Part shown: piece after piece, positions 1-64,000 of the stretch
How positions within the stretch are numbered: position 1 is the first letter of the stretch
Layout of the letters: every line of letters starts with the position of its first letter
NCBI RefSeq assembly: GCF_963921235.1
Contig: NC_086097.1
Span: 13,330,001-13,394,000 of the forward strand
Source: Mobula hypostoma
Lineage: Eukaryota
DNA length: 64,000 nt
Reading direction: 5' to 3'
Position numbers and translations under genes: made by a program
Notes under the pieces: generated by a model
What the model was told of the DNA's origin: nothing
The model's database searches: none
What the model saw: only the letters and a program-made list of their open reading frames with translations

Positions 1-960
1 TTAAAGCGTTTGATTTAATTTGATAAATTAGGATTGTTTCTGATGCATTGTGGAAATAATTTTCGCTCCCCACTCCCGATAATCTATTCTACTCGCAAGA
101 GACTGTTATGACAAAGAGAAACGATACCCAGAACTTTCCTCTCGAGTTTCTACCCTTGTATCCCGCTGAAATTGTACGTTTTATACTAGAAACATTGGCC
201 GACTCAGGGCTGGTCTCTGCAATAGAGGCACAGGATTGAATTAGGCAGAATTACAACGAAGATCCCCATGTCTGAAATAGTGAATAAGAACACAATTGTT
301 CCATAATGCCTTGACACCCTTCCTGATGCTTGGACGGGAATCTGGGAGACACGTAGAACTCCGACGACGAAGAAAAATGGACAGTGTTTTAGTCGTTTGG
401 GGATTAAGATAGTCAAGTCCCCGTCTATATTCGTGAAACTGTAACATTATTTCTGCTCTGGCGTCACGCGTTCGAGACCCGTTCGCTTTGTCCTTTCTGG
501 TCCCTTTGAAATGAAGGGTTGGTTCAACTGATATGCTATAACAATTTTGTTTAAAGAAATGTAGAAAGTTACGGGGGAATAGCGGACAGATTTTATTCGG
601 GCTACCATCTGAACAGTGATCAACATAGAAAATTGGTGCGACAACATTTAATGCGGCTGATTTTTCTTTACGCTGAATTACGGCAGGATTGTGTGAGACA
701 GACCTCTTCGTAACAGTGTACTAGAATGCACTCATCTAAGTCAAGGAGAATGGAATTCTTCGCCCAGTTGCCCTGTTAAATGTTGATCACTACCGCTCGC
801 ACAACCTCCTGCGCTCTTTCACTCGGGCGCGGCAGCTATCCACAAGCTGGGAATTCGCAATACGTGTTTAACAGTACAAACCACCCGCACAATCTACTTT
901 CAAATATATAAACTACGACCAATATTGTAACATTCAGTGGTGGAGTGTCCGTAAGAAATC
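1..960. promoter_or_regulatory. CpG-enriched, repeat-free segment (possible edge of an unmethylated CpG island)
   Basis: Many CpGs (ccgacgacga, gcgtcacgcgttcgag, actcgggcgcggc) compared with the CpG-depleted remainder of the window; no TE similarity recognised. Confidence 0.4.
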
Positions 961-1233
961 CTCTCACAGGCCAGAAAAGGAGCATTCAGTAACTGAACTG
1001 CAAGCACAAGGAAGCGGCTATTTGGCCCATCTTGATCATGTCGATCCTTTCAAATGTTCGTCCAGATGTGACGGTCTGCCGCTGCTATCCTTTCCGGCAC
1101 TGGGCTTAAGACCCTAACCACATATTGACTGAGCAAAAAATCTGCAATCCCTCTTGCAACGTGCCACAAAAATAATTTAAACACATTCCTCGTGTTTATA
1201 GTCCTCTCTGCTTCTGAACACAAAACATTTATT

Positions 1234-2207
1234 TAGAATATAGAATGTAGAATAGTACAGCGTAGTACAGGTCTTTCGGCTCACAATGTTGTGCTGACCT
1301 TTAACCTACTCTATGATCAATTTAACCCTTCTCACCTACATAATCGTTTAATTTTCTACCATCCATGTGCCTAATCAAGAGTTTCTTAAAACCCCCTAAT
1401 GTGTCTGCCTCTATGACCACCACTGGCAGGGCCTTCCACACACTCACCATCTCTGACATCCACCCCCACCCCACCACCATACTTTCCTCCAGTCACCTTA
1501 AAATTATGCTTCCCTGGTATTAGTTATTTCTGCCCTGGGGAAATAGTCTCTGGCCAGCCTATCAATCTATACCTCTTATCATCTTGTACACCTTCATAAA
1601 GTCACTCTCATCTCCTTTACTCCAAAGGCAAAAGCCATCACTCATTCAACCTAAAAGCAATGGATATGACCCAATCTATCACCAGCAAAACCGTCCCCAC
1701 CATTGAGCCTATCTCTGCACAGAACGGCGTAGCAGGAAAGCAGCGTCCATTATTAAGGACCCCCACTACCCAGACCATGCACTCTTTTTGCTGCTGCCAT
1801 TAGGAAGGAGGTACTGGACCCACACCACCAGGTTCAGAAAAAGTTACTACCCCTCAACTATCAAACTCTTGAACCTGAGGGGAGAACTTCACTCACCCCA
1901 ACAATGTTCGGACAACCTATGGATTCACTGCGAAGAATGCTTAATATTCTCATTATTCATTCCTTATTTAATTATTATTATTATTTCTTTTTAAAATTTT
2001 GTATTTGCATGGTTTGTTGTGTCTTTCATATTGGTTGTTTGTCCGTATTTGTTATGTACATTCTTTTCATTGACTCTATTGTGATTCTTTGTATTTACTG
2101 TGAATGCCAAGAAGAAAATGAATGATAATGTACTTTGGTAATAAATTCAGTTTGAACTTTGAACTTGGAGCTATTCTCATAAGACATGCTCTCTAATCCA
2201 GACAGCA
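1234..2207 (-). mobile_element. CR1 LINE 3' fragment, split by a Rex1-like insertion (pieces 1234-1653 and 2171-2207)
   Basis: CR1 tail (tagaatatagaatgtagaatagtacagc) and RT C-terminus similar to the copy at 58283-58750; tcaaccta continues as ctattctcataagacatgct after the insert. Confidence 0.8.
1654..2170 (+). mobile_element. Rex1/Babar-like LINE 3' fragment
   Basis: Encodes IIKDPHYPDHALFLLLPLGRRY..THTTRFRKSYYPSTIKLLN; 3' UTR ends in (TTTGAAC)n; CTA duplicated at 1651-1653 and 2171-2173. Confidence 0.8.
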
Positions 2208-2229
2208 GGTAGATCTCCCCACGTCCCTT

Positions 2230-2254
2230 TCTCTCTCTCTCTCTCTCTCTCTCT
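2230..2254. repeat. (CT)n microsatellite
   Basis: Read directly from the sequence. Confidence 0.95.
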
Positions 2255-2282
2255 AGGCTTCACTCTTCTCTCTGAACTCTCT

Positions 2283-2631
2283 TGTCATGAGCCCTGCATG
2301 CCTCTGCAGCATCCCATTGAGTGTTGTGCTTCTAGGTTTCTCCAGCACGTATATTTACTAATTGTTGTCATAACTAGAGTTGTTAAGCCCTTGTGCTTTC
2401 TATTTAACCCTCTCAGTTAATTGTGATTGGCATGGGGTTTCCACGTTCTATGATTATTTATAGTGGACTCCCATTTAGAGCTCTTCACAGGGCTGAAGAA
2501 TTGATTGTGTTGAGAATGATTTGTCTCACAGCAGTGCTCAGTCATGCCATCAATGCTCTGTTGGACTTTGTAAATATAACCTCTTGCTCCTCCGCACCTG
2601 GACTCAGTTGTTGCCAGTGCCCACCATGACA
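2283..2631 (+). mobile_element. Probable old solo LTR (Gypsy-type)
   Basis: Termini TGTCATG...CATGACA form a 7-bp inverted repeat; gcacctgg motif near the 3' end; no convincing TSD. Confidence 0.45.
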
Positions 2632-2689
2632 CTACCTGTAAAGGTATTGATCTACAACAGTGAAGTTTGAGATCCGAGTTTCAGCATGT

Positions 2690-2975
2690 TTTATTTATTT
2701 ATTTAGAGGTAAAGTGTGGAACTGGCCATTCTGGCACAATGAGCTACACTGCCCAGCAACCCACCTATTGAATGCTAACCTAATAACAGGAAAATTTACA
2801 ATGACCAATTAACCTACTTAATGGTACATCTTGGGAATGTGGGAGGAAACCGGGGCACCGTGAGGAAATCCACACATTCATAGGGAGGAGGTACAAACTT
2901 CTTATTGGCGGTGCCAGAATTGAACTCCAAACTCCGAGTCCCTGAGCTATAATAGTGCTGTGCTAACCGTGATGT
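2690..2975 (-). mobile_element. tRNA-derived V-SINE (HE1-like)
   Basis: V-domain-like tgtgggaggaaaccggggcacc..gaggaaatccac; B-box-like gaattgaactcc; (TAAA)n tail. Confidence 0.75.
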
Positions 2976-3574
2976 TGTTTGCTCCTGAAATTCATTCTAT
3001 TGACACCAGTGCAGGGAGCTGCAGGGAAGAGCACAATATGCGGATTATAGTGCATTTAGCACTTGCAACGTGAGATGAATTTCCACACTGCCATTTTTGT
3101 AGCGTTGTGCTGCTCTGTCAGTACTGCGCTGAACTGTCAAAATAAATTTTGCACTCAATTCTCTGGTGTGGAGTTTGAATCCATGGTCTTCTGACACTGT
3201 GAATTCGTGCCTTGGGAAAGAAATGTTACATTCCTAAAAACTTGGAACAGATTGTACCAAAAAGTTCATCTTAATTATATGGCAACACTGACGCTAAAGG
3301 ATTGTTTAATGAGGGCTGTTTTATTATAGAATGAAGATAGTCATTAAAAGAAATTGCATTAAACCATCACATTCGTCTGCCTGCTTAATCTACATGCATA
3401 GCATGTGAGGGCATACTAATAGTTTACAAAGAAGCCGAGAGTGTGACATCTTGTTCTGGGTCAACAGATAGATAGTTTAAGAGCTTTCTTATCTGTAGCC
3501 GATGCACAATTTAGGACAGTCGGTGAGGTCACCGCTTCCTCGGCCATTCCTTGAGCTTATTTCCAGCCAGCAGT

Positions 3575-3577
<3 letters not shown>

Positions 3578-3623
<46 letters not shown>
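3578..3623. repeat. (CA)n microsatellite
   Basis: Read directly from the sequence. Confidence 0.95.
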
Positions 3624-3625
<2 letters not shown>

Positions 3626-3989
3626 AAACTCATGTCTATAGAAAAGCAGACATAAGCAGATATGCATTCTTATGTGCAGACACAAACATGCATGTCCACA
3701 CTCACAGGCAAACATATTCAGCTCGGATGGCCAGCACAAAAGCATTTGCTATTGATAAGCAGGATAGCACTGCCTGACATTGCAGTCGTGAGCATTTCCT
3801 GAACACATAAGCTCTCAGCCATATTCTCCATTCAATGCCTGTCCTCTGTTAGAGTAAGTGTCTGTGTTTTTCTTGTAGTGGTTTGCTAAGTAATGCATTA
3901 AGGCATTTCAGATTGCAGCTTAACTATATGCCCCAGTGAAGGGGTGGAATCAATGTCATCTAAGTAAGAAGCACCTAGTTTGTGCGTGT

Positions 3990-4205
3990 GAGACATGTGA
4001 AAACTGGCTGCCAGCAGAAATTGTACGTATGGGTTCAATTTCAACACTGAAGAGAAATTTGGATAGGTACGTGAAAGGCAGGGGTATGGAGGGATATGGC
4101 ACACGGATGCAGATCGATGGCATTAGGCAGATTTATAGCTTGGCACCTGCTTGACGGGTCAAAGGACCTGCTTCTGTGCTGTAGTGTTGCATGACCCTAT
4201 GACTT
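3990..4205 (+). mobile_element. CR1 LINE 3' end fragment
   Basis: Encodes WLPAEIVRMGSISTLKRNLDRY...GMEGYG, followed by a CR1 3' UTR. Confidence 0.7.
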
Positions 4206-4394
4206 TAAGTGATGTTAAAGTAAAATGGGGATGGATATCAAGAAGCTGTATTTGCATAATATGTTGGGAAGAACTCCGCTAAGATAAGGCCCTTATATTA
4301 CAAGTCAAATGATTGACCGTTTCTTGTCACTCCATACAACACCAGAAATAGCTCTCCCATTGTTTCTTTTTTCATATTTCCTTGATGATATAGG

Positions 4395-4685
4395 AGGAGA
4401 CCATTTCGACCCATCAACTCTATGTTATCTGATTGAGCACTAACTTACCCTTGTAAACTATTCAGTCCACATTCCCGTTCATTCCCTCCAGGTGCTTGCC
4501 AGGGACAATTTGGCTAATGAACCCACTAATATGCATGTCATTGGAAGGTGGATGGATATCAGTCCACCTCAGGGAAAGCCACGGGCTCAAAGCAGACCAT
4601 GCAAGCTCCACACAAGATCACCAGAGATCAGCATTGAACCCAAATCACTGGAACTGTGAGAAAGCAGTTCCACGAGCCACATGAA
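4395..4685 (-). mobile_element. V-SINE-like element
   Basis: tRNA-like head (cattgaacccaaatcactggaactgtgag) and degenerate V domain. Confidence 0.6.
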
Positions 4686-4829
4686 TGAGTTACCTATTAC
4701 TGTACTTTCAATTCATAAGAATCTATTTTAGGCACTAATATTTCCAGCTGTTCAGGATTCATTGTTTCTCTGTTTCACTAACGGTTTAAAACAGAAATGC
4801 ACGTAGATTATAAACTGAAGAAATTCTTC

Positions 4830-5220
4830 TGATTTGAAATCCAGAGCATTACACACAAAATGCTGCTGAAACTCAGCAGGTCAGGCAGTATCTATGGAAA
4901 TGAATAAATAGTTGACGTTTCAGGTTGAGACCCTTTATCAGAACTGGAACGGAAGGGGGAAGATGGCAGAATAAGAAATTGGGGGAGGGGGATGAGAAAA
5001 GCCAGAAGGTGATAGATGAAGCCAGGTGGGTGGTGGACGGGATGAATTGAGAAATCGGGAGGTGATAGGTGGAAAAAGTAAAGAGCTGGAGAAGAAGGAA
5101 CCTGATAAGAGAGGAGAGAGGGATACCAAGAGGGGTGATTGGCCAGTGAGGAGAAAAGAAGAGGTCATAGGGGGCCAAAGTAGGGAATTGAAGAAGAGGG
5201 AAGGGGGAGGGTGAAGAGGG
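4830..5220 (-). mobile_element. Penelope-like element 3' UTR/pseudo-LTR with a degenerate hammerhead motif
   Basis: Minus strand reads cagtt-CTGATAA-agggtctcaacct-GAAAC-GTC-aacta at ~4908-4946; same family as the GIY-YIG-linked copy at 39455-40015. Confidence 0.7.
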
Positions 5221-5970
5221 AGCACACTCATGTAGATTTCTTTTTCTTGAACCAGAACGAGAAAGAAAATGTCAAGAGGTCAAACTCAAACTAGTTCTTT
5301 GTGTCAAGTACTGACAATAAGTAATGAGGCACTGATTTTAAGAGATGAAGGTTATGGTCAATCACAGAAGCCAGTTCTGCATGGAAAGTGGCTGAGGCCT
5401 CTACTGTCTTCATGTCTCATTACATTTGTCTTTCCATTGACCTGCCTGAGATGTAACTCAGTAAACGCATACTAAAAATTCAAAACTTTGTTTCCTATTC
5501 AGTCAATTAGGTTAAAAAAAAGAAAAATTAAATACATGAGCTGGCCTTCCAAATTGTAACTCGATCAAGTGACCCCTGCCACTTGCTGACTAGACTTCAG
5601 AACTGTACAGTGTTTCCTTTCCCCTGGACGTTGAATGTTCCATGGAATCAGTTATTATTCCAATACTATTGGGTGAGGGAGGTTTTCAGATTGACCCATT
5701 CTTGTAAAACCTTGCACAGGGAAAAAAGTTACCCTCTCTGTTTTTTTTGATACCCTTGACAAACTGAATCATGACAAAAAAACTCACATTTTTAACAATG
5801 ATAGACTTTTTAGAAAAGATCTTTTTAATTTATTTAGAGATATTAGTCCACCTCTGGGAAAGCCATGGGCTCAAGGGCAGACCATGCAAACTTCACACAA
5901 GATCACCAGAGGTTAGAATTGAACCCAGATCACTGGAACTGTGAGAAAGCAGCTCCACGAGCTGCAACAA

Positions 5971-6255
5971 TCTTCTTCTTCTTTGGCTGTCCATCGATTT
6001 TTGATGTTGACTGAGGCCTGGGCAAGGTTGTATGGAAGACCGGCAGTTGCCCATGCTGCAAGTCTCCCCTCTCCACGTCACCGATGTCCAAGGGAAGGGC
6101 ATTAGGACCCATACAGCTTGGCACCAGTGTCATCGCAGAGCAATGTGTGATTAAGTGTCTTGCTCAAGGACACAACATGCTGCCTCAGCTGAGGCTCAAA
6201 CTGGCGACCTTCAGATCACTAAACTGACGTCTTAACCACTTTGCCACGCGCCACA
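5971..6255 (-). mobile_element. tRNA-headed CORE-like SINE with an (AAG)n tail
   Basis: A/B-box head tggcaaagtggttaag...gtttgagcc; core gtgtccttgagcaagacacttaa; body matches the copies at 8499 and 22419. Confidence 0.75.
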
Positions 6256-6286
6256 TGCTACATTATTGAGTTACCTATTACTATAC

Positions 6287-8413
6287 GTGGCCTATCAGCG
6301 GCGTCAACAGAACTTTACCAAGAGGGATTTCTCGCAGATTGGCAGTGGTTATTTAAAAAGGGAGCTTCGAGACCGTTAGTCCATTGTATGTGGCCTATCA
6401 GCAGCTATAACAGGAGCACCAATCGTGAGTTAAATAGCAGGGAAGTTTCAGGCATAAAAGGAAAATACTGCCTAGCAGAGCGATCTTCAAAGCAGTGGAC
6501 ATAGACAGAGTGACCTGAGGCAGAGGAAGGCTTTGGCTCAACAGGGCTTCGACGGTAATGGGTCGAGGTGAGGTAAGTTACTTGTGAAGAATAGGAATAG
6601 GAAGTATGTCTGTGAGGCCAGTGTCTGTACCGTGTGTCAGATGTGGGAAGTCTGGGAGACTCCCAGCCTCCCGGACGGCCACATCTGCACCAGGTGCATT
6701 GAGCTGCAGCTCCTTAGGGACCGGATTAGGGAACTGGAGATGCAGCTCGATGACCTTCGTCTGGTCAGGAAAAGTGAGGAGGTGCTATAGGCAAGTAGTC
6801 ACACTGGGGCCTCAGGAGACAGATAAGTGGGTAACAGTCAGGAGAGGGAAGGACAGGAGTCAGATACCAGAGAGTACTGCTGTGGCTGTCCCCCTTAAAA
6901 ATAAGTACTCCTGTTTGAGTACTGTTGGGGGGGGGCAGCCGACCTAGGGGATGCAACAGTGGCCTCGCCTCTGGCACAAAGTCTGGCCCTGTGGCTCAGA
7001 CAGGTAGGGAAAGGAAGAAGGCAGCAGTGATAGGGGACTCTATAGTTAGGGGTCAGACAGGCAATTCTATGGATGCAGGAAAGAAACACAGATGGTAGTT
7101 TGCCTCCCAGATGCCACGGTGTGGGTTGTTTCTGATAGCATCCATGATATCCTGAAGTAGGAAGGTGAACAGCTAGAGGTCGTGGTACATATTGGTACCA
7201 ACGACATAGGTAGGAAAAGGGAGGAGGTCCTGAAAACAAACTACAGGGAGTTAGGAAGGAAGCTGAGAAGCAGGACCTCAGATGTAGTAATCTCGGGACT
7301 ACTGCCGTTGCCGCATGACAGTGAGTATAGGAATAGAGTGAGGTGAAGGATAAATGCGTGGCTGAGGGCTTGCCCACAGAAGGCAAAGAGTGGTGGTAGA
7401 GGGGTCATATTCTGCATTGAGTTTGGTGACCAGTGATGTCCCTCAGGGATCTGTTCTGGGATCCCTTCTCTCTGCAATTTTTATAAATGACCTGGATGAG
7501 GAAGTGGAGGGATGGGTAAGTAAATCTGCTGATGACACAAAGGTTGGGGGTGTTGTGGATAGTGTGGAGGGCTGTCAGAGGTTACAGTGGGACATCAATA
7601 GAATGCAAAATTGGGCTGAGAAGTGGCAGATGGAGTTCAACCCAGATAAGTGTGATGTAGTTCATTTTGGTAGGTCAAATATGATGGCAGAATATAGCAT
7701 TAACGGCAAGACTCTTGGCAGTGTGGAGGATCAGAGGGATCTTGGGGTCCGAGTCCATAGGACACTCAAAGCTGCTATGCAGGTTGACTCTGTGGTTAAG
7801 AATTGGCCTTCATCAACCATGGGATTGAGTTTAAGAGCCAAGAAGTAATGTTACAGCTATATAAGACCCTGGTCAGACCTCACTTGGAGTACTGTACTCA
7901 GTTCTGGTCACCTCACTACAGGAAGGATGTGCAAACCATAGAAAGGGTGCAGAGGAGATTTACAAGGATTTTGCCTGGATTGGGGAACATGCCTTATGAG
8001 AACAGGTTGAGTGAACTCGGACTTTTCTCCTTGGAGCGACGGAGGATGAGAGATGACCTGATTGAGGTGTTGAAGATGATGAGAGGCATTGATCGTGTGG
8101 ATAGTCAGAGGCTTTTTCCCAGGGCTCAGATAGCGAACATGAGAGGGCACAGTTTTACATGGAAGTAGGTACAGAGGAGATGTCAGGGGTAAGTTTTTTA
8201 CTCAGAGAGTGGTGAGTGTGTGGAATATGCTGCCGGCAATGGTGGTGGAGGTAGATATGATAGGGTCTATTAACAGACTCCTGGATAGGTACATGGAGCT
8301 TAGAAAAATAGAATGCTATGGGTAACCCTAGGTAATTTCTAAGGTAAGGACATATTTGGCACAGCATTGTGGGCTGAAGGGCCTGTATTGTGCTGCAGGT
8401 TTTCTATGTTTCT
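6287..8413 (+). mobile_element. CR1 LINE retaining 5' UTR, ORF1 (CxxC zinc finger + SGNH esterase) and RT C-terminal half, with a large internal deletion
   Basis: ORF1 CTVCQMWE...HICTRC, AAVIGDSIVRG and VVVHIGTNDIG; joins at ~7368 to RT (RRQRVVV, VPQGSVLG, SADDTK, LVRPHLEYC); tail tttctatgtttct. Confidence 0.9.
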
Positions 8414-9005
8414 AGATATAGTGCAGAGCAGCCCCGTCCAGCCTATCGAATTGCACTACCCAGCAACCCATCTATTTAAACCTAGCCAATTTACAGTGTT
8501 GGCACATTGCCAAGTAGTTAAGGCGTTGGTCTAGAGATCTGAAGGTTTCTAGTTTGAGCCTCAGCTGAGGCAGCGTGTTGTGTCCTTGAGCAAGGCACTT
8601 AACCAAACATTGCTCTGCGACGACACTGGTGCCAAGCTGTATCGACCCTAGTGCCCTTCCCTTGGACAACATTGGTGGCGTGGAGAGGGGGGACTTGCAG
8701 CATGGGCAACTGCCGGTCTTCCATACAACCTTGCCCAGGCCTGCGACCTGGAAACCTTCCAAGGCACAAATCCATGGTCTCACGAGATTAACGGATGCGT
8801 ATATAAAAAAAATTACAGTGACAAATTAACCTACTAACTGGCACAACTTTGGACTGTGGGAAGAAACCTGGGCACCAGGAGGAAACCCATGCGTTCACAG
8901 GAAGGGTGTGCAAACTTCTTATAGACAGCTTCAGAATTGCACTCTGAGCTCTGATGCCCCAAGATGTAATGGCATCATGTTAATCACTACGCTATCGTGG
9001 CACCC
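8414..9005 (-). mobile_element. V-SINE (its tail lies at 5821-5843), interrupted by the CR1 composite and by a CORE-like SINE
   Basis: Collinear with the intact copy at 57289-57583 once the inserts are removed. Confidence 0.75.
8499..8812 (+). mobile_element. tRNA-headed CORE-like SINE with TSD
   Basis: TTACAGTG duplicated at 8491-8498 and 8813-8820; A-rich tail. Confidence 0.85.
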
Positions 9006-9439
9006 AAATTGTTTTCCTTCTAATACCCTGTATGTTTCAGCTTGCCATGGACAATTCTAACGCAGATGCTGGAATTCTGAAATAAAATCAGAAATGCTGG
9101 AACATCTATGGAAGAAAACACAATTGATCTTCAGAATGAGCAACGTTTAATCTAAAGTGTTGTGGTGTAACAAATAATCTGCTGGTGGAACTCGACAGGT
9201 TGAGAAGCAACTGTGGTGGGGGGAGGAAAGTGGGTTGGTGAAAGGATTTGCTGATGTTTTTGGTCAAAACCCAAAATGTCACAGTGAAGGATCTTTGATT
9301 TGAAGCATTTAACTCTGTCTATATAACACAAGTTGCTGCCTGATCTGCTGAGCGTTTCCAGGATTTTATAGTTTTATTTCAGATTTCCAGCACCTAAGAT
9401 TTTATTTGCTTTCTTATTTACTATTTCAGAGAATACAGA

Positions 9440-11050
9440 GCGAAGCTTTCTTTAACAAGCAAAAGAAAGGGTAAAAAGAGAGTCGAGGGTAGATATAGGA
9501 CCAATGAAAAATGACGCTGGAGATATTGTAATGAGCGACGCAGAGATGGCAGAGGAACTGAATGTGTATTTTGCATCAGTCTTCACAGTGGATGACATCT
9601 GCAGTGTACCGGACATTCAAGAATGTTAGGGAAATGAAGTATGTCCAGTGAAAATTACGACTGAGAAGGTACTCAGGAAGCTTAATGGTCTGAGGGTGGA
9701 TAAATCTCCTGGACCTGATGGAATTCACCCTCGGGTTCTGAAGGAAGTAGCTGGAGAGATTGCAGAGGCATTAACAATGATCTTTCAAGAATTGATAGAT
9801 TCTGACATTGTAACGGATGACTGGAAAATTGCAAATGTTACTCTGCTATTTAAGAAGGGTGGGAGGCAGCAGAAAGGAAATTATAGACTTGTTAGCCTGA
9901 CATCAGTGGTTGGGAAGTTGTTGGAATCGATTGTTAGAGATGAGATTACAAAGTACCTGGAGGCACGTGACAAGATAGGCCAAAGCCAGCATGGTTTCCT
10001 GAAAGGAAAATCCTGCCTGACAAATCTACTGCAATTTTTTGAGGAAATTACAAGCAGGGTAGACAAAGGAGATGCAGTAGATGTGGTGTACTTGAATTTT
10101 CAGAGATTTGTGGCTAAATTTGCCGATGATACAAAGATAGATGGAGGAGTGGGTAGTGTTGAGGAAACAGAGAGCCTGCGGAGAGACCAAGATAGCTTAG
10201 GGGAATGGGCAAAGAAGTGGCAAATGAAATGCAATGTTGGAAAGTGTATGGTCATGCACTTTGGTGGAAGAAATAAATGGGCAGACTATTATTTAGATGG
10301 GGAGAGAATTCAAAATGCAGAGATGCAAAGGAACTTGGGAGTTCTTGCGCAGGATACCCTAAAGGTTAACTTCCAGGCTGAGTCGGTGGTGCAGAAGGCG
10401 AATGCAATGTTGGCATTCATTTCTAGAGGTATATAATATAGGAGCAGGGATGTGATTTTGAAGCTCTATAAGGCACTCATGAGACCACACTTGGAGTATT
10501 GTGTGCAGTTTTGGGTTCCTTATTTTAGAAAGGATACACTGACATTGGAGGGGGTTCAGAGGAGATTCACGAGAGTGAGTCCAGGAATGAAAAGGTTACC
10601 ATATGAGGAATATCTGGCAGCTCTTGGGCTATATTCATAGAAGAATGAGGGGGGATCTCATAGAAACATTCCGAATGTTAAAAGGCCTAAACAGATTAGA
10701 TATGGCAAAGTTATTCCCATGGTAGGGGAGTCTAGGACAAGTGGGCATGACTTCAGGATTGAAGGACGTCCATTTAGAAAAGAGATGCAGAGAAATTACT
10801 TTAGTCAGAGGGTGGTAAATCTGTGGAATTTGTTGCCACGAGCGACAGCGGAGGCCAAGTCATTGGGTGCATTTAAGGCAGAGATAGATGGGCTCTTGAT
10901 CAGCCAGGGCATCGAAGGGTATGGGGAGAAGGCAGGGGAGTGGGGATGACTGGAAGAATTGGATCAGCCCATGATTGAATGGTGGAGCAGACTCGATGGG
11001 CCGAATGGCCTACTTCTGCTCCTGTATCTTATGGTAAAGTGTCTTATGGT
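9440..11050 (+). mobile_element. CR1 LINE, 5'-truncated ORF2 (RT) with an in-frame internal deletion
   Basis: DKSPGPDGIHPRVLKE, QHGFLKGKSCLTNL; VDVVYLNFQ joined directly to RFVAKFADDTK; 3' UTR ggccgaatggcctacttctgctcct. Confidence 0.9.
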
Positions 11051-12610
11051 AAATATGGCCCCACTCTTTTATCTCTTCAATAGATGTTGTTAAACTTTTA
11101 TTTAATAAAGAAAATATGTTTATTTGGCTTCATCAAGACAAACAACACACTTCTAATCAATGAAAATGGCTGACAATATTTAGCATTCATTGGAACTTCT
11201 GAGATGAATCCTACACACATCATAGAATTTCCTAGGTTCCACACAGCCATGCAAATCTGAGCACTGTTTTAAGCTTCTGTAAAGAAGGAGCTAATACAAA
11301 TTATTTTGAAAAGTGATAATTGGAAGCAATATCAGGAAGCATTTCTTCCTTTGTTATAATTAAAACCCAATAAGTTTCTAAAGACATTTGTAAGGAGGTC
11401 AAACACTCTGGGGTCACTCAGAATGCAATTCAGTGATTTTGTCATTGATATATTGCTTTTGAATGTAACAGTTGCTTTGAAATTCATCACAATTTCTAGT
11501 ACTAAATAAATGTACAATGGCGTAGGAAGACCTTGTTCTACAGTGCAAATGGAATTCTGTTCAATGGCGCTGAAGTTTAGAAGCTGAGTAGATCATACAG
11601 TTATAGACTCATAGAGAGTCACAGAGAGACACAACACAGAAACCACCCATCTACCCCAATCCAACATTAACCCCATTTTGATTTCATTCAGCATGAAATA
11701 GCTGAACAAATGTTCCCTCCATTTTTTTTACAGCTGCACAGACCAATCATCATTTTGAGCAGAAAATTTTTACATGGCCTGAAAACTACATAGCAAGTTA
11801 AATGTTTTGTTTTTGTAATATGAGTACTGTGAATATTTAGAATGAAAATTGAAAAGTCACATACTCTCGATTTCATTTCTTAATTGAAAGGTGTAATTAA
11901 ATACAGTACAACAAAGAAGATCTGTCATGTTTCGTTAACTTTTAAACATACACGGTGTCAGCCTTTAACGGGCTGGCAGCTTACTAACAATGAGCTGCCG
12001 TCTTCCATTCTGTGTATATTGTTACAATTTGTAACCGTGTTGTAACTTGAAACACTGACAATGCAAATACTTATGTTGAATCTCTAAAATGGTTCATAGA
12101 AAAGGCTGTGGTACATTTATTATTTAGAAAATTTATGGATTATGCTCATTAACACATAATTAATTACAGAGCATTTCGCAATTAGATTTCAATATTATAT
12201 TAGTATAATTTCAGATTTATATAACATCATATAAAACAACTTCAGCTGTGCAACAACAAATGCTTTGTGCGTGGGAGCATTTCAGTTACTGCGCTATCGC
12301 GCACCCATACAGTTTAGAGGGAACAGTGAACCGAACCCTACCAATTAAAAGTGAGCAACTCAGTAAATAACTCATATAATGGCAAAAGCTTGGAGACTTG
12401 AAGCTGGAGGCCTGTTCTGGAATTGAAAGACCGTCCAAGTGTATGGGTGGGCAGGAAGAAGGAAGGTGGCTTCTTTTTGCTGTTGTTACTTTGTTGCTTG
12501 TTTGGATATGTTCCATGTTGTTCTGCCGAGCATTGTGAGCATGCTACGTTGGCGCTGAAATGTGTTGATTGTTAACACGGATGACACACTTCACTGTATG
12601 TTTCAATGTG

Positions 12611-13812
12611 CAGTATTGTGCAAAAGTCCAAGGAAGCCCTAGATTTTTTAAATAGTTGCAGAAGATGTGGCTTCCAGAGAGCCCCGATCTCAACATCATC
12701 AGGAGCGTCTGGGATTACTTGGAAAGACAGAAGCAATTGAGACAGCCCAAGTCTGCAGATCTGTGACAGTTTCTCCAAGATGCTTGGAGACATTGATAGG
12801 ATGCAGGAGTGGGCTGAGAAGTGGCAGATGGAGTTCAACCCGGAGAAGTGTGAGCTGGTACACTTTGGAAGGACAAACTCCAAGGCAGAGTACAAAGTAA
12901 ATGGCAGGATACTTGGTTGTGTGGAGGAGCAGAGGGATCTCGGGGTACATGTCCACAGATCCCTGAAAGTTGCCTCACAGGTGGATAGGGTAGTTAAGAA
13001 AGCTTATGGGGTGTTAGCTTTCATAAGTCAAGGGATAGAGTTGATGCAGCTCTATAAAACTCTGGTTAGGCCACACTTGGAGTACTGTGTCCAGTTCTGG
13101 TCACCTCACTATAGGAAGGATGTGGAAGCATTGGAAAGGGTACAGCGGAGATTTACCAGGATGCTGCCTGGTTTAGAAAGTATGCATTATGATCAGAGAT
13201 TAAGGGAGCTAGGGCTTTACTCTTTGGAGAGAAGGAGGATGAGAGGAGACATGATAGAGGTGTACAAGATAATAAGAGGAATAGATAGAGTGGCTAGCCA
13301 GCGCCTCTTCCCCAGGGCACCACTGCTCAATACAAGAGGACATGGCTTTAAGCTAAGGGGTGGGAAGTTCAAGGGGGATATTAAAGCAAGGTTTTTTACT
13401 CAGAGAGTGGTTGGTGCGTGGAATGCACTGCCTGAGTCAGTGGTGGAGGCAGATACACTAGTGAAGTTTAAGAGACTACTAGACAGGTATATGGAGGAAT
13501 CTAAGGTGGGGGGTTATATGGGAGGCAGGGTTTGAGGGTCGGCACAACATTGTGGGCCGAAGGGCCTGTACTGTGCTGTACTATTCTATGTTCTAACCTA
13601 CCAGCTGACTTTCTTATATAACTGCACGGCAGTGCACCTAAAAGAAGTGATGCAGTTTGAAAGGCAAAGTGTGGTCCCACCAAGTACTGATTTGATTTAC
13701 TTTTTTTTTAACTGTTTACAGCTTTTTATAGTACTTCTCTTACATTAGTTTGAAAGCACCTTCGCTTCACAGAATTTTTTTTTCATGTTTCTAAGACTTT
13801 TGCACAGTACTC
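12611..13812 (+). mobile_element. Internally deleted Tc1-family transposon, split by a CR1 insertion
   Basis: TIRs cagtattgtgcaaaagtc / gacttttgcacagtactc; transposase C-terminus WLPESPDLNII..VWDYLE..QDAW resumes after the CR1 as NLPADFL..KAKCGPTKY. Confidence 0.8.
12789..13594 (+). mobile_element. CR1 LINE 3' fragment with an open RT C-terminal frame
   Basis: ORF 12780-13535 (WAEKWQMEFNPEKC, LVRPHLEYCVQFWSP, FFTQRVVGAWN); tail ctattctatgttct. Confidence 0.92.
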
Positions 13813-14234
13813 TACCTTTGATAAATAAATCTGAATCTAACAAGAAAGATGATATAAGAAATTTCCCTCATCTGAAGTAGTCATGGTTCAAAAACGTACA
13901 TTTCTTTGCAGAGTCTCTGGTACTTGGCTATGTTTTCAAAATCACAATATGTCCAGCCACAGATTGCTAAAACCTTCCAAACCAGGAGGGCAAAATTCAA
14001 TATCAGCACCCCATGTATACCGTTGGTCAGGGAAATGCAACTGTCCGTCAGCACCACCAAGCCCCTTTCGCCACAGAGGAACCTTTAGAACAAACAGGTG
14101 GCTTCATCATGGAATGTCGAGAGACTGCGGCCACTTATTTTGTTGGAACCATTGGTGGTGCTTGTCCATTGTATCCAACGATGACAGAAAAGTTTCAATC
14201 TCCCGTCCTTGGACTCACTTCACACCGCACGCTG

Positions 14235-14610
14235 TCGGAGCAGTGCTGCCAGGATAATCAAGGACACCCAGCCAACAATCTTTTCGTCCCTCTTCCCTCC
14301 GGGAGAAGGCTCAGGAGCTTGAAGACTCGTATGGCCAGATTTGGGAACAGCTTCTTTCCAACTGTGATAAGGCTGCTGAACGGATCCTGAGCCGGATCTG
14401 GGCCGTACCCTCCAAATATCCAGACCTGCCTCTTGGTTTTTTTGCACTACCGTACTTTCCATTTTTCTATTTTCTATTTATGATTTATAATTTAAATTTT
14501 TAATATTTACTATCGATTTGTCATCCAGGGAGCAGGAAGCGCAGAATCAAATATCGCTGTGATGATTGTACGTTCTAGTATCAATTGTTTGGCAACAATA
14601 AAGTATAAAG
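14235..14610 (+). mobile_element. Rex1/Babar-like 3' fragment
   Basis: HPANNLFVPLPSGRRLRSLKTRMARFGNSFFPTVIRLLN followed by a 3' UTR. Confidence 0.8.
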
Positions 14611-15953
14611 TTTTCAAAGTGGAGGAGTCATTGCACTGGAGTAGTTCCACTCTCTTGACCTCTGAAATCTTGGTCCAGTGGTACAAACAAACCGCGGTCT
14701 TCCTTGGTTGCAGTGGATGATCATGACGTCATATGTGCCTTGTCATGTCCTTCACTCCCCATGAAGCACTGCAGACCCGCCTTCCTAGCCCTTGGATCTC
14801 ACTGTAAATCTCATCCGCCCAGACCACTGATGCTGACAGTGCATGTTAAGGCAGGGGTTGGGTGGGGGGCGGTTGGATCCATTACAGATCAGGTTAAATC
14901 TGATCTGCAAGCTGTAAATATTCAACTGTTTTGCATTAACTTTCCCAAGCCAAAGAAGAAAAAAAAGGAGACACCTGCTGTTAATCATCAAAAATTTATT
15001 TGGCTAAGTGTTTAGGATGGCAATTTACCTATTTCAGCTATTAAAGCTGGCCTCTCATTTTAAATGTTGTCCAAATTGGTCTGATGTTTGCTTCAGTGAT
15101 TTTAAAATTGCTGGCGTTTCCAAGGCCTCCCTGCTTTATTCGCTTCAGATGCTGTGTATCTCAATGATCTGTAATTTAAAGTAAAACACCAAAAATAGAA
15201 AACGTAACATTCCAAAAAAATTAGAGCAAAAAAAATCTTAAAGTGTGCATGAATTGAGAGAGAGAGAGAGAGAGTGGAGAAAATGAAGCATTGCCTTCCC
15301 TCCCACAGCATTTACGTCTGCCCCCCCAACATACAGAGACTCACCCTCATAGACACAGAGACAAAACAAAATAAAATCAGTTAAACACAATCTCATACAA
15401 AAAATTTGACAATTGCTACATACAGACATAAAATGAACTTTGCCACTTCTGTAGTGGCAGAAGAAATTTAGAATGATTGTTTCCTTTACAGCATATGCCT
15501 CATTTCTGGCTGCAGTTGCACCATAATAAGCTTTTTGTTATTTTTTCAATTAGAGTCAATTGACCTAACAAAATGGTTGGCAATTAAGAGATTTTTTTTT
15601 GGTAATGGTCCTGGGCTAATTTAGTCAAGCTTGTCAGCTGTGCTTCATGAGGGTGATGCTTTTCTCCCTCTCGAGCATAATGGATCGTAATTTCAAAATC
15701 TTTTCCTCCTGCTTCCATTATAATAAGGCGCAATTACAGGAAGTAGTCAGAGGAAGGGCTTTTTTTTTAAACTTCTCTTTGCTTGCAAAAGTGCCTTTTG
15801 CGCGAGTTCATTACAGAAGGCAGTATTTGGATAGAAAATGCAGACTCCCATATCATTCTTTAACCACTCTCCCCTCAATAATTTAATGTATTATGGGAAA
15901 GCTAATGAAAACTGAAGGTAGCAAAGAGCCAACTGCATGTATATATATGTGTG

Positions 15954-15956
<3 letters not shown>

Positions 15957-15988
<32 letters not shown>
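15957..15988. repeat. (CA)n microsatellite
   Basis: Read directly from the sequence. Confidence 0.95.
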
Positions 15989-15991
<3 letters not shown>

Positions 15992-17405
15992 ATAGATACA
16001 ATATATAAATAACACTCAATATAAGCTTGTGAGTGCTTTATAATATGCGTTTCCTCATAACATGCTCGGGGAAAAATCTCTCTGCCTTACCTCTCTTGCT
16101 GTCACGTCAGGCTGTCCTTGTTGTACACTTTCATCATAAAAGCTGTTCCTCTGTCACTCACCCCCATCTGGATGTCTTTGTCATTGACCCCCAAGGAAAG
16201 TGGCCATTAGCCGTGCAGTAGAATTTGGTACCATAAATAATTCATGCCTGATGAATTTAATGAGGCAAGATCCTGCGGAAAGTTTGATACTGCATAGTTA
16301 CATGGTGTAAATCTCGGCCCTTCTCCAAAGGCACCACCCAATTTTCCCTCCTTGCCAGCATCACCACCCCACCCCCTCCGTCCCAGCTGCACGGCAGCAA
16401 GCAAATCAGTTTCATCTTTTCATGGGGGTGGGGTGGAATGTGGTCATTTTTAGCGGCGAGGAGTCGTACGGGTGGAGGTGTGTGGATTTCTATGAGCTTC
16501 TTCGACTTAATGCTTTAACCACATTCTATTTCTTCTCATCCAGATGAAGGATCTCAGCTTGAAATGCCAACAGTCCATTTCCCTCCACAAAGGCTACCTG
16601 ATCCACCAGCAGTTCGTTTTCAGTTCCTTTCTCTTGTGTCTCCTTTCTATACTTCCTTCTTCGTTGAAATGACTCTTTACATAAATATCGAGCAGACCAT
16701 CTGGCAAGTAGATTCTGGACAACCCAGGTTAGCTCTTTGACCGGAACCTCATCACAGTCCTGCTTCCACTTCCCATTCAATGAGCACCTAACATAGTGCT
16801 CACCTTTGTCCCCTCTTGGCTAATTAACTGGACTGTTGTACGTACTGTGTTGTGCACCTTGGTCCTGAGGAACATTGTTTCATTTGGTGGTGAATGACAA
16901 TAAACTTGAACTTGACTTGACTTCAAACCGTGCTGTACAATTCCCTCTATAAGACTGAGATATGATGGCCAAACAGCACACACGTTCTCACGGAATACAG
17001 TCAGCTGTGACCCAGCAGCAGATGGATGAGGGAAGTTGGCAGAAGTGGAACATAGTTGTCAGTAGATGTTTGGATTAGGACAAAGACCAACAGCATTTGT
17101 ACAGTGAGGTCAAAACATATTCACTTTGATGTCTTTATTTTGTTTGAGTTGATTTTGTGTTTGCTTCATGTGTTCCACATCAAACGTCAAGACAATCCCA
17201 CACAGACCATTATCTTGTTTAGCACTGCAGTACAAGGTACAAAGGGGATCCGACTGCACTTTAAGCCTTTAGCTCAATCCTGCAGCTATTAAACACACCT
17301 AAAGGTCACTAACCTACCCCTCTCCAAATCCCAGTGAGGTAACCATGCTCTCCTGTGTTGTTTAACCCTTTACTTAAACACTAATGCCAGGTAATTTAAT
17401 GATTG

Positions 17406-17875
17406 ATGAATAAACTCTTCTTGGCTTCCAGCCAGATACAGATATTGACTTTAACTAACATTTCAGAATCAAAATCAGCTTTATTATTTGATGACAAACT
17501 CTGCCGTCTTCACCAGGGATGACGCCTAGGCATGTCTAGTCCGGTGGCATAGCTGCCCCCATTGTCCATCCTTCCTAATTGGTTAGTCCTCAACCAATCA
17601 GGTTTCTGTTTTCCCATCTTGTTTATAATCAAATTCCAGTTCCTACTTAGAGCAAGACCTTCACCTTGCTTAAAATTCTTTTTCTCTAATTTTATTTTGA
17701 TGGCTTCCTTCAGCCGACGGTTCCAAAAGCCACTGGCGCGGCCCAGTGCTTCTATGCTGTCAAAGTCATTCGTACGGTTATTGTGAACGCAATGATCTGC
17801 TACCGCTGATTTCTCCAGATAACCCAAACGAATACACCTCCTGCGCTCCTTGATGTGGGTTTCCACCGTGCGCCC
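17406..17875 (-). mobile_element. Penelope-like element 3' fragment (GIY-YIG C-terminus and an interrupted hammerhead)
   Basis: ETHIKERRRCIRLG..KSAVADHC..KEAIKIK..NFKQGEG; 3' end homologous to 56627-56908. Confidence 0.8.
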
Positions 17876-18618
17876 CGCTTGTGATTGATGTTGGTAAAGT
17901 TATCAACAGATCTACAGCTAACGTCAAATAACCATACACTGGGTGAGATCAGGTCAGATTCAGATTCACTTATTTATCCAATATACATAAAAACAAGTGT
18001 GTCATTTGCATAACAACCAACACAACCTAAAGATCTTCTGGGGGAAGCCTGTAAGTGTCACCACATTCCTGGCATCGACATAGCATGCCCACATGCTCGG
18101 CAGTGCAACGCAGAACACAGCAAGCAACAAAGCAACAGCAGCAAAACAAACTTATTCCTCCCTCGTACCCCCGCCCCCAATGTAGACAGTCTTCCAGCCC
18201 CAGGACAGGGCTCTGGCCTTCAACAGACAGTGGGCTTCTACCTTTCCCAGTAGACATCAGACTTGTAGGCCCGAATCACCCAAATTCACCTTCACCAAAT
18301 AACAAGCATGCAGCAATCACCACAATCTGTCACCCTTCAGCCCCACAAATGGAATGTTTGTATCTGTGTTTGCCAGGCAATTGGAATTCACTATCGCACA
18401 ATTTATGCCCAATTAACTTCATCTGGAGAGTGGCCATTTGGCTGAGGGGCTGAAGGTAGAGAATATTGGAGAAGCTCATTCCAACTGAGGAGTTGGTACC
18501 TTCACAGTAAGAGGTAAGGGGTGTGGTTTATGCCTGGGAGCTTATTTAAAGCGACATCAGGTTCAACAGCAATGACTTAAGTCTCCTTGGAAAAAAGATC
18601 TGTAACTGGAGACAGAAA

Positions 18619-18673
18619 CACCCTGGCCATTTTATTAGGTACAGGAGGGACCTAAAAAAGTGGCCACTGAGTG
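18619..18673. mobile_element. 55-bp Tc1-type mini-MITE
   Basis: tggccattttattaggt / acctaaaaaagtggccactgagtg inverted arms; TA on the right flank; same TIR family as 33579. Confidence 0.65.
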
Positions 18674-19437
18674 TAGATTGGTGGAAAAATTAGATGGCAA
18701 GGGAGGAAAAATTATTTCATTCAAAGTGTGGTAGGACTTTTGAATTTGCTTCGTGAAAGGGCAGTGGAGGTGAAAAAAAAGGAACATGAAGTACCTGTAT
18801 GAGTACGAAAGATCCATAACCTGCAGGTCTGTGGACCTCTGGCTGGGAAGTGGCAATGACCATTTTCACCTGATCTCCAAAGTGTGACTTACTCTTTGAC
18901 CGATTGAGATGCTAAACTAATTTGAGCTTAGTCCTGAAGAAAGATCTCAACCTTACATGTTACCTGTTTATTCATTTCCATAGATGCTGCCTGACCTGCT
19001 GAGTTCCTCCATCATTTTGTGTGTGTTAATCTGATTTTATTCAATTTTGTTAGACTTATTGAATACTGATTTGGTCATTGTTTCCTTTCTTCTCTCTCTC
19101 CCTCTCTCTCTTCAGCACATCCTCAGACAGTATTAGTCGCCGACGCCGACGACAGGTTTCCCTGTATGTTTTGATGTATCAATGAAAAATAAAGCTTTTC
19201 TTTAATTGGAGGACAAAAAAAAGGTGTGTGCATCTATGGTTGAACAGCAGGGACACTGGCTATCCTTTCAATGCATAATAACACACACAAAGTGCAAGAG
19301 GAACACAGCAGGTCAGGCAGTAGCTATGAAAATGAATAAGCAATCAACACTTCAGCCTGAGACCCCTCATCAGGACTGAAAAGGAAGGGTGAAAACTTTA
19401 GAATAAAAGGTGGGAGGAGGGGAAAGACAACAGCTTA

Positions 19438-21063
19438 TTGTGCCTATAAAAAGTATTCACCCCCCCACCCACCGGATGGGTTTTATTGTTTTACAACATT
19501 GAATCACAGTGGATTTAATTTGGCTTTTTTAAATACTGATCAACAGAAAAAGACTTTTTCATGTCAAAATGAAAACAGATCTCTACAAAGTTATCTAAAT
19601 TAATTACAAATATAAAACACAAAATAATTGATTGCTTAAGTATTCACCCCCTTTAATACGACACACCAAATCATCCCTGGACAGCCAATTGTCTTTAGAA
19701 GTCACATTTTTAGTTAAGTGGAGATCTGTTTTTGGAGACCTGTGCACAGTCAAGGTGTTTCAATTGATTGTAGTAAAAATACACCTGTATCTGGGAATTC
19801 CAACTGCTGGTGAGTCTGTGTCCTGCCAAAAACTACACCATGAAGACAAAAGAACACTCCAAGCGACTCCGCAAAAAGGTTATTGAAAAGCACAAGTCAG
19901 AAGATGGATACAAGAAAATTTCCAAGTCACTGAATAGTCCTTGCAGTACAGTTAAGTCAATCATCAAAAAATAGAAAGCATATGGCACGGCTGTAAATCT
20001 GCCTAGAGAAATCCAACCTCAAAAACTGAGTGACTGTGCAAGAAGGGGACTAGTGAGGGAGGTCACCAGGAGACCTATGACAACTGTAGAGGAGTTACAA
20101 GCTACAGTCTCAGAGATGGAAGAGACTGCACATAAAACTACTATTGCTCGGTTGTTTCACCAGTTGCATCTTTATGGGAGAATGACAAAGAGAAAACCCA
20201 GTTGAAAAACTCACATAAAATCTCAGCTCAGGTTCACCAGAAGGCATGTGGAAGACCCTGAAGTCAGCTGGCAGAAGGTTCTATGGTCTGATGCAACCAA
20301 AATTGAGCTTTTTGGCCATCAGTCTAAATGCTACGTCTGGCGTAATCCAAATATCACATATCATTATAAACACACCATCCCTACCATGAAGCATGGTGGT
20401 GGCTGCATCATGCTGTGGGGATGCTTCAGTGCAGCAGGTCCTGGAAGGCTTGTGAAAAATGAATAGAGCAAAGTACAGGGAAATCCTGGAGGAAAATCTG
20501 ATGCAATCCGCAAGAGAACTGAGACTTGGAAAAAAAAATTGTTTTCCAGCAAGACAATGACCCCAAGCATAAAAGCCAAAGCTACACAGGAATGGCTTAA
20601 AAACAACAAAGTTATTGTCCTGGAGTGGTCAAGTCAAGAGTCCAGACCTTAGTCCAATTCAGAATTTGTGGCTGGACTTGAAAAGGGCTGATCACTCATG
20701 ATCCCCATGCAATCTGACAGAGTTTGAGCAGTTTTGCAAAGAAGATTGGGGAAAAATTGCAGTGTCCAGATATGCAAAGCTGATAGAGACCTATCCACAC
20801 AGACTCAAGTCTGTAATTGTTGCCAAAGGTGTATCTACAAATACTGACTTGAAGGGGGGTGAATATTTATGTGATCAATTATTTTGTGTTTTATATTTGT
20901 AATTGATTTTGATCACTTTGTAGAGATCTGTTTTCAATTTGACGGAAAGAGTATTTTTCTGTTGATCAGTGTCAAGAAAGCCAAATTAAATCCACTGTGA
21001 TTCAATGTAAAACAATAAAACATGAAAACTTGCAAGGGGAGTGAATGCTTTTTATATGCACTG
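19438..21063 (+). mobile_element. Full-length decayed Tc1 transposon with ~215-bp IR/DR-type TIRs
   Basis: Long inverted termini, each with two aagtattcacccc-like direct repeats; TA at 19436-19437 and 21064-21065; inserted in a Penelope-like 3' UTR. Confidence 0.92.
19840..20847 (+). pseudogene. Tc1-family DDE transposase pseudogene
   Basis: MKTKEHSKRLRKKVIEKHKS..GYKKISKSL; VLWSDATKIELFG; KHGGGCIMLWGCF; FQQDNDPKH; SPDLSPIQNLW; contains stops and frameshifts. Confidence 0.9.
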
Positions 21064-22418
21064 TATAAGGTGAAAGGTGAAACCAGGTTGGTGGCAAAGG
21101 TAAAGGGCTGGAGAGGAAGGAATCTGATAGGAGGGGACAGTGAAACGAAAAGTGGAGGGTCACAAGGGGGAGATGATAGGCAGGTCAGGAGAAGAGGTAA
21201 GAAGCCAGAGTTGGGAATAGAAGAAGAGAGGTGGGAGGGGAAAAGGAAAAAAAGAGGAAAAAACACATTACCAGACACAATGCATGATGATGGCAGGTCA
21301 TCTAATCACCGGCTTGAGAATCGCTCCTCTATTCTGTGAAGTTTTCATGGCTGATGGAATTTCATTAGCACCCATCCCTAAACTGTATTAGTGCCCTTAA
21401 ATGTGATAGACCTCAAAATTAGAAAAGCCTGAAGATGGAGGAGATCTCCGTTCAGTACGGTAGCGTGATGTACTGAATAGATTGTAGGCTAGACCCTCTC
21501 TATCAGGCTGTCATTGAAAGCCATACACAAATGCGCATTACCATGAGAGACATGTCATAGACAAAGAGTTTCATAAGGTTTCTCTATTAGTAATGCAGCC
21601 ATTAATAATGTGTGTTTTATCAGGGATTGCAGTACATCAGATTGTGTTAAGGTGAGGGGCTAGTGTATTATGACAAGGAATTGAAATAATCAGCTTGTTT
21701 TAATGAGTATGAGAGTATAGTGAGGTTGACATCAAAATTGATAGTGCACCTCATAGCAGTTAAATCCAGTCTAGTTATGCTTGCTTGCAGTCATAATAGT
21801 GTGTCTTTCAGTGCTCTCTGGTCATAAGCCAATCATCCAATTAATTTGAAAAAAATAACAAGGCTCAGGGTTTCGTCATTTCTCAACCCGAGCCCCTTAG
21901 CCCCACTGACACTGTTTTCCCTTTATCAGAAATTCTCCTTGGTCAAGAGATCAAGTGGGAAACCTCCTCTCAGACCCCAATCGCAACCTCCCAGTCGGCG
22001 TCCAAGCGGAAACGTGCTGATGTGATCGGGGTCAGCTTCTGCTCTGATTCCCCTCTTTGCCACCTCCTCCTCTTTCCTCCCTCCCTGCTTAAGATTCAAG
22101 ATTGTTTAAAGTCATTGCCAGGACAAAAGCGTAAAGGAGAACAAAATAATTGTTATTCCGTATGCGATGGAACACAACAAAAACACACTGAGCTAAAGAG
22201 CACAATAATAAGTAAATGCAATAAATATAAATATGTAAGGTATACTTAGATTGGTTGTATGTCCATAAAGTGACACCAGGCACAGGAGTGTCTACATAAG
22301 GTGACTCTGACAGGAAATGATAAAGTAGTAGTGGTTAAATGGGCTAGTCGGTAGAATTGTTGATCAGCCTTACTGCTTGGGGAAGGTAACTGTTATTGAG
22401 TCTGGCGATCCTGGCATG

Positions 22419-22729
22419 TGTTGGTGTATGGCCAAGTGGTTAAGGCATTCGTCTAGTGATCTGAAGGTCGCTAGTTCAATCCTTGGTTGAGCCAGCGTGT
22501 GTGTCCTTGAGCAAGGCACTTAACCACACATTGCTCTGCGACGACACCAGTGCCAAGCTGTATGGGTCCTAATGTCCTTCCCTTGGACAACATCGGTGTC
22601 ATGGAGAGGGGAGACTTGCAGTATGGGCAACTGCTTGTCTTCCATATAACCTTGCCCAGGTCTGTGCCCTGGAAACCTTACAAGGTGCAAATCCATGGTT
22701 TCATGAGACTAACGGATGCCTATATATGT
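22419..22729 (+). mobile_element. tRNA-headed CORE-like SINE with a 12-bp TSD, inside a Rex1-like fragment (22088-22810, minus strand)
   Basis: GATCCTGGCATG at 22407-22418 and 22730-22741; A box tggccaagtgg, B box gttcaatcc. Confidence 0.85.
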
Positions 22730-23120
22730 GATCCTGGCATGGAGATTACATAGCCTCCTCTCTGATGGGAGGGGGACAAACAGTCCGTGAGCAGGGTGGG
22801 AGGGATCCTTCAGCACACGCCTGCATTTCACTCATTTCACTAGTCTTTGTGGGGGTCCAAAGCTGGAAAAGGGTTTGCATTATGGTGGAGTGGATCACAA
22901 AAGACCCAGTCTGTAATGGAAGTCATTATAAATAATATCACAAACTGCTTTAAGTTCAAACTAAATCCTACAAAAGATGGTAAAAACCACCAAGGGGATT
23001 ACTTGCCCTGATTTGTGACATATACTGGAAGTGATGTATACGAATTGTCCAAAACATTGCTGAGAATCCGTACCAACTATCCCACAACTTATTGGATACA
23101 CTGCCATCAGGAAGGACGTA

Positions 23121-23630
23121 TAATAGTCATAGTCATAGTCATACTTTTATTGATCCCAAGGGAAATTGGTTTTCGTTACAGTTGCACCATAAATAATAAA
23201 TAGTAATAGAACCATAAGTAGTTAAATAGTAATATGTAAATTATGCCAGTAAATTATGAAATAAGTCCAGGACCAGCCTATCGGCACAGGGTGTCTGACC
23301 CTCCAAGGGAGGAGTTGTAAAGTTTGATGGCCACAGGTAGGGATGACTTCCTATGACGCTCTGTGCTGCATCTCGGTGGAAAGAGTCTCTGGCTGAATGT
23401 ACTCCTGTGCCCACTCAATACATTGTGTAGTGGATGGGAGACATTGACCAAGATGGCATGCAACTTGGACAGCATCCTCTTTTCAGACACCACCGTCAGA
23501 GAGTCTAGGTCCATCCCCACAACATCACTGGCCTTACGGATGAGTTTGTTCATTCTGTTGGTGTCCATTACCCTCAGCCTGCTGCCCCAGCACACAACAG
23601 CAAACATGATAGCACTGGCCACCACAGACT
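23121..23630 (-). mobile_element. Rex1/Babar-like 3' fragment nested in another Rex1-like fragment
   Basis: ORF VASAIMFAVVCWG...HPLH...ERHRKSSLPVAIKLYN; (ATGACT)n tail; CGTA on both flanks. Confidence 0.8.
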
Positions 23631-24130
23631 CGTAGCAGGTCTCAGGATTAGGACTGCCAGTCAGAGTAACAGTCCTTCCCCCAGGCTATGAAACTAATGA
23701 ATACCCTGCCACCATCAACATCTGATCACTAGGGAAGTAAACTGTTTACTGTTTATTGCACATGACATGCACTTTGAAATATATTTTGTTAAGCTCTTTG
23801 TTTTATGTGCAGTGTGTGATATATGTTTTTTGGTACACTGTGGTCCTGAGGAACATTGTTTCATTTGGTTGCATGTCTGTACAGTCAGATGACAATAAAC
23901 TTGAATTTGAAACTCAAAATCAAGTGTCAGAGACCTGAAATAGACAGATCGTCATTCTTGTCAGGTGACTGTATATAGCCTGTGCTTTTGCACCAACTTT
24001 TTTACCTACCTTATTAAATATAACGTGAATCATTCATAAGGATGTGTAGGACTGGTCCACGATCACGTCTACTCAATGCGGACCAGTATCTTCTAAGAGT
24101 CCTAAAATAGACAAGAAACACCTTAGCGAC

Positions 24131-24362
24131 ATACACAAACTCCTGGGGGAGCTCAGCAGGTCAGGCACCATCTATGGAGAGGAATAAAGAGTAAAGTACT
24201 GAGAATTTGGGCCGAGACCCTTCATCAGGACAGACCGAACACCTTGGCCTGAAATGTTGGCTTTTTATTCCTCTACATAGACATTGCCTGACCAGCTGAG
24301 TTCCTCCAGCACTTTGAGTGAGTTACTCTGGATTTCTAGCCTCTGCAAAGTCTCTTCTGTTT
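24131..24362. mobile_element. Head-to-head inverted pair of Penelope-like 3' ends
   Basis: Left arm gctcagcaggtcaggca..ggaataaa..ggccgagacccttcatcagga; right arm ttggcctgaaatgttgg..tttattcct..tgcctgaccagctgagttcc. Confidence 0.7.
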
Positions 24363-25305
24363 ATATTAAACCTTTTTTTTTATATTTGGAAAGAGTTTAA
24401 TCTTGGTGTTAGGTAGACACAATATATGACTGAATAAAAACCTTTATCTCATACCCCTATCAACCTCCTAACATCTTGGCAAATTGTGATTGCTGGCCTT
24501 AGATTCCTGTCTTTTCAGATTATGAGTCAAATGGCTGAAAATCTCAATTTTCCTGAAAGGACATGAACATTCAATTTTAGGTTTATTGGTGGACAGGTTC
24601 GGGGAGCATGGATTTAAATAATAACGGATGCTTTCGTAGCAAATATCCAGTACTAACACAAACAAGGCCTTAGAATAAATGAATTGTTGAGTGCAGAAGG
24701 AACTGCACAAAGGCAGGGAAAAATGAACAGAAGCCTTTTTTACATAATGTAGTGTAGCTGAGGCGTCATTATTGAATTTCAGCTGCTCATCACTGTTGCG
24801 TGAATGTGATTTTGCAAGATTATTCGGCACCCATCTAACACCATCAACAATGCATTGCCAGGAATTTATACTTGGAAGAAAAATTGTGTTATGAAAAGGG
24901 AAGGAATTAAAAGGGAAATGTTTGGAAATAAATTCTATGGCACTAATTAACTGGAAGGTCGTTCAGAACATATGTGTCCTATTTAAAGGAAAACTGATGT
25001 CCAAATATAATTATGGGAGAGATGAAAGCATGAAGGTCAGGGCTCTGTATCTACTTGTTTTCCTTCAGTTTCTCTACAAATACTTCACTGTCAAACAACC
25101 TTCATCCTCCAGCTGTAAGTTTACATTCATCTGATTCTCCATGGGCACCATTCACACTGTTCTCTATTAGGAGAAAGGAGAGGGTGGTGGTGGTGTGTTT
25201 GCACAGTGACTGTGGCCTCTGGGGTAGTGCTGTAGTTCCTGAGATGAAATGTAAAACAATGACAAATGGGGAGAGGGAGTAGGACTGACTTGGTATGTGT
25301 AGAAG

Positions 25306-25734
25306 CTTACTTACTTACTGCATAACATGCTACTGGTGTTTGGGGCAGCAATGAAGGTCCTCTATCTCTGGTGGGGTTCAGGGCTTCCTTCATCATGTCA
25401 GTAACTTCCTCTTGGTTTTCACTACTGTCAGTCACACAAGTCCCGGAGGAGTGTCAGGAATACCGTCAAGCTCAGGTGTTGAAGGATTCTTCATTGCTGT
25501 CTCCGTAATGATATTGTTTGACCAGTCAGAGTTGTGAGGCCTGCACTGAACCCCTGAACTTGCAGGACAGGTGACTGCTCTCAGTCTGGCCTCTACCCTT
25601 TGACCTGTTTGGCATAGGTAACCCTACCAAGAGCCAAAGCATAAAGCCCTGACTCCAGCCAACATAGCTCTCCGGGTCATTGAAGCACGCAAGTCTCCAA
25701 ATCCAACGACAAGATTGTCATCCTCTTAGAGGAT
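25306..25734 (-). mobile_element. RTE-derived non-autonomous retroposon (second copy at 42588-42992)
   Basis: 5' end cttgtcgttgg..ggagacttgcgtgcttcaatgac resembles BovB/RTE 5' UTRs as I recall them; (AGTA)n tail; two homologous copies in the window. Confidence 0.6.
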
Positions 25735-26255
25735 GACAACAAAGACTCTTGCAAACTTCTACAGATGTACCACAGAGAGCATTCTAGATTGTTGCACGTC
25801 TGTCTGGTATGGAGGAGGACCACGGCACAGCTTTGGAAAAAGCAGTAGAAAGTTGTAAACTCAGCCGGCCCTACCATGGTCACTAGTTTTGCCAGCAGCA
25901 AGGACTTCAAAAGGTGATGCCTCAAAAATACGGCATTCAGCAGTAAGGACCCCCATCACCCAGGAAATACCCTCTTCTCTTAGCTACCATCAAGGAGGAA
26001 GACACATACTCAGTGTTTTAGGAAGAGCTTCTTCCCCTCTGTCATCAGATTTCTGAATGATCTATGAAACCGTGAACTCTACAACATTATCTTTTTTCTT
26101 TTTTTGATCTCTTTTTACACTACTTATATCATTTTCATGTACCAAATATACAGTATACATTTTCTTATTGTAAATTAAGGTCTTTCAAGATGAATTGCAA
26201 TGTACTACTGCCACTAAACATTTATGACATATGCCAGTGATAGTAAACCTGATTA
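25735..26255 (+). mobile_element. Rex1/Babar-like 3' fragment
   Basis: NFYRCTTESIL..WYG..KDPHHPG..PSRR motifs; 3' UTR tail gtgatagtaaacctgat. Confidence 0.75.
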
Positions 26256-27419
26256 TGCTCTGGTTTTCTCTCAAATTTCAAAAACATATGGGTTAGTTGG
26301 TTAATTGGTCACACGGATACAATTGGTGGTGCAAGCCCATTAGCCCAGAATGGCCTGTTACTGTGCTGTATCTCTAAAACAAAAGTAAATAAATAATAAT
26401 GGTGAATATTATCAGGCAGTTGGAATAGGAACAAAAATCAAGAGCAAGGATAGTGTTAAATGCAAAAGTCCAAAATACAAACATTCGAAATATTGTTCAT
26501 GTGAAACTCTGCCATTGCAGAATCCAGAAGCTAGAACATATCAGATAACTATTATTCTTTATGCACACCTCCTGAAGGTTAATTATATCCCACGACCACT
26601 TCTTTCACCTTGCACCATCATGCCTTCTCTCAAGCCTTACACCCAATTGTTTGCTTTCCCCTTTGTCTCCACCAGCCTCCTCCCTGTCTCTGGACCTTGA
26701 AAAGCTTTTTATCTGTAACTGTTGCCGGCTCAGATGAAATGGCAACTGCAACCCTGGGCTGAATGCACTGTTGACCATAAGGAGGATCCACGTAGAAGTG
26801 GCGGCTAATTTTAGTGTGGACAGCACCACATTCTCCAAACGGCATATCTTCACACTGCAGCAAGGAAGTGCAAACGAGTAGGAGGTCAGTTGAAAATGCA
26901 TCAAAACTCCCACTTTGCCACTCAACTTAGTACAGAATCCAGGAACAACTTTTAATTTGCTGAGCCAAGGCTCTTTGCATTCTCACCCTCCACTTTACCT
27001 CCTCACCCTCCACTTTACCTCAGCAGAACTGCTACATTTAAGTTCATTCAACTGTGCAAAACCTTTGCTTATTTTTCTTTACTTCAATATATATTTATAT
27101 TTTTAATCAATTAGCATCATGAGTTTACTTAACTCATTTTAACGCATATTTTTAATTTTTTCATCTGTTTCTAAAAGATCATAGGAACATCAGGAAATGA
27201 CGTAAAGGCCTTACAACATGTCTTGTGTCTTATATAAGGGCCATGGTAGAAGTGCATTGTAACCTGCACTGCTGCAATGGGTTAAGCCACTAACATCTGC
27301 ATCAGTGCAGTTTAACCCATTAATTCTCCACAGATGCTGTCTGATCTGCTGAGCAATCATAGCTTTATCTAAGTATGTAACATCTCTTAGCTTGTGGTCC
27401 ATCTCTTTGGTAATTGGTA

Positions 27420-27750
27420 CTGAGCAAAGCAGGATCAGAGGTGACTTGATAGAGATGTACATGATGTTAAGAAGCATAGATCAAATGGATAGCCAAAGGC
27501 TTTTTCCCATGGTGAGAATGCTTAATACCAAGGGAGATACTTTTAAGGAGATTGGAGGAAAGTATGGGAGTGATGTTTGAGGTAGTTTTTTTACACAGTG
27601 TTAGATGTATGAAATATGCTGCCGGGGTGGTGCTGGAGACAAATACACCAAGGGCATTTAAGAGAATTTTTGACAGGCACATGGAAAGGAAAATGAAAGG
27701 TTATGTAGGAGGGAAGGGTTTGATTGATCTTAGAGAGGTTAAAGAGTCAG
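27420..27750 (+). mobile_element. CR1 3' fragment
   Basis: RIRGDLIEMY..DSQRLFP..FKRIFDRHM. Confidence 0.75.
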
Positions 27751-29431
27751 TACAACGTAATACACAGCACAAGGTAAACCAGTAAACATATGATCATACA
27801 AAAAAATAGCCCAAGTCCCTAAGCACATGAATGTTGGAGTAGTCTGCAGTTGAACACAATGCAGCTTTTCTTCTGCCGAATGAACACTGGGAGCAGCACT
27901 GACTCTAGCAGGGACGCCATGCCACACCTCCTCCAACACTTCGGTGGCCCACTTGACTGTGACGCCTTCCCCTGGGTGGCTGCAAGCAGGAAACTCCCCG
28001 GCTTGAGGCCTAGTCCTTGCTACGATTGAGGCCACACAGCTCCCACACCGTTTGCCAATAAAACAGGGAGCCGGACTTGCAGCATTCCACATCACCAACA
28101 TCTAACAGGGACTTGCGATCATAAGAAAAGTGACAAAGACAATCACTCGCTGTTAGGCTGCACACCACCTTCGTTCACTGACACCCCTCTGTTACAGGCA
28201 GCATCACAGCCCACAGCAAGTCCAGCTCCTTCAGTTTCACCACCAACAAGCAACCCATTGATGCGGTAGACCCGCAGTGCTTTAAGTTCCTAATGTCCAG
28301 CAGGATCTTGCAATCATAAAAACTATATTTATCCCAGACAATGGTACGTTTGGTCGACCCCATTCAAGCTGCTGTGTCTGAGTGCACTGCCATCTTACTG
28401 GAAGGCAATTCTTGGCAATTGATGGATTTTTTAGGGGGCGAGGGAAGGCATGAAAATTAAGAAAGAGGAAGTTCAAAATATTTTGCATTGTAACTAAACT
28501 GAGGCAAAAAAGTCCTTTCTGTAGAATGAGGACAAAAACTCCCAGGACAGGTATAACACCTTGACTGAATTCACTTTAAATCTTCCAAAATATTGCTTTC
28601 TCACCCCAGAAAAAAAAGGATTCTGATGTGGCACTCCAATAATTCTATTCCATAGTTCTAGCACACTTGTGCTTTCTTTGGGTAAACCTACCAGTTTTGT
28701 TGTATTGTTGATTTAAAGCTGCAAGCACTTTCTGGCTGACTGCCAATTGAGCGACATTTATCAAATTAGTTTGGGCTGAATTTGAAATCCGGTCCTGGAG
28801 TGGAGAGGAATTCAATCAATACACTTTAACCTTGTTAGCTTCAAAGAAACTAATTGCGATGAAATAGAAATGAACCGAGCAAGAAATGAAACCTCTGGTG
28901 CTAAAGTTCTTTCAACTCCTCATGGGGGCACCGAGGAAGCAGTTCATTTCTGTGCTTCTATAATGATTTCCCAGGGTCCAATTTTCAGGAGGGAGCAATG
29001 TCATTGATCCAAAAGATGCACTGTCTGTAGACCTGGATCTGAGACACTTCAATCAGCATTTTCATCTGGGGCAGAGTCAGTAATGCATGATAAAAAGCCC
29101 AAAGCAACAGAGATAGAGTCACCTTTAAGGGCTCTGTAGCCTGGGTGCACAAGAAATGCCCCCCAGAAATAATTGCAGAAAGTCGTGAACAAAGCCCAGT
29201 CTATCACAAAAGTGACCGATCTAGGATCAACCTCTGCAGCTACCTGAGGACTCACCGATAGATAGCCCCTTAGGAGAATATCATTATCAACTCAAGTGTT
29301 CGCTCTACTGGCACCAAAACCAGCCTCCCCTTTATTAACTGGTATGGAAACACCAATGTCCTTGAATGGAAAGTTCAACACAAGGTAGTGGGCCATTTTA
29401 GTTTGCTACTCTGCTCTGTGCTGAACCAAGG

Positions 29432-29660
29432 TGAAGCACCTTCAATTACTCCAAAAGACTGAGGTTTGGTAAAATACTGACAGGCTTTTATTCGCTGTAC
29501 AATATGACCTCCACAGTGAGTGTCTGCCCCCGGACTGAGGGGGAGGGGCAAGGCAAACACCTTTATACAGGACTCTGTGGGAGGAGCCACAGGGGCAGTC
29601 AGCAGAGGTGTGTGTCCAGACAGGTAACGCAGTTACAACATATATACATGGTTTACCACA
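29432..29660 (-). mobile_element. Solo LTR (Gypsy-type, 229 bp)
   Basis: Minus strand TGTGGTAAAC...GGTGCTTCA with internal TATAAA and AATAAA; 5-bp TSD CAAGG/CGAGG. Confidence 0.8.
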
Positions 29661-29840
29661 CGAGGGTCATTGTGGACTTTAGTTTAGATCACTATTTGCT
29701 TGCATTTACTGTCCATGATTGTATTTTTTTGTCATTGCACATTAGGTGTTTGACAGTCTTGTTATGTTTTTTTGGGGGGTTTCTTTGTTTCGTGGCCGCC
29801 TGTTAGGAGACAAACCTAAAGGTTGTATAATGTATACATA

Positions 29841-30265
29841 AGATAAGATAATAGCTCCGTCTGTCTAAGTAGACAATGGATGGGCCTGGTTTCTGGGCGC
29901 AGACCTGGGCGATGAATATGGAGATCCTGGGCTGCCCAGGCATCAAGATCCCCCTCTCAGCCTCGCAGATGTGGTCCAAAGGAATGTGAAGCAGCACATT
30001 TGACATCAGCTTGGCTGCAGGCGCTGCCGGGAGGTGATGTGATACGTCATCCAACCGCCTTAGGGGCTCCACTCCGGATTTGTGTAGGGTTTACTCCTTA
30101 GCCTTCTCTTCTCCTGAAGATACCCACAAGGCAGTGGGATCCGTAACCCTGGATAGGGGCCCATACCGGGTACTGTCAGCCGGAGCCAGCTGAGCCCAGG
30201 ACTCGTGTAGGGCAGGGTCGTCACGTCCTGTAGTAGTGACATATGGAGCCACTACATACTACCTC
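29841..30265 (-). mobile_element. Non-autonomous retroposon (RTE-type, clade uncertain) with an 11-bp TSD
   Basis: ATGTATACATA at 29830-29840 and 30266-30276; (CTTAT)n tail; shares ggagtaaaccc..ccctaaggc and gagaggggg motifs with the 32832 family. Confidence 0.75.
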
Positions 30266-30802
30266 ATGTATACATACTTTGACAATAAATGAACTTTGAA
30301 CTTTGAATACAGCCCAGTTCATCATGGGTAAAGCCTTCCCCACTACTGTGCACATCCACAGCATGCTGTGGTAGGAAAGCAGCATCCATTATCAAGGACC
30401 CACACCACCCAGGCCATGCTCTCTTCTTGCTGCTGCCATCAGGAAGAAGGTACAGGAGCCTCAGGACTCACAATACAACGTTCAGAAACAGTTATTACCA
30501 CTTAGCCATCAGGCTCCTGAGCCAGGTGAGATAACTTCACTCAACCTCTCTCACCTCATTACTGAACTGTTCCCACAACCTAAGGACTCATTTTCAAGGA
30601 TTCATTCATCTGATGTTCTCGATATTTATTTATTATTATTATTTCTTTTTCTTCTTTTGTATTTGCACAGTTCTTCCTGTTTTGCATATTGGCTGTTTGT
30701 CCATCCAGTTGGGTGTGCTCTTTCATTGATTCTAATATGGTTCTTGGATTTACTGTGTATCCCTGCAAGAAAATTAATCTCAGGGTTGTATATGGTGACT
30801 TA

Positions 30803-31346
30803 CAGTACTGTGTAAAAGGCATAGGCACATAATTATAGGTAGGGTGTCTAAAACTTTTGCACAGTACTGTAGTTGTCAACGTGGAGCGGTGAGCGAGTTT
30901 GTAACTCTGGCAGGAGCAAAGGAGGGTAAGAATGGTGAGGGTGGAGCGCCGTGGGAGGGGTGTGGGACAGGTAGCAGAGGAGTGCCAAGAGTGGGGGGGT
31001 GGTACAGGTGCAGGCACACTCAGCCCTGAGACAGCAGGCAATATTATTTGATTCCAAATAATGGGTTTATTGATCATTTCGGAATCTCTCTCTGATGCTT
31101 CCCGCTCTCTCGCTTCCCCCTTTCCCTTTACTCAACCATGATTCCCCTCTCCCTGCCCCCTTCCCACTCTGTCCACAATAGAAACCCATATCAGAACCAC
31201 GTTTATCATCACTCAAATATGTCATGAAATTTGTGGGATTTTTTGCGACGGCAGTACAGCGTAATACATAAAATTACTATAGTGCTGTGCAAAAGTCTTT
31301 GACACCCGAGCTATAAATATATGCCTAAGACTTGTGCACAGAAGTG
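30803..31346. mobile_element. Composite Tc1-type MITE: two inverted 67-bp mini-MITEs flanking ~410 bp of cargo
   Basis: Units 30803-30869 and 31280-31346, each with cagtactgtgcaaaag-type TIRs and TA flanks; the whole element interrupts a Rex1-like 3' UTR at TA. Confidence 0.8.
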
Positions 31347-32099
31347 TATATGTATTTTGATAATAAATTCACTTTGAACTTCCTGATGCGGCCTGTAAGG
31401 ATTTTGTCCGTTCTACCTGTGGCCATGTGCGTTTCACTCAGAGTGTCATAGAGTGTGGAATGAGCTGCCAGCACAATTGGGGCATGTAAGCTTGATCTCA
31501 ACTTTTAAGAGAAGTTTGGATAGGTACATAGATGGCAGGGATATGGAGGGCTCTGGTCCTGATGCAGGCTGATGGGACTAGGCAGCTTACATGCTTTTGG
31601 CATGGACCAGATGAGCCAAAGGCTTTGTTTCTGTGCTGTATTCTCCTATGACACTGTGACTCTACATATGTATGTCTTATTCTTAATCAGAATCAGGTTT
31701 AATATCACTGGCCACATGTTGTGAAATTTGTTGTTTTGCGGTAGCAGTACATTACAATACAGTACATAATAATTTAAAAAAACTATAAATTACAAAAAGA
31801 GTAGTGCAGAAAGCGAGAAAAAAATATTGAGGTAGTATTGATGGGTTCACTCAGAAATTTGCTGGTGAAGAGGAAGAAACTATTTCTCAAACATTTAGTG
31901 TGCGTCTTCAAGCTCCTGTACTTCCTCCTAGTTGGTAGCAATAAGACCAAGACATGGTCTGGATGATGGGGATCCTTAATAATGATGCTGCCTTTAAATT
32001 TGTCCTAAAGTTTGTGCATCAGTTCACAGATGCAGCAGAGGCCCTATATGAGTCCAACATATTGATGCAATTACAAAGAATGCACAACAGCAGATTTAT

Positions 32100-32645
32100 T
32101 TCATTAGGAGTTTGAGGAGAATTAGTATGCCACCAAAGACTCGAGCAAATTCCCCCAGATGTACCGTGGAGAGCATTCTAACTGGGTGCATCAGCGTCTG
32201 GCATAGAGGGGCCACTGCACAGGATCGGAAAAAGCTGTAGTAAGTTACAAATGCAGCCATCTCCGTCATGGGCACTAGACTCCCCTGCCTTGAGGAGATC
32301 TTCAAAAGGCATTTCCTCAAAGTGGCTGCATCCATCATTAAGGATCCCCATCACCCAGGGCATACACTCTTCTCATTGCTTCCATTGAGAAGGAGATACA
32401 GGAGCCTGAAGATGTTTGTAGGAATATCTTCTTCCCCTCCACCATCAGATTTATGAATGGACCCATGTGCACATCTCACTAATTTTATTTTGCTCTCGTT
32501 TTTAACTACTTATGTAATTTAATAATTTATGTATTTCTTATCTTGATCTGTAGTTTTTTTTTAGTAAGATGTATTGCAATGTACTGCTGGCGCAAAACAA
32601 CAAATTTCATGAGATATGGCAGTGATATTAAACCCGATCCTGATT
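32100..32645 (+). mobile_element. Rex1/Babar-like 3' fragment
   Basis: RCTVESILTGCISVW..AASIIKDPHHPGHTLFSLLP.RRRYRSL. Confidence 0.8.
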
Positions 32646-32831
32646 TTGAGTGTTAACTTTCTGAACAATCTATTTTTCACAGATATGGGCATCACGGATT
32701 GTGCCAACGTTCAAGGTCCATCCCACCCTGTCTCCAAGTAAAGTGTTAAGCTACTTTGGAGAGGAGCTAAGAGTCAAAAATTTTGCTGTGGGTCCAGATT
32801 AATATTTAGATCCAGCTGGTTCTTTAAAGTG

Positions 32832-33396
32832 GTTATAGCTGGGGGTGGTAATACTACCTGTTAAATGCTCCCAATGGCGTGCACCTCAAATAGCCTCTGA
32901 CAACCAAGTCCGGCTGCTGGCCTTCACATGTGGGTGAGCTACTAAGCCCGGCAGAACCATTTCTACTGACAGGACCAGGGGCAAAGGCAGGTTACTGGTG
33001 CCTTAAAATCAGTTGCTTCAGGCAAATGAGACTCATCATCATAGCTGGCAGCTCATCTAGGAGAAGGAAAATTGATCTCAGATCTCTGCTGCCTTGCCTC
33101 TATAGCCACTCATGGGGAAGGTTTTGGAAGTAAAACCAGAGGGAAAAATCAGGAGCTGCAGTCCCTAATGCAGTCCTATACTGAGTTCACACTGATTGGC
33201 AACTCCTGTGACTGCTCATGCCAAACTGTATCAGTTTCTGCTGTTCCTTTATTGTTCACCAGATGTGTGGAGAGGGGGAGCTTGCTACATGGACAACAGC
33301 AACAGGGTTGGAGAATTACGCTCTTACTGCCAGGGTTGAGAATCGAGACAGCTAGAATGCTAGATCCGTGGCTGACTTTGACCAATGGAGGCCTCA
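32832..33396 (+). mobile_element. Non-autonomous RTE-type retroposon, family A (other copies 38011-38482 plus strand, 45798-46374 minus strand)
   Basis: Three homologous copies share the 5' end gttatagc(c/t)ggg and the 3' end ggaggcctca; no ORF. Confidence 0.65.
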
Positions 33397-33578
33397 TGCG
33401 GACTGGGTATTTCCAGTTCTGCACAGTATTGATGACAAGGCCAGCATTCTTCCCTAATTTTCCCATGAGAAGAATGTAGTGAACTACCTCTTTGTATCAT
33501 TCCTTATACGTCTATGTGCATACTCCCACGTCTACTATCTCTGCCACAATTATTTAGCATAAAAGCAATGGAGATGCA

Positions 33579-34097
33579 TACTCATTGACCACTTTATTAG
33601 GTACACCTGTACACCTCAACATTACTGAAAATATCTAATCATCCAATCATGTGGCAGCAACTCAATGCATAAAATCATGCAGACATGATCAGTTGTTGTT
33701 CAGACCAAACATCAGAATGGGTAATAAATGTGAATTAAGTGGAATGCCTGTTGGTGCCAAGTGGGATGGTTTTAGTATCTCAGAAATTGCTGGTCTCCTG
33801 GGATTTTCACATGCAGCCATCTCTCGACTTTACAGAGAATGGTGTGAAAAAGAATCCAGTGAGCGGCAGTTCTGTGGGCAAAAATGACTTGTCAATGAGA
33901 AAAGTCAGAGAAGGATGACCAGACAGGTTCAAGCCGACAGGAAGGCAACAGTAACTCAAATAACCATGCACTACAACAGTAGTGTGCAGAAGAATATCTT
34001 CGAAAGCACAGTACGTCAAACGTTGACGTGGATGGACTATACCAGCAGAAGACCATGACATACTCTCAGTGGTCACTTTATTAGGTATTTCCTGTAC
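33579..34097 (+). mobile_element. Non-autonomous Tc1 derivative retaining the transposase HTH N-terminus
   Basis: TIR ctca(g/t)tg(g/a)ccactttattaggta at 33579 and again at 34063; encodes MGNKCELS..GFSISEIAGLLGFSHAAISRLYREW. Confidence 0.75.
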
Positions 34098-34425
34098 TTC
34101 CAAATTAGGATGGTATGTGACTTTAAGGAAAACGTATAGGTGATGGAGCTACCATGCGCCTGTTGTCCTCAATTTCTTGAGGTAGAAGTAGGGCCGGCAG
34201 ATTTCCTTCGCCGAAAAAAATTAAATGAACCAAATCTGGTTTTATAGCAATCCTTAGTTAACAGTCACTGTTTCTGACCCAATTCTTTTTTATTCAAGTT
34301 CCAGGTTAATTTGATTACTTGAAATTAAAAGTTCTCGGTTGTCATGGTAACTGAACATAACTTTCCAATTCACAAGCTCAGGGTCTGATTGTTAGCCTAA
34401 ATACCACACCCTTCTCCACCCCTGG

Positions 34426-37087
34426 AAACATAACATAGAAACATAGAAAATAGGTGCAGGAGTAGGCCATTCAGCCCTTTGAGCCTGCACCGCCATTTAT
34501 TATGATCATGGCTGATCATCCAACTCAGAATCCTGCCCCAGCCTTCCCTCCATACCCCCTAATCCGCGTAGCCACAAGAGCCATATCTAACTCCCTCTTA
34601 AATATAGCCAATGAACTGGCCTCAACTATTTCCTGTGGCAGAGAATTCCACAGATTCACCACTCTCTGTGTGAAGAAGTTTTTCCTAATCTCGGTCCTAA
34701 AAGGCTTCCCCTTTATCCTCAAACTGTGACCCCTCGTTCTGGACTTCCCCAACATCGGGAACAATCTTCCTGTATCTAGCCTGTCCAATCCCTTTAGGAT
34801 TTTATATGTTTCAATCAGATCCCCCCTCAATCTTCTAAATTCCAACGAGTACAAGCCCAGTTCATCCAGTCTTTCTTCATATGAAAGTCCAGGAATCAAT
34901 CTGGTGAACCTTCTTTGTACTCCCTCTATGGCAAGGATGTCTTTCCTCAGATTAGGGGACCAAAACTGCACACAATACTCCAGGTGTGGTCTCACCAAGG
35001 CCTTGTACAACTGCAGTAATACCTCCCTGCTCCTGTACTCGAATCCTCTCGCTATAAATGCCTGCATACCATTCGCCTTTTTCACCACCTGCTGTACCTG
35101 CATGCCCACTTTCAATGACTGGTGTATAATGACACCCAGGTCTCGTTGCACCTCCCCTTATCCTAATCGGCCCCCATTCAGATAATAATCAGTTTTCCTA
35201 TTTTTGCCACCAAAGTGGATAACTTCACATTTATCCACATTAAATTGCATCTGCATGAATTTGCCCACTCACCCAACCTATCCAAGTCACTCTGCATCCT
35301 CTTATCATCCTCCTCACAGCTAACACTGCCGCCCAGCTTTGTGTCACCCGCAAACTTGGAGATGCTGCATTTAATTCCCTCATCCAAGTCATTAATATAT
35401 ATTATAAACAACTGGGGTCCCAGCACTGAGCCTTGCGGTACCCCACTAGTCACCGCCTGCCATTCTGAAAAGGTCCCGTTTATTCCCACTCTTTGCTTCC
35501 TGTCTGCTAACCAATTCTCTATCCACATCAATACCTTACCCCCAATACCGTGTGCTTTAAGTTTGCACACTAATCTCCTGTGTGGGACCTTGTCAAAAGC
35601 CTTTTGAAAATCCAAATATACCACATCCGCTGGTTCTCCCCTATCCACTCTACTAGTTACATCCTCAAAAAATTCTATGAGATTCGTCAGACATGATTTT
35701 CCTTTCACAAATCCATGCTGACTTTGTCCGATGATTTCACCGCTCTCCAAATGTGCTGTTATCACATCTTTGATAACTGACTCCAGCAGTTTCCCCACCA
35801 CCGACGTTAGGCTAACCGGTCTATAATTCCCCGGTTTCTCTCTCCCTCCTTTTTTAAAAAGTGGGGTTACATTAGCCACCCTCCAATCCTCAGGAACTAG
35901 TCCAGAATCTAACGAGTTTTGAAAACTTATCCCTAATGCATCCACTATTTCTTGGGCTACTTCCTTAAGCACTCTGGGATGCAGACCATCTGGCCTTGGG
36001 GATTTATCTGCCTTTAATTCCTTCAATTTACCTAACACCACTTCCCTACTAACATGTATTTCGCTCAGTTCCTCCATCTCACTGGACCCTCTGTCCCTAC
36101 TATTTCTGGAAGATTATTTATGTCCTCCTTAGTGAAGCCAGAACCAAAGTAATTATTCAATTGGTCTGCCATGTCCTTGCTCCCCATAATCAATTCACCT
36201 GTTTCTGTCTGTAGGGGACCTACATTTGTCTTTACCAGTCTTTTCCTTTTTACATATCTATAAAAGCTTTTACAGTCAGTTTTTATGTTCCCTGCCAGTT
36301 TTCTCTCATAATCATTTTTCCCCTTCCTAATTAAGCCCTTTGTCCTCCTCTGCTGAACTCTGAATTTCTCCCAGTCCTCAGGTGAGCCACTTTTTCCTGG
36401 CTAATTTGTATGCTTCTTCTTTGGAATTGATACTATCCCTAATTTCTCTTGTCATCCACGGGTGCACTACCTTCCTTGATTTATTCTTTTGCCAAACTGG
36501 GATGAACAATTGTTGTAGTTCATCCATGCAACCTTTAAATGCTTGCCATTGCATATCCACCGTCAATCCTTTAAGTGTCATTTGCCAGTCTATCTTAGCT
36601 AATTCACGTCTCATACCTTCAAAGTTACCCCTCTTTAAGTTCAGAACCTTTGTTTCTGAATTAACTATGTCACTCTCCATCTTAATGAAGAATTCCACCA
36701 TATTATGATCACTCTTACCCAAGGGGCCTCTCACGACAAGGTTGCTAATTAACCCTTCCTCATTGCTCAAAACTCAGTCCAGAATAGCCTGCTCTCTAGT
36801 TGGTTTCTCGACATGTTGGTTCAAAAAACCATCCCGCATACATTCCAAGAAATCCTCTTCCTCAGCACCTTTACCAATTTGGTTCACCCAATCTACATGT
36901 AGATTGAAGTCACCCATTATAACTGCTGTTCCTTTATTGCACACACTTCTAATTTCCTGTTTAATACCATCTCTGACCTCGCTACTACTGTTAGGTGGCC
37001 TGTACACAACTCCCACCAGCGTCTTCTGCCCCTTAGTGTTACGCAGCTCTACCCATATCGATTCCACATCTTCCCGGCTTATGTCCA
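34426..37087 (-). mobile_element. CR1 LINE, 5'-truncated: APE endonuclease C-terminal part, RT and 3' UTR
   Basis: VGVVYRPPNS, IMGDFN, GKSDHNM, NYRPVSLTS, YLDFQKAFDKVPH, GVPQGSVLGP; few frameshifts; (TTTCTATG)n tail. Confidence 0.95.
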
Positions 37088-37249
37088 TACAGCCGTCTCA
37101 GAAATATCTCAACATGTTACAGTCGCAAGGCCAGCATTGAAGTCTCCTGGAGTCAATTGAGAGATAAAGAGTTCATCTTCATTGTACAAGGGCCCATTCA
37201 AGAGCCTTATAACGGTGGGATGAAAGCTGCCTTTCAGCCTGGTGGTATC

Positions 37250-37633
37250 CCGACATGTGCGGAGAAAAGAGATGGCGATGAGAGTTTATTCTGAGGTAGA
37301 GACGGCAACAAGAGTTTATTCATAATTATTCCAAAAAAACATCTGTTGGCAGAGTGACACCGCGGGAAGTAACATTCTCAAAACCAGGACCTTGCGGTTA
37401 GCACTAATGAAGCATCCACTTAAACACGGATCCCTGAGCCTATCAAAATAAAGCTTACACTGAAGGCACCAGGAGACCACATTGCAAAGAGTGAGTCACT
37501 TAAGAAAAACACAAGGAACTCTAAATGATTAACAATTCTCGTTATACAATGATTAGCCAATTCAGGTGCTCTAAAAACCTTGGTGCTCTACGCTCTCCGG
37601 CCTCCCGCATAGACCCCCGAAGAATTCATTACA
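37250..37633 (-). mobile_element. LTR, same family as 41319-41739, with its 3' end eroded
   Basis: Minus strand begins TGTAATGAATTCTT and aligns with 41319 (ccggagagc, cacctgaattgg, gataggctcaggga). Confidence 0.7.
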
Positions 37634-39454
37634 GCTTTCTGAAGTGCTGCCTGATGGAAGGGACGGGGGGTGTTGAGAAGGGGGAATGCCTGGACTGAAC
37701 GTGATCTTCAATTATGTTGGCTGCTTTCTGCTCTCTTGAGGTAGCAGGAAGTGTCAATAGAGTCAGTGGAGGTGAGGCTGGTTTTTGTGATTGGCTGGGC
37801 TGCATTCACAACTCTCTGCAATTTCTTGCAGTTTGGGTAGAGCATTTGCCATACCAAGATATGATGCATCTGAATGGGATGTTTTCTGTGATCCATCTGT
37901 AAAACATTGGTGAGGATTATTGGGAAATGCCAAATTTCAGTCTTTTGAGGAAGTCGAGATGCTGGTGTACCTCCTTGGCCACTGGATCAGGACAAATTTT
38001 CGTTAAAATTGTTATAGCTGAGGATGGTAATGGGGCCAAACTCCCACTACCTGTTAAATGCTCCCAATGGTGTGAGCTTCAAATAGCCTCTGACAACCCT
38101 CCAGCTCCTGGCCTTCACGTGTGGGTCACTGATGACTTAAAACAAGTTGCTTTGGACAGATGGCACTTGGTAGCTGTGGTTGCCAGCTCATCTAGGAGAC
38201 AGAAAACTCTGATCTCAAACCCTGAGGGAAAATCCAGAGCGAGAGTCCGTAAGACCGTCCTACGTTGAGTTCAACGCTGACTGGCATCTCCTGCGTTGCC
38301 ATTGGTGCCAAACTGTGTTAGTCCCTGCCCTTCCTTTGTGTTCATCAGATGGCTGGAGAGGGGGCTCTTGCTACATGGGTAACAGCTTGCTCTCCATATC
38401 ATACTGCCCAGGCTTGCATATCTGGACAGCTGGGATACAGCATCTATGGTCGACCCTGACAGACGGAGGCCTCACTCACTCATTTTTACACCGAGGAACT
38501 TGAAGCAGTCTACCATCTCTGCCACAGCACCATTGATGCAGACAGGGGCTCTAGTAGTCCACTCTGCCTCCTGAAGCCAATTTGTCTTCCCATATGAGTA
38601 ATACATTGACAAGTATTTGAGTACAAGCCAGCATGTTAATTCAAGTGACAAGGAAAGCTAATTACTCACTTGCTTTGCTCCCCGGACATGGTACATGTCC
38701 ACCATCATCTTTCTTCTGGCCATGATTCATTGGGGTCCAATAATACTCATCTATTTATTTACATTTAAACATATTCATGACCTTAACTCAAGACAGATGG
38801 GAATCAGATTAATTTCAGTGCCCTGCCATACAAGCAGGAATATTACTCTATTACCATAACCTATAAATATAAAACTTAAACAATCTGTTTACTCCCATGT
38901 TTGTTTTTGCTCTATATTAATGACCTTATCCATTCATCACCAAGCCCTTGTTTGCAGATGATTCCACTCTGCCTTTATTAATTTCATTCAGATCACATGC
39001 CCTCATTGCAGAGCCTTCAACACTCTCTCTTAATGCAATGATTAAATCACTAAATCTTGATACCTGCGGCACAATGCAAACCTCATTTCTTTCATATCTT
39101 CAAAGGCACAATTGGTTCATAACACTGGCGGGTCTGTGCAATGGTTCCCACTTCTTACCTTTGATATCAGTAGAGTGAATTTCCATCCTAATAGACCCTT
39201 GATATTCTAACCCTCATTATTTTGCCTGAATTTAAATAGAGTTCTCTTCATCTCCTTTATTGCCAAAGCTGCCTTCAAGATACTAACCCTCCTGTTTCAT
39301 GCTAAATACGTAGCCCCTCAACAAGACTCTCTGTTCTGTCCAATCCCAACTAAACTACAGACATTGCTTATACTGGGAAGGTCTGATGAGCTTTGCTTTT
39401 AAACTAGGATAGGGGACCAGATAAAGTGTCTAATCTAAACCTACTCCCATCTCT

Positions 39455-40015
39455 ACTTGTACACTGCTTTGTCAGGCGCTTCCACTTTGTAGACCACATC
39501 AGTGGGCTTTCCTGGTGATCACTTATTTTAATTCTGCTTTCAGTTCACATTCTGACATGTTGCTCCATGGCCTCCTCTAATGCCATGGTGAGGCATGAAC
39601 ATTGATTTCTATAACTTCTGGTAAGTTCTACCTCCTCCCCTTCTCTACTTTTCCATTCCCCATTTCGGTTACTCTCGCTTCCCTCCTCTTCTCCTCACCT
39701 GCCCATCACCTCCCTCTAGTGCTCCTCCTCCTTCCCTTTCTCCCACAGTCCACTCCCCTCTCCCATCGGATTCTTTCTTCTTCAGCACTTGACATTTACC
39801 ATCTATCACCTTCCAGCTTCTCACTTCACACCCCCTTCCCTAACACCTATGTTCCCCCTCACCTGACCACCTCCCTCCTGCTAGTTTGCACTCCTTCCCC
39901 TTCTGCCACCTTATTATTTTTGCTTCTTTCCCCTTCCATTCCAGACCTGATGAAGGGTCTTGATCTGAAACGTTTCCCTCCATAGATGTCACCTAACCTG
40001 TTGAGTTCCTCCATA
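39455..40015 (+). mobile_element. Penelope-like element 3' portion: degenerate GIY-YIG C-terminus, pyrimidine-rich UTR and hammerhead motif
   Basis: FPG..YFNSA..SHSDMLLHGLL..GMNIDFYNF remnant; CTGATGA at 39947-39953, GAAAC-GTT at 39967-39974. Confidence 0.7.
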
Positions 40016-40030
40016 TATGTTTCTCTAGAA

Positions 40031-40109
40031 CAGCAGTTCCCAACTTCTTTTATACCATAAACCCCAATCATTAACCCAGGGGTCCATGGACCCCAGGTTT
40101 GGTACCCTG
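40031..40109. mobile_element. hAT (Charlie-like) MITE
   Basis: TIRs cagcagttcccaac / gtttggtaccctg; 8-bp TSD CTCTAGAA / CTCTGGAA fits the Charlie NTCTAGAN target preference. Confidence 0.75.
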
Positions 40110-40263
40110 CTCTGGAATTTAAAAATGCTTTTCTGGTACAGTGGGGCTACTGCTTCTTAGTGTCGTATTTCATACTCCTTATTTTTATTTAGAGATCCAG
40201 CATTCCAGCATAGTAACAAGCCCTTCCAGCCCAATGAGCCTTCCTTGCCCAATTACACACATG

Positions 40264-41095
40264 TTCAATGGGTTCAATAGGTACATTTAATGTCAGAGAA
40301 ATGTATATAATATACATCCTGAGATTCTTTTTCGTTGCAAACAACCATGAAAACAGAGGAGTGCCCGAAAGTATGAATGACAGTTAAATGTTAGAACCCC
40401 AAAGCTCCCCTAACTCTTCCCTCCTATGCATAAGCAGCAACAAAGCAACAACCCCCCCACCCCACCAGCAAAAAAACATTGGCACCCCCCACAGTGCACT
40501 CAAGCGTGCAGCAAAGCATCAATAAATACACAGACTTACAGTACCCCAAAGACTACTTGTTCACACGGTAATTTGACATACCACAGGCTCGCTCTCTTTC
40601 CCTAATAAGGGAAAAAGAGGTGACCCCATTTCACAGTGAGAGGGGAGACATAATAAAGCAACTCACTGATTTACGATGTTAAAAGTCTGTTGCATTGCTT
40701 TTTCCAAGCTCTGTGCCCAAAGAACTCTGGTCTCTGGGCACACAGCCAGCAGCCAGCTTGCTATATATGACCTTCCATCTCCCACGATGCATCAGGCGGT
40801 GGCGCCGATCTTGAATCCGCCTGCCTCCAGAACTGCGACAATCCCGGAACCCTGAAGGAGCACTCGTCTTCCAGGCCGAATCCTTGGCATATCAGAAAGT
40901 GGCTGGTTGTGAGGCCCTGAGAGCGGGTCCCATTTCCGCAAAGAACTGAAGTCAGCGTGCAACTCCAGGTCAGGGTCTTCAAAAGAACCTTAAGAGGGGA
41001 AAGAAAAGATATCAAAGATCGAAATAGAGTTGTTTCTGAAGATGCAAGCAAAAGAGTCGCTCTTAGGCACAATCATCCTCCTAAGCTCTGCCTCC
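40264..41095 (-). mobile_element. Non-coding retroposon inserted in a V-SINE (40180-40263 + 41096-41270)
   Basis: (ATTGAACC)-type tandem tail; V-SINE sequence aattacacacatg resumes as ccaattaacctact after the insert. Confidence 0.55.
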
Positions 41096-41318
41096 CTTAT
41101 GAGGCCAATTAACCTACTGACCCACGCGTCTTTGGAATGTGAGAGGAAACCAGAGCACCTGGAGGAACCCCTCACCTTCACGGGCCATACATACTCCCTA
41201 CAGTGGGATTGAACCCTGGACACTGGCACTGGATCAGTGTTATGCCAACTATTACACTACCATGCTGCATCATGCTGCATGCTCCTTATTACGTCTGAAT
41301 AAAACAATGAGAACATAT

Positions 41319-41739
41319 TGTAGTGAGTTCTTTGGGCCTGTGTGGGGCACCGGAGAGCATTGCTCTATGAGGTTTACAGAACACCTGAATTGGTTAGTTG
41401 TTGTTTAAAGAAAGTTGTTAATGTTCAGAGTTCCTTGTAGTTTTCTTGAGCAGCTCACTCCTTTTAATGAGGTCACTTGGTGCCTTCTGTTTAAACTTGT
41501 TAAGTTTTTTTTTTGATAGGCTCAGGGATTCTGTGTTACTTGTATTATTTAAGTGGACGCCTGATTAGCGCTAATCGCAGGCCCTCGTTTTGAGAATTTA
41601 CTTCTTGTGGTGTCACTCAACCACACCACCGATGTTCCTTTGGAATTATTATGAATAAACTTTCATCGCTGTCTCCACATTGGAGTCTGTCTTTCCTCAG
41701 CACTTGGGTTCCGATATTTTGCCAATGCACATCATGACA
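41319..41739 (+). mobile_element. Solo LTR (Gypsy-type)
   Basis: TGTAGTGA...TCATGACA termini; AATAAA at ~41654; gcacttgggttcc motif; TSD CATAT/TATAT. Confidence 0.75.
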
Positions 41740-43439
41740 TATATAGACTCCATAAATGCTTCATGGGTGTATAAGCAAACAAAAAAAATCACATTAAAGG
41801 AGCAGAGAGTTTTTGGGGAAGGAATTCCACAGCTTGGTGTAATGATAGCTGAATACACAGTTGTTAATCATGGAGCTGGTAATTTCAGAATTTGCATTGT
41901 GTGATCTACATGACCTCCTGCCTCCCCGTATTCTAATTATGTTAAAATCAAACCCATCTTAAATTCTTGATCTCATTCCTTCCTGGTACTTGAAATAATG
42001 GTGCATCTTCTCTTCCCTTCCTCCTGCATTGTACACATTGTATTTCAGAGCACCAGGTGCAGCAAGTGTTTTGGAAAAATAATGAATTCCAACCTCCTCT
42101 AGATATTTGGAACAAAGTTCTTTTTGAAATCAGAGGAGAACATAGATTTCATCTCAGCTCTGTGGTGGCTTTGTCGTCAATAGTTGAAATTTGGTAGGTT
42201 CCCTCCCAATGAAATATGGATGTTGTGCATGTCAGAGTTTTCAAGATGCTGGAAATCCAAAGCAACACACACAAAATCCTGGAGCAGCTCAGCATCTATG
42301 GAAAAGAACAAACTATCTAAAGATCTAAAATCTAAAAAAATCTTTTTAGATTTTGCAGGAACACATTCTCCCTCTGTTGCTGAGACTGTTTTCTGTGCAA
42401 GAGTCTGGATTGGGTGGTTCACGTTCTAACACAAGCTCTTAAGACCTTTCCAGAGTCAGACTTGTAAATAATGTAAATAACAACCTTTCCATCTCAACCT
42501 TTTTGTTATGTCACTTAACATGTTAAAGATATCTAGTTGCTCAAATCAGGAACACAAATTTCTTTCTGGGATACTCCCAGTTCCAAATCTACTGCCCATT
42601 TGGCCAGTGGCATTTAGGGTGGCAATGAAGCTCCTCCATCTTTGGCGGTGTTCACGGCTTCCTTCGTGGTGTCGGTAGCTCGGTTTTCACTACTGACAGT
42701 CATGCAAGTCCCAGGTGGAGACTCAGGAATACAGTTGCACTCAGATGTAGAAGGTTTCTCCACTGCTGTTTCCATAGCAGTTTAGTTTTGTCAGTCAGGA
42801 GTTGTTGGCCCTTAGATGAACCCCTGAACCTGGAGGACCGGTGGACCAATCTCAGTCTGGCCTCTACCCTTTAACCTTTTTGGCATGGGTGACCCTACAA
42901 ACAGCCAAAGCATGAAGCCCTGACTCCAGCCAACATAGCGCTCTGGGTCATTGAGGCACGCAAGCCTGCAAAGGTGTTGTCCACTTGGAGGTTACTCCTG
43001 GTTACCGACTGTGAAATGGCTGGATATCAAGGCTGAGGTGACAAATGCTAAATAGAATTAAGTCAATTTGGTTTCAAGTTTGAAAAAATCTTATGAAGAA
43101 TTAATCAACCTCTGAAGCCTGTACACCCCAGTCATACTCTCTTCTCCCCTTTCCCATTGGGTGGAAGATACAGAAACATGAAAGCATGGTTACGGGGAAC
43201 ATGAGGGGAAACGTCCAAACTCAGAGGGCGGGTGAGAGTGTGGCACTACTTGTGGATATGATTTTGATTTCAACATTCAAGAAGTTTGGATAGGTACATG
43301 GATGGGAGAGTGTGAAGGGCTATAGTCGCAGAACAAATGATGGGAGTAGGCAGGTTGAATGGTTTGGCATGGACTGGACTGACTGTTTCTGTTTCTGTCC
43401 TGTACTTTTCAAAGACTCTGTGATTCTAAGTTGTTGTGC

Positions 43440-44035
43440 AAAAGAAGACAAATAATAATAATAATAATAAAATGAGTATGATTGGCTATGACCATACCTC
43501 TGGTTGTACCAGCTTGAACTGAGAAAAAAATAAATAGAAACAACAATAATAAATAAATGATACTGAGAACATGAGTTGTAAAGTCATTGAAGGTGAATCC
43601 ACGTTCAGTGTTGTGGTGAGTGAAGTTATCCACAGTGGTTCAGGAATCTAATGGTTGAAAGGTAATAACTGTTCCTGAACCTGGTGGTGTGGGACATAAG
43701 GCTTCTGTACCTCCTTCCTGTGAGCAAAAGTGAAAACAGAGCAGAGCCTGGATATTGGGGGTCCTTAACGATGGGTGCTTCTGTCTCGTGGCGGTGCTGC
43801 TTGTAGATGTGCTCAATGGTGAGAGGGCATTTCCTGTGACGGACTGGGCTGTATGCACCTCTTTGTGGAGGCTTTTCCATTCTTGGGCATTGGTGTTTCT
43901 GTCCAAGGCTGTAATGCAACCTGTCAGGATATGCTCCATTGTGCATCCATAGTAGTCTGTCAAAGTTTTAGATTACTTGCCAAACTTCTGAGAAAGTTGA
44001 GGTGCAGACGTTCCTTCTTTGTAGTATGCACTTAA
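43440..44035 (-). mobile_element. Rex1/Babar-like 3' fragment
   Basis: IVKDPQYPGSALFSLLLTGRRYRSLMSHTTRFRNSYY. Confidence 0.8.
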
Positions 44036-47000
44036 TGTGATGGTTGCAGGCAGTGTAACAGTCTGGCACATACAAAATGGGCTGAAAGGCCCATTTCTGC
44101 ACTGTAGCACACGTTATGTATGCTTTGCAACTTCAAAACATCAAACTAATTCAAAGGAAGAGGTGCGAGTCCAAACTTTGGGTATACTTCAAGTGAGGTG
44201 TGTCCATATTACATGGTAGCAATTCACATATTTTTACATATAACTCATAATGAATTATTTAAACAAACAAGAATGCTTGATCAAACAATATATATACCAG
44301 ATTACTCAAGTATTACCGAAATATTAAATACCCAACACTTTGACTCTATGACCCGACTGCTACTCCAAATGTGGCCCAACCAGAGTTTTTTATAAAGCTA
44401 CAATGTAACTTATTGATTCTTGAATCTAATTCATTGACTAATAACAGTAAGATATTAGGTCAGTTGGCTGGTACATGCCAACAGTGGCAACACCACAAAG
44501 TGTTTCACTGTCGTAATGATTTTCTGCAGTTGAGAAAGGTTTTATAGGAATGTGGCTATTTGTTTTTAACTGATATGGTGAGCAGGGAGCTGGTACTGCT
44601 TTTGAGAAGAAGGTCATGTCTGAGAAATGGATCAAAAATAGGTGTTCATTAGATAACAGGATGCTGCCAAACTTAAATTACTCAATTTTTGAGAATGCGT
44701 TGTGCTTGAGATAAAATTAAGAGAGGCCTAGATAGGATAGATAGTCAGAATTTGTTTCCTGCCACTGTCTGTAAGGAGATTGTACGTTCTTCCCGTGACC
44801 TCGTGAGCTTCCTCCGGGTGCTCTAGGTTCCCCCAACATTTCAAAAATGTACTGGTGATAGGTTTATTGGTCATTGAAACTGGGTGGGGAGGAGTTGTGG
44901 GCAGAGAGGTGCTGTTATCATCCTGTATCTTTAAATAAATGAATGAAATAAGAAGTCAAATACTTCAAATACTAGGTTTAAGACCATAAAATCATTAGAT
45001 ATAGTAGCAGAATTAGGCCTTTTGGCCCATCGAGTCTGCTTCGCAATTTCATCATACCTAATCCATTTACCCTCTCAGCCCCAAATCTCCTGCCTTTTCC
45101 CGTATCTCTATCTAATCAAGAGTCTACCAACCTCTGCCTTATTTATACTCAGTGACCTGGCCTCCACAGTTCCCTGTGGCAACGGGTTCCACTGAATCAC
45201 CACTCTTTTTTAAAATTCTTTCTTATTTATCTTCTAATATTTGTACTTCGATGCACTTGTAATGCTACTGTGATAGCGTAATTTCTTTTGGGATCAATAA
45301 AGCATCTACCTATCTATCTGGAGAAATTCCTCCTCATCTCCACTCTAAATGGACATCCCTCTATTCTGAGCCTGTGTCTTCTCTCCATATGAAACGTCCT
45401 CTCCACATCCAGTCTATTAGGACCTCTCAAGGTGAGAGGAGGATAGTTTGCAGGTGACAACCAGGATAAGTTTATTACTCTGAGAGTGATAGGTGGCTGA
45501 TAAAGGTGGTGGGGGAAGCAGTTGACTGTAAAGTTTAAGCAACATTTAGGTAAGCGATAAACAGTCAGGGAATGGAGAGATATGAATCATATGTTGGAAG
45601 ATAGGTTTATTTTAATTTGGCACCATGGCCAACATCGATGTCATAGGCAGAAGGTGCTGGACTGTTTTATGTTCTATTTGCACACAGGGACAGATGATGG
45701 GTTAGTGGGAAGGAGGTGGGGAGGGGGGAATCTTCTGAAACATATTCAAAAGCATTCAGAGAAAATGCATGATCTGTGTACGGCAGGGGAGGAGGAAGGG
45801 CTCCATTGATCGGGGTTGATTATGAAATATTGCATCCTCCCTGTCTACGTGATATGCACGACAGTACGCAAGCCAGGGCAGTATGATATGGACAGCAAGG
45901 TGTTGCCCATGCAGCAGGATCTCTCTCTCCACGCATCTGTTGAAGCCAAAGGAATGGCAGAGACCAATACAGTTTAGCACCAGTGGCACCACAGGAGTTA
46001 CCAGGCAATGTTCAACTCAACACAGGACTGCCTTAGGGTATACAGCTCCGGATTTTCCCCTTAGGGTTTACTCCCCAACCTTTCCCCTGACTTGGTATAT
46101 CAGCAAGGCAGCAGAGGCTTGAGACCAGAGTTGCCTAGATGAGCGGCCAACCACAGCAGATGAGCCCCATCTGCCCAAAGCAACTGGTTTTAGAGCACCA
46201 GTAACCTGCCTTTGCCCCTTCTCCTGTCGGTAGAAACAGTTCCACTGCGCTTAGTCACACGTGCAGGCCAGGAGCAGGACTTGGTTGTCAGAATCTATCT
46301 GAGGTGCACGCTGCTGGGGTCATTTAATAGGTAGTGGGAATTTATCCCCACTACCTCCCCCCGGCTATGACGACCGTAAGGAACTTGTATACTTGGACAC
46401 CTGTGGTTATCTCAGGGAATTACAATGGATTATGACCATGAAAAGAATTGTCAAACAACAATGAAGCACATTGATCATAGAAAAATGATGCAATATTGTG
46501 GGTGGGATTAAGATGAAAATATGGAGAAATGGTCAGGTAAAGTCATGGACAAATCATGGGATCAATGACCACAAATATCCCGATTATTGTACTTTCATCC
46601 ATGCCCCCTCTATGCCTTTAAACTCCTCTGGCCATGTAGTTCTCTATTGTATTGCTGTTCCTCAAATGTTGGCATCCTTTGTACCTCTGATTTTAATTAT
46701 TCCATCCACTGTAGCAATTTCCTTAGTTGCCAAGGCTCAAAGCCACAGAGTTACCCTGCTAAACACCTACACCAACTTCTCACTTCTCCCAGACTCTCCT
46801 TACAACCTAACTCTTCCAGGTGGGGGTGTGATGGTGATAAACCTTCCCACTACCTATTAAATGCCTAAAACATCGACTGCTTATACACTACCATATACAC
46901 TGCCCGACCTGCTGAGTTCCTACAGTTTTATGTATGTGTTGCTCTGGAGTTCTAGCATCTGCAGAATCGCTTGTTTATCCTTCAGTTCGATGTCTGAATG

Positions 47001-50000
47001 TTTCTTTAGATAACTCAATGTCAAATTTTATTTGAAGCCACTCCTGAGAAGTTCCTTGGGATGTTTTGCTGTACAAAAGGCACCATGTAATACAAGTTAT
47101 TGTTTATCAGTAACAACTACAAAGTGAGAGAAAGCAGTAAGATTACAAAGTAGAAAGTGGAAGGCTAGAGGGCATAACAAATTCTTCCAGTAAGTAGGTC
47201 AGAACATGACCATCGAAAGCTTGAAGCAAACAATTGTTTGTCTGCCCATTCCATATCCTGCTCTAACAGGAGATTAAGCTGGAAAGTGGATTGGTAGTAT
47301 GTTGACCAGGCATAAATCTATATTGACTCTCACGAAGACTTGTATTGCAGGAAGATTTCTGAGCACAAGCAGGCAGATTTGCTTGGATCAGCTAGCACTG
47401 AGGCAATTAACTGGACAAACCTTTGTACACTGGCTGCACTGAAGCCTTCTCTTTAGTTGGCTGCTGTCTGAACCCAAACAGGTACAACCCATTTCAATCA
47501 GCCTGTCCTTAGTACTTAACACTTCCTTGTTCTGACCAACCTACTCTATATTGCCATCATGCCCAAAATATCTACCTCCTCCACCCTACTCCAACTCCAA
47601 GGAATCTAGTTGGTGTCACCTTCTCTCTACAAAATGTAGAAACTTTCAGATAGCTCTTATCCTTTCCTTCACTCCTAAGAATTTTGACATGGATTTTGCC
47701 CTCTTCAACCACCATTACATAACTCCTGCCCAATTCCTCCCAAATTCTTGACATCCCCAGGATACTAGATCTCAACCACTTCATTTTTAGCCTAGTTGAG
47801 AAACTAAAAGCCATTTAAGCCCATCTCCCCAACCTCAGGGAAACACCCACCCCAGCCTCCCTCTTTGCTCTTGGAAACTCAGGCCCAGCTCCTGCCAAGT
47901 GGACACGATCAGGTTCAGGAAGGAACAGTTAATATCTGGATGGGATTACTTTACCACCTCACTCACCCCCAAACTGGAACTGTTCCCACAACCTATGGAC
48001 TCACTTTAAGGACTCATCATCTCATGTTCTCGATTTTATTGTTTATTTATTATTTTATTTTTATTTTTGTATTTGTGCAATTTGTTGCTTTTTGCAAATT
48101 GGTTGTCCGTCTTGTGTGCGATTTTTCATCGATTCTATTGTGCTTCTTTGTATTTACTGTACATGCCCACAAGAAAACGAATCTCAGGGCTGTATGTGAA
48201 CTTTGAAAATAAATTGACTTTGAACTTTGAATTTCACTCCATTTGACCTCAGTCTCACTAAGAAGCCTTTGAATCCTCCACATCCTGAAATTATTCTGTC
48301 AGACATACGCCAGCTCCTGATTTCCATCATGATTTTCTGAGGAACGGACCTGCCTTGAGCATTTGTATTGAGAAGGAAATTTGAAAGCAGTTCAGTAATT
48401 GGCTCAATATTTGTGAAATGAATTTTAAGCCTCCCTCTTTGCTGACTGCTAATGGTGACATGGTTGCAAAAATCCCTCACTAATTAGCCAATAGTCGCCA
48501 CTGGAGAATTTTGAAATGGGCAATAACATTGCAAAAAGGACTTTCTCCAAACTCATCTATTGAGATGATTTGAAAACTACCTCTTCTGTGTATCATCCCT
48601 GCCTGACAAAGACTACGTTTGACAATTTAAAATGCTGTCTGTTCATAGAAATGAATGTCAGGGATGGATCCCTGGGCACTTTGTGACAGTGTCCCTTTAA
48701 ACACTGTCTGCTTACGGTAAATTAGAACTGTATTTGTAATTAGTAACCATACGCCTCTTTGTTCCCATGCTTTAGAGCAGAAAGTGAGATATTTCCCTTA
48801 CCTCCCCCCTCCTTCTTTAACACCCTATCACACAAAGTTTCACTGGTGATTAGCTATGCTAGCATAATTCCTCCACAACATCTGCTTTTGCCCATAACCA
48901 TTCAGTAATTTTTCCCTCATTTCATTACTGATAATTTTCTTTCAACAGAATATACATGTATTAACTGGTAATGGCTTTCCAGTTTAGATCAAATAGATGT
49001 CAGGGGACTCCCAATAACTGCAAGGTCTGACTCTGACTATTAAAGACAAATTTGGAGCCTCACAGAACTGGAACAAAATAATCAATCAATTAAACTGGTA
49101 GGACACACACTTTAAAACGGAATTGTGTGGGGGGTTGCGTAAGGCCATGCCAACATATTGTGAGCAATATTAAGAAATGAGGAAAGGAAAGGCAAGAGGG
49201 GATAAAAGACAATAATGCAGCCACCGTGTATATCAGATGTTTTCCATACTCGAATGAATCGTTCACATTCCATCTGGTGCGAGTGAGCTCTGAAGACACT
49301 TTTGCTGAAATCTTGACAGTCACCCGCCACATTAAAAATCTGTCATTACCATCTCTTCTCTCTGTGACTCTGGAGATTTGTCTCAGCAGTATAGTTCTCT
49401 CGTTCCCTCTTTCCTTTCTTGATTTTTTTTTCTCTCTCCTCCCTTCACTCACGCCAAAGAAATGCAAAACAAAATACGTTTTTTTTTCCTGTCGTTTTTG
49501 AAGAGGAAGAGGCGGGTAGTAAACACCAAGGCAGAAAAAAAAACAAAAATCACAGCAAAACCAGACTGGGAGATAGGTGCGAGGAGCACATCTGCTGATG
49601 CCTTAGTGTCCTCTGATGAGGAATTAAATCAGCCAAACGTGGACAACGCTCCGTGTCCATGTCACAAATCTCATCCGCTGTTACAGAGCTTGTCGCAAAA
49701 CATCTGTTTGTCTTGCAAAAAGGGAGAGGAGATAAAGACCAAGGTATCAAAAGAATTTAATTCCTTCGTGAATCTGGACAGATATACACAGATGCGTGAT
49801 TTACAGCAAATGCTTAATTCAGAATGTTTTGTTTTTTTTTCCTTTGAGTCCCTTAACATATTTTGTGCAAGTTACTTAGGAATTAGGCTCAGAATCAGGC
49901 CATTCAGCCCAAAAGGTCCATGCTAGTGCTTGTACACTACTGCTGCTTTTATTTACTGTATTTATTTAGAGATGCAGCACAGAACAGGCCATCCCAGCCC

Positions 50001-50039
50001 AATGAGTTTGACATCACAGCAGAAATTCCTTAGGATTTG

Positions 50040-50475
50040 GCCATAAGACTAGAATACATAGGAGCACAATGATGCCACTCGGCCCATCAAGTCTGATTCA
50101 CCATTCCATCATGACTGATTTATTATCCCTCTCAACCCCATTCTCCTGCCTTCTTCCCATAACCTTTGACTCCCTGATTAATCAAGAACCTATCAACTTC
50201 TACCTTAAATATAGCCAACGGCTTGGCAACCATAGCTATATGTGGCAATGAATTCCATAGATTCACCACCGTCTGGCTAAAGAACTTCCTCCTCATCCTG
50301 CTTCTAAATGGATATCCATCAATTTTGAGGCTTCTTCTTCCGGTCTTAGACTCACCCAATATAGAAAACATCCTCTCCACACTCACTCGTCTTTCAGTAT
50401 TCAATGTTTTAATAAGATCTCCCCTCATTCTTCGAAATTCCAGCAAGTGCAGGACCAGAGCCATGAAACATTCGA
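50040..50475 (-). mobile_element. CR1 3' fragment
   Basis: LEFRRMRGDLI..FFSQTVVNLWNSLP..GYGKKAGEWG. Confidence 0.85.
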
Positions 50476-50496
50476 ACTTGACAAATTTGAGATTTT

Positions 50497-50873
50497 CCCA
50501 GTCCTGATGAAGGATCTCAGCACAAAATATCAACTGTTTAGTCCTTTTCCCAGATGCTGCTGGACCTGCTGAGTTCCTCCGACACTTTGTGTGTGTTGCT
50601 CTGGACTTCCAGCATCTGCAGGATCTCGTGTGTTGTCCATTCTATTTTATTTTCAAAATTTGTTTGCACTGAATTGCTTCTCTTTCTGTCTTTGTTGTAT
50701 AATTTTAATTCTAAGTAATGAATAAGGAAAGGTAAATTTAAACATGGGGAAATCTGCAGATGCTGCAAATCCAGAGAAACACACACAAACTGCTGGAGGA
50801 ACTCAGCAGATCAGTCAGCATCTATAGAAATGAATAAGTAGTGACGATTCAGGCCGAGACCATTCTTCAGGTT
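50497..50873. mobile_element. Tail-to-tail inverted pair of Penelope-like 3' ends with degenerate hammerheads
   Basis: Plus-strand arm 50497-50634 begins cagtcCTGATGA; minus-strand arm 50741-50873 reads CTGAAGA..GAATCGTC. Confidence 0.7.
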
Positions 50874-50959
50874 AAGTGAGCTTGCTGATAGGATTTGTGA
50901 GGGAAAGGGTTTTTGAAGCCTGGTGGATAAGTTACTGGACTAACAGGCAATTTTTTATC

Positions 50960-51200
50960 CCAGCATGTGAATTTGAATTCCACCATGGCAGGGAAGGGCT
51001 TTAAATCCAAGTGGTTAAATAAACCTGGAATTACTTAATTGATTGGATTTAATGATGGAACTGTTGGATTGTTAACCCATCTGGTTAACTAATATCTCTT
51101 TAGGGAAGGAAATCTACTGTCTTAGTTAGCTTTACGGGTTATGTAACCCCAAACCCAACATGCCTCCTTGATTCCATGCAATTAAGGAGACGATAAATAC
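50960..51200 (+). mobile_element. Ancient tRNA-SINE remnant (related pieces at 32685-32820 and 34190-34410, minus strand)
   Basis: caccatggcag, acccatctggtt.actaat, tttagggaaggaaatct motifs recalled from shark SINEs. Confidence 0.45.
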
Positions 51201-52974
51201 TAATCGGAAAGATAAATAAATCCATCTATGGATGGTATGCAAACGTTCAACCTTTCACTGTACATGTGACAATGATAATAATACCAAAATCAGCCAAGCA
51301 GGAAAAAAGTAGATAGAATATCATATGAAGAGAGGAGTAATAAAAAAATAATGTAATGAAACTTAAGGGAACATATGAAATAGAAACATGGTTTAAGACG
51401 TTCAGTCTTTCAACCCTCCCTGATATTCAAGAAGATCAGGGCTGATCTTTTATCTCAACATCACAGCCTGCACCAGCTCCTTTTCTCTCGATCCCATAAC
51501 ATCCAAAAAAAAAAATTATCCAACTATGCCTTAAAAAACGCACCAGTGTCCACAACCTTGCTGGAAAGAGAATTCCAAAACTTCATGGTAAAGTTTTGTT
51601 TTCTCTTTGATGAACAACACTTTATTTTGAAATTATGACTTGTAGATGGTTGAGGGCAAAGGAATCTAAGAGTACAAATAGATTAAATCACTATAAAGTC
51701 GGCAGAAGAATAAAGAAAAAACAAACAAACTAAGGAGTCGTTTCTACTGAGAAAGACTTAAACAGCTGATAAATTTAGCAACACTGATGAAGAGTCTTTA
51801 GCTTAAACTTAAAGGCTGATTATCTCTCCATAGGTTCTATTGAGTTGTTCCAGCAGTTCTGACAAATATCCTCACACAGGCTGCTGAATCTCCAAGACTG
51901 TCCACTCTGGAGATTTGGGGGAAGTTATTCCTTCCGAATATTTGAAAAAGAAGTAAACACCAATTTTTGGTGAACAATTTGGGAAACTGAGAGATATATG
52001 GAACTGGCACAGCTAAAACCTAACACATAGCGTTATGCAGTATAGAAATGAACCCCCCCAGCCCAACTCTTCCATGCTGACCACAGTTCCTGCCATACAA
52101 ATCCCATTTGCAAAGGAAGTGGTTAGATAGGGTTGAGGGTCTGAGGAACATACACTTTTTTGTGTTTTTTTTTTAGTTTTTTGTGTTTCTTCCCTTTTCT
52201 TACTTCAGATTTCCAACATCTATAATTTTATTTTCAACACATTGAATATTACTTATCGCTCCCTCCCTATTGTTCTGGTCAAAAAGATATGCACAACCGC
52301 TGAATGAGGTATGGAAAATATTTAATGTTTAATCCCAGAAATGTGAGAAAGTACAAAAGACGAACAGAGTGGGTCTCCTTTCCCTTCAGGCAGAGATTGA
52401 GGAAGTGACCTATCAGAAGTCGCTGAAATTGTGACAGATTTTGAATTGGTGGATCCACCAGTGGGTAGCTACAGAACCAATTAGCTGGTAAATAAGATTA
52501 ATATGCAGGTCCCCCTCAGGTTATACGGCCTGACTTCCGGTCAGTCCAGACCTAAGACTAAGTACTTGGGAGACTAACAAGATGGAGATTGGATTTGCCA
52601 GATATGGCGGGGCTGGAGGTATCTACCGCTGGATAGGAATGGGGCAATTTGATGCGCCTCCTGCCCCCATCATCTTCTTCATTTGGGTACCTTCGCTGAG
52701 CTTCATTGACTGTTTACTCTTTTCCATAGATGCTGCCTAGCCTGCTGAGTTCCTCCAGCTTTTGTGTGTATTACTATCATTTTATTCTGTTGAGTACCAG
52801 CAACCCAGGTTGGAATTCAAGGCAGCGATTCTTAATATCCTTATGACTACAACAGTGTTGGCTATACAGTTTAGTGCATGATTCATTCTTTATTCGTTGT
52901 AACTCCAGGACAATCCTTGTATGTTGACAACTGGACTGTGGTGATTTGCTAGTCAAAGGAAAGTAGAATCCATC

Positions 52975-53415
52975 ACCAGGGACTCGCACCACCCAGGTCA
53001 TACACTCTTCTCACTGCTGTTTTTAGGAAGAAGGTACAGAAGCCTCAGGATTCACACTGCCTGGTTCAGGAACAGTTATTACCCCTCAACCATTAGGCTC
53101 TTGAACCAATGGGGATAACGTTACTCAACTTCACTTGCCCCATCACTAAGCTGTTACTACAACCTATGGACTCACTTTCAAGGACTCTTCATCATATATT
53201 CTCAATATTTATTGCTTACTTATTATTATTTTTTATTTTTGCATTTGCACAGTTGGTTGCTTTTTGCACACTCATTGTCGGCCCAGTTGGTGCTGTCTTT
53301 CATTAATTCTATTATGGTTATTGAGTTTACTATATATGCTCGCAAGAAAGTGAACCTCAGGGTTGTATATGGTGATGTATATGTACTTTGATAATAAATC
53401 TACTTTGATTTTGAG
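52975..53415 (+). mobile_element. Rex1/Babar-like 3' fragment
   Basis: HHPGHTLFSLL..GRRYRSLRIHT..FRNSYYPSTIRLLN; 3' UTR matches the copy at 30310-31382. Confidence 0.8.
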
Positions 53416-54834
53416 CTTTGTATAATTCTGCTGACACAATTAGAGCAGAACTCGAGGCAGGGACCTTACCTCAAGACATTTTCAGAGTCAGGATCAGGTA
53501 TAATATCATTGCCCATGTTGTGAAATTTGTTGTTTTGCAGTAGTAGTGCATTGCAATTCATAATAAAAACTATACAGAGAAAAAATAGCGAGGTAGTGTA
53601 CATGAGTTCATTGTCCATTCAGAAATCTGATCCAGATTGCTGCAATTTTGAAAATAAATGTCATATATTGTTAATAGGAATCATGAATTCTATAGTTGCT
53701 TTGATGTAACGTTATCAATTTAAGATGAAGTTGCTGACATGCTTCTCAGTTACTGTTATTTACCATTAACTGGGCTCATTGATGCCCAGTTTGGATACCG
53801 TCTGAGTCACTTGGCTCCAGATTTCATCACAGATGGTCCAAAATTGGAACCAAAGACACGATTTCCAGATGTAAGGTGAGAGTGATGGGTTATAGCATAA
53901 AGGCAACGTTTGACTCGAGTCGCCAGGGCATCAAGGGATTCTGGCATAATTGAAATGAATAGGCATCCCGGTAAAATTGCTCCAGTGGCTGGACTCACAT
54001 CCTACATGTCAGAAGATGCTTGTGGCTGTTGAAGGTCAATCTTCACAGTGCCAGGACATTTCAACAAAACCCCTTCAAGCAACTGCACTGTAAATATTTG
54101 TTTTGTAAGGACTAGAGTAGCTTTGCAATCTCATTGTCTTGAGCAATGACAATATAGTTTTACTCAGTTCTATTCTATTCAGTGTCCCAGACCCAACCTA
54201 TTTAAGCTGCTTCCTAAGTCATAAAACGGCATTTTCAATCGTTCAGATATTCGAGTATATCAAGATTTCAGGATTCAAATTTACTTACCACATATAGTTA
54301 AATGCATCATTTGCACTAACAACCATCACACCCGAGGGTGTGCTGCAGGTAGTCCGTATGTGTCGCCACACATTCTGATGTCAACATTGCAACCCAAAAT
54401 GTTCAGCTGATCAACACAGAACACAACAGCAAAACAAGTCCCATTCCTCCCTCCCACCTATGTACAGACATAGTCCTCCAAGCCCAGGACAGGTCGTCTT
54501 CAGCCTGCCGCCTCCAGCAGACTCATAGACTTTGGGCCTCAGATTTCACCGGCAGACATGCAGAGATTCACAGATTCGGGGTCCGGCCGACAGGATTTGC
54601 ATCACCTGGGAAGTATCCCAAGTCTGCATGCAGCAGGACCTAGACAGTATGCAGAGAGGGTAGTAGGTGTGGGAAATAACTTTGTGTTTGAAAGTACCAA
54701 GAACTAGCCATCTCCAACATAAGAAACTCCACAGAGTCATAGAAAAGTACAGCTCAGAAACAGACCCATTGGCCCATCTAGCCTGTGCTAAACCATTTAA
54801 ACTGCCTACTCCCAACAGCTTGCACTAGGTAGTA

Positions 54835-55470
54835 AGTTGGATTAGACATTGGCTTTGTGGGACAAGCCAGAGAGTGGTAGTAGATGTTTGATTCTCTGAC
54901 TAGAGGCCTGTGACTAGTGGAGTGTCGCAGGGATGAGTGCTGGGTCTGTTGCTGTTTGTCATTAAATTAAAACGATAATGTGGTAAACTGGATCAGCAAA
55001 TCCGCAGATGGCACCAAGAATGGGGGGTGTAGTAGATAGCAAGAAAGAGTATCAGAGCTTGCGGTGGGATCTGGACCAGCTGGAAAAATTGGCTGAAAAA
55101 TGGCAGATGGAATTTAATGCAGACAAGAGTGAGGTGTTGCACTTCAGTGGGACCAACCAGGGCAGTAGGTCTTACAGGGTTAACAGAAGGGCACAGAGGA
55201 CAGCAGGAGACCTAAGGGATCTGGTAATACAAGTCTATACGTAATTCATTAAAAGTGGTGTCACAGACAGATACGGTCATAAAGAAAGCTTTTGGCACAT
55301 TGATCTTCATGAATCAAAGTATTGAGTACAAGTGATGGGATGTAATGTAATTGAATAAGATGTTGGTGAGGCCTAACTTGAAGTATTGTGTGCAGTTTTG
55401 GTCACCTACCTACAGGAAAGATAAGGTTGAAAGAGTACAGAGAAAATTTACAAGGATTTTGCCAGGACTG
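54835..55470 (+). mobile_element. Degenerate CR1 RT fragment
   Basis: TSGVSQG, AEKWQMEFNADK, LVRPNLKYCVQFWSP. Confidence 0.8.
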
Positions 55471-56280
55471 AACAACCTAAGCCTGAATGTGAAGAAGACC
55501 AAGGAAATCAGTGTGGAACTCAGGAAGGTGAGACCAACCATCTCCCTCTGCAAACACATGGCTCCTCCATAGAGAGAGTTAAGAGCACCAAGTTCACATC
55601 ATGGATGACCTCACCTGGTCCCTTAATATCACCTCCCCGAACAAGAAGGCATAACAGTGCCTTCACTTCCTAAGAAGACTGAGGCAAGCAAGGCTTCCCC
55701 CCCCCCCCCCATCTTAACTGTGTTGTACAGGAGCATCATTGAGAGCGTCCTGACAAGTTGCATCTCTATCTGGCATGGGAGCAGTCAAGCACCAGATCAG
55801 AAGTCCCAACAAAGGACTGTGAGAACAGCTGAGTGGATCATAGGGGTCTCCCCACCATCCATGGCATTTATTAGGAGCACTGCATACACAGCCCCTTGGT
55901 ATTATTAAGGATCCCACCCATCCACCCAGCATCCTATTTGACTTCCTATCATCAGGCAGGAGACTACGATGCATAAGAACAAGAATAGTTAGAACGAGAA
56001 ACAGTTTATTCCTCCAGGCCATTAGGCTTCTGAGCTCCTGGCCGCATCATATTTGAAGTGCCACTGTTTAATCTGTTCCATACCTTACAATATTTAATAT
56101 TAATGCACTTGAGATTGTTATTTATGTGTGATTTATCTATACCTTTTATCCTGACCTTTATAAGTTACCTGTGCTAGGTGTATTATGTGTACCTGTTACT
56201 GTGCCTTTCACCCTGGTTTGAAAAAATGTTGTCTCATTTCTATATACATTATATGGTTATATATATTTATACAAGTATAT
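55471..56280 (+). mobile_element. Rex1/Babar-like 3' fragment
   Basis: NNLSLNVKKTKEI, LYRSIIESVLTSCISIW, KDPTHP. Confidence 0.8.
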
Positions 56281-56289
56281 AGTATAGAT

Positions 56290-56908
56290 CTAGTTTTATT
56301 TCAATGGCTTCCTTCATCAGATGGTCCCAAAAGCCATTGGTGTGTCACAGTAGTTTTGTGCCATCAATGTCAAACCTATGACCATCGTGAATGCAGTGTT
56401 CTGCTACCGCCGCTTGTCTCCGTGTAACCCAAATGGATACATCTCCTGTGCTCCTTGATGCAGGTTTCCGCCGTGCACCCTGTGTGGGCTGCTCTGCATT
56501 CACTGGGAATCCTGTAAATGTCAGGCAACCTGAGCCCCAGGTCATCACTGACTCACAGAAACTGTGACCTGAACTTCCTTGCAGGTTTGTGGATGGTATT
56601 AATCTGGTATTTCTTCAGCATTCATCGAAAGGAAGCCATTGAAATAAAAGTAGAGGAAAAGAATTTTAACAAAGGCGAAAGGCTCGGTCTAAGCAAGAAC
56701 TGGAATTCAATTGTAAATAAGGTGCAAGAGCACAAATCTGATTGGATGAGGACTAACCAATGAGGAGAGACAGCCTACAGAGGTATAAATTCCACTAGAT
56801 TAGACGTCCCCATACATCATCCCTGATGAAGATGGCAAAGTCTGTCATCGAAACGTCGGTTATAATTGATACCCCTACTGGCTAGAAGCCCAAGAAGAGA
56901 TTACTCGT
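56290..56908 (+). mobile_element. Penelope-like element with an inverted 5' segment (56290-56624 minus, 56627-56908 plus)
   Basis: Minus segment encodes LKKYQINTIHKP..DDLGLR..DIYRIPSEC..IKEHRRCI..KEAIEIK; plus segment encodes KEAIEIKVEEKNFNKGE, then the 3' UTR. Confidence 0.8.
56816..56870 (+). ncRNA. Minimal type I hammerhead ribozyme motif
   Basis: cc-CTGATGA (56823-56829)-a-GATGGCA aagtc TGTCATC-GAAAC-GTC (56855-56857)-gg; complete core, 7-bp stem II, palindromic ACGT stem III, short stem I. Confidence 0.7.
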
Positions 56909-57288
56909 AAAGGATTTGCCTTCTCGTTGAGTGTTTCCTACATTTTGATATTGATGCTTCTCTGAAACTGAAAGCTAAATTTCCAAGGCATTTGTCAAAT
57001 CCTAGTGATGAAATATAAAATTAAAGTTTAAATTATTTTAATCCTACCTTAAGATACTATTTTGCTTGTTTAGAATCTTGTGGGGTTTAAATGACCTGAA
57101 GCAATAATTATAAATCCATGTTAAGATTAGTTGACCAATTCCATACCCTTGGAAAAAGGGGTAGTGTCTCTGCAAATTTGTATGGCAGAGAGAGCATTGT
57201 TATGTTGTCAGTCTTGCCATGGTCCCATTCTGCAGAATTCCACTTGTACACTTCATGCATTAAGTGACAGTCTGGACTGGCTGTGATC

Positions 57289-57583
57289 TATTTATTTATT
57301 TAGAGATACAGCGCTGAACAGCCCCTTCCGGCCCGATGAGCTGCATTGACCAGCTACCCTCCTATTTAGCCCTAGTCTAATCTCGTAATAATTTACAATA
57401 ACCAGTTAACCCACTAACCAGTACATCTCTGGACGATAGGAGGGGACCGCTGAACGCTGAGGAAACCCAGGCACTCACAGGAAGGACATACAAACCTCTT
57501 ACAGATGGTGTTGGAATTGAACTCTGAACTCTGGCACCTTGAGCACTAATGGCATCACTCTAACCACTACGCTACTGTGGCGT
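57289..57583 (-). mobile_element. V-SINE (HE1-like), uninterrupted copy
   Basis: (TAAA)n tail, V-domain-like middle, tRNA-like head. Confidence 0.75.
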
Positions 57584-58092
57584 TCAGATTTAGAACTACT
57601 TTTGCCTATTTTACATGGAATTAAGACTAGGAGGCTTCTCTGCTGGGTTGGTATTCAGATGTTTATTCCAGCTGGATGTTTTTTTGTTGTGTTTTCTTCC
57701 AAGCTACTCTGCCGCTGTGCTATGCCTTTACTTGTTCACATGTCCACAAGGTGGGCTAGGAAACCAATCACCACGGAGGGTTCATTAAATCTCTTTGGAA
57801 GACTACCATCAAATCCCTGTGGATTTCTTTGTAAAACCCACAAGTACACAGCTGCATATCTGGTCTCTAAACCATACACTGCCTGTGATCACAGAAGACT
57901 AAAGGCTTCTGTACTCCTGCCCACAATACTTTTCTCACAATTCTTCCCCAAACCTTTCCCCCTCCCTCTCTCATCCATCAGTTCCCTTCCATCTGTCAAC
58001 AACCTTCCCTCCCCATTAGCATCACCCTACCACTCTCACGAGCCATCACCCAAACAAACATCTCAGATATTGGTATGGGTATTAGTAGACTA

Positions 58093-59996
58093 GGGTGGTG
58101 TGGTGGGGAGGTTGGTGGAGATATGTCTCTACCAAAGAAGATGTAAGGTGCTCCTTCCATCCGCTAGCCTGCAGGTCACCCTCGGGCACAGCGTAAAACA
58201 TTAACCCCTCCCCCCACCCCCCCATCAGGGCCACGTGAAGCGATAGGAGCAGGTGATGGTCATATGAGCAGTTGGTGCATATAGGAACATAGAAAACCTA
58301 CAGCACAATATAGGCCCTATGGCCTACAAAGTTGTGCCGAACCTTAGAAATGACTAAGCTTACCCATAGCCCTCTATTTTTCTAAGCTCCATGCACCTAT
58401 CCAAAAGTCTCTTAAAAGACCCTATCGTATCCACCCCCACCACCGTTGCTGGCAGCCCATTCCACACACTCACCACTCTCTGAGTAAAAAACTTACCCCT
58501 GACATCTCCTGTGTACCTACTCCCCAGCACCTTAAACCTGTGTCATCTTGTGGCAACCATTTCAGCTCTGGGAAAAAGCCTCTGACTATTCACACGATCA
58601 ATGCCTCTCATCATCTTATACACCTCTATCAGGTCACCTCTCATCCTCCATGGCTGTAAGGAGAAAAGGCTGAGTTCATTCAACCTATTCTCATAAGGCA
58701 TGCTCCCCAATCAAGGCAACATCCTTGTAAATCTCCTCTGCACCCTTTCTATGGTTTCCACATGCTTCCTGTAGTGAGGCAACCAGAACTGAGCAAGTAC
58801 TCCAAGTGGTGTCTGACCAGAGTCCTATATAGCTGGAACATTACCTCTCGGTTCCTGAACTCAATCCCATGGTTGATGAAGGCCAATGCACCATATGCTT
58901 TCTTAACCACAGAGTCAACCTGCACAGCTGCTTTGAGTGTCCTATGGACTTGGACCCCAAGGTTCCTCTGATCCTCCACACTGCCAAGAGTCTTACCATT
59001 AATACTATATTCTGCCATCATATTTGACCTACCAAAATGAACCACTTCACACTTATCTGGGTTGAATTCCATCTGCCACTTCTCAGCCCAGTTTTGCATC
59101 CTATCAATGTCCCGCTGTAACCTCTGACAGCCCTCCACACTATTCAGAACACCTCCAACCTTTGTGTCATCAGCAAACTTACTAACCCATTCCTCCACTT
59201 CCTCATCCAGGTCATTTATAAAAATCACGAAGAGTAAGGGTCCCAGAACAGATCCCTGAGCACACCACTGGTCACCGACCTTCATGCAGAATATGACCCG
59301 CCTACAACCACTCTTTGCCTTCTGTGGGCAAGCTATTTCTGGATCCACAAAACAATGTCCCTTGGATCCCATGCCTCCTTACTTTCTCAATAGGCCTTGC
59401 ATGGGGTACCTTATCAAATGCCTTGCTGAAATCCATATACACTATATCTACTGCTCTTCCTTCATCAATGTGTTTAGTCACATCCTCAAAAAATTCAATC
59501 AGGCTCGTAAGGCATGACCTGCCCTTGACAAAGCCATGCTGCCTATTTCTAATCATATTATACCTCTCCAAATGTTCATAAATCTTGCCTCTCACGATCT
59601 TCTTCTCCATCAACTTACCAACCACTGAAGTAAGACTCACTGGTCTATAACTTCCTGGGCTCTCTCTACTCCCTTTCTTGAATAAAGGAAACCTCCAATC
59701 CACTGAAACCTCTCCCGTCCCCACTGATGACGCAAAGATTAGCGCCAGAGGCTCAGCAATCTCCTCCCTCACCTCCCACAGTAGCCTGGGATACACCTCA
59801 TCTGGTCCTGGCGACTTATCCACAAGTTCTGGTTATGCAAACACTGATGCTAGGCAAACAATCTGTGAAGAGTATTGATATTGCTGGGGTCACCCATCTT
59901 GTAAAGACACTGCCCAGAAGGCCACTTCTATTGAAAAATTTGCCAAGAACCATCATGATTGCCCACATCATACGATAAGGCACGTCATGAACGAAC
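58093..59996 (+). mobile_element. RTE/BovA-like short retroposon split by a CR1 (pieces 58093-58282 and 59821-59996)
   Basis: Joined pieces align with the intact copy at 62121-62505 across gtgcatat|cacaa. Confidence 0.7.
58283..59822 (-). mobile_element. CR1 LINE, 5'-truncated RT and 3' UTR
   Basis: DKSPGPDEVYPRLL, YMDFSKAFDKVPH, QGSVLGPLLF, FADDTK; same subfamily as the RT half at 7368-8413. Confidence 0.92.
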
Positions 59997-62120
59997 AAAT
60001 TAATTGATTATTGTTACATGTACCAAGATATAGTGAAAAGTTTGCCTTTCATACTGTTTATACATATTAAATCATTACACAGTGCATTGGGCTAAAATAA
60101 AGTACAAGTTCAAATTTATTGTCATCTGACTGTACATACATACAACCAAAAAAAAACAATGTTCCTCCGGACCACATTGCGCTCACAGACCATATACCAC
60201 ACGCAGCACATAAAGCAAAATATTACCACTAATCTGTTAATTCAAAGAGCATGTAGTCTGCAGCACAGGTAGATAGTAAACAGTAAACAGATCACTTTAC
60301 TAGTTATGAGATCTCAGTGCTGGCAAGGTATCCGTTAGTCTTCAAGCATGCGGAAAGAAGCTGTTATCCAGTCTGGCAGTCCTAGTCCTGATGATCCAGT
60401 ACCTCCTTCCTGATGGTAATGGGTCAAAGGGATTTTGGGATAAGTGGTATGGATTCTCAACAATGTTTTGAGCCCTTTGTATACAATGCTTCCAGGAAAT
60501 GTCACAAATCAGGGCAAGTGATTCTCTTTGTGTATCTTAGTAGGATTTAATTTGAACTTAAAGCAGTTTGTGATATTATTTATAATGTTCTCCATTGCAG
60601 ACTTTATCTTTTGTGATCCACGCCATCATAACACAAACCTTTTTCCGGCTTTGAAACCCTCACAAGGACTGGTAAAATGAGTGAAGTGCAGTTACATTGT
60701 GAGGGATCCCACCCACCCTGCCTATGAACTGTTTGTCCCCCACCCATCGGGGTGGAGGACATGCCAGAGCCACAAGACTCAAAACAGTTACTTTCCCCAA
60801 GCTGTAAGGTGGATCAACAATTCTACCCTCTAGCCCACCCCTCCGCCACTATTTCATCGTTTCTAGTCCTGATGCTCCTGTACCTCTTTCCTGATGATAG
60901 TGGATCAAAGAGATGATTGGATGGGTGGTGGGGATCCTCAACAATGCTTTGGGCCTTTCGTCTGCAATGTTCCTGGTAGACGTTCCAAATAGGGAGGAAG
61001 AAGTCCCCTGTGGTCCTCGTAGCTGATTTTATTATCCTCTGTAGGGTCTTGCAGTCTAATACCTTGCAGCTTCCACAATAGGTGGAAAAAATAACAGTGC
61101 ACAATAAAGTTACCAAGAAAGTGCAGTGCAGGTAAACAAAAAAGTGTCAGATTGTAACGAGGTGGATTGAGAGGCCAAGAGTCCATCTTATCGTACAAGA
61201 AGTCTGTTTGAGCATCTGATAACAGCTGGCTTTGAACCAGTGGTACGCCCTGTCAGCCTTTTAATTTTTTTTCACCTTCTACTGGTATCACACTTGCTGA
61301 AATGTCTCCAGCTCCAGAAGATCTAACCTCCTCCCCTCAGGCCAAGTCTAAGAGCACATGTCATCCATTCAAAGCAGGAAGGAACAGAGTAAACAAAGAG
61401 ACACTGTGGAGTTAATGCAGAGTCCAGTTGCAACACAGCAAGGTTTGTCGAGATATCACATTATTAATATGTTGTTTTGAGATGGAGGGGGACGGGCCTA
61501 TATCTGATCGACTGGCATCACCTTGTTGCTTGTAATTAATTGTGTGCCATAGCTTCGACAGCTTGATGACATATTTTACCTTGGGGCTAAAGCTGCACCT
61601 TAATCCTCTCTGCTCGACAAGCCTCTTTTCAGCTCAGTACAAAGCAACAGAGTTCACCAGCAGTGAGGAATTTGACTTTCCATCCTGCTCGTTCATTGAC
61701 CCCGAGTGGAATATATGGACGCGTGTGTCAAGACCTAATTAATCTACACTGACTCTGCTAGATAAAAGTGCTCAAACACAAGCATGAATTTCTGTGTATA
61801 TGTCACCCTAACTGTAGTAAACATCCAACAAATAAAATTCCATAATTAGCCACAAAAAAGATATTAGTGCAAGAAACCAAATGTTTATCAAAACAGTTGG
61901 TTTTATTAAAGTTATTAAAGGAGTGGGAAAAGTTTAGGAGTGGAATCCAAGAGCTGAGGAAGATGAAGCCATTAGAAAGAATAAGGAATAAAAATACAAA
62001 CCTCCAGCTATCTCAAAATGTTATGGTGCAGGAAAAGATAGGGAGACTGTGTATAAAATTGTCCAATATGGATACAACTATGTACTTGAATTAAGTAAAA
62101 TTTGAAAATACACCATATTC

Positions 62121-62505
62121 ATCATCAGCATCATTATGTTCCGTGTCATGTGATGTGGGTAACCATGGTCCCCATAATCATGATTGTTCTTGGCAAGTTT
62201 TTTTTTACAGACGTGGTTTGCCATTGCCTTTTGGTCAGTGTCTTTACAAGGCGGGTGACCCCAGCCTTTATCAATACTGTTTGGAGATTGTTTGCCTGGC
62301 ATCAGTAGTCACATAACCAAGTTTTGTGATATGCACCAACTGCTCATATAACCACCCACCATCCTTTTCTATGGCTTCACGTGACCCTGATTGGGGAGGG
62401 GGCTAAGCAGGTGCTACACCTCGTCCAAGAGTGACTTGCAGGCTCGTGGAGGGAAGGAGCACCTTACACTTCCTTTGGTGCAGATGTATCTCTACCCCAC
62501 CACAC
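62121..62505 (-). mobile_element. RTE/BovA-like short retroposon, intact
   Basis: aaggcaatggcaaaccac motif resembles BovB/Bov-A; (ATG)n tail. Confidence 0.6.
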
Positions 62506-62768
62506 AAACACCATGGATTATCTCTCTGAATTTCAACCTAGTGAAATTTACGATGAGCTTTGGGTCTTGATACTGCCAAATACTTCAACATGACTTAGAT
62601 TCCATAAGACATAGGAGCAGAATTAGGTAATTCAGACCACTGAGGCTACTCCACCGTTGCATCATGGCTGATCCTGGATCTCACTCAACTCCAGACACCT
62701 GCCTTCTCATCATATCCTTTGATGCCCTGACCGATCAGGAAAATATCAACTTCTGCCTTAAATATACA

Positions 62769-63467
62769 TCTAAAAGGGTTTTGTCTTTTATGTTACTGCA
62801 TAGGCTAATTAAAATGGCTTCTTTGTTATGTTATATTTAAGAATGCTTCTTTGTTATGTTAAACGGTGAGAAAGTCCTTTCTGCTAGCAGTTTGTTTTGT
62901 ATTATCTATTGATATGAGGACGAATGAACCAATTGGGATAGTTGTTATGGTTTTGGTGTATTTGAAAATACTGTATGTGCGGCGTTTTGAGGCAGAAGGC
63001 GGGAGAGAGAGACAGAGAGTGGACCAGGTGCTGTGAGTCCGCTAACGGGGTCGGCCCCTGAGGAGGGCGTTTGGCAAGGAGATGGAGACGGACTCATGTG
63101 GAGCGTCTGGTCAACCACCGTTGTTGGTCCCAGGCGGCTGGTCAATGTGGTCCGAGGGGTTGTAGGGTGAAGAAGAAGGGTCCCGTGCTCCAACTGTTTT
63201 GTGCACGAAGAGATTGAACTTTGATAAGTGTGGCGCCTTTTTATTTTCCTTTTATATTTTATTCTCTAGTAATTATATAGTTCCAGTAATATCTATAAAC
63301 TGTAAATCATTTAATCGTATCTGGTGTATTGTCTGTTATTTGGGCGGGGTGGGGTACATCACACAGCATCCACACAAACTAATTACCCAGTTTGCCGGGG
63401 CTGAGGGCTGTTTCCCTAGACGACAACGAGCCGAGCGACCCTGAGGGTGGCCAGCGGTGGGGCTACA
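62769..63467 (+). mobile_element. 5' LTR of an LTR retroelement/ERV, inserted in a CR1 3' end
   Basis: T(C)TAAAAGGG...GGGCTACA, followed 3 nt later by a PBS; CR1 sequence on both sides (62600-62768 and ~63500-63570). Confidence 0.75.
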
Positions 63468-63470
63468 TTG

Positions 63471-63488
63471 TGGGGGCTCGTCCGGGAT
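63471..63488 (+). other. tRNA-Pro primer-binding site
   Basis: TGGGGGCTCGTCCGGGAT is the 18-nt complement of the tRNA-Pro 3' end (the MLV-type PBS). Confidence 0.9.
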
Positions 63489-63664
63489 TGGGTCTACTGG
63501 TTCTCTAGTTCTCAATACCCCCACCATAGGAAACATCCTCTCCACATGCACCCTATCTAGTCCTTTCATATACTGTATGTTACAGTGATACAATAGTATC
63601 ATCTACTGTACGTTACATAAAAATTGATAAGTTCACACTTTAAGGGTGAATTCTACTGTGAAGG

Positions 63665-63890
63665 CAAAACGAGGAAAGTTGGGCATGAGGCTAGCAACCC
63701 CACCCCAAAAAAATCCAGAGCTGCAGAAACACCAACCGAAGCCCTAAAGACCTCATCCCTTGGAGAAGAAAAGTCTTCAAAGATGGGTTACACTTAGGGA
63801 TAACTTGAAAGACTGGCCCAGGGTAGGAGTCTCTGGTGAGCTGCTGTTGGCAGCCTATGCCCCCGTAGGGGGGATGGGCTTAAGAAGAAG
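63665..63890 (+). mobile_element. RTE-derived bipartite short retroposon
   Basis: gttgggcatgaggctagcaacccc (5' UTR-like) joined to ctggtgagctgctgttggcagcctatgcccc (RTE 3' end-like); (AAG)n tail. Confidence 0.55.
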
Positions 63891-64000
63891 ATGACTTTAA
63901 GACTGGCACAGTCACATTGGGGTTAGTGTAACGTTATTATAACCCTAATAAATCAGGTTCATTTCTGCTGTTATCTGTATGGAGTTTGTACATCCTTCCC

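Follow-up and report, generated by a model that had tools for sequence, protein, structure and literature searches.

Minimal hammerhead ribozymes (min-HHRs) of metazoan Penelope-like elements (PLEs) were described by Cervera & de la Peña 2014 (PMC4209133). The min-HHR of Schistosoma mansoni was reported in that work to be inactive as a monomer and weakly active as a dimer. A second relevant system is PAc, a Poseidon element from Anolis carolinensis (Frangieh et al. 2024; PMC11167929), whose hammerhead cleaves only in the presence of protein, at a site 26 bp past the start codon. Type I hammerheads derived from PLE pseudo-LTRs are also found in non-LTR retrozymes, which have been reported from one chondrichthyan genome (Li et al. 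2026, bioRxiv 10.64898/2026.07.22.740005). The in vivo role of PLE hammerheads has been called unresolved (PMC7761336, PMC8557442). No cartilaginous-fish entry was found in Table S1 or in the available part of Fig. S3 of PMC4209133, and the 2026 retrozyme preprint, with one chondrichthyan sampled, was the only published cartilaginous-fish account that a limited open-access search returned.

The locus described here lies in a stretch of DNA of 64,000 nucleotides, all of which was analysed and which is referred to below as the window. Its hammerhead core begins at position 56823. As in the PLE min-HHRs of PMC4209133, the motif consists of CUGANGA with an extra nucleotide, a G10.1-C11.1 pair, a 7-bp helix II, GAAA and a palindrome at 15.2-16.2 with no helix III; its helix I is likewise short, and it is situated in the 3′ pseudo-LTR of a truncated PLE, past the endonuclease. 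Helix I has 2 bp here, in contrast to the usual 3–5 bp (PMC4209133), and the Culex min-HHR shares both this CC/GG helix I of 2 bp and the CGUC (PMC4209133, supplement). Each testable sequence feature of the class is present, and the motif is of a known kind. The first-pass annotation had identified it as a minimal type I hammerhead in a Penelope-like pseudo-LTR, and that identification holds on the basis of the structural descriptor, tblastn and PMC4209133.

The locus resembles PAc in layout, as far as the published description allows them to be likened, with the hammerhead placed over the start codon and 26 nt between AUG and cut (PMC11167929). Unlike PAc, which is active, full-length and tested in vitro (PMC11167929), it is a decayed fragment of 620 bp. 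It also differs from the non-LTR retrozymes, described as non-coding tandem repeats, in being a solo copy with GIY-YIG coding remnants; tandem non-coding hammerhead units are absent at the locus. Taken together, the data presented below make it very probable that an old, non-autonomous, 5′-truncated and 5′-inverted Penelope/Poseidon-type copy carries this min-HHR in its 3′ pseudo-LTR, and that the copy is a neutral relic unlikely to cleave in vivo.

Anatomy of the motif

The core from C3 to A9 (CUGAUGA) occupies positions 56823–56829 and is followed by one extra A at 56830. Helix II is formed by GAUGGCA (56831–56837) and UGUCAUC (56843–56849), which give 7 bp, including one G-U pair, closed by a 5-nt loop; the closing pair of this longer-than-canonical helix is G10.1-C11.1, a feature of the class. 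GAAAC (56850–56854) and GUC (56855–56857) come next, so that CUGANGA, the extra nucleotide, GAAA and NUH are all present. Helix III is represented by the palindrome ACGU alone (56853–56856), and a stable helix III is absent, as is the case for the PLE class. Helix I comprises CC (56821–56822) and GG (56858–56859), with a U-U mismatch next to it, and the topology is that of type I. The core, extra A, helix II, GAAAC, GUC and helix I listed in the first-pass annotation agree with this reading base for base, as does the cleavage predicted, from the layout of the motif, after C56857. AUCA (56816–56819) and UGAU (56867–56870) also exist, but pairing them leaves a 1×7 internal loop. The features of the locus and of related repeats are collected in Table 1.

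Table 1. Positions of the hammerhead motif, its host insertion and related repeats in the window
Feature	Position	Strand	Basis or remark
Minimal type I hammerhead motif	56821..56859	+	Base-by-base reading, descriptor, folding; predicted cut after 56857
In-frame AUGs (56826, 56832) and ORF start MKM...ETS	56826..56885	+	Stop reached in this copy
Inverted 5′ arm: RT-EN linker plus remnant of GIY-YIG, interrupted by stops and a frameshift	56289..56618	-	tblastn, translations, contig divergence
10-nt filler at inversion point, matching neither family arm	56619..56628		Contig loose ends (56618, 56629)
Direct arm: GIY-YIG C-terminus (KEAIEIK...NWN) to stop codon	56629..56763	+	tblastn, sequence comparison
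Promoter-like boxes of pseudo-LTR: ATTGG 56741, CCAAT 56757, TATAAAT 56784	56741..56790	+	Putative function
Element 3′ end	56860..56909	+	Copy-2 alignment, family depth; end approximate, 78 nt past AUG
Second copy of the same family (copy 2)	17405..17899	-	76–77% identical; hammerhead disrupted by A6>G and by 25 nt inserted ahead of GAAA
Copies of the other hammerhead-bearing repeat family	4941(-), ~16540(+), 18933(+), 19373(-), 24229(-), 39947(+), 50504(+), 50872(-)		Aligned

The host insertion

The motif resides in the 3′ pseudo-LTR of an insertion of ~620 bp, a 5′-truncated and 5′-inverted copy of Penelope/Poseidon type in which the GIY-YIG remnant carries a frameshift. No RT is left in this copy (56289–56909). 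Matches of PLE proteins to the inverted arm were obtained by tblastn in frames -3 and -1, with an E value of about 9e-22 and identities of 45–49%. The linker and the N-terminal half of GIY-YIG matched the minus strand from 56289 to 56621, and the C-terminal part matched the plus strand from 56626. This division of the matches between strands indicates that the insertion consists of a 5′ arm in inverted orientation, then 10 nt of filler, then a direct arm; family contigs part from the window sequence at 56289 and 56618. PLEs are described as often having inverted, 5′-truncated segments (PMC8557442).

The first 26 nt of the direct arm, from 56629, are an inverted duplicate of 56289–56314. The filler has ATTCATC in common with the family 3′ end as seen in copy 2, and it may have been templated from the RT start region. 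A GIY-YIG C-terminus upstream of the motif, which the first-pass annotation had reported, was borne out by tblastn, and the hammerhead lies 191 nt downstream of the EAIEI codons of that C-terminus. No target-site duplication was found, the longest common word being 6 nt and situated away from the junctions. A Pfam search of three decayed fragments gave no GIY-YIG match and only two sub-threshold chance hits. No feature specific to a Penelope/Poseidon clade was present in the ~35 linker residues that are kept, nor in the long homologues P0004, P0022 and P0028. The left flank (~56190–56288) belongs to another high-copy repeat, of which it is the AT-rich tail, as judged from its high contig depth.

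The element family

Abundance of the family was surveyed with Logan contigs matched at 80% likeness, in three DNA runs with three species labels. The matching records numbered 8194, 8213 and 7694, which denotes a very abundant family, although depth is not copy number. Contig depth was high across the element and fell to zero or to the single-copy level beyond about 56925 (zero in run X1). Contigs of run X21, which is RNA by guess only, match the family and not the 56816–56870 locus, and therefore have no bearing on expression of the locus. In organism D, the left junction, the inversion junction and 56819–57047 are each covered by single low-depth contigs; since all three junctions are spanned, the insertion is probably older than the split from that organism.

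Within 56816–56870, the differences from the family majority among the 40 rows listed (there are 146 more) are at 56838 and 56842, both in loop II. At these two positions more than 90% of the depth carries letters that are also found in copy 2. Among the listed rows, and with the consensus read indirectly from the difference table, the family core appears to fit that of the 56823 copy. At least one further majority change (56814) is implied by the loose ends and falls outside the 40 rows. The loose-end consensus has C at 56867 (12 contigs, agreement 0.57), and copy 2 reads TCAAT. The family thus probably has a CpG at 56867, and for these two reasons the UGAU of the 56816–56870 copy would be a CpG-decay product of one copy. 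The extension of stem I by AUCA/UGAU, which had been suggested earlier, is not supported as a family feature.

The 128-aa ORF of copy 2 gave 382 protein matches at E≤1e-3. Among the 16 matches scanned, RVT_1 was found in three long ones, and weak GIY-YIG matches were found in four. The named matches were from insects, apart from one in the stingray Hypanus sabinus (55% identity), which suggests that the host of the family is probably a cartilaginous fish. A word-indexed protein search for longer homologues produced 156 candidates, none of which scored, and the exact pseudo-LTR pattern had no match in metagenome and viral contigs.

Predicted folding and cleavage

The minimum free energy (MFE) fold of the monomer, at -14.0 kcal/mol, keeps helix II, but CUGAUG pairs with CGUCGG and the core is buried. 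The hammerhead-like fold scores -8.5, and the probability of helix I is about 0.003, which is thermodynamically negligible in the monomer. Helix II has a pair probability of 0.99 in a 66-nt fragment and of about 0.3 with the upstream sequence. These values come from nearest-neighbour folding, which leaves core tertiary contacts out of account. Co-folding of the dimer, a weak test for the same reason, paired the segment 3′ of the cut into a duplex and did not produce a catalytic dimer. The 16 nt from the cleavage triplet onwards (56855–56870) form a nearly self-complementary stretch, which dominates the fold predicted for the dimer; it could act as a competing hairpin.

Since a stable helix III is lacking and helix I has 2 bp, cleavage would need a second hammerhead and/or the element’s own protein. 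No intact hammerhead partner in cis was found within 64 kb, and the one further family member in the window is in inverted orientation at a distance of 39 kb, with its hammerhead broken. Little or no cleavage by the 56823 copy would be expected in place. Published min-HHRs show no activity as monomers and only weak activity as dimers (PMC4209133).

In an active tandem element, the pseudo-LTR promoter would, judging from the position of the TATA box, start a transcript just upstream of the motif. The motif would extend over the ORF start and be cut 26 nt past the AUG, and cleavage would proceed through a second hammerhead pairing via ACGU and/or through the element’s own protein, as has been shown in other PLEs and is presumed here. 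In the solo copy, which has neither a downstream ORF nor a partner in cis, the core would have survived by chance.

Distant relatives and the start codon

An endonuclease profile search of metagenome contigs yielded 80 loci with 28–38% protein identity, presumably host-insect DNA; nothing was found in viral or prokaryote genome contigs. At least 450 nt of downstream sequence were available for 55 of the 80 loci. The strict descriptor detected no hammerhead within 450 nt in these 55, because position 3 of the core is not C in the relatives. A homologous motif, GCC-U-(A/U)-UGAAGAU followed by helix II and GAAA, was present in 30 of the 55, with A or U at position 3 in all 30; L071 is the one motif-bearing locus without helix II. 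Sites of the variant (e.g. L002:627-674, L012:549-596 and L046:1669-1716) have an extra U before position 3 and are missed by standard descriptors. No report of the position-3 variant was found in a limited search of the open-access literature. In many related loci TATAA occurs 47–57 nt ahead of the core.

Equal spacing (a helix and loop of 19 nt) was shared by 21 of the 30 motif-bearing loci. Pairs of helix II were counted ungapped in these 21, as MAFFT had misaligned the target against the relatives. Pairs 1 to 6 were held in 21, 20, 20, 19, 18 and 15 of the 21, respectively, and pair 7 was not conserved (1/21). In pairs 2–5 both sides differ from the 56823 copy and pairing is retained. As the relatives are distant, were picked for equal spacing and do not have C3, this covariation is to be read as compensation between two lineages and not as many independent events.

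The distance from the AUG at 56832 to C56857 is 26 nt. That it is exactly the distance found in PAc supports a conserved coupling of ribozyme and start codon. Counted from its first AUG, the MKM...ETS frame of the 56823 copy runs for 19 codons before a stop. Among 21 relatives, 18 keep this frame open over 25 codons, versus 4 for one other frame; the count of 0/21 for the third frame is forced, because that frame starts with the core’s own UGA.

A hammerhead over the start codon might act, across Poseidon-type elements, as a feedback switch triggered by protein, although this is rather unlikely on the present data. At rest, the RNA would be in an off fold, with CUGAUG paired with CGUCGG, and would be translated. 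Binding of the element’s own protein would then refold the core, the RNA would be cut 26 nt past the AUG, and loss of the cap and start codon would end its translation. The footprint of such a switch would be an MKM...ETS frame running through the core in the family and in distant relatives, some with C3->A and a new AUG. The model is not stated in the available text of PMC11167929 or PMC4209133, and if it were true the 56823 copy would be a fossil witness only.

The same overlap could be taken to mean that cleavage is no longer what the family motif is selected for, and that its retention is due to its role as the coding start of the ORF and as a hairpin serving protein binding or translation. 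This proposal accommodates the fact that GAAACGUCG translates in frame as E-T-S, the open frame in 18/21 relatives and the replacement of C at position 3, where A creates an in-frame AUG (the MKM start). It is also in keeping with PAc, in which transposition in vitro persists in hammerhead mutants and RNA-seq reads ending at the cut are absent (PMC11167929). Against this, both window copies have a canonical C3-G8, part of which falls upstream of the AUG, helix II has been retained by double changes between lineages, and the rescue of PAc by C3G/G8C reflects true hammerhead chemistry (PMC11167929). Loss of selection for cleavage in favour of a coding or hairpin function is accordingly given a low probability.

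Neutral survival and uniqueness of the copy

It was of interest to weigh the intact core against neutral decay. Each family copy differs from the consensus by about 13%, and 10 of 31 CpG-like sites outside the core are intact. Retention of all three core CpGs in the 56823 copy is by itself an event of about 3%. For the core and helix I together (three CpGs and 14 other positions), neutral survival was estimated, roughly, at 0.2–6%, with a central value of about 1.2%. Some 12 intact copies per 1000 are therefore expected under neutrality (range 2–61), and the chance of at least one intact copy among the 10 hammerhead-type copies in the window is 2–47%.

Purifying selection could in principle have held this copy as a working ribozyme, i.e. 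by exaptation, for example to cut a host transcript passing through the locus. The intact core, core CpGs and helix II are what this would predict when about two-thirds of the CpG-like sites elsewhere have decayed, and the insertion appears to be shared with other species labels, as mentioned above for organism D. The copy was, of course, chosen post hoc from a family of thousands, and because it was picked for being intact, its intact core is no evidence for selection when a dozen per thousand would be intact neutrally. The buried core of the monomer fold and the lack of an intact partner within 64 kb likewise argue against exaptation. No host gene was seen: 6 of the 64 window ORFs of at least 100 aa match Pfam, all with retroelement domains (short exons are missed by such a scan). 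Exaptation is thus considered highly improbable.

The neutral relic remains the preferred reading. The first-pass annotation had implied a special status for the 56823 copy, which is not supported, given the sufficiency of neutral survival, the lack of a tandem partner and the predicted misfolding of the monomer. The single locus is a relic of little weight by itself: the motif is of a described kind, and its copies run into the thousands. Its layout equals exactly that of the one biochemically tested Poseidon element.

The strict structural descriptor detected two full cores in 64 kb, at 56823 and 39947. With a helix I of at least 2 bp required, only 56823 was retained, as 39947 has lost the 3′ arm through a deletion. 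A relaxed descriptor, in which any 3–8 pair was allowed, again found only 56823, and the earlier claim that this is the one copy in the window with all core nucleotides and a pairable stem I is therefore confirmed. The Rfam hammerhead covariance models gave no match, even at E≤10 on a 300-nt piece. Lack of an Rfam match would be expected for loop-less variants.

The form with a palindromic helix III had no match in 300 dinucleotide shuffles of the 64 kb. The loose descriptor gave 0.12 matches per dinucleotide shuffle, and the bare CTGANGA..GAAA pattern is weakly enriched in the window (12 observed versus 6.2 expected). A chance match to a short motif, for which the Rfam result and a fold z-score of only about -2 might be cited, has a negligible probability given the shuffles, and it is already refuted by context, i.e. 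the expected place of the motif in a PLE pseudo-LTR and its presence, though broken, in copy 2.

Other repeats in the window

A second and more abundant family of hammerhead-bearing repeats is present in the window, with a helix II of 4–5 bp and, in the consensus, a helix I of about 5 bp. Damage to the core or to helix I was seen in each of the eight copies aligned. Head-to-head pairs of this repeat type occur at 24125–24330 and 50469–50906. Two LINE-like RT fragments, at 7442–8358 and 58327–59260, are in opposite orientation and up to 92% alike over 361 nt.
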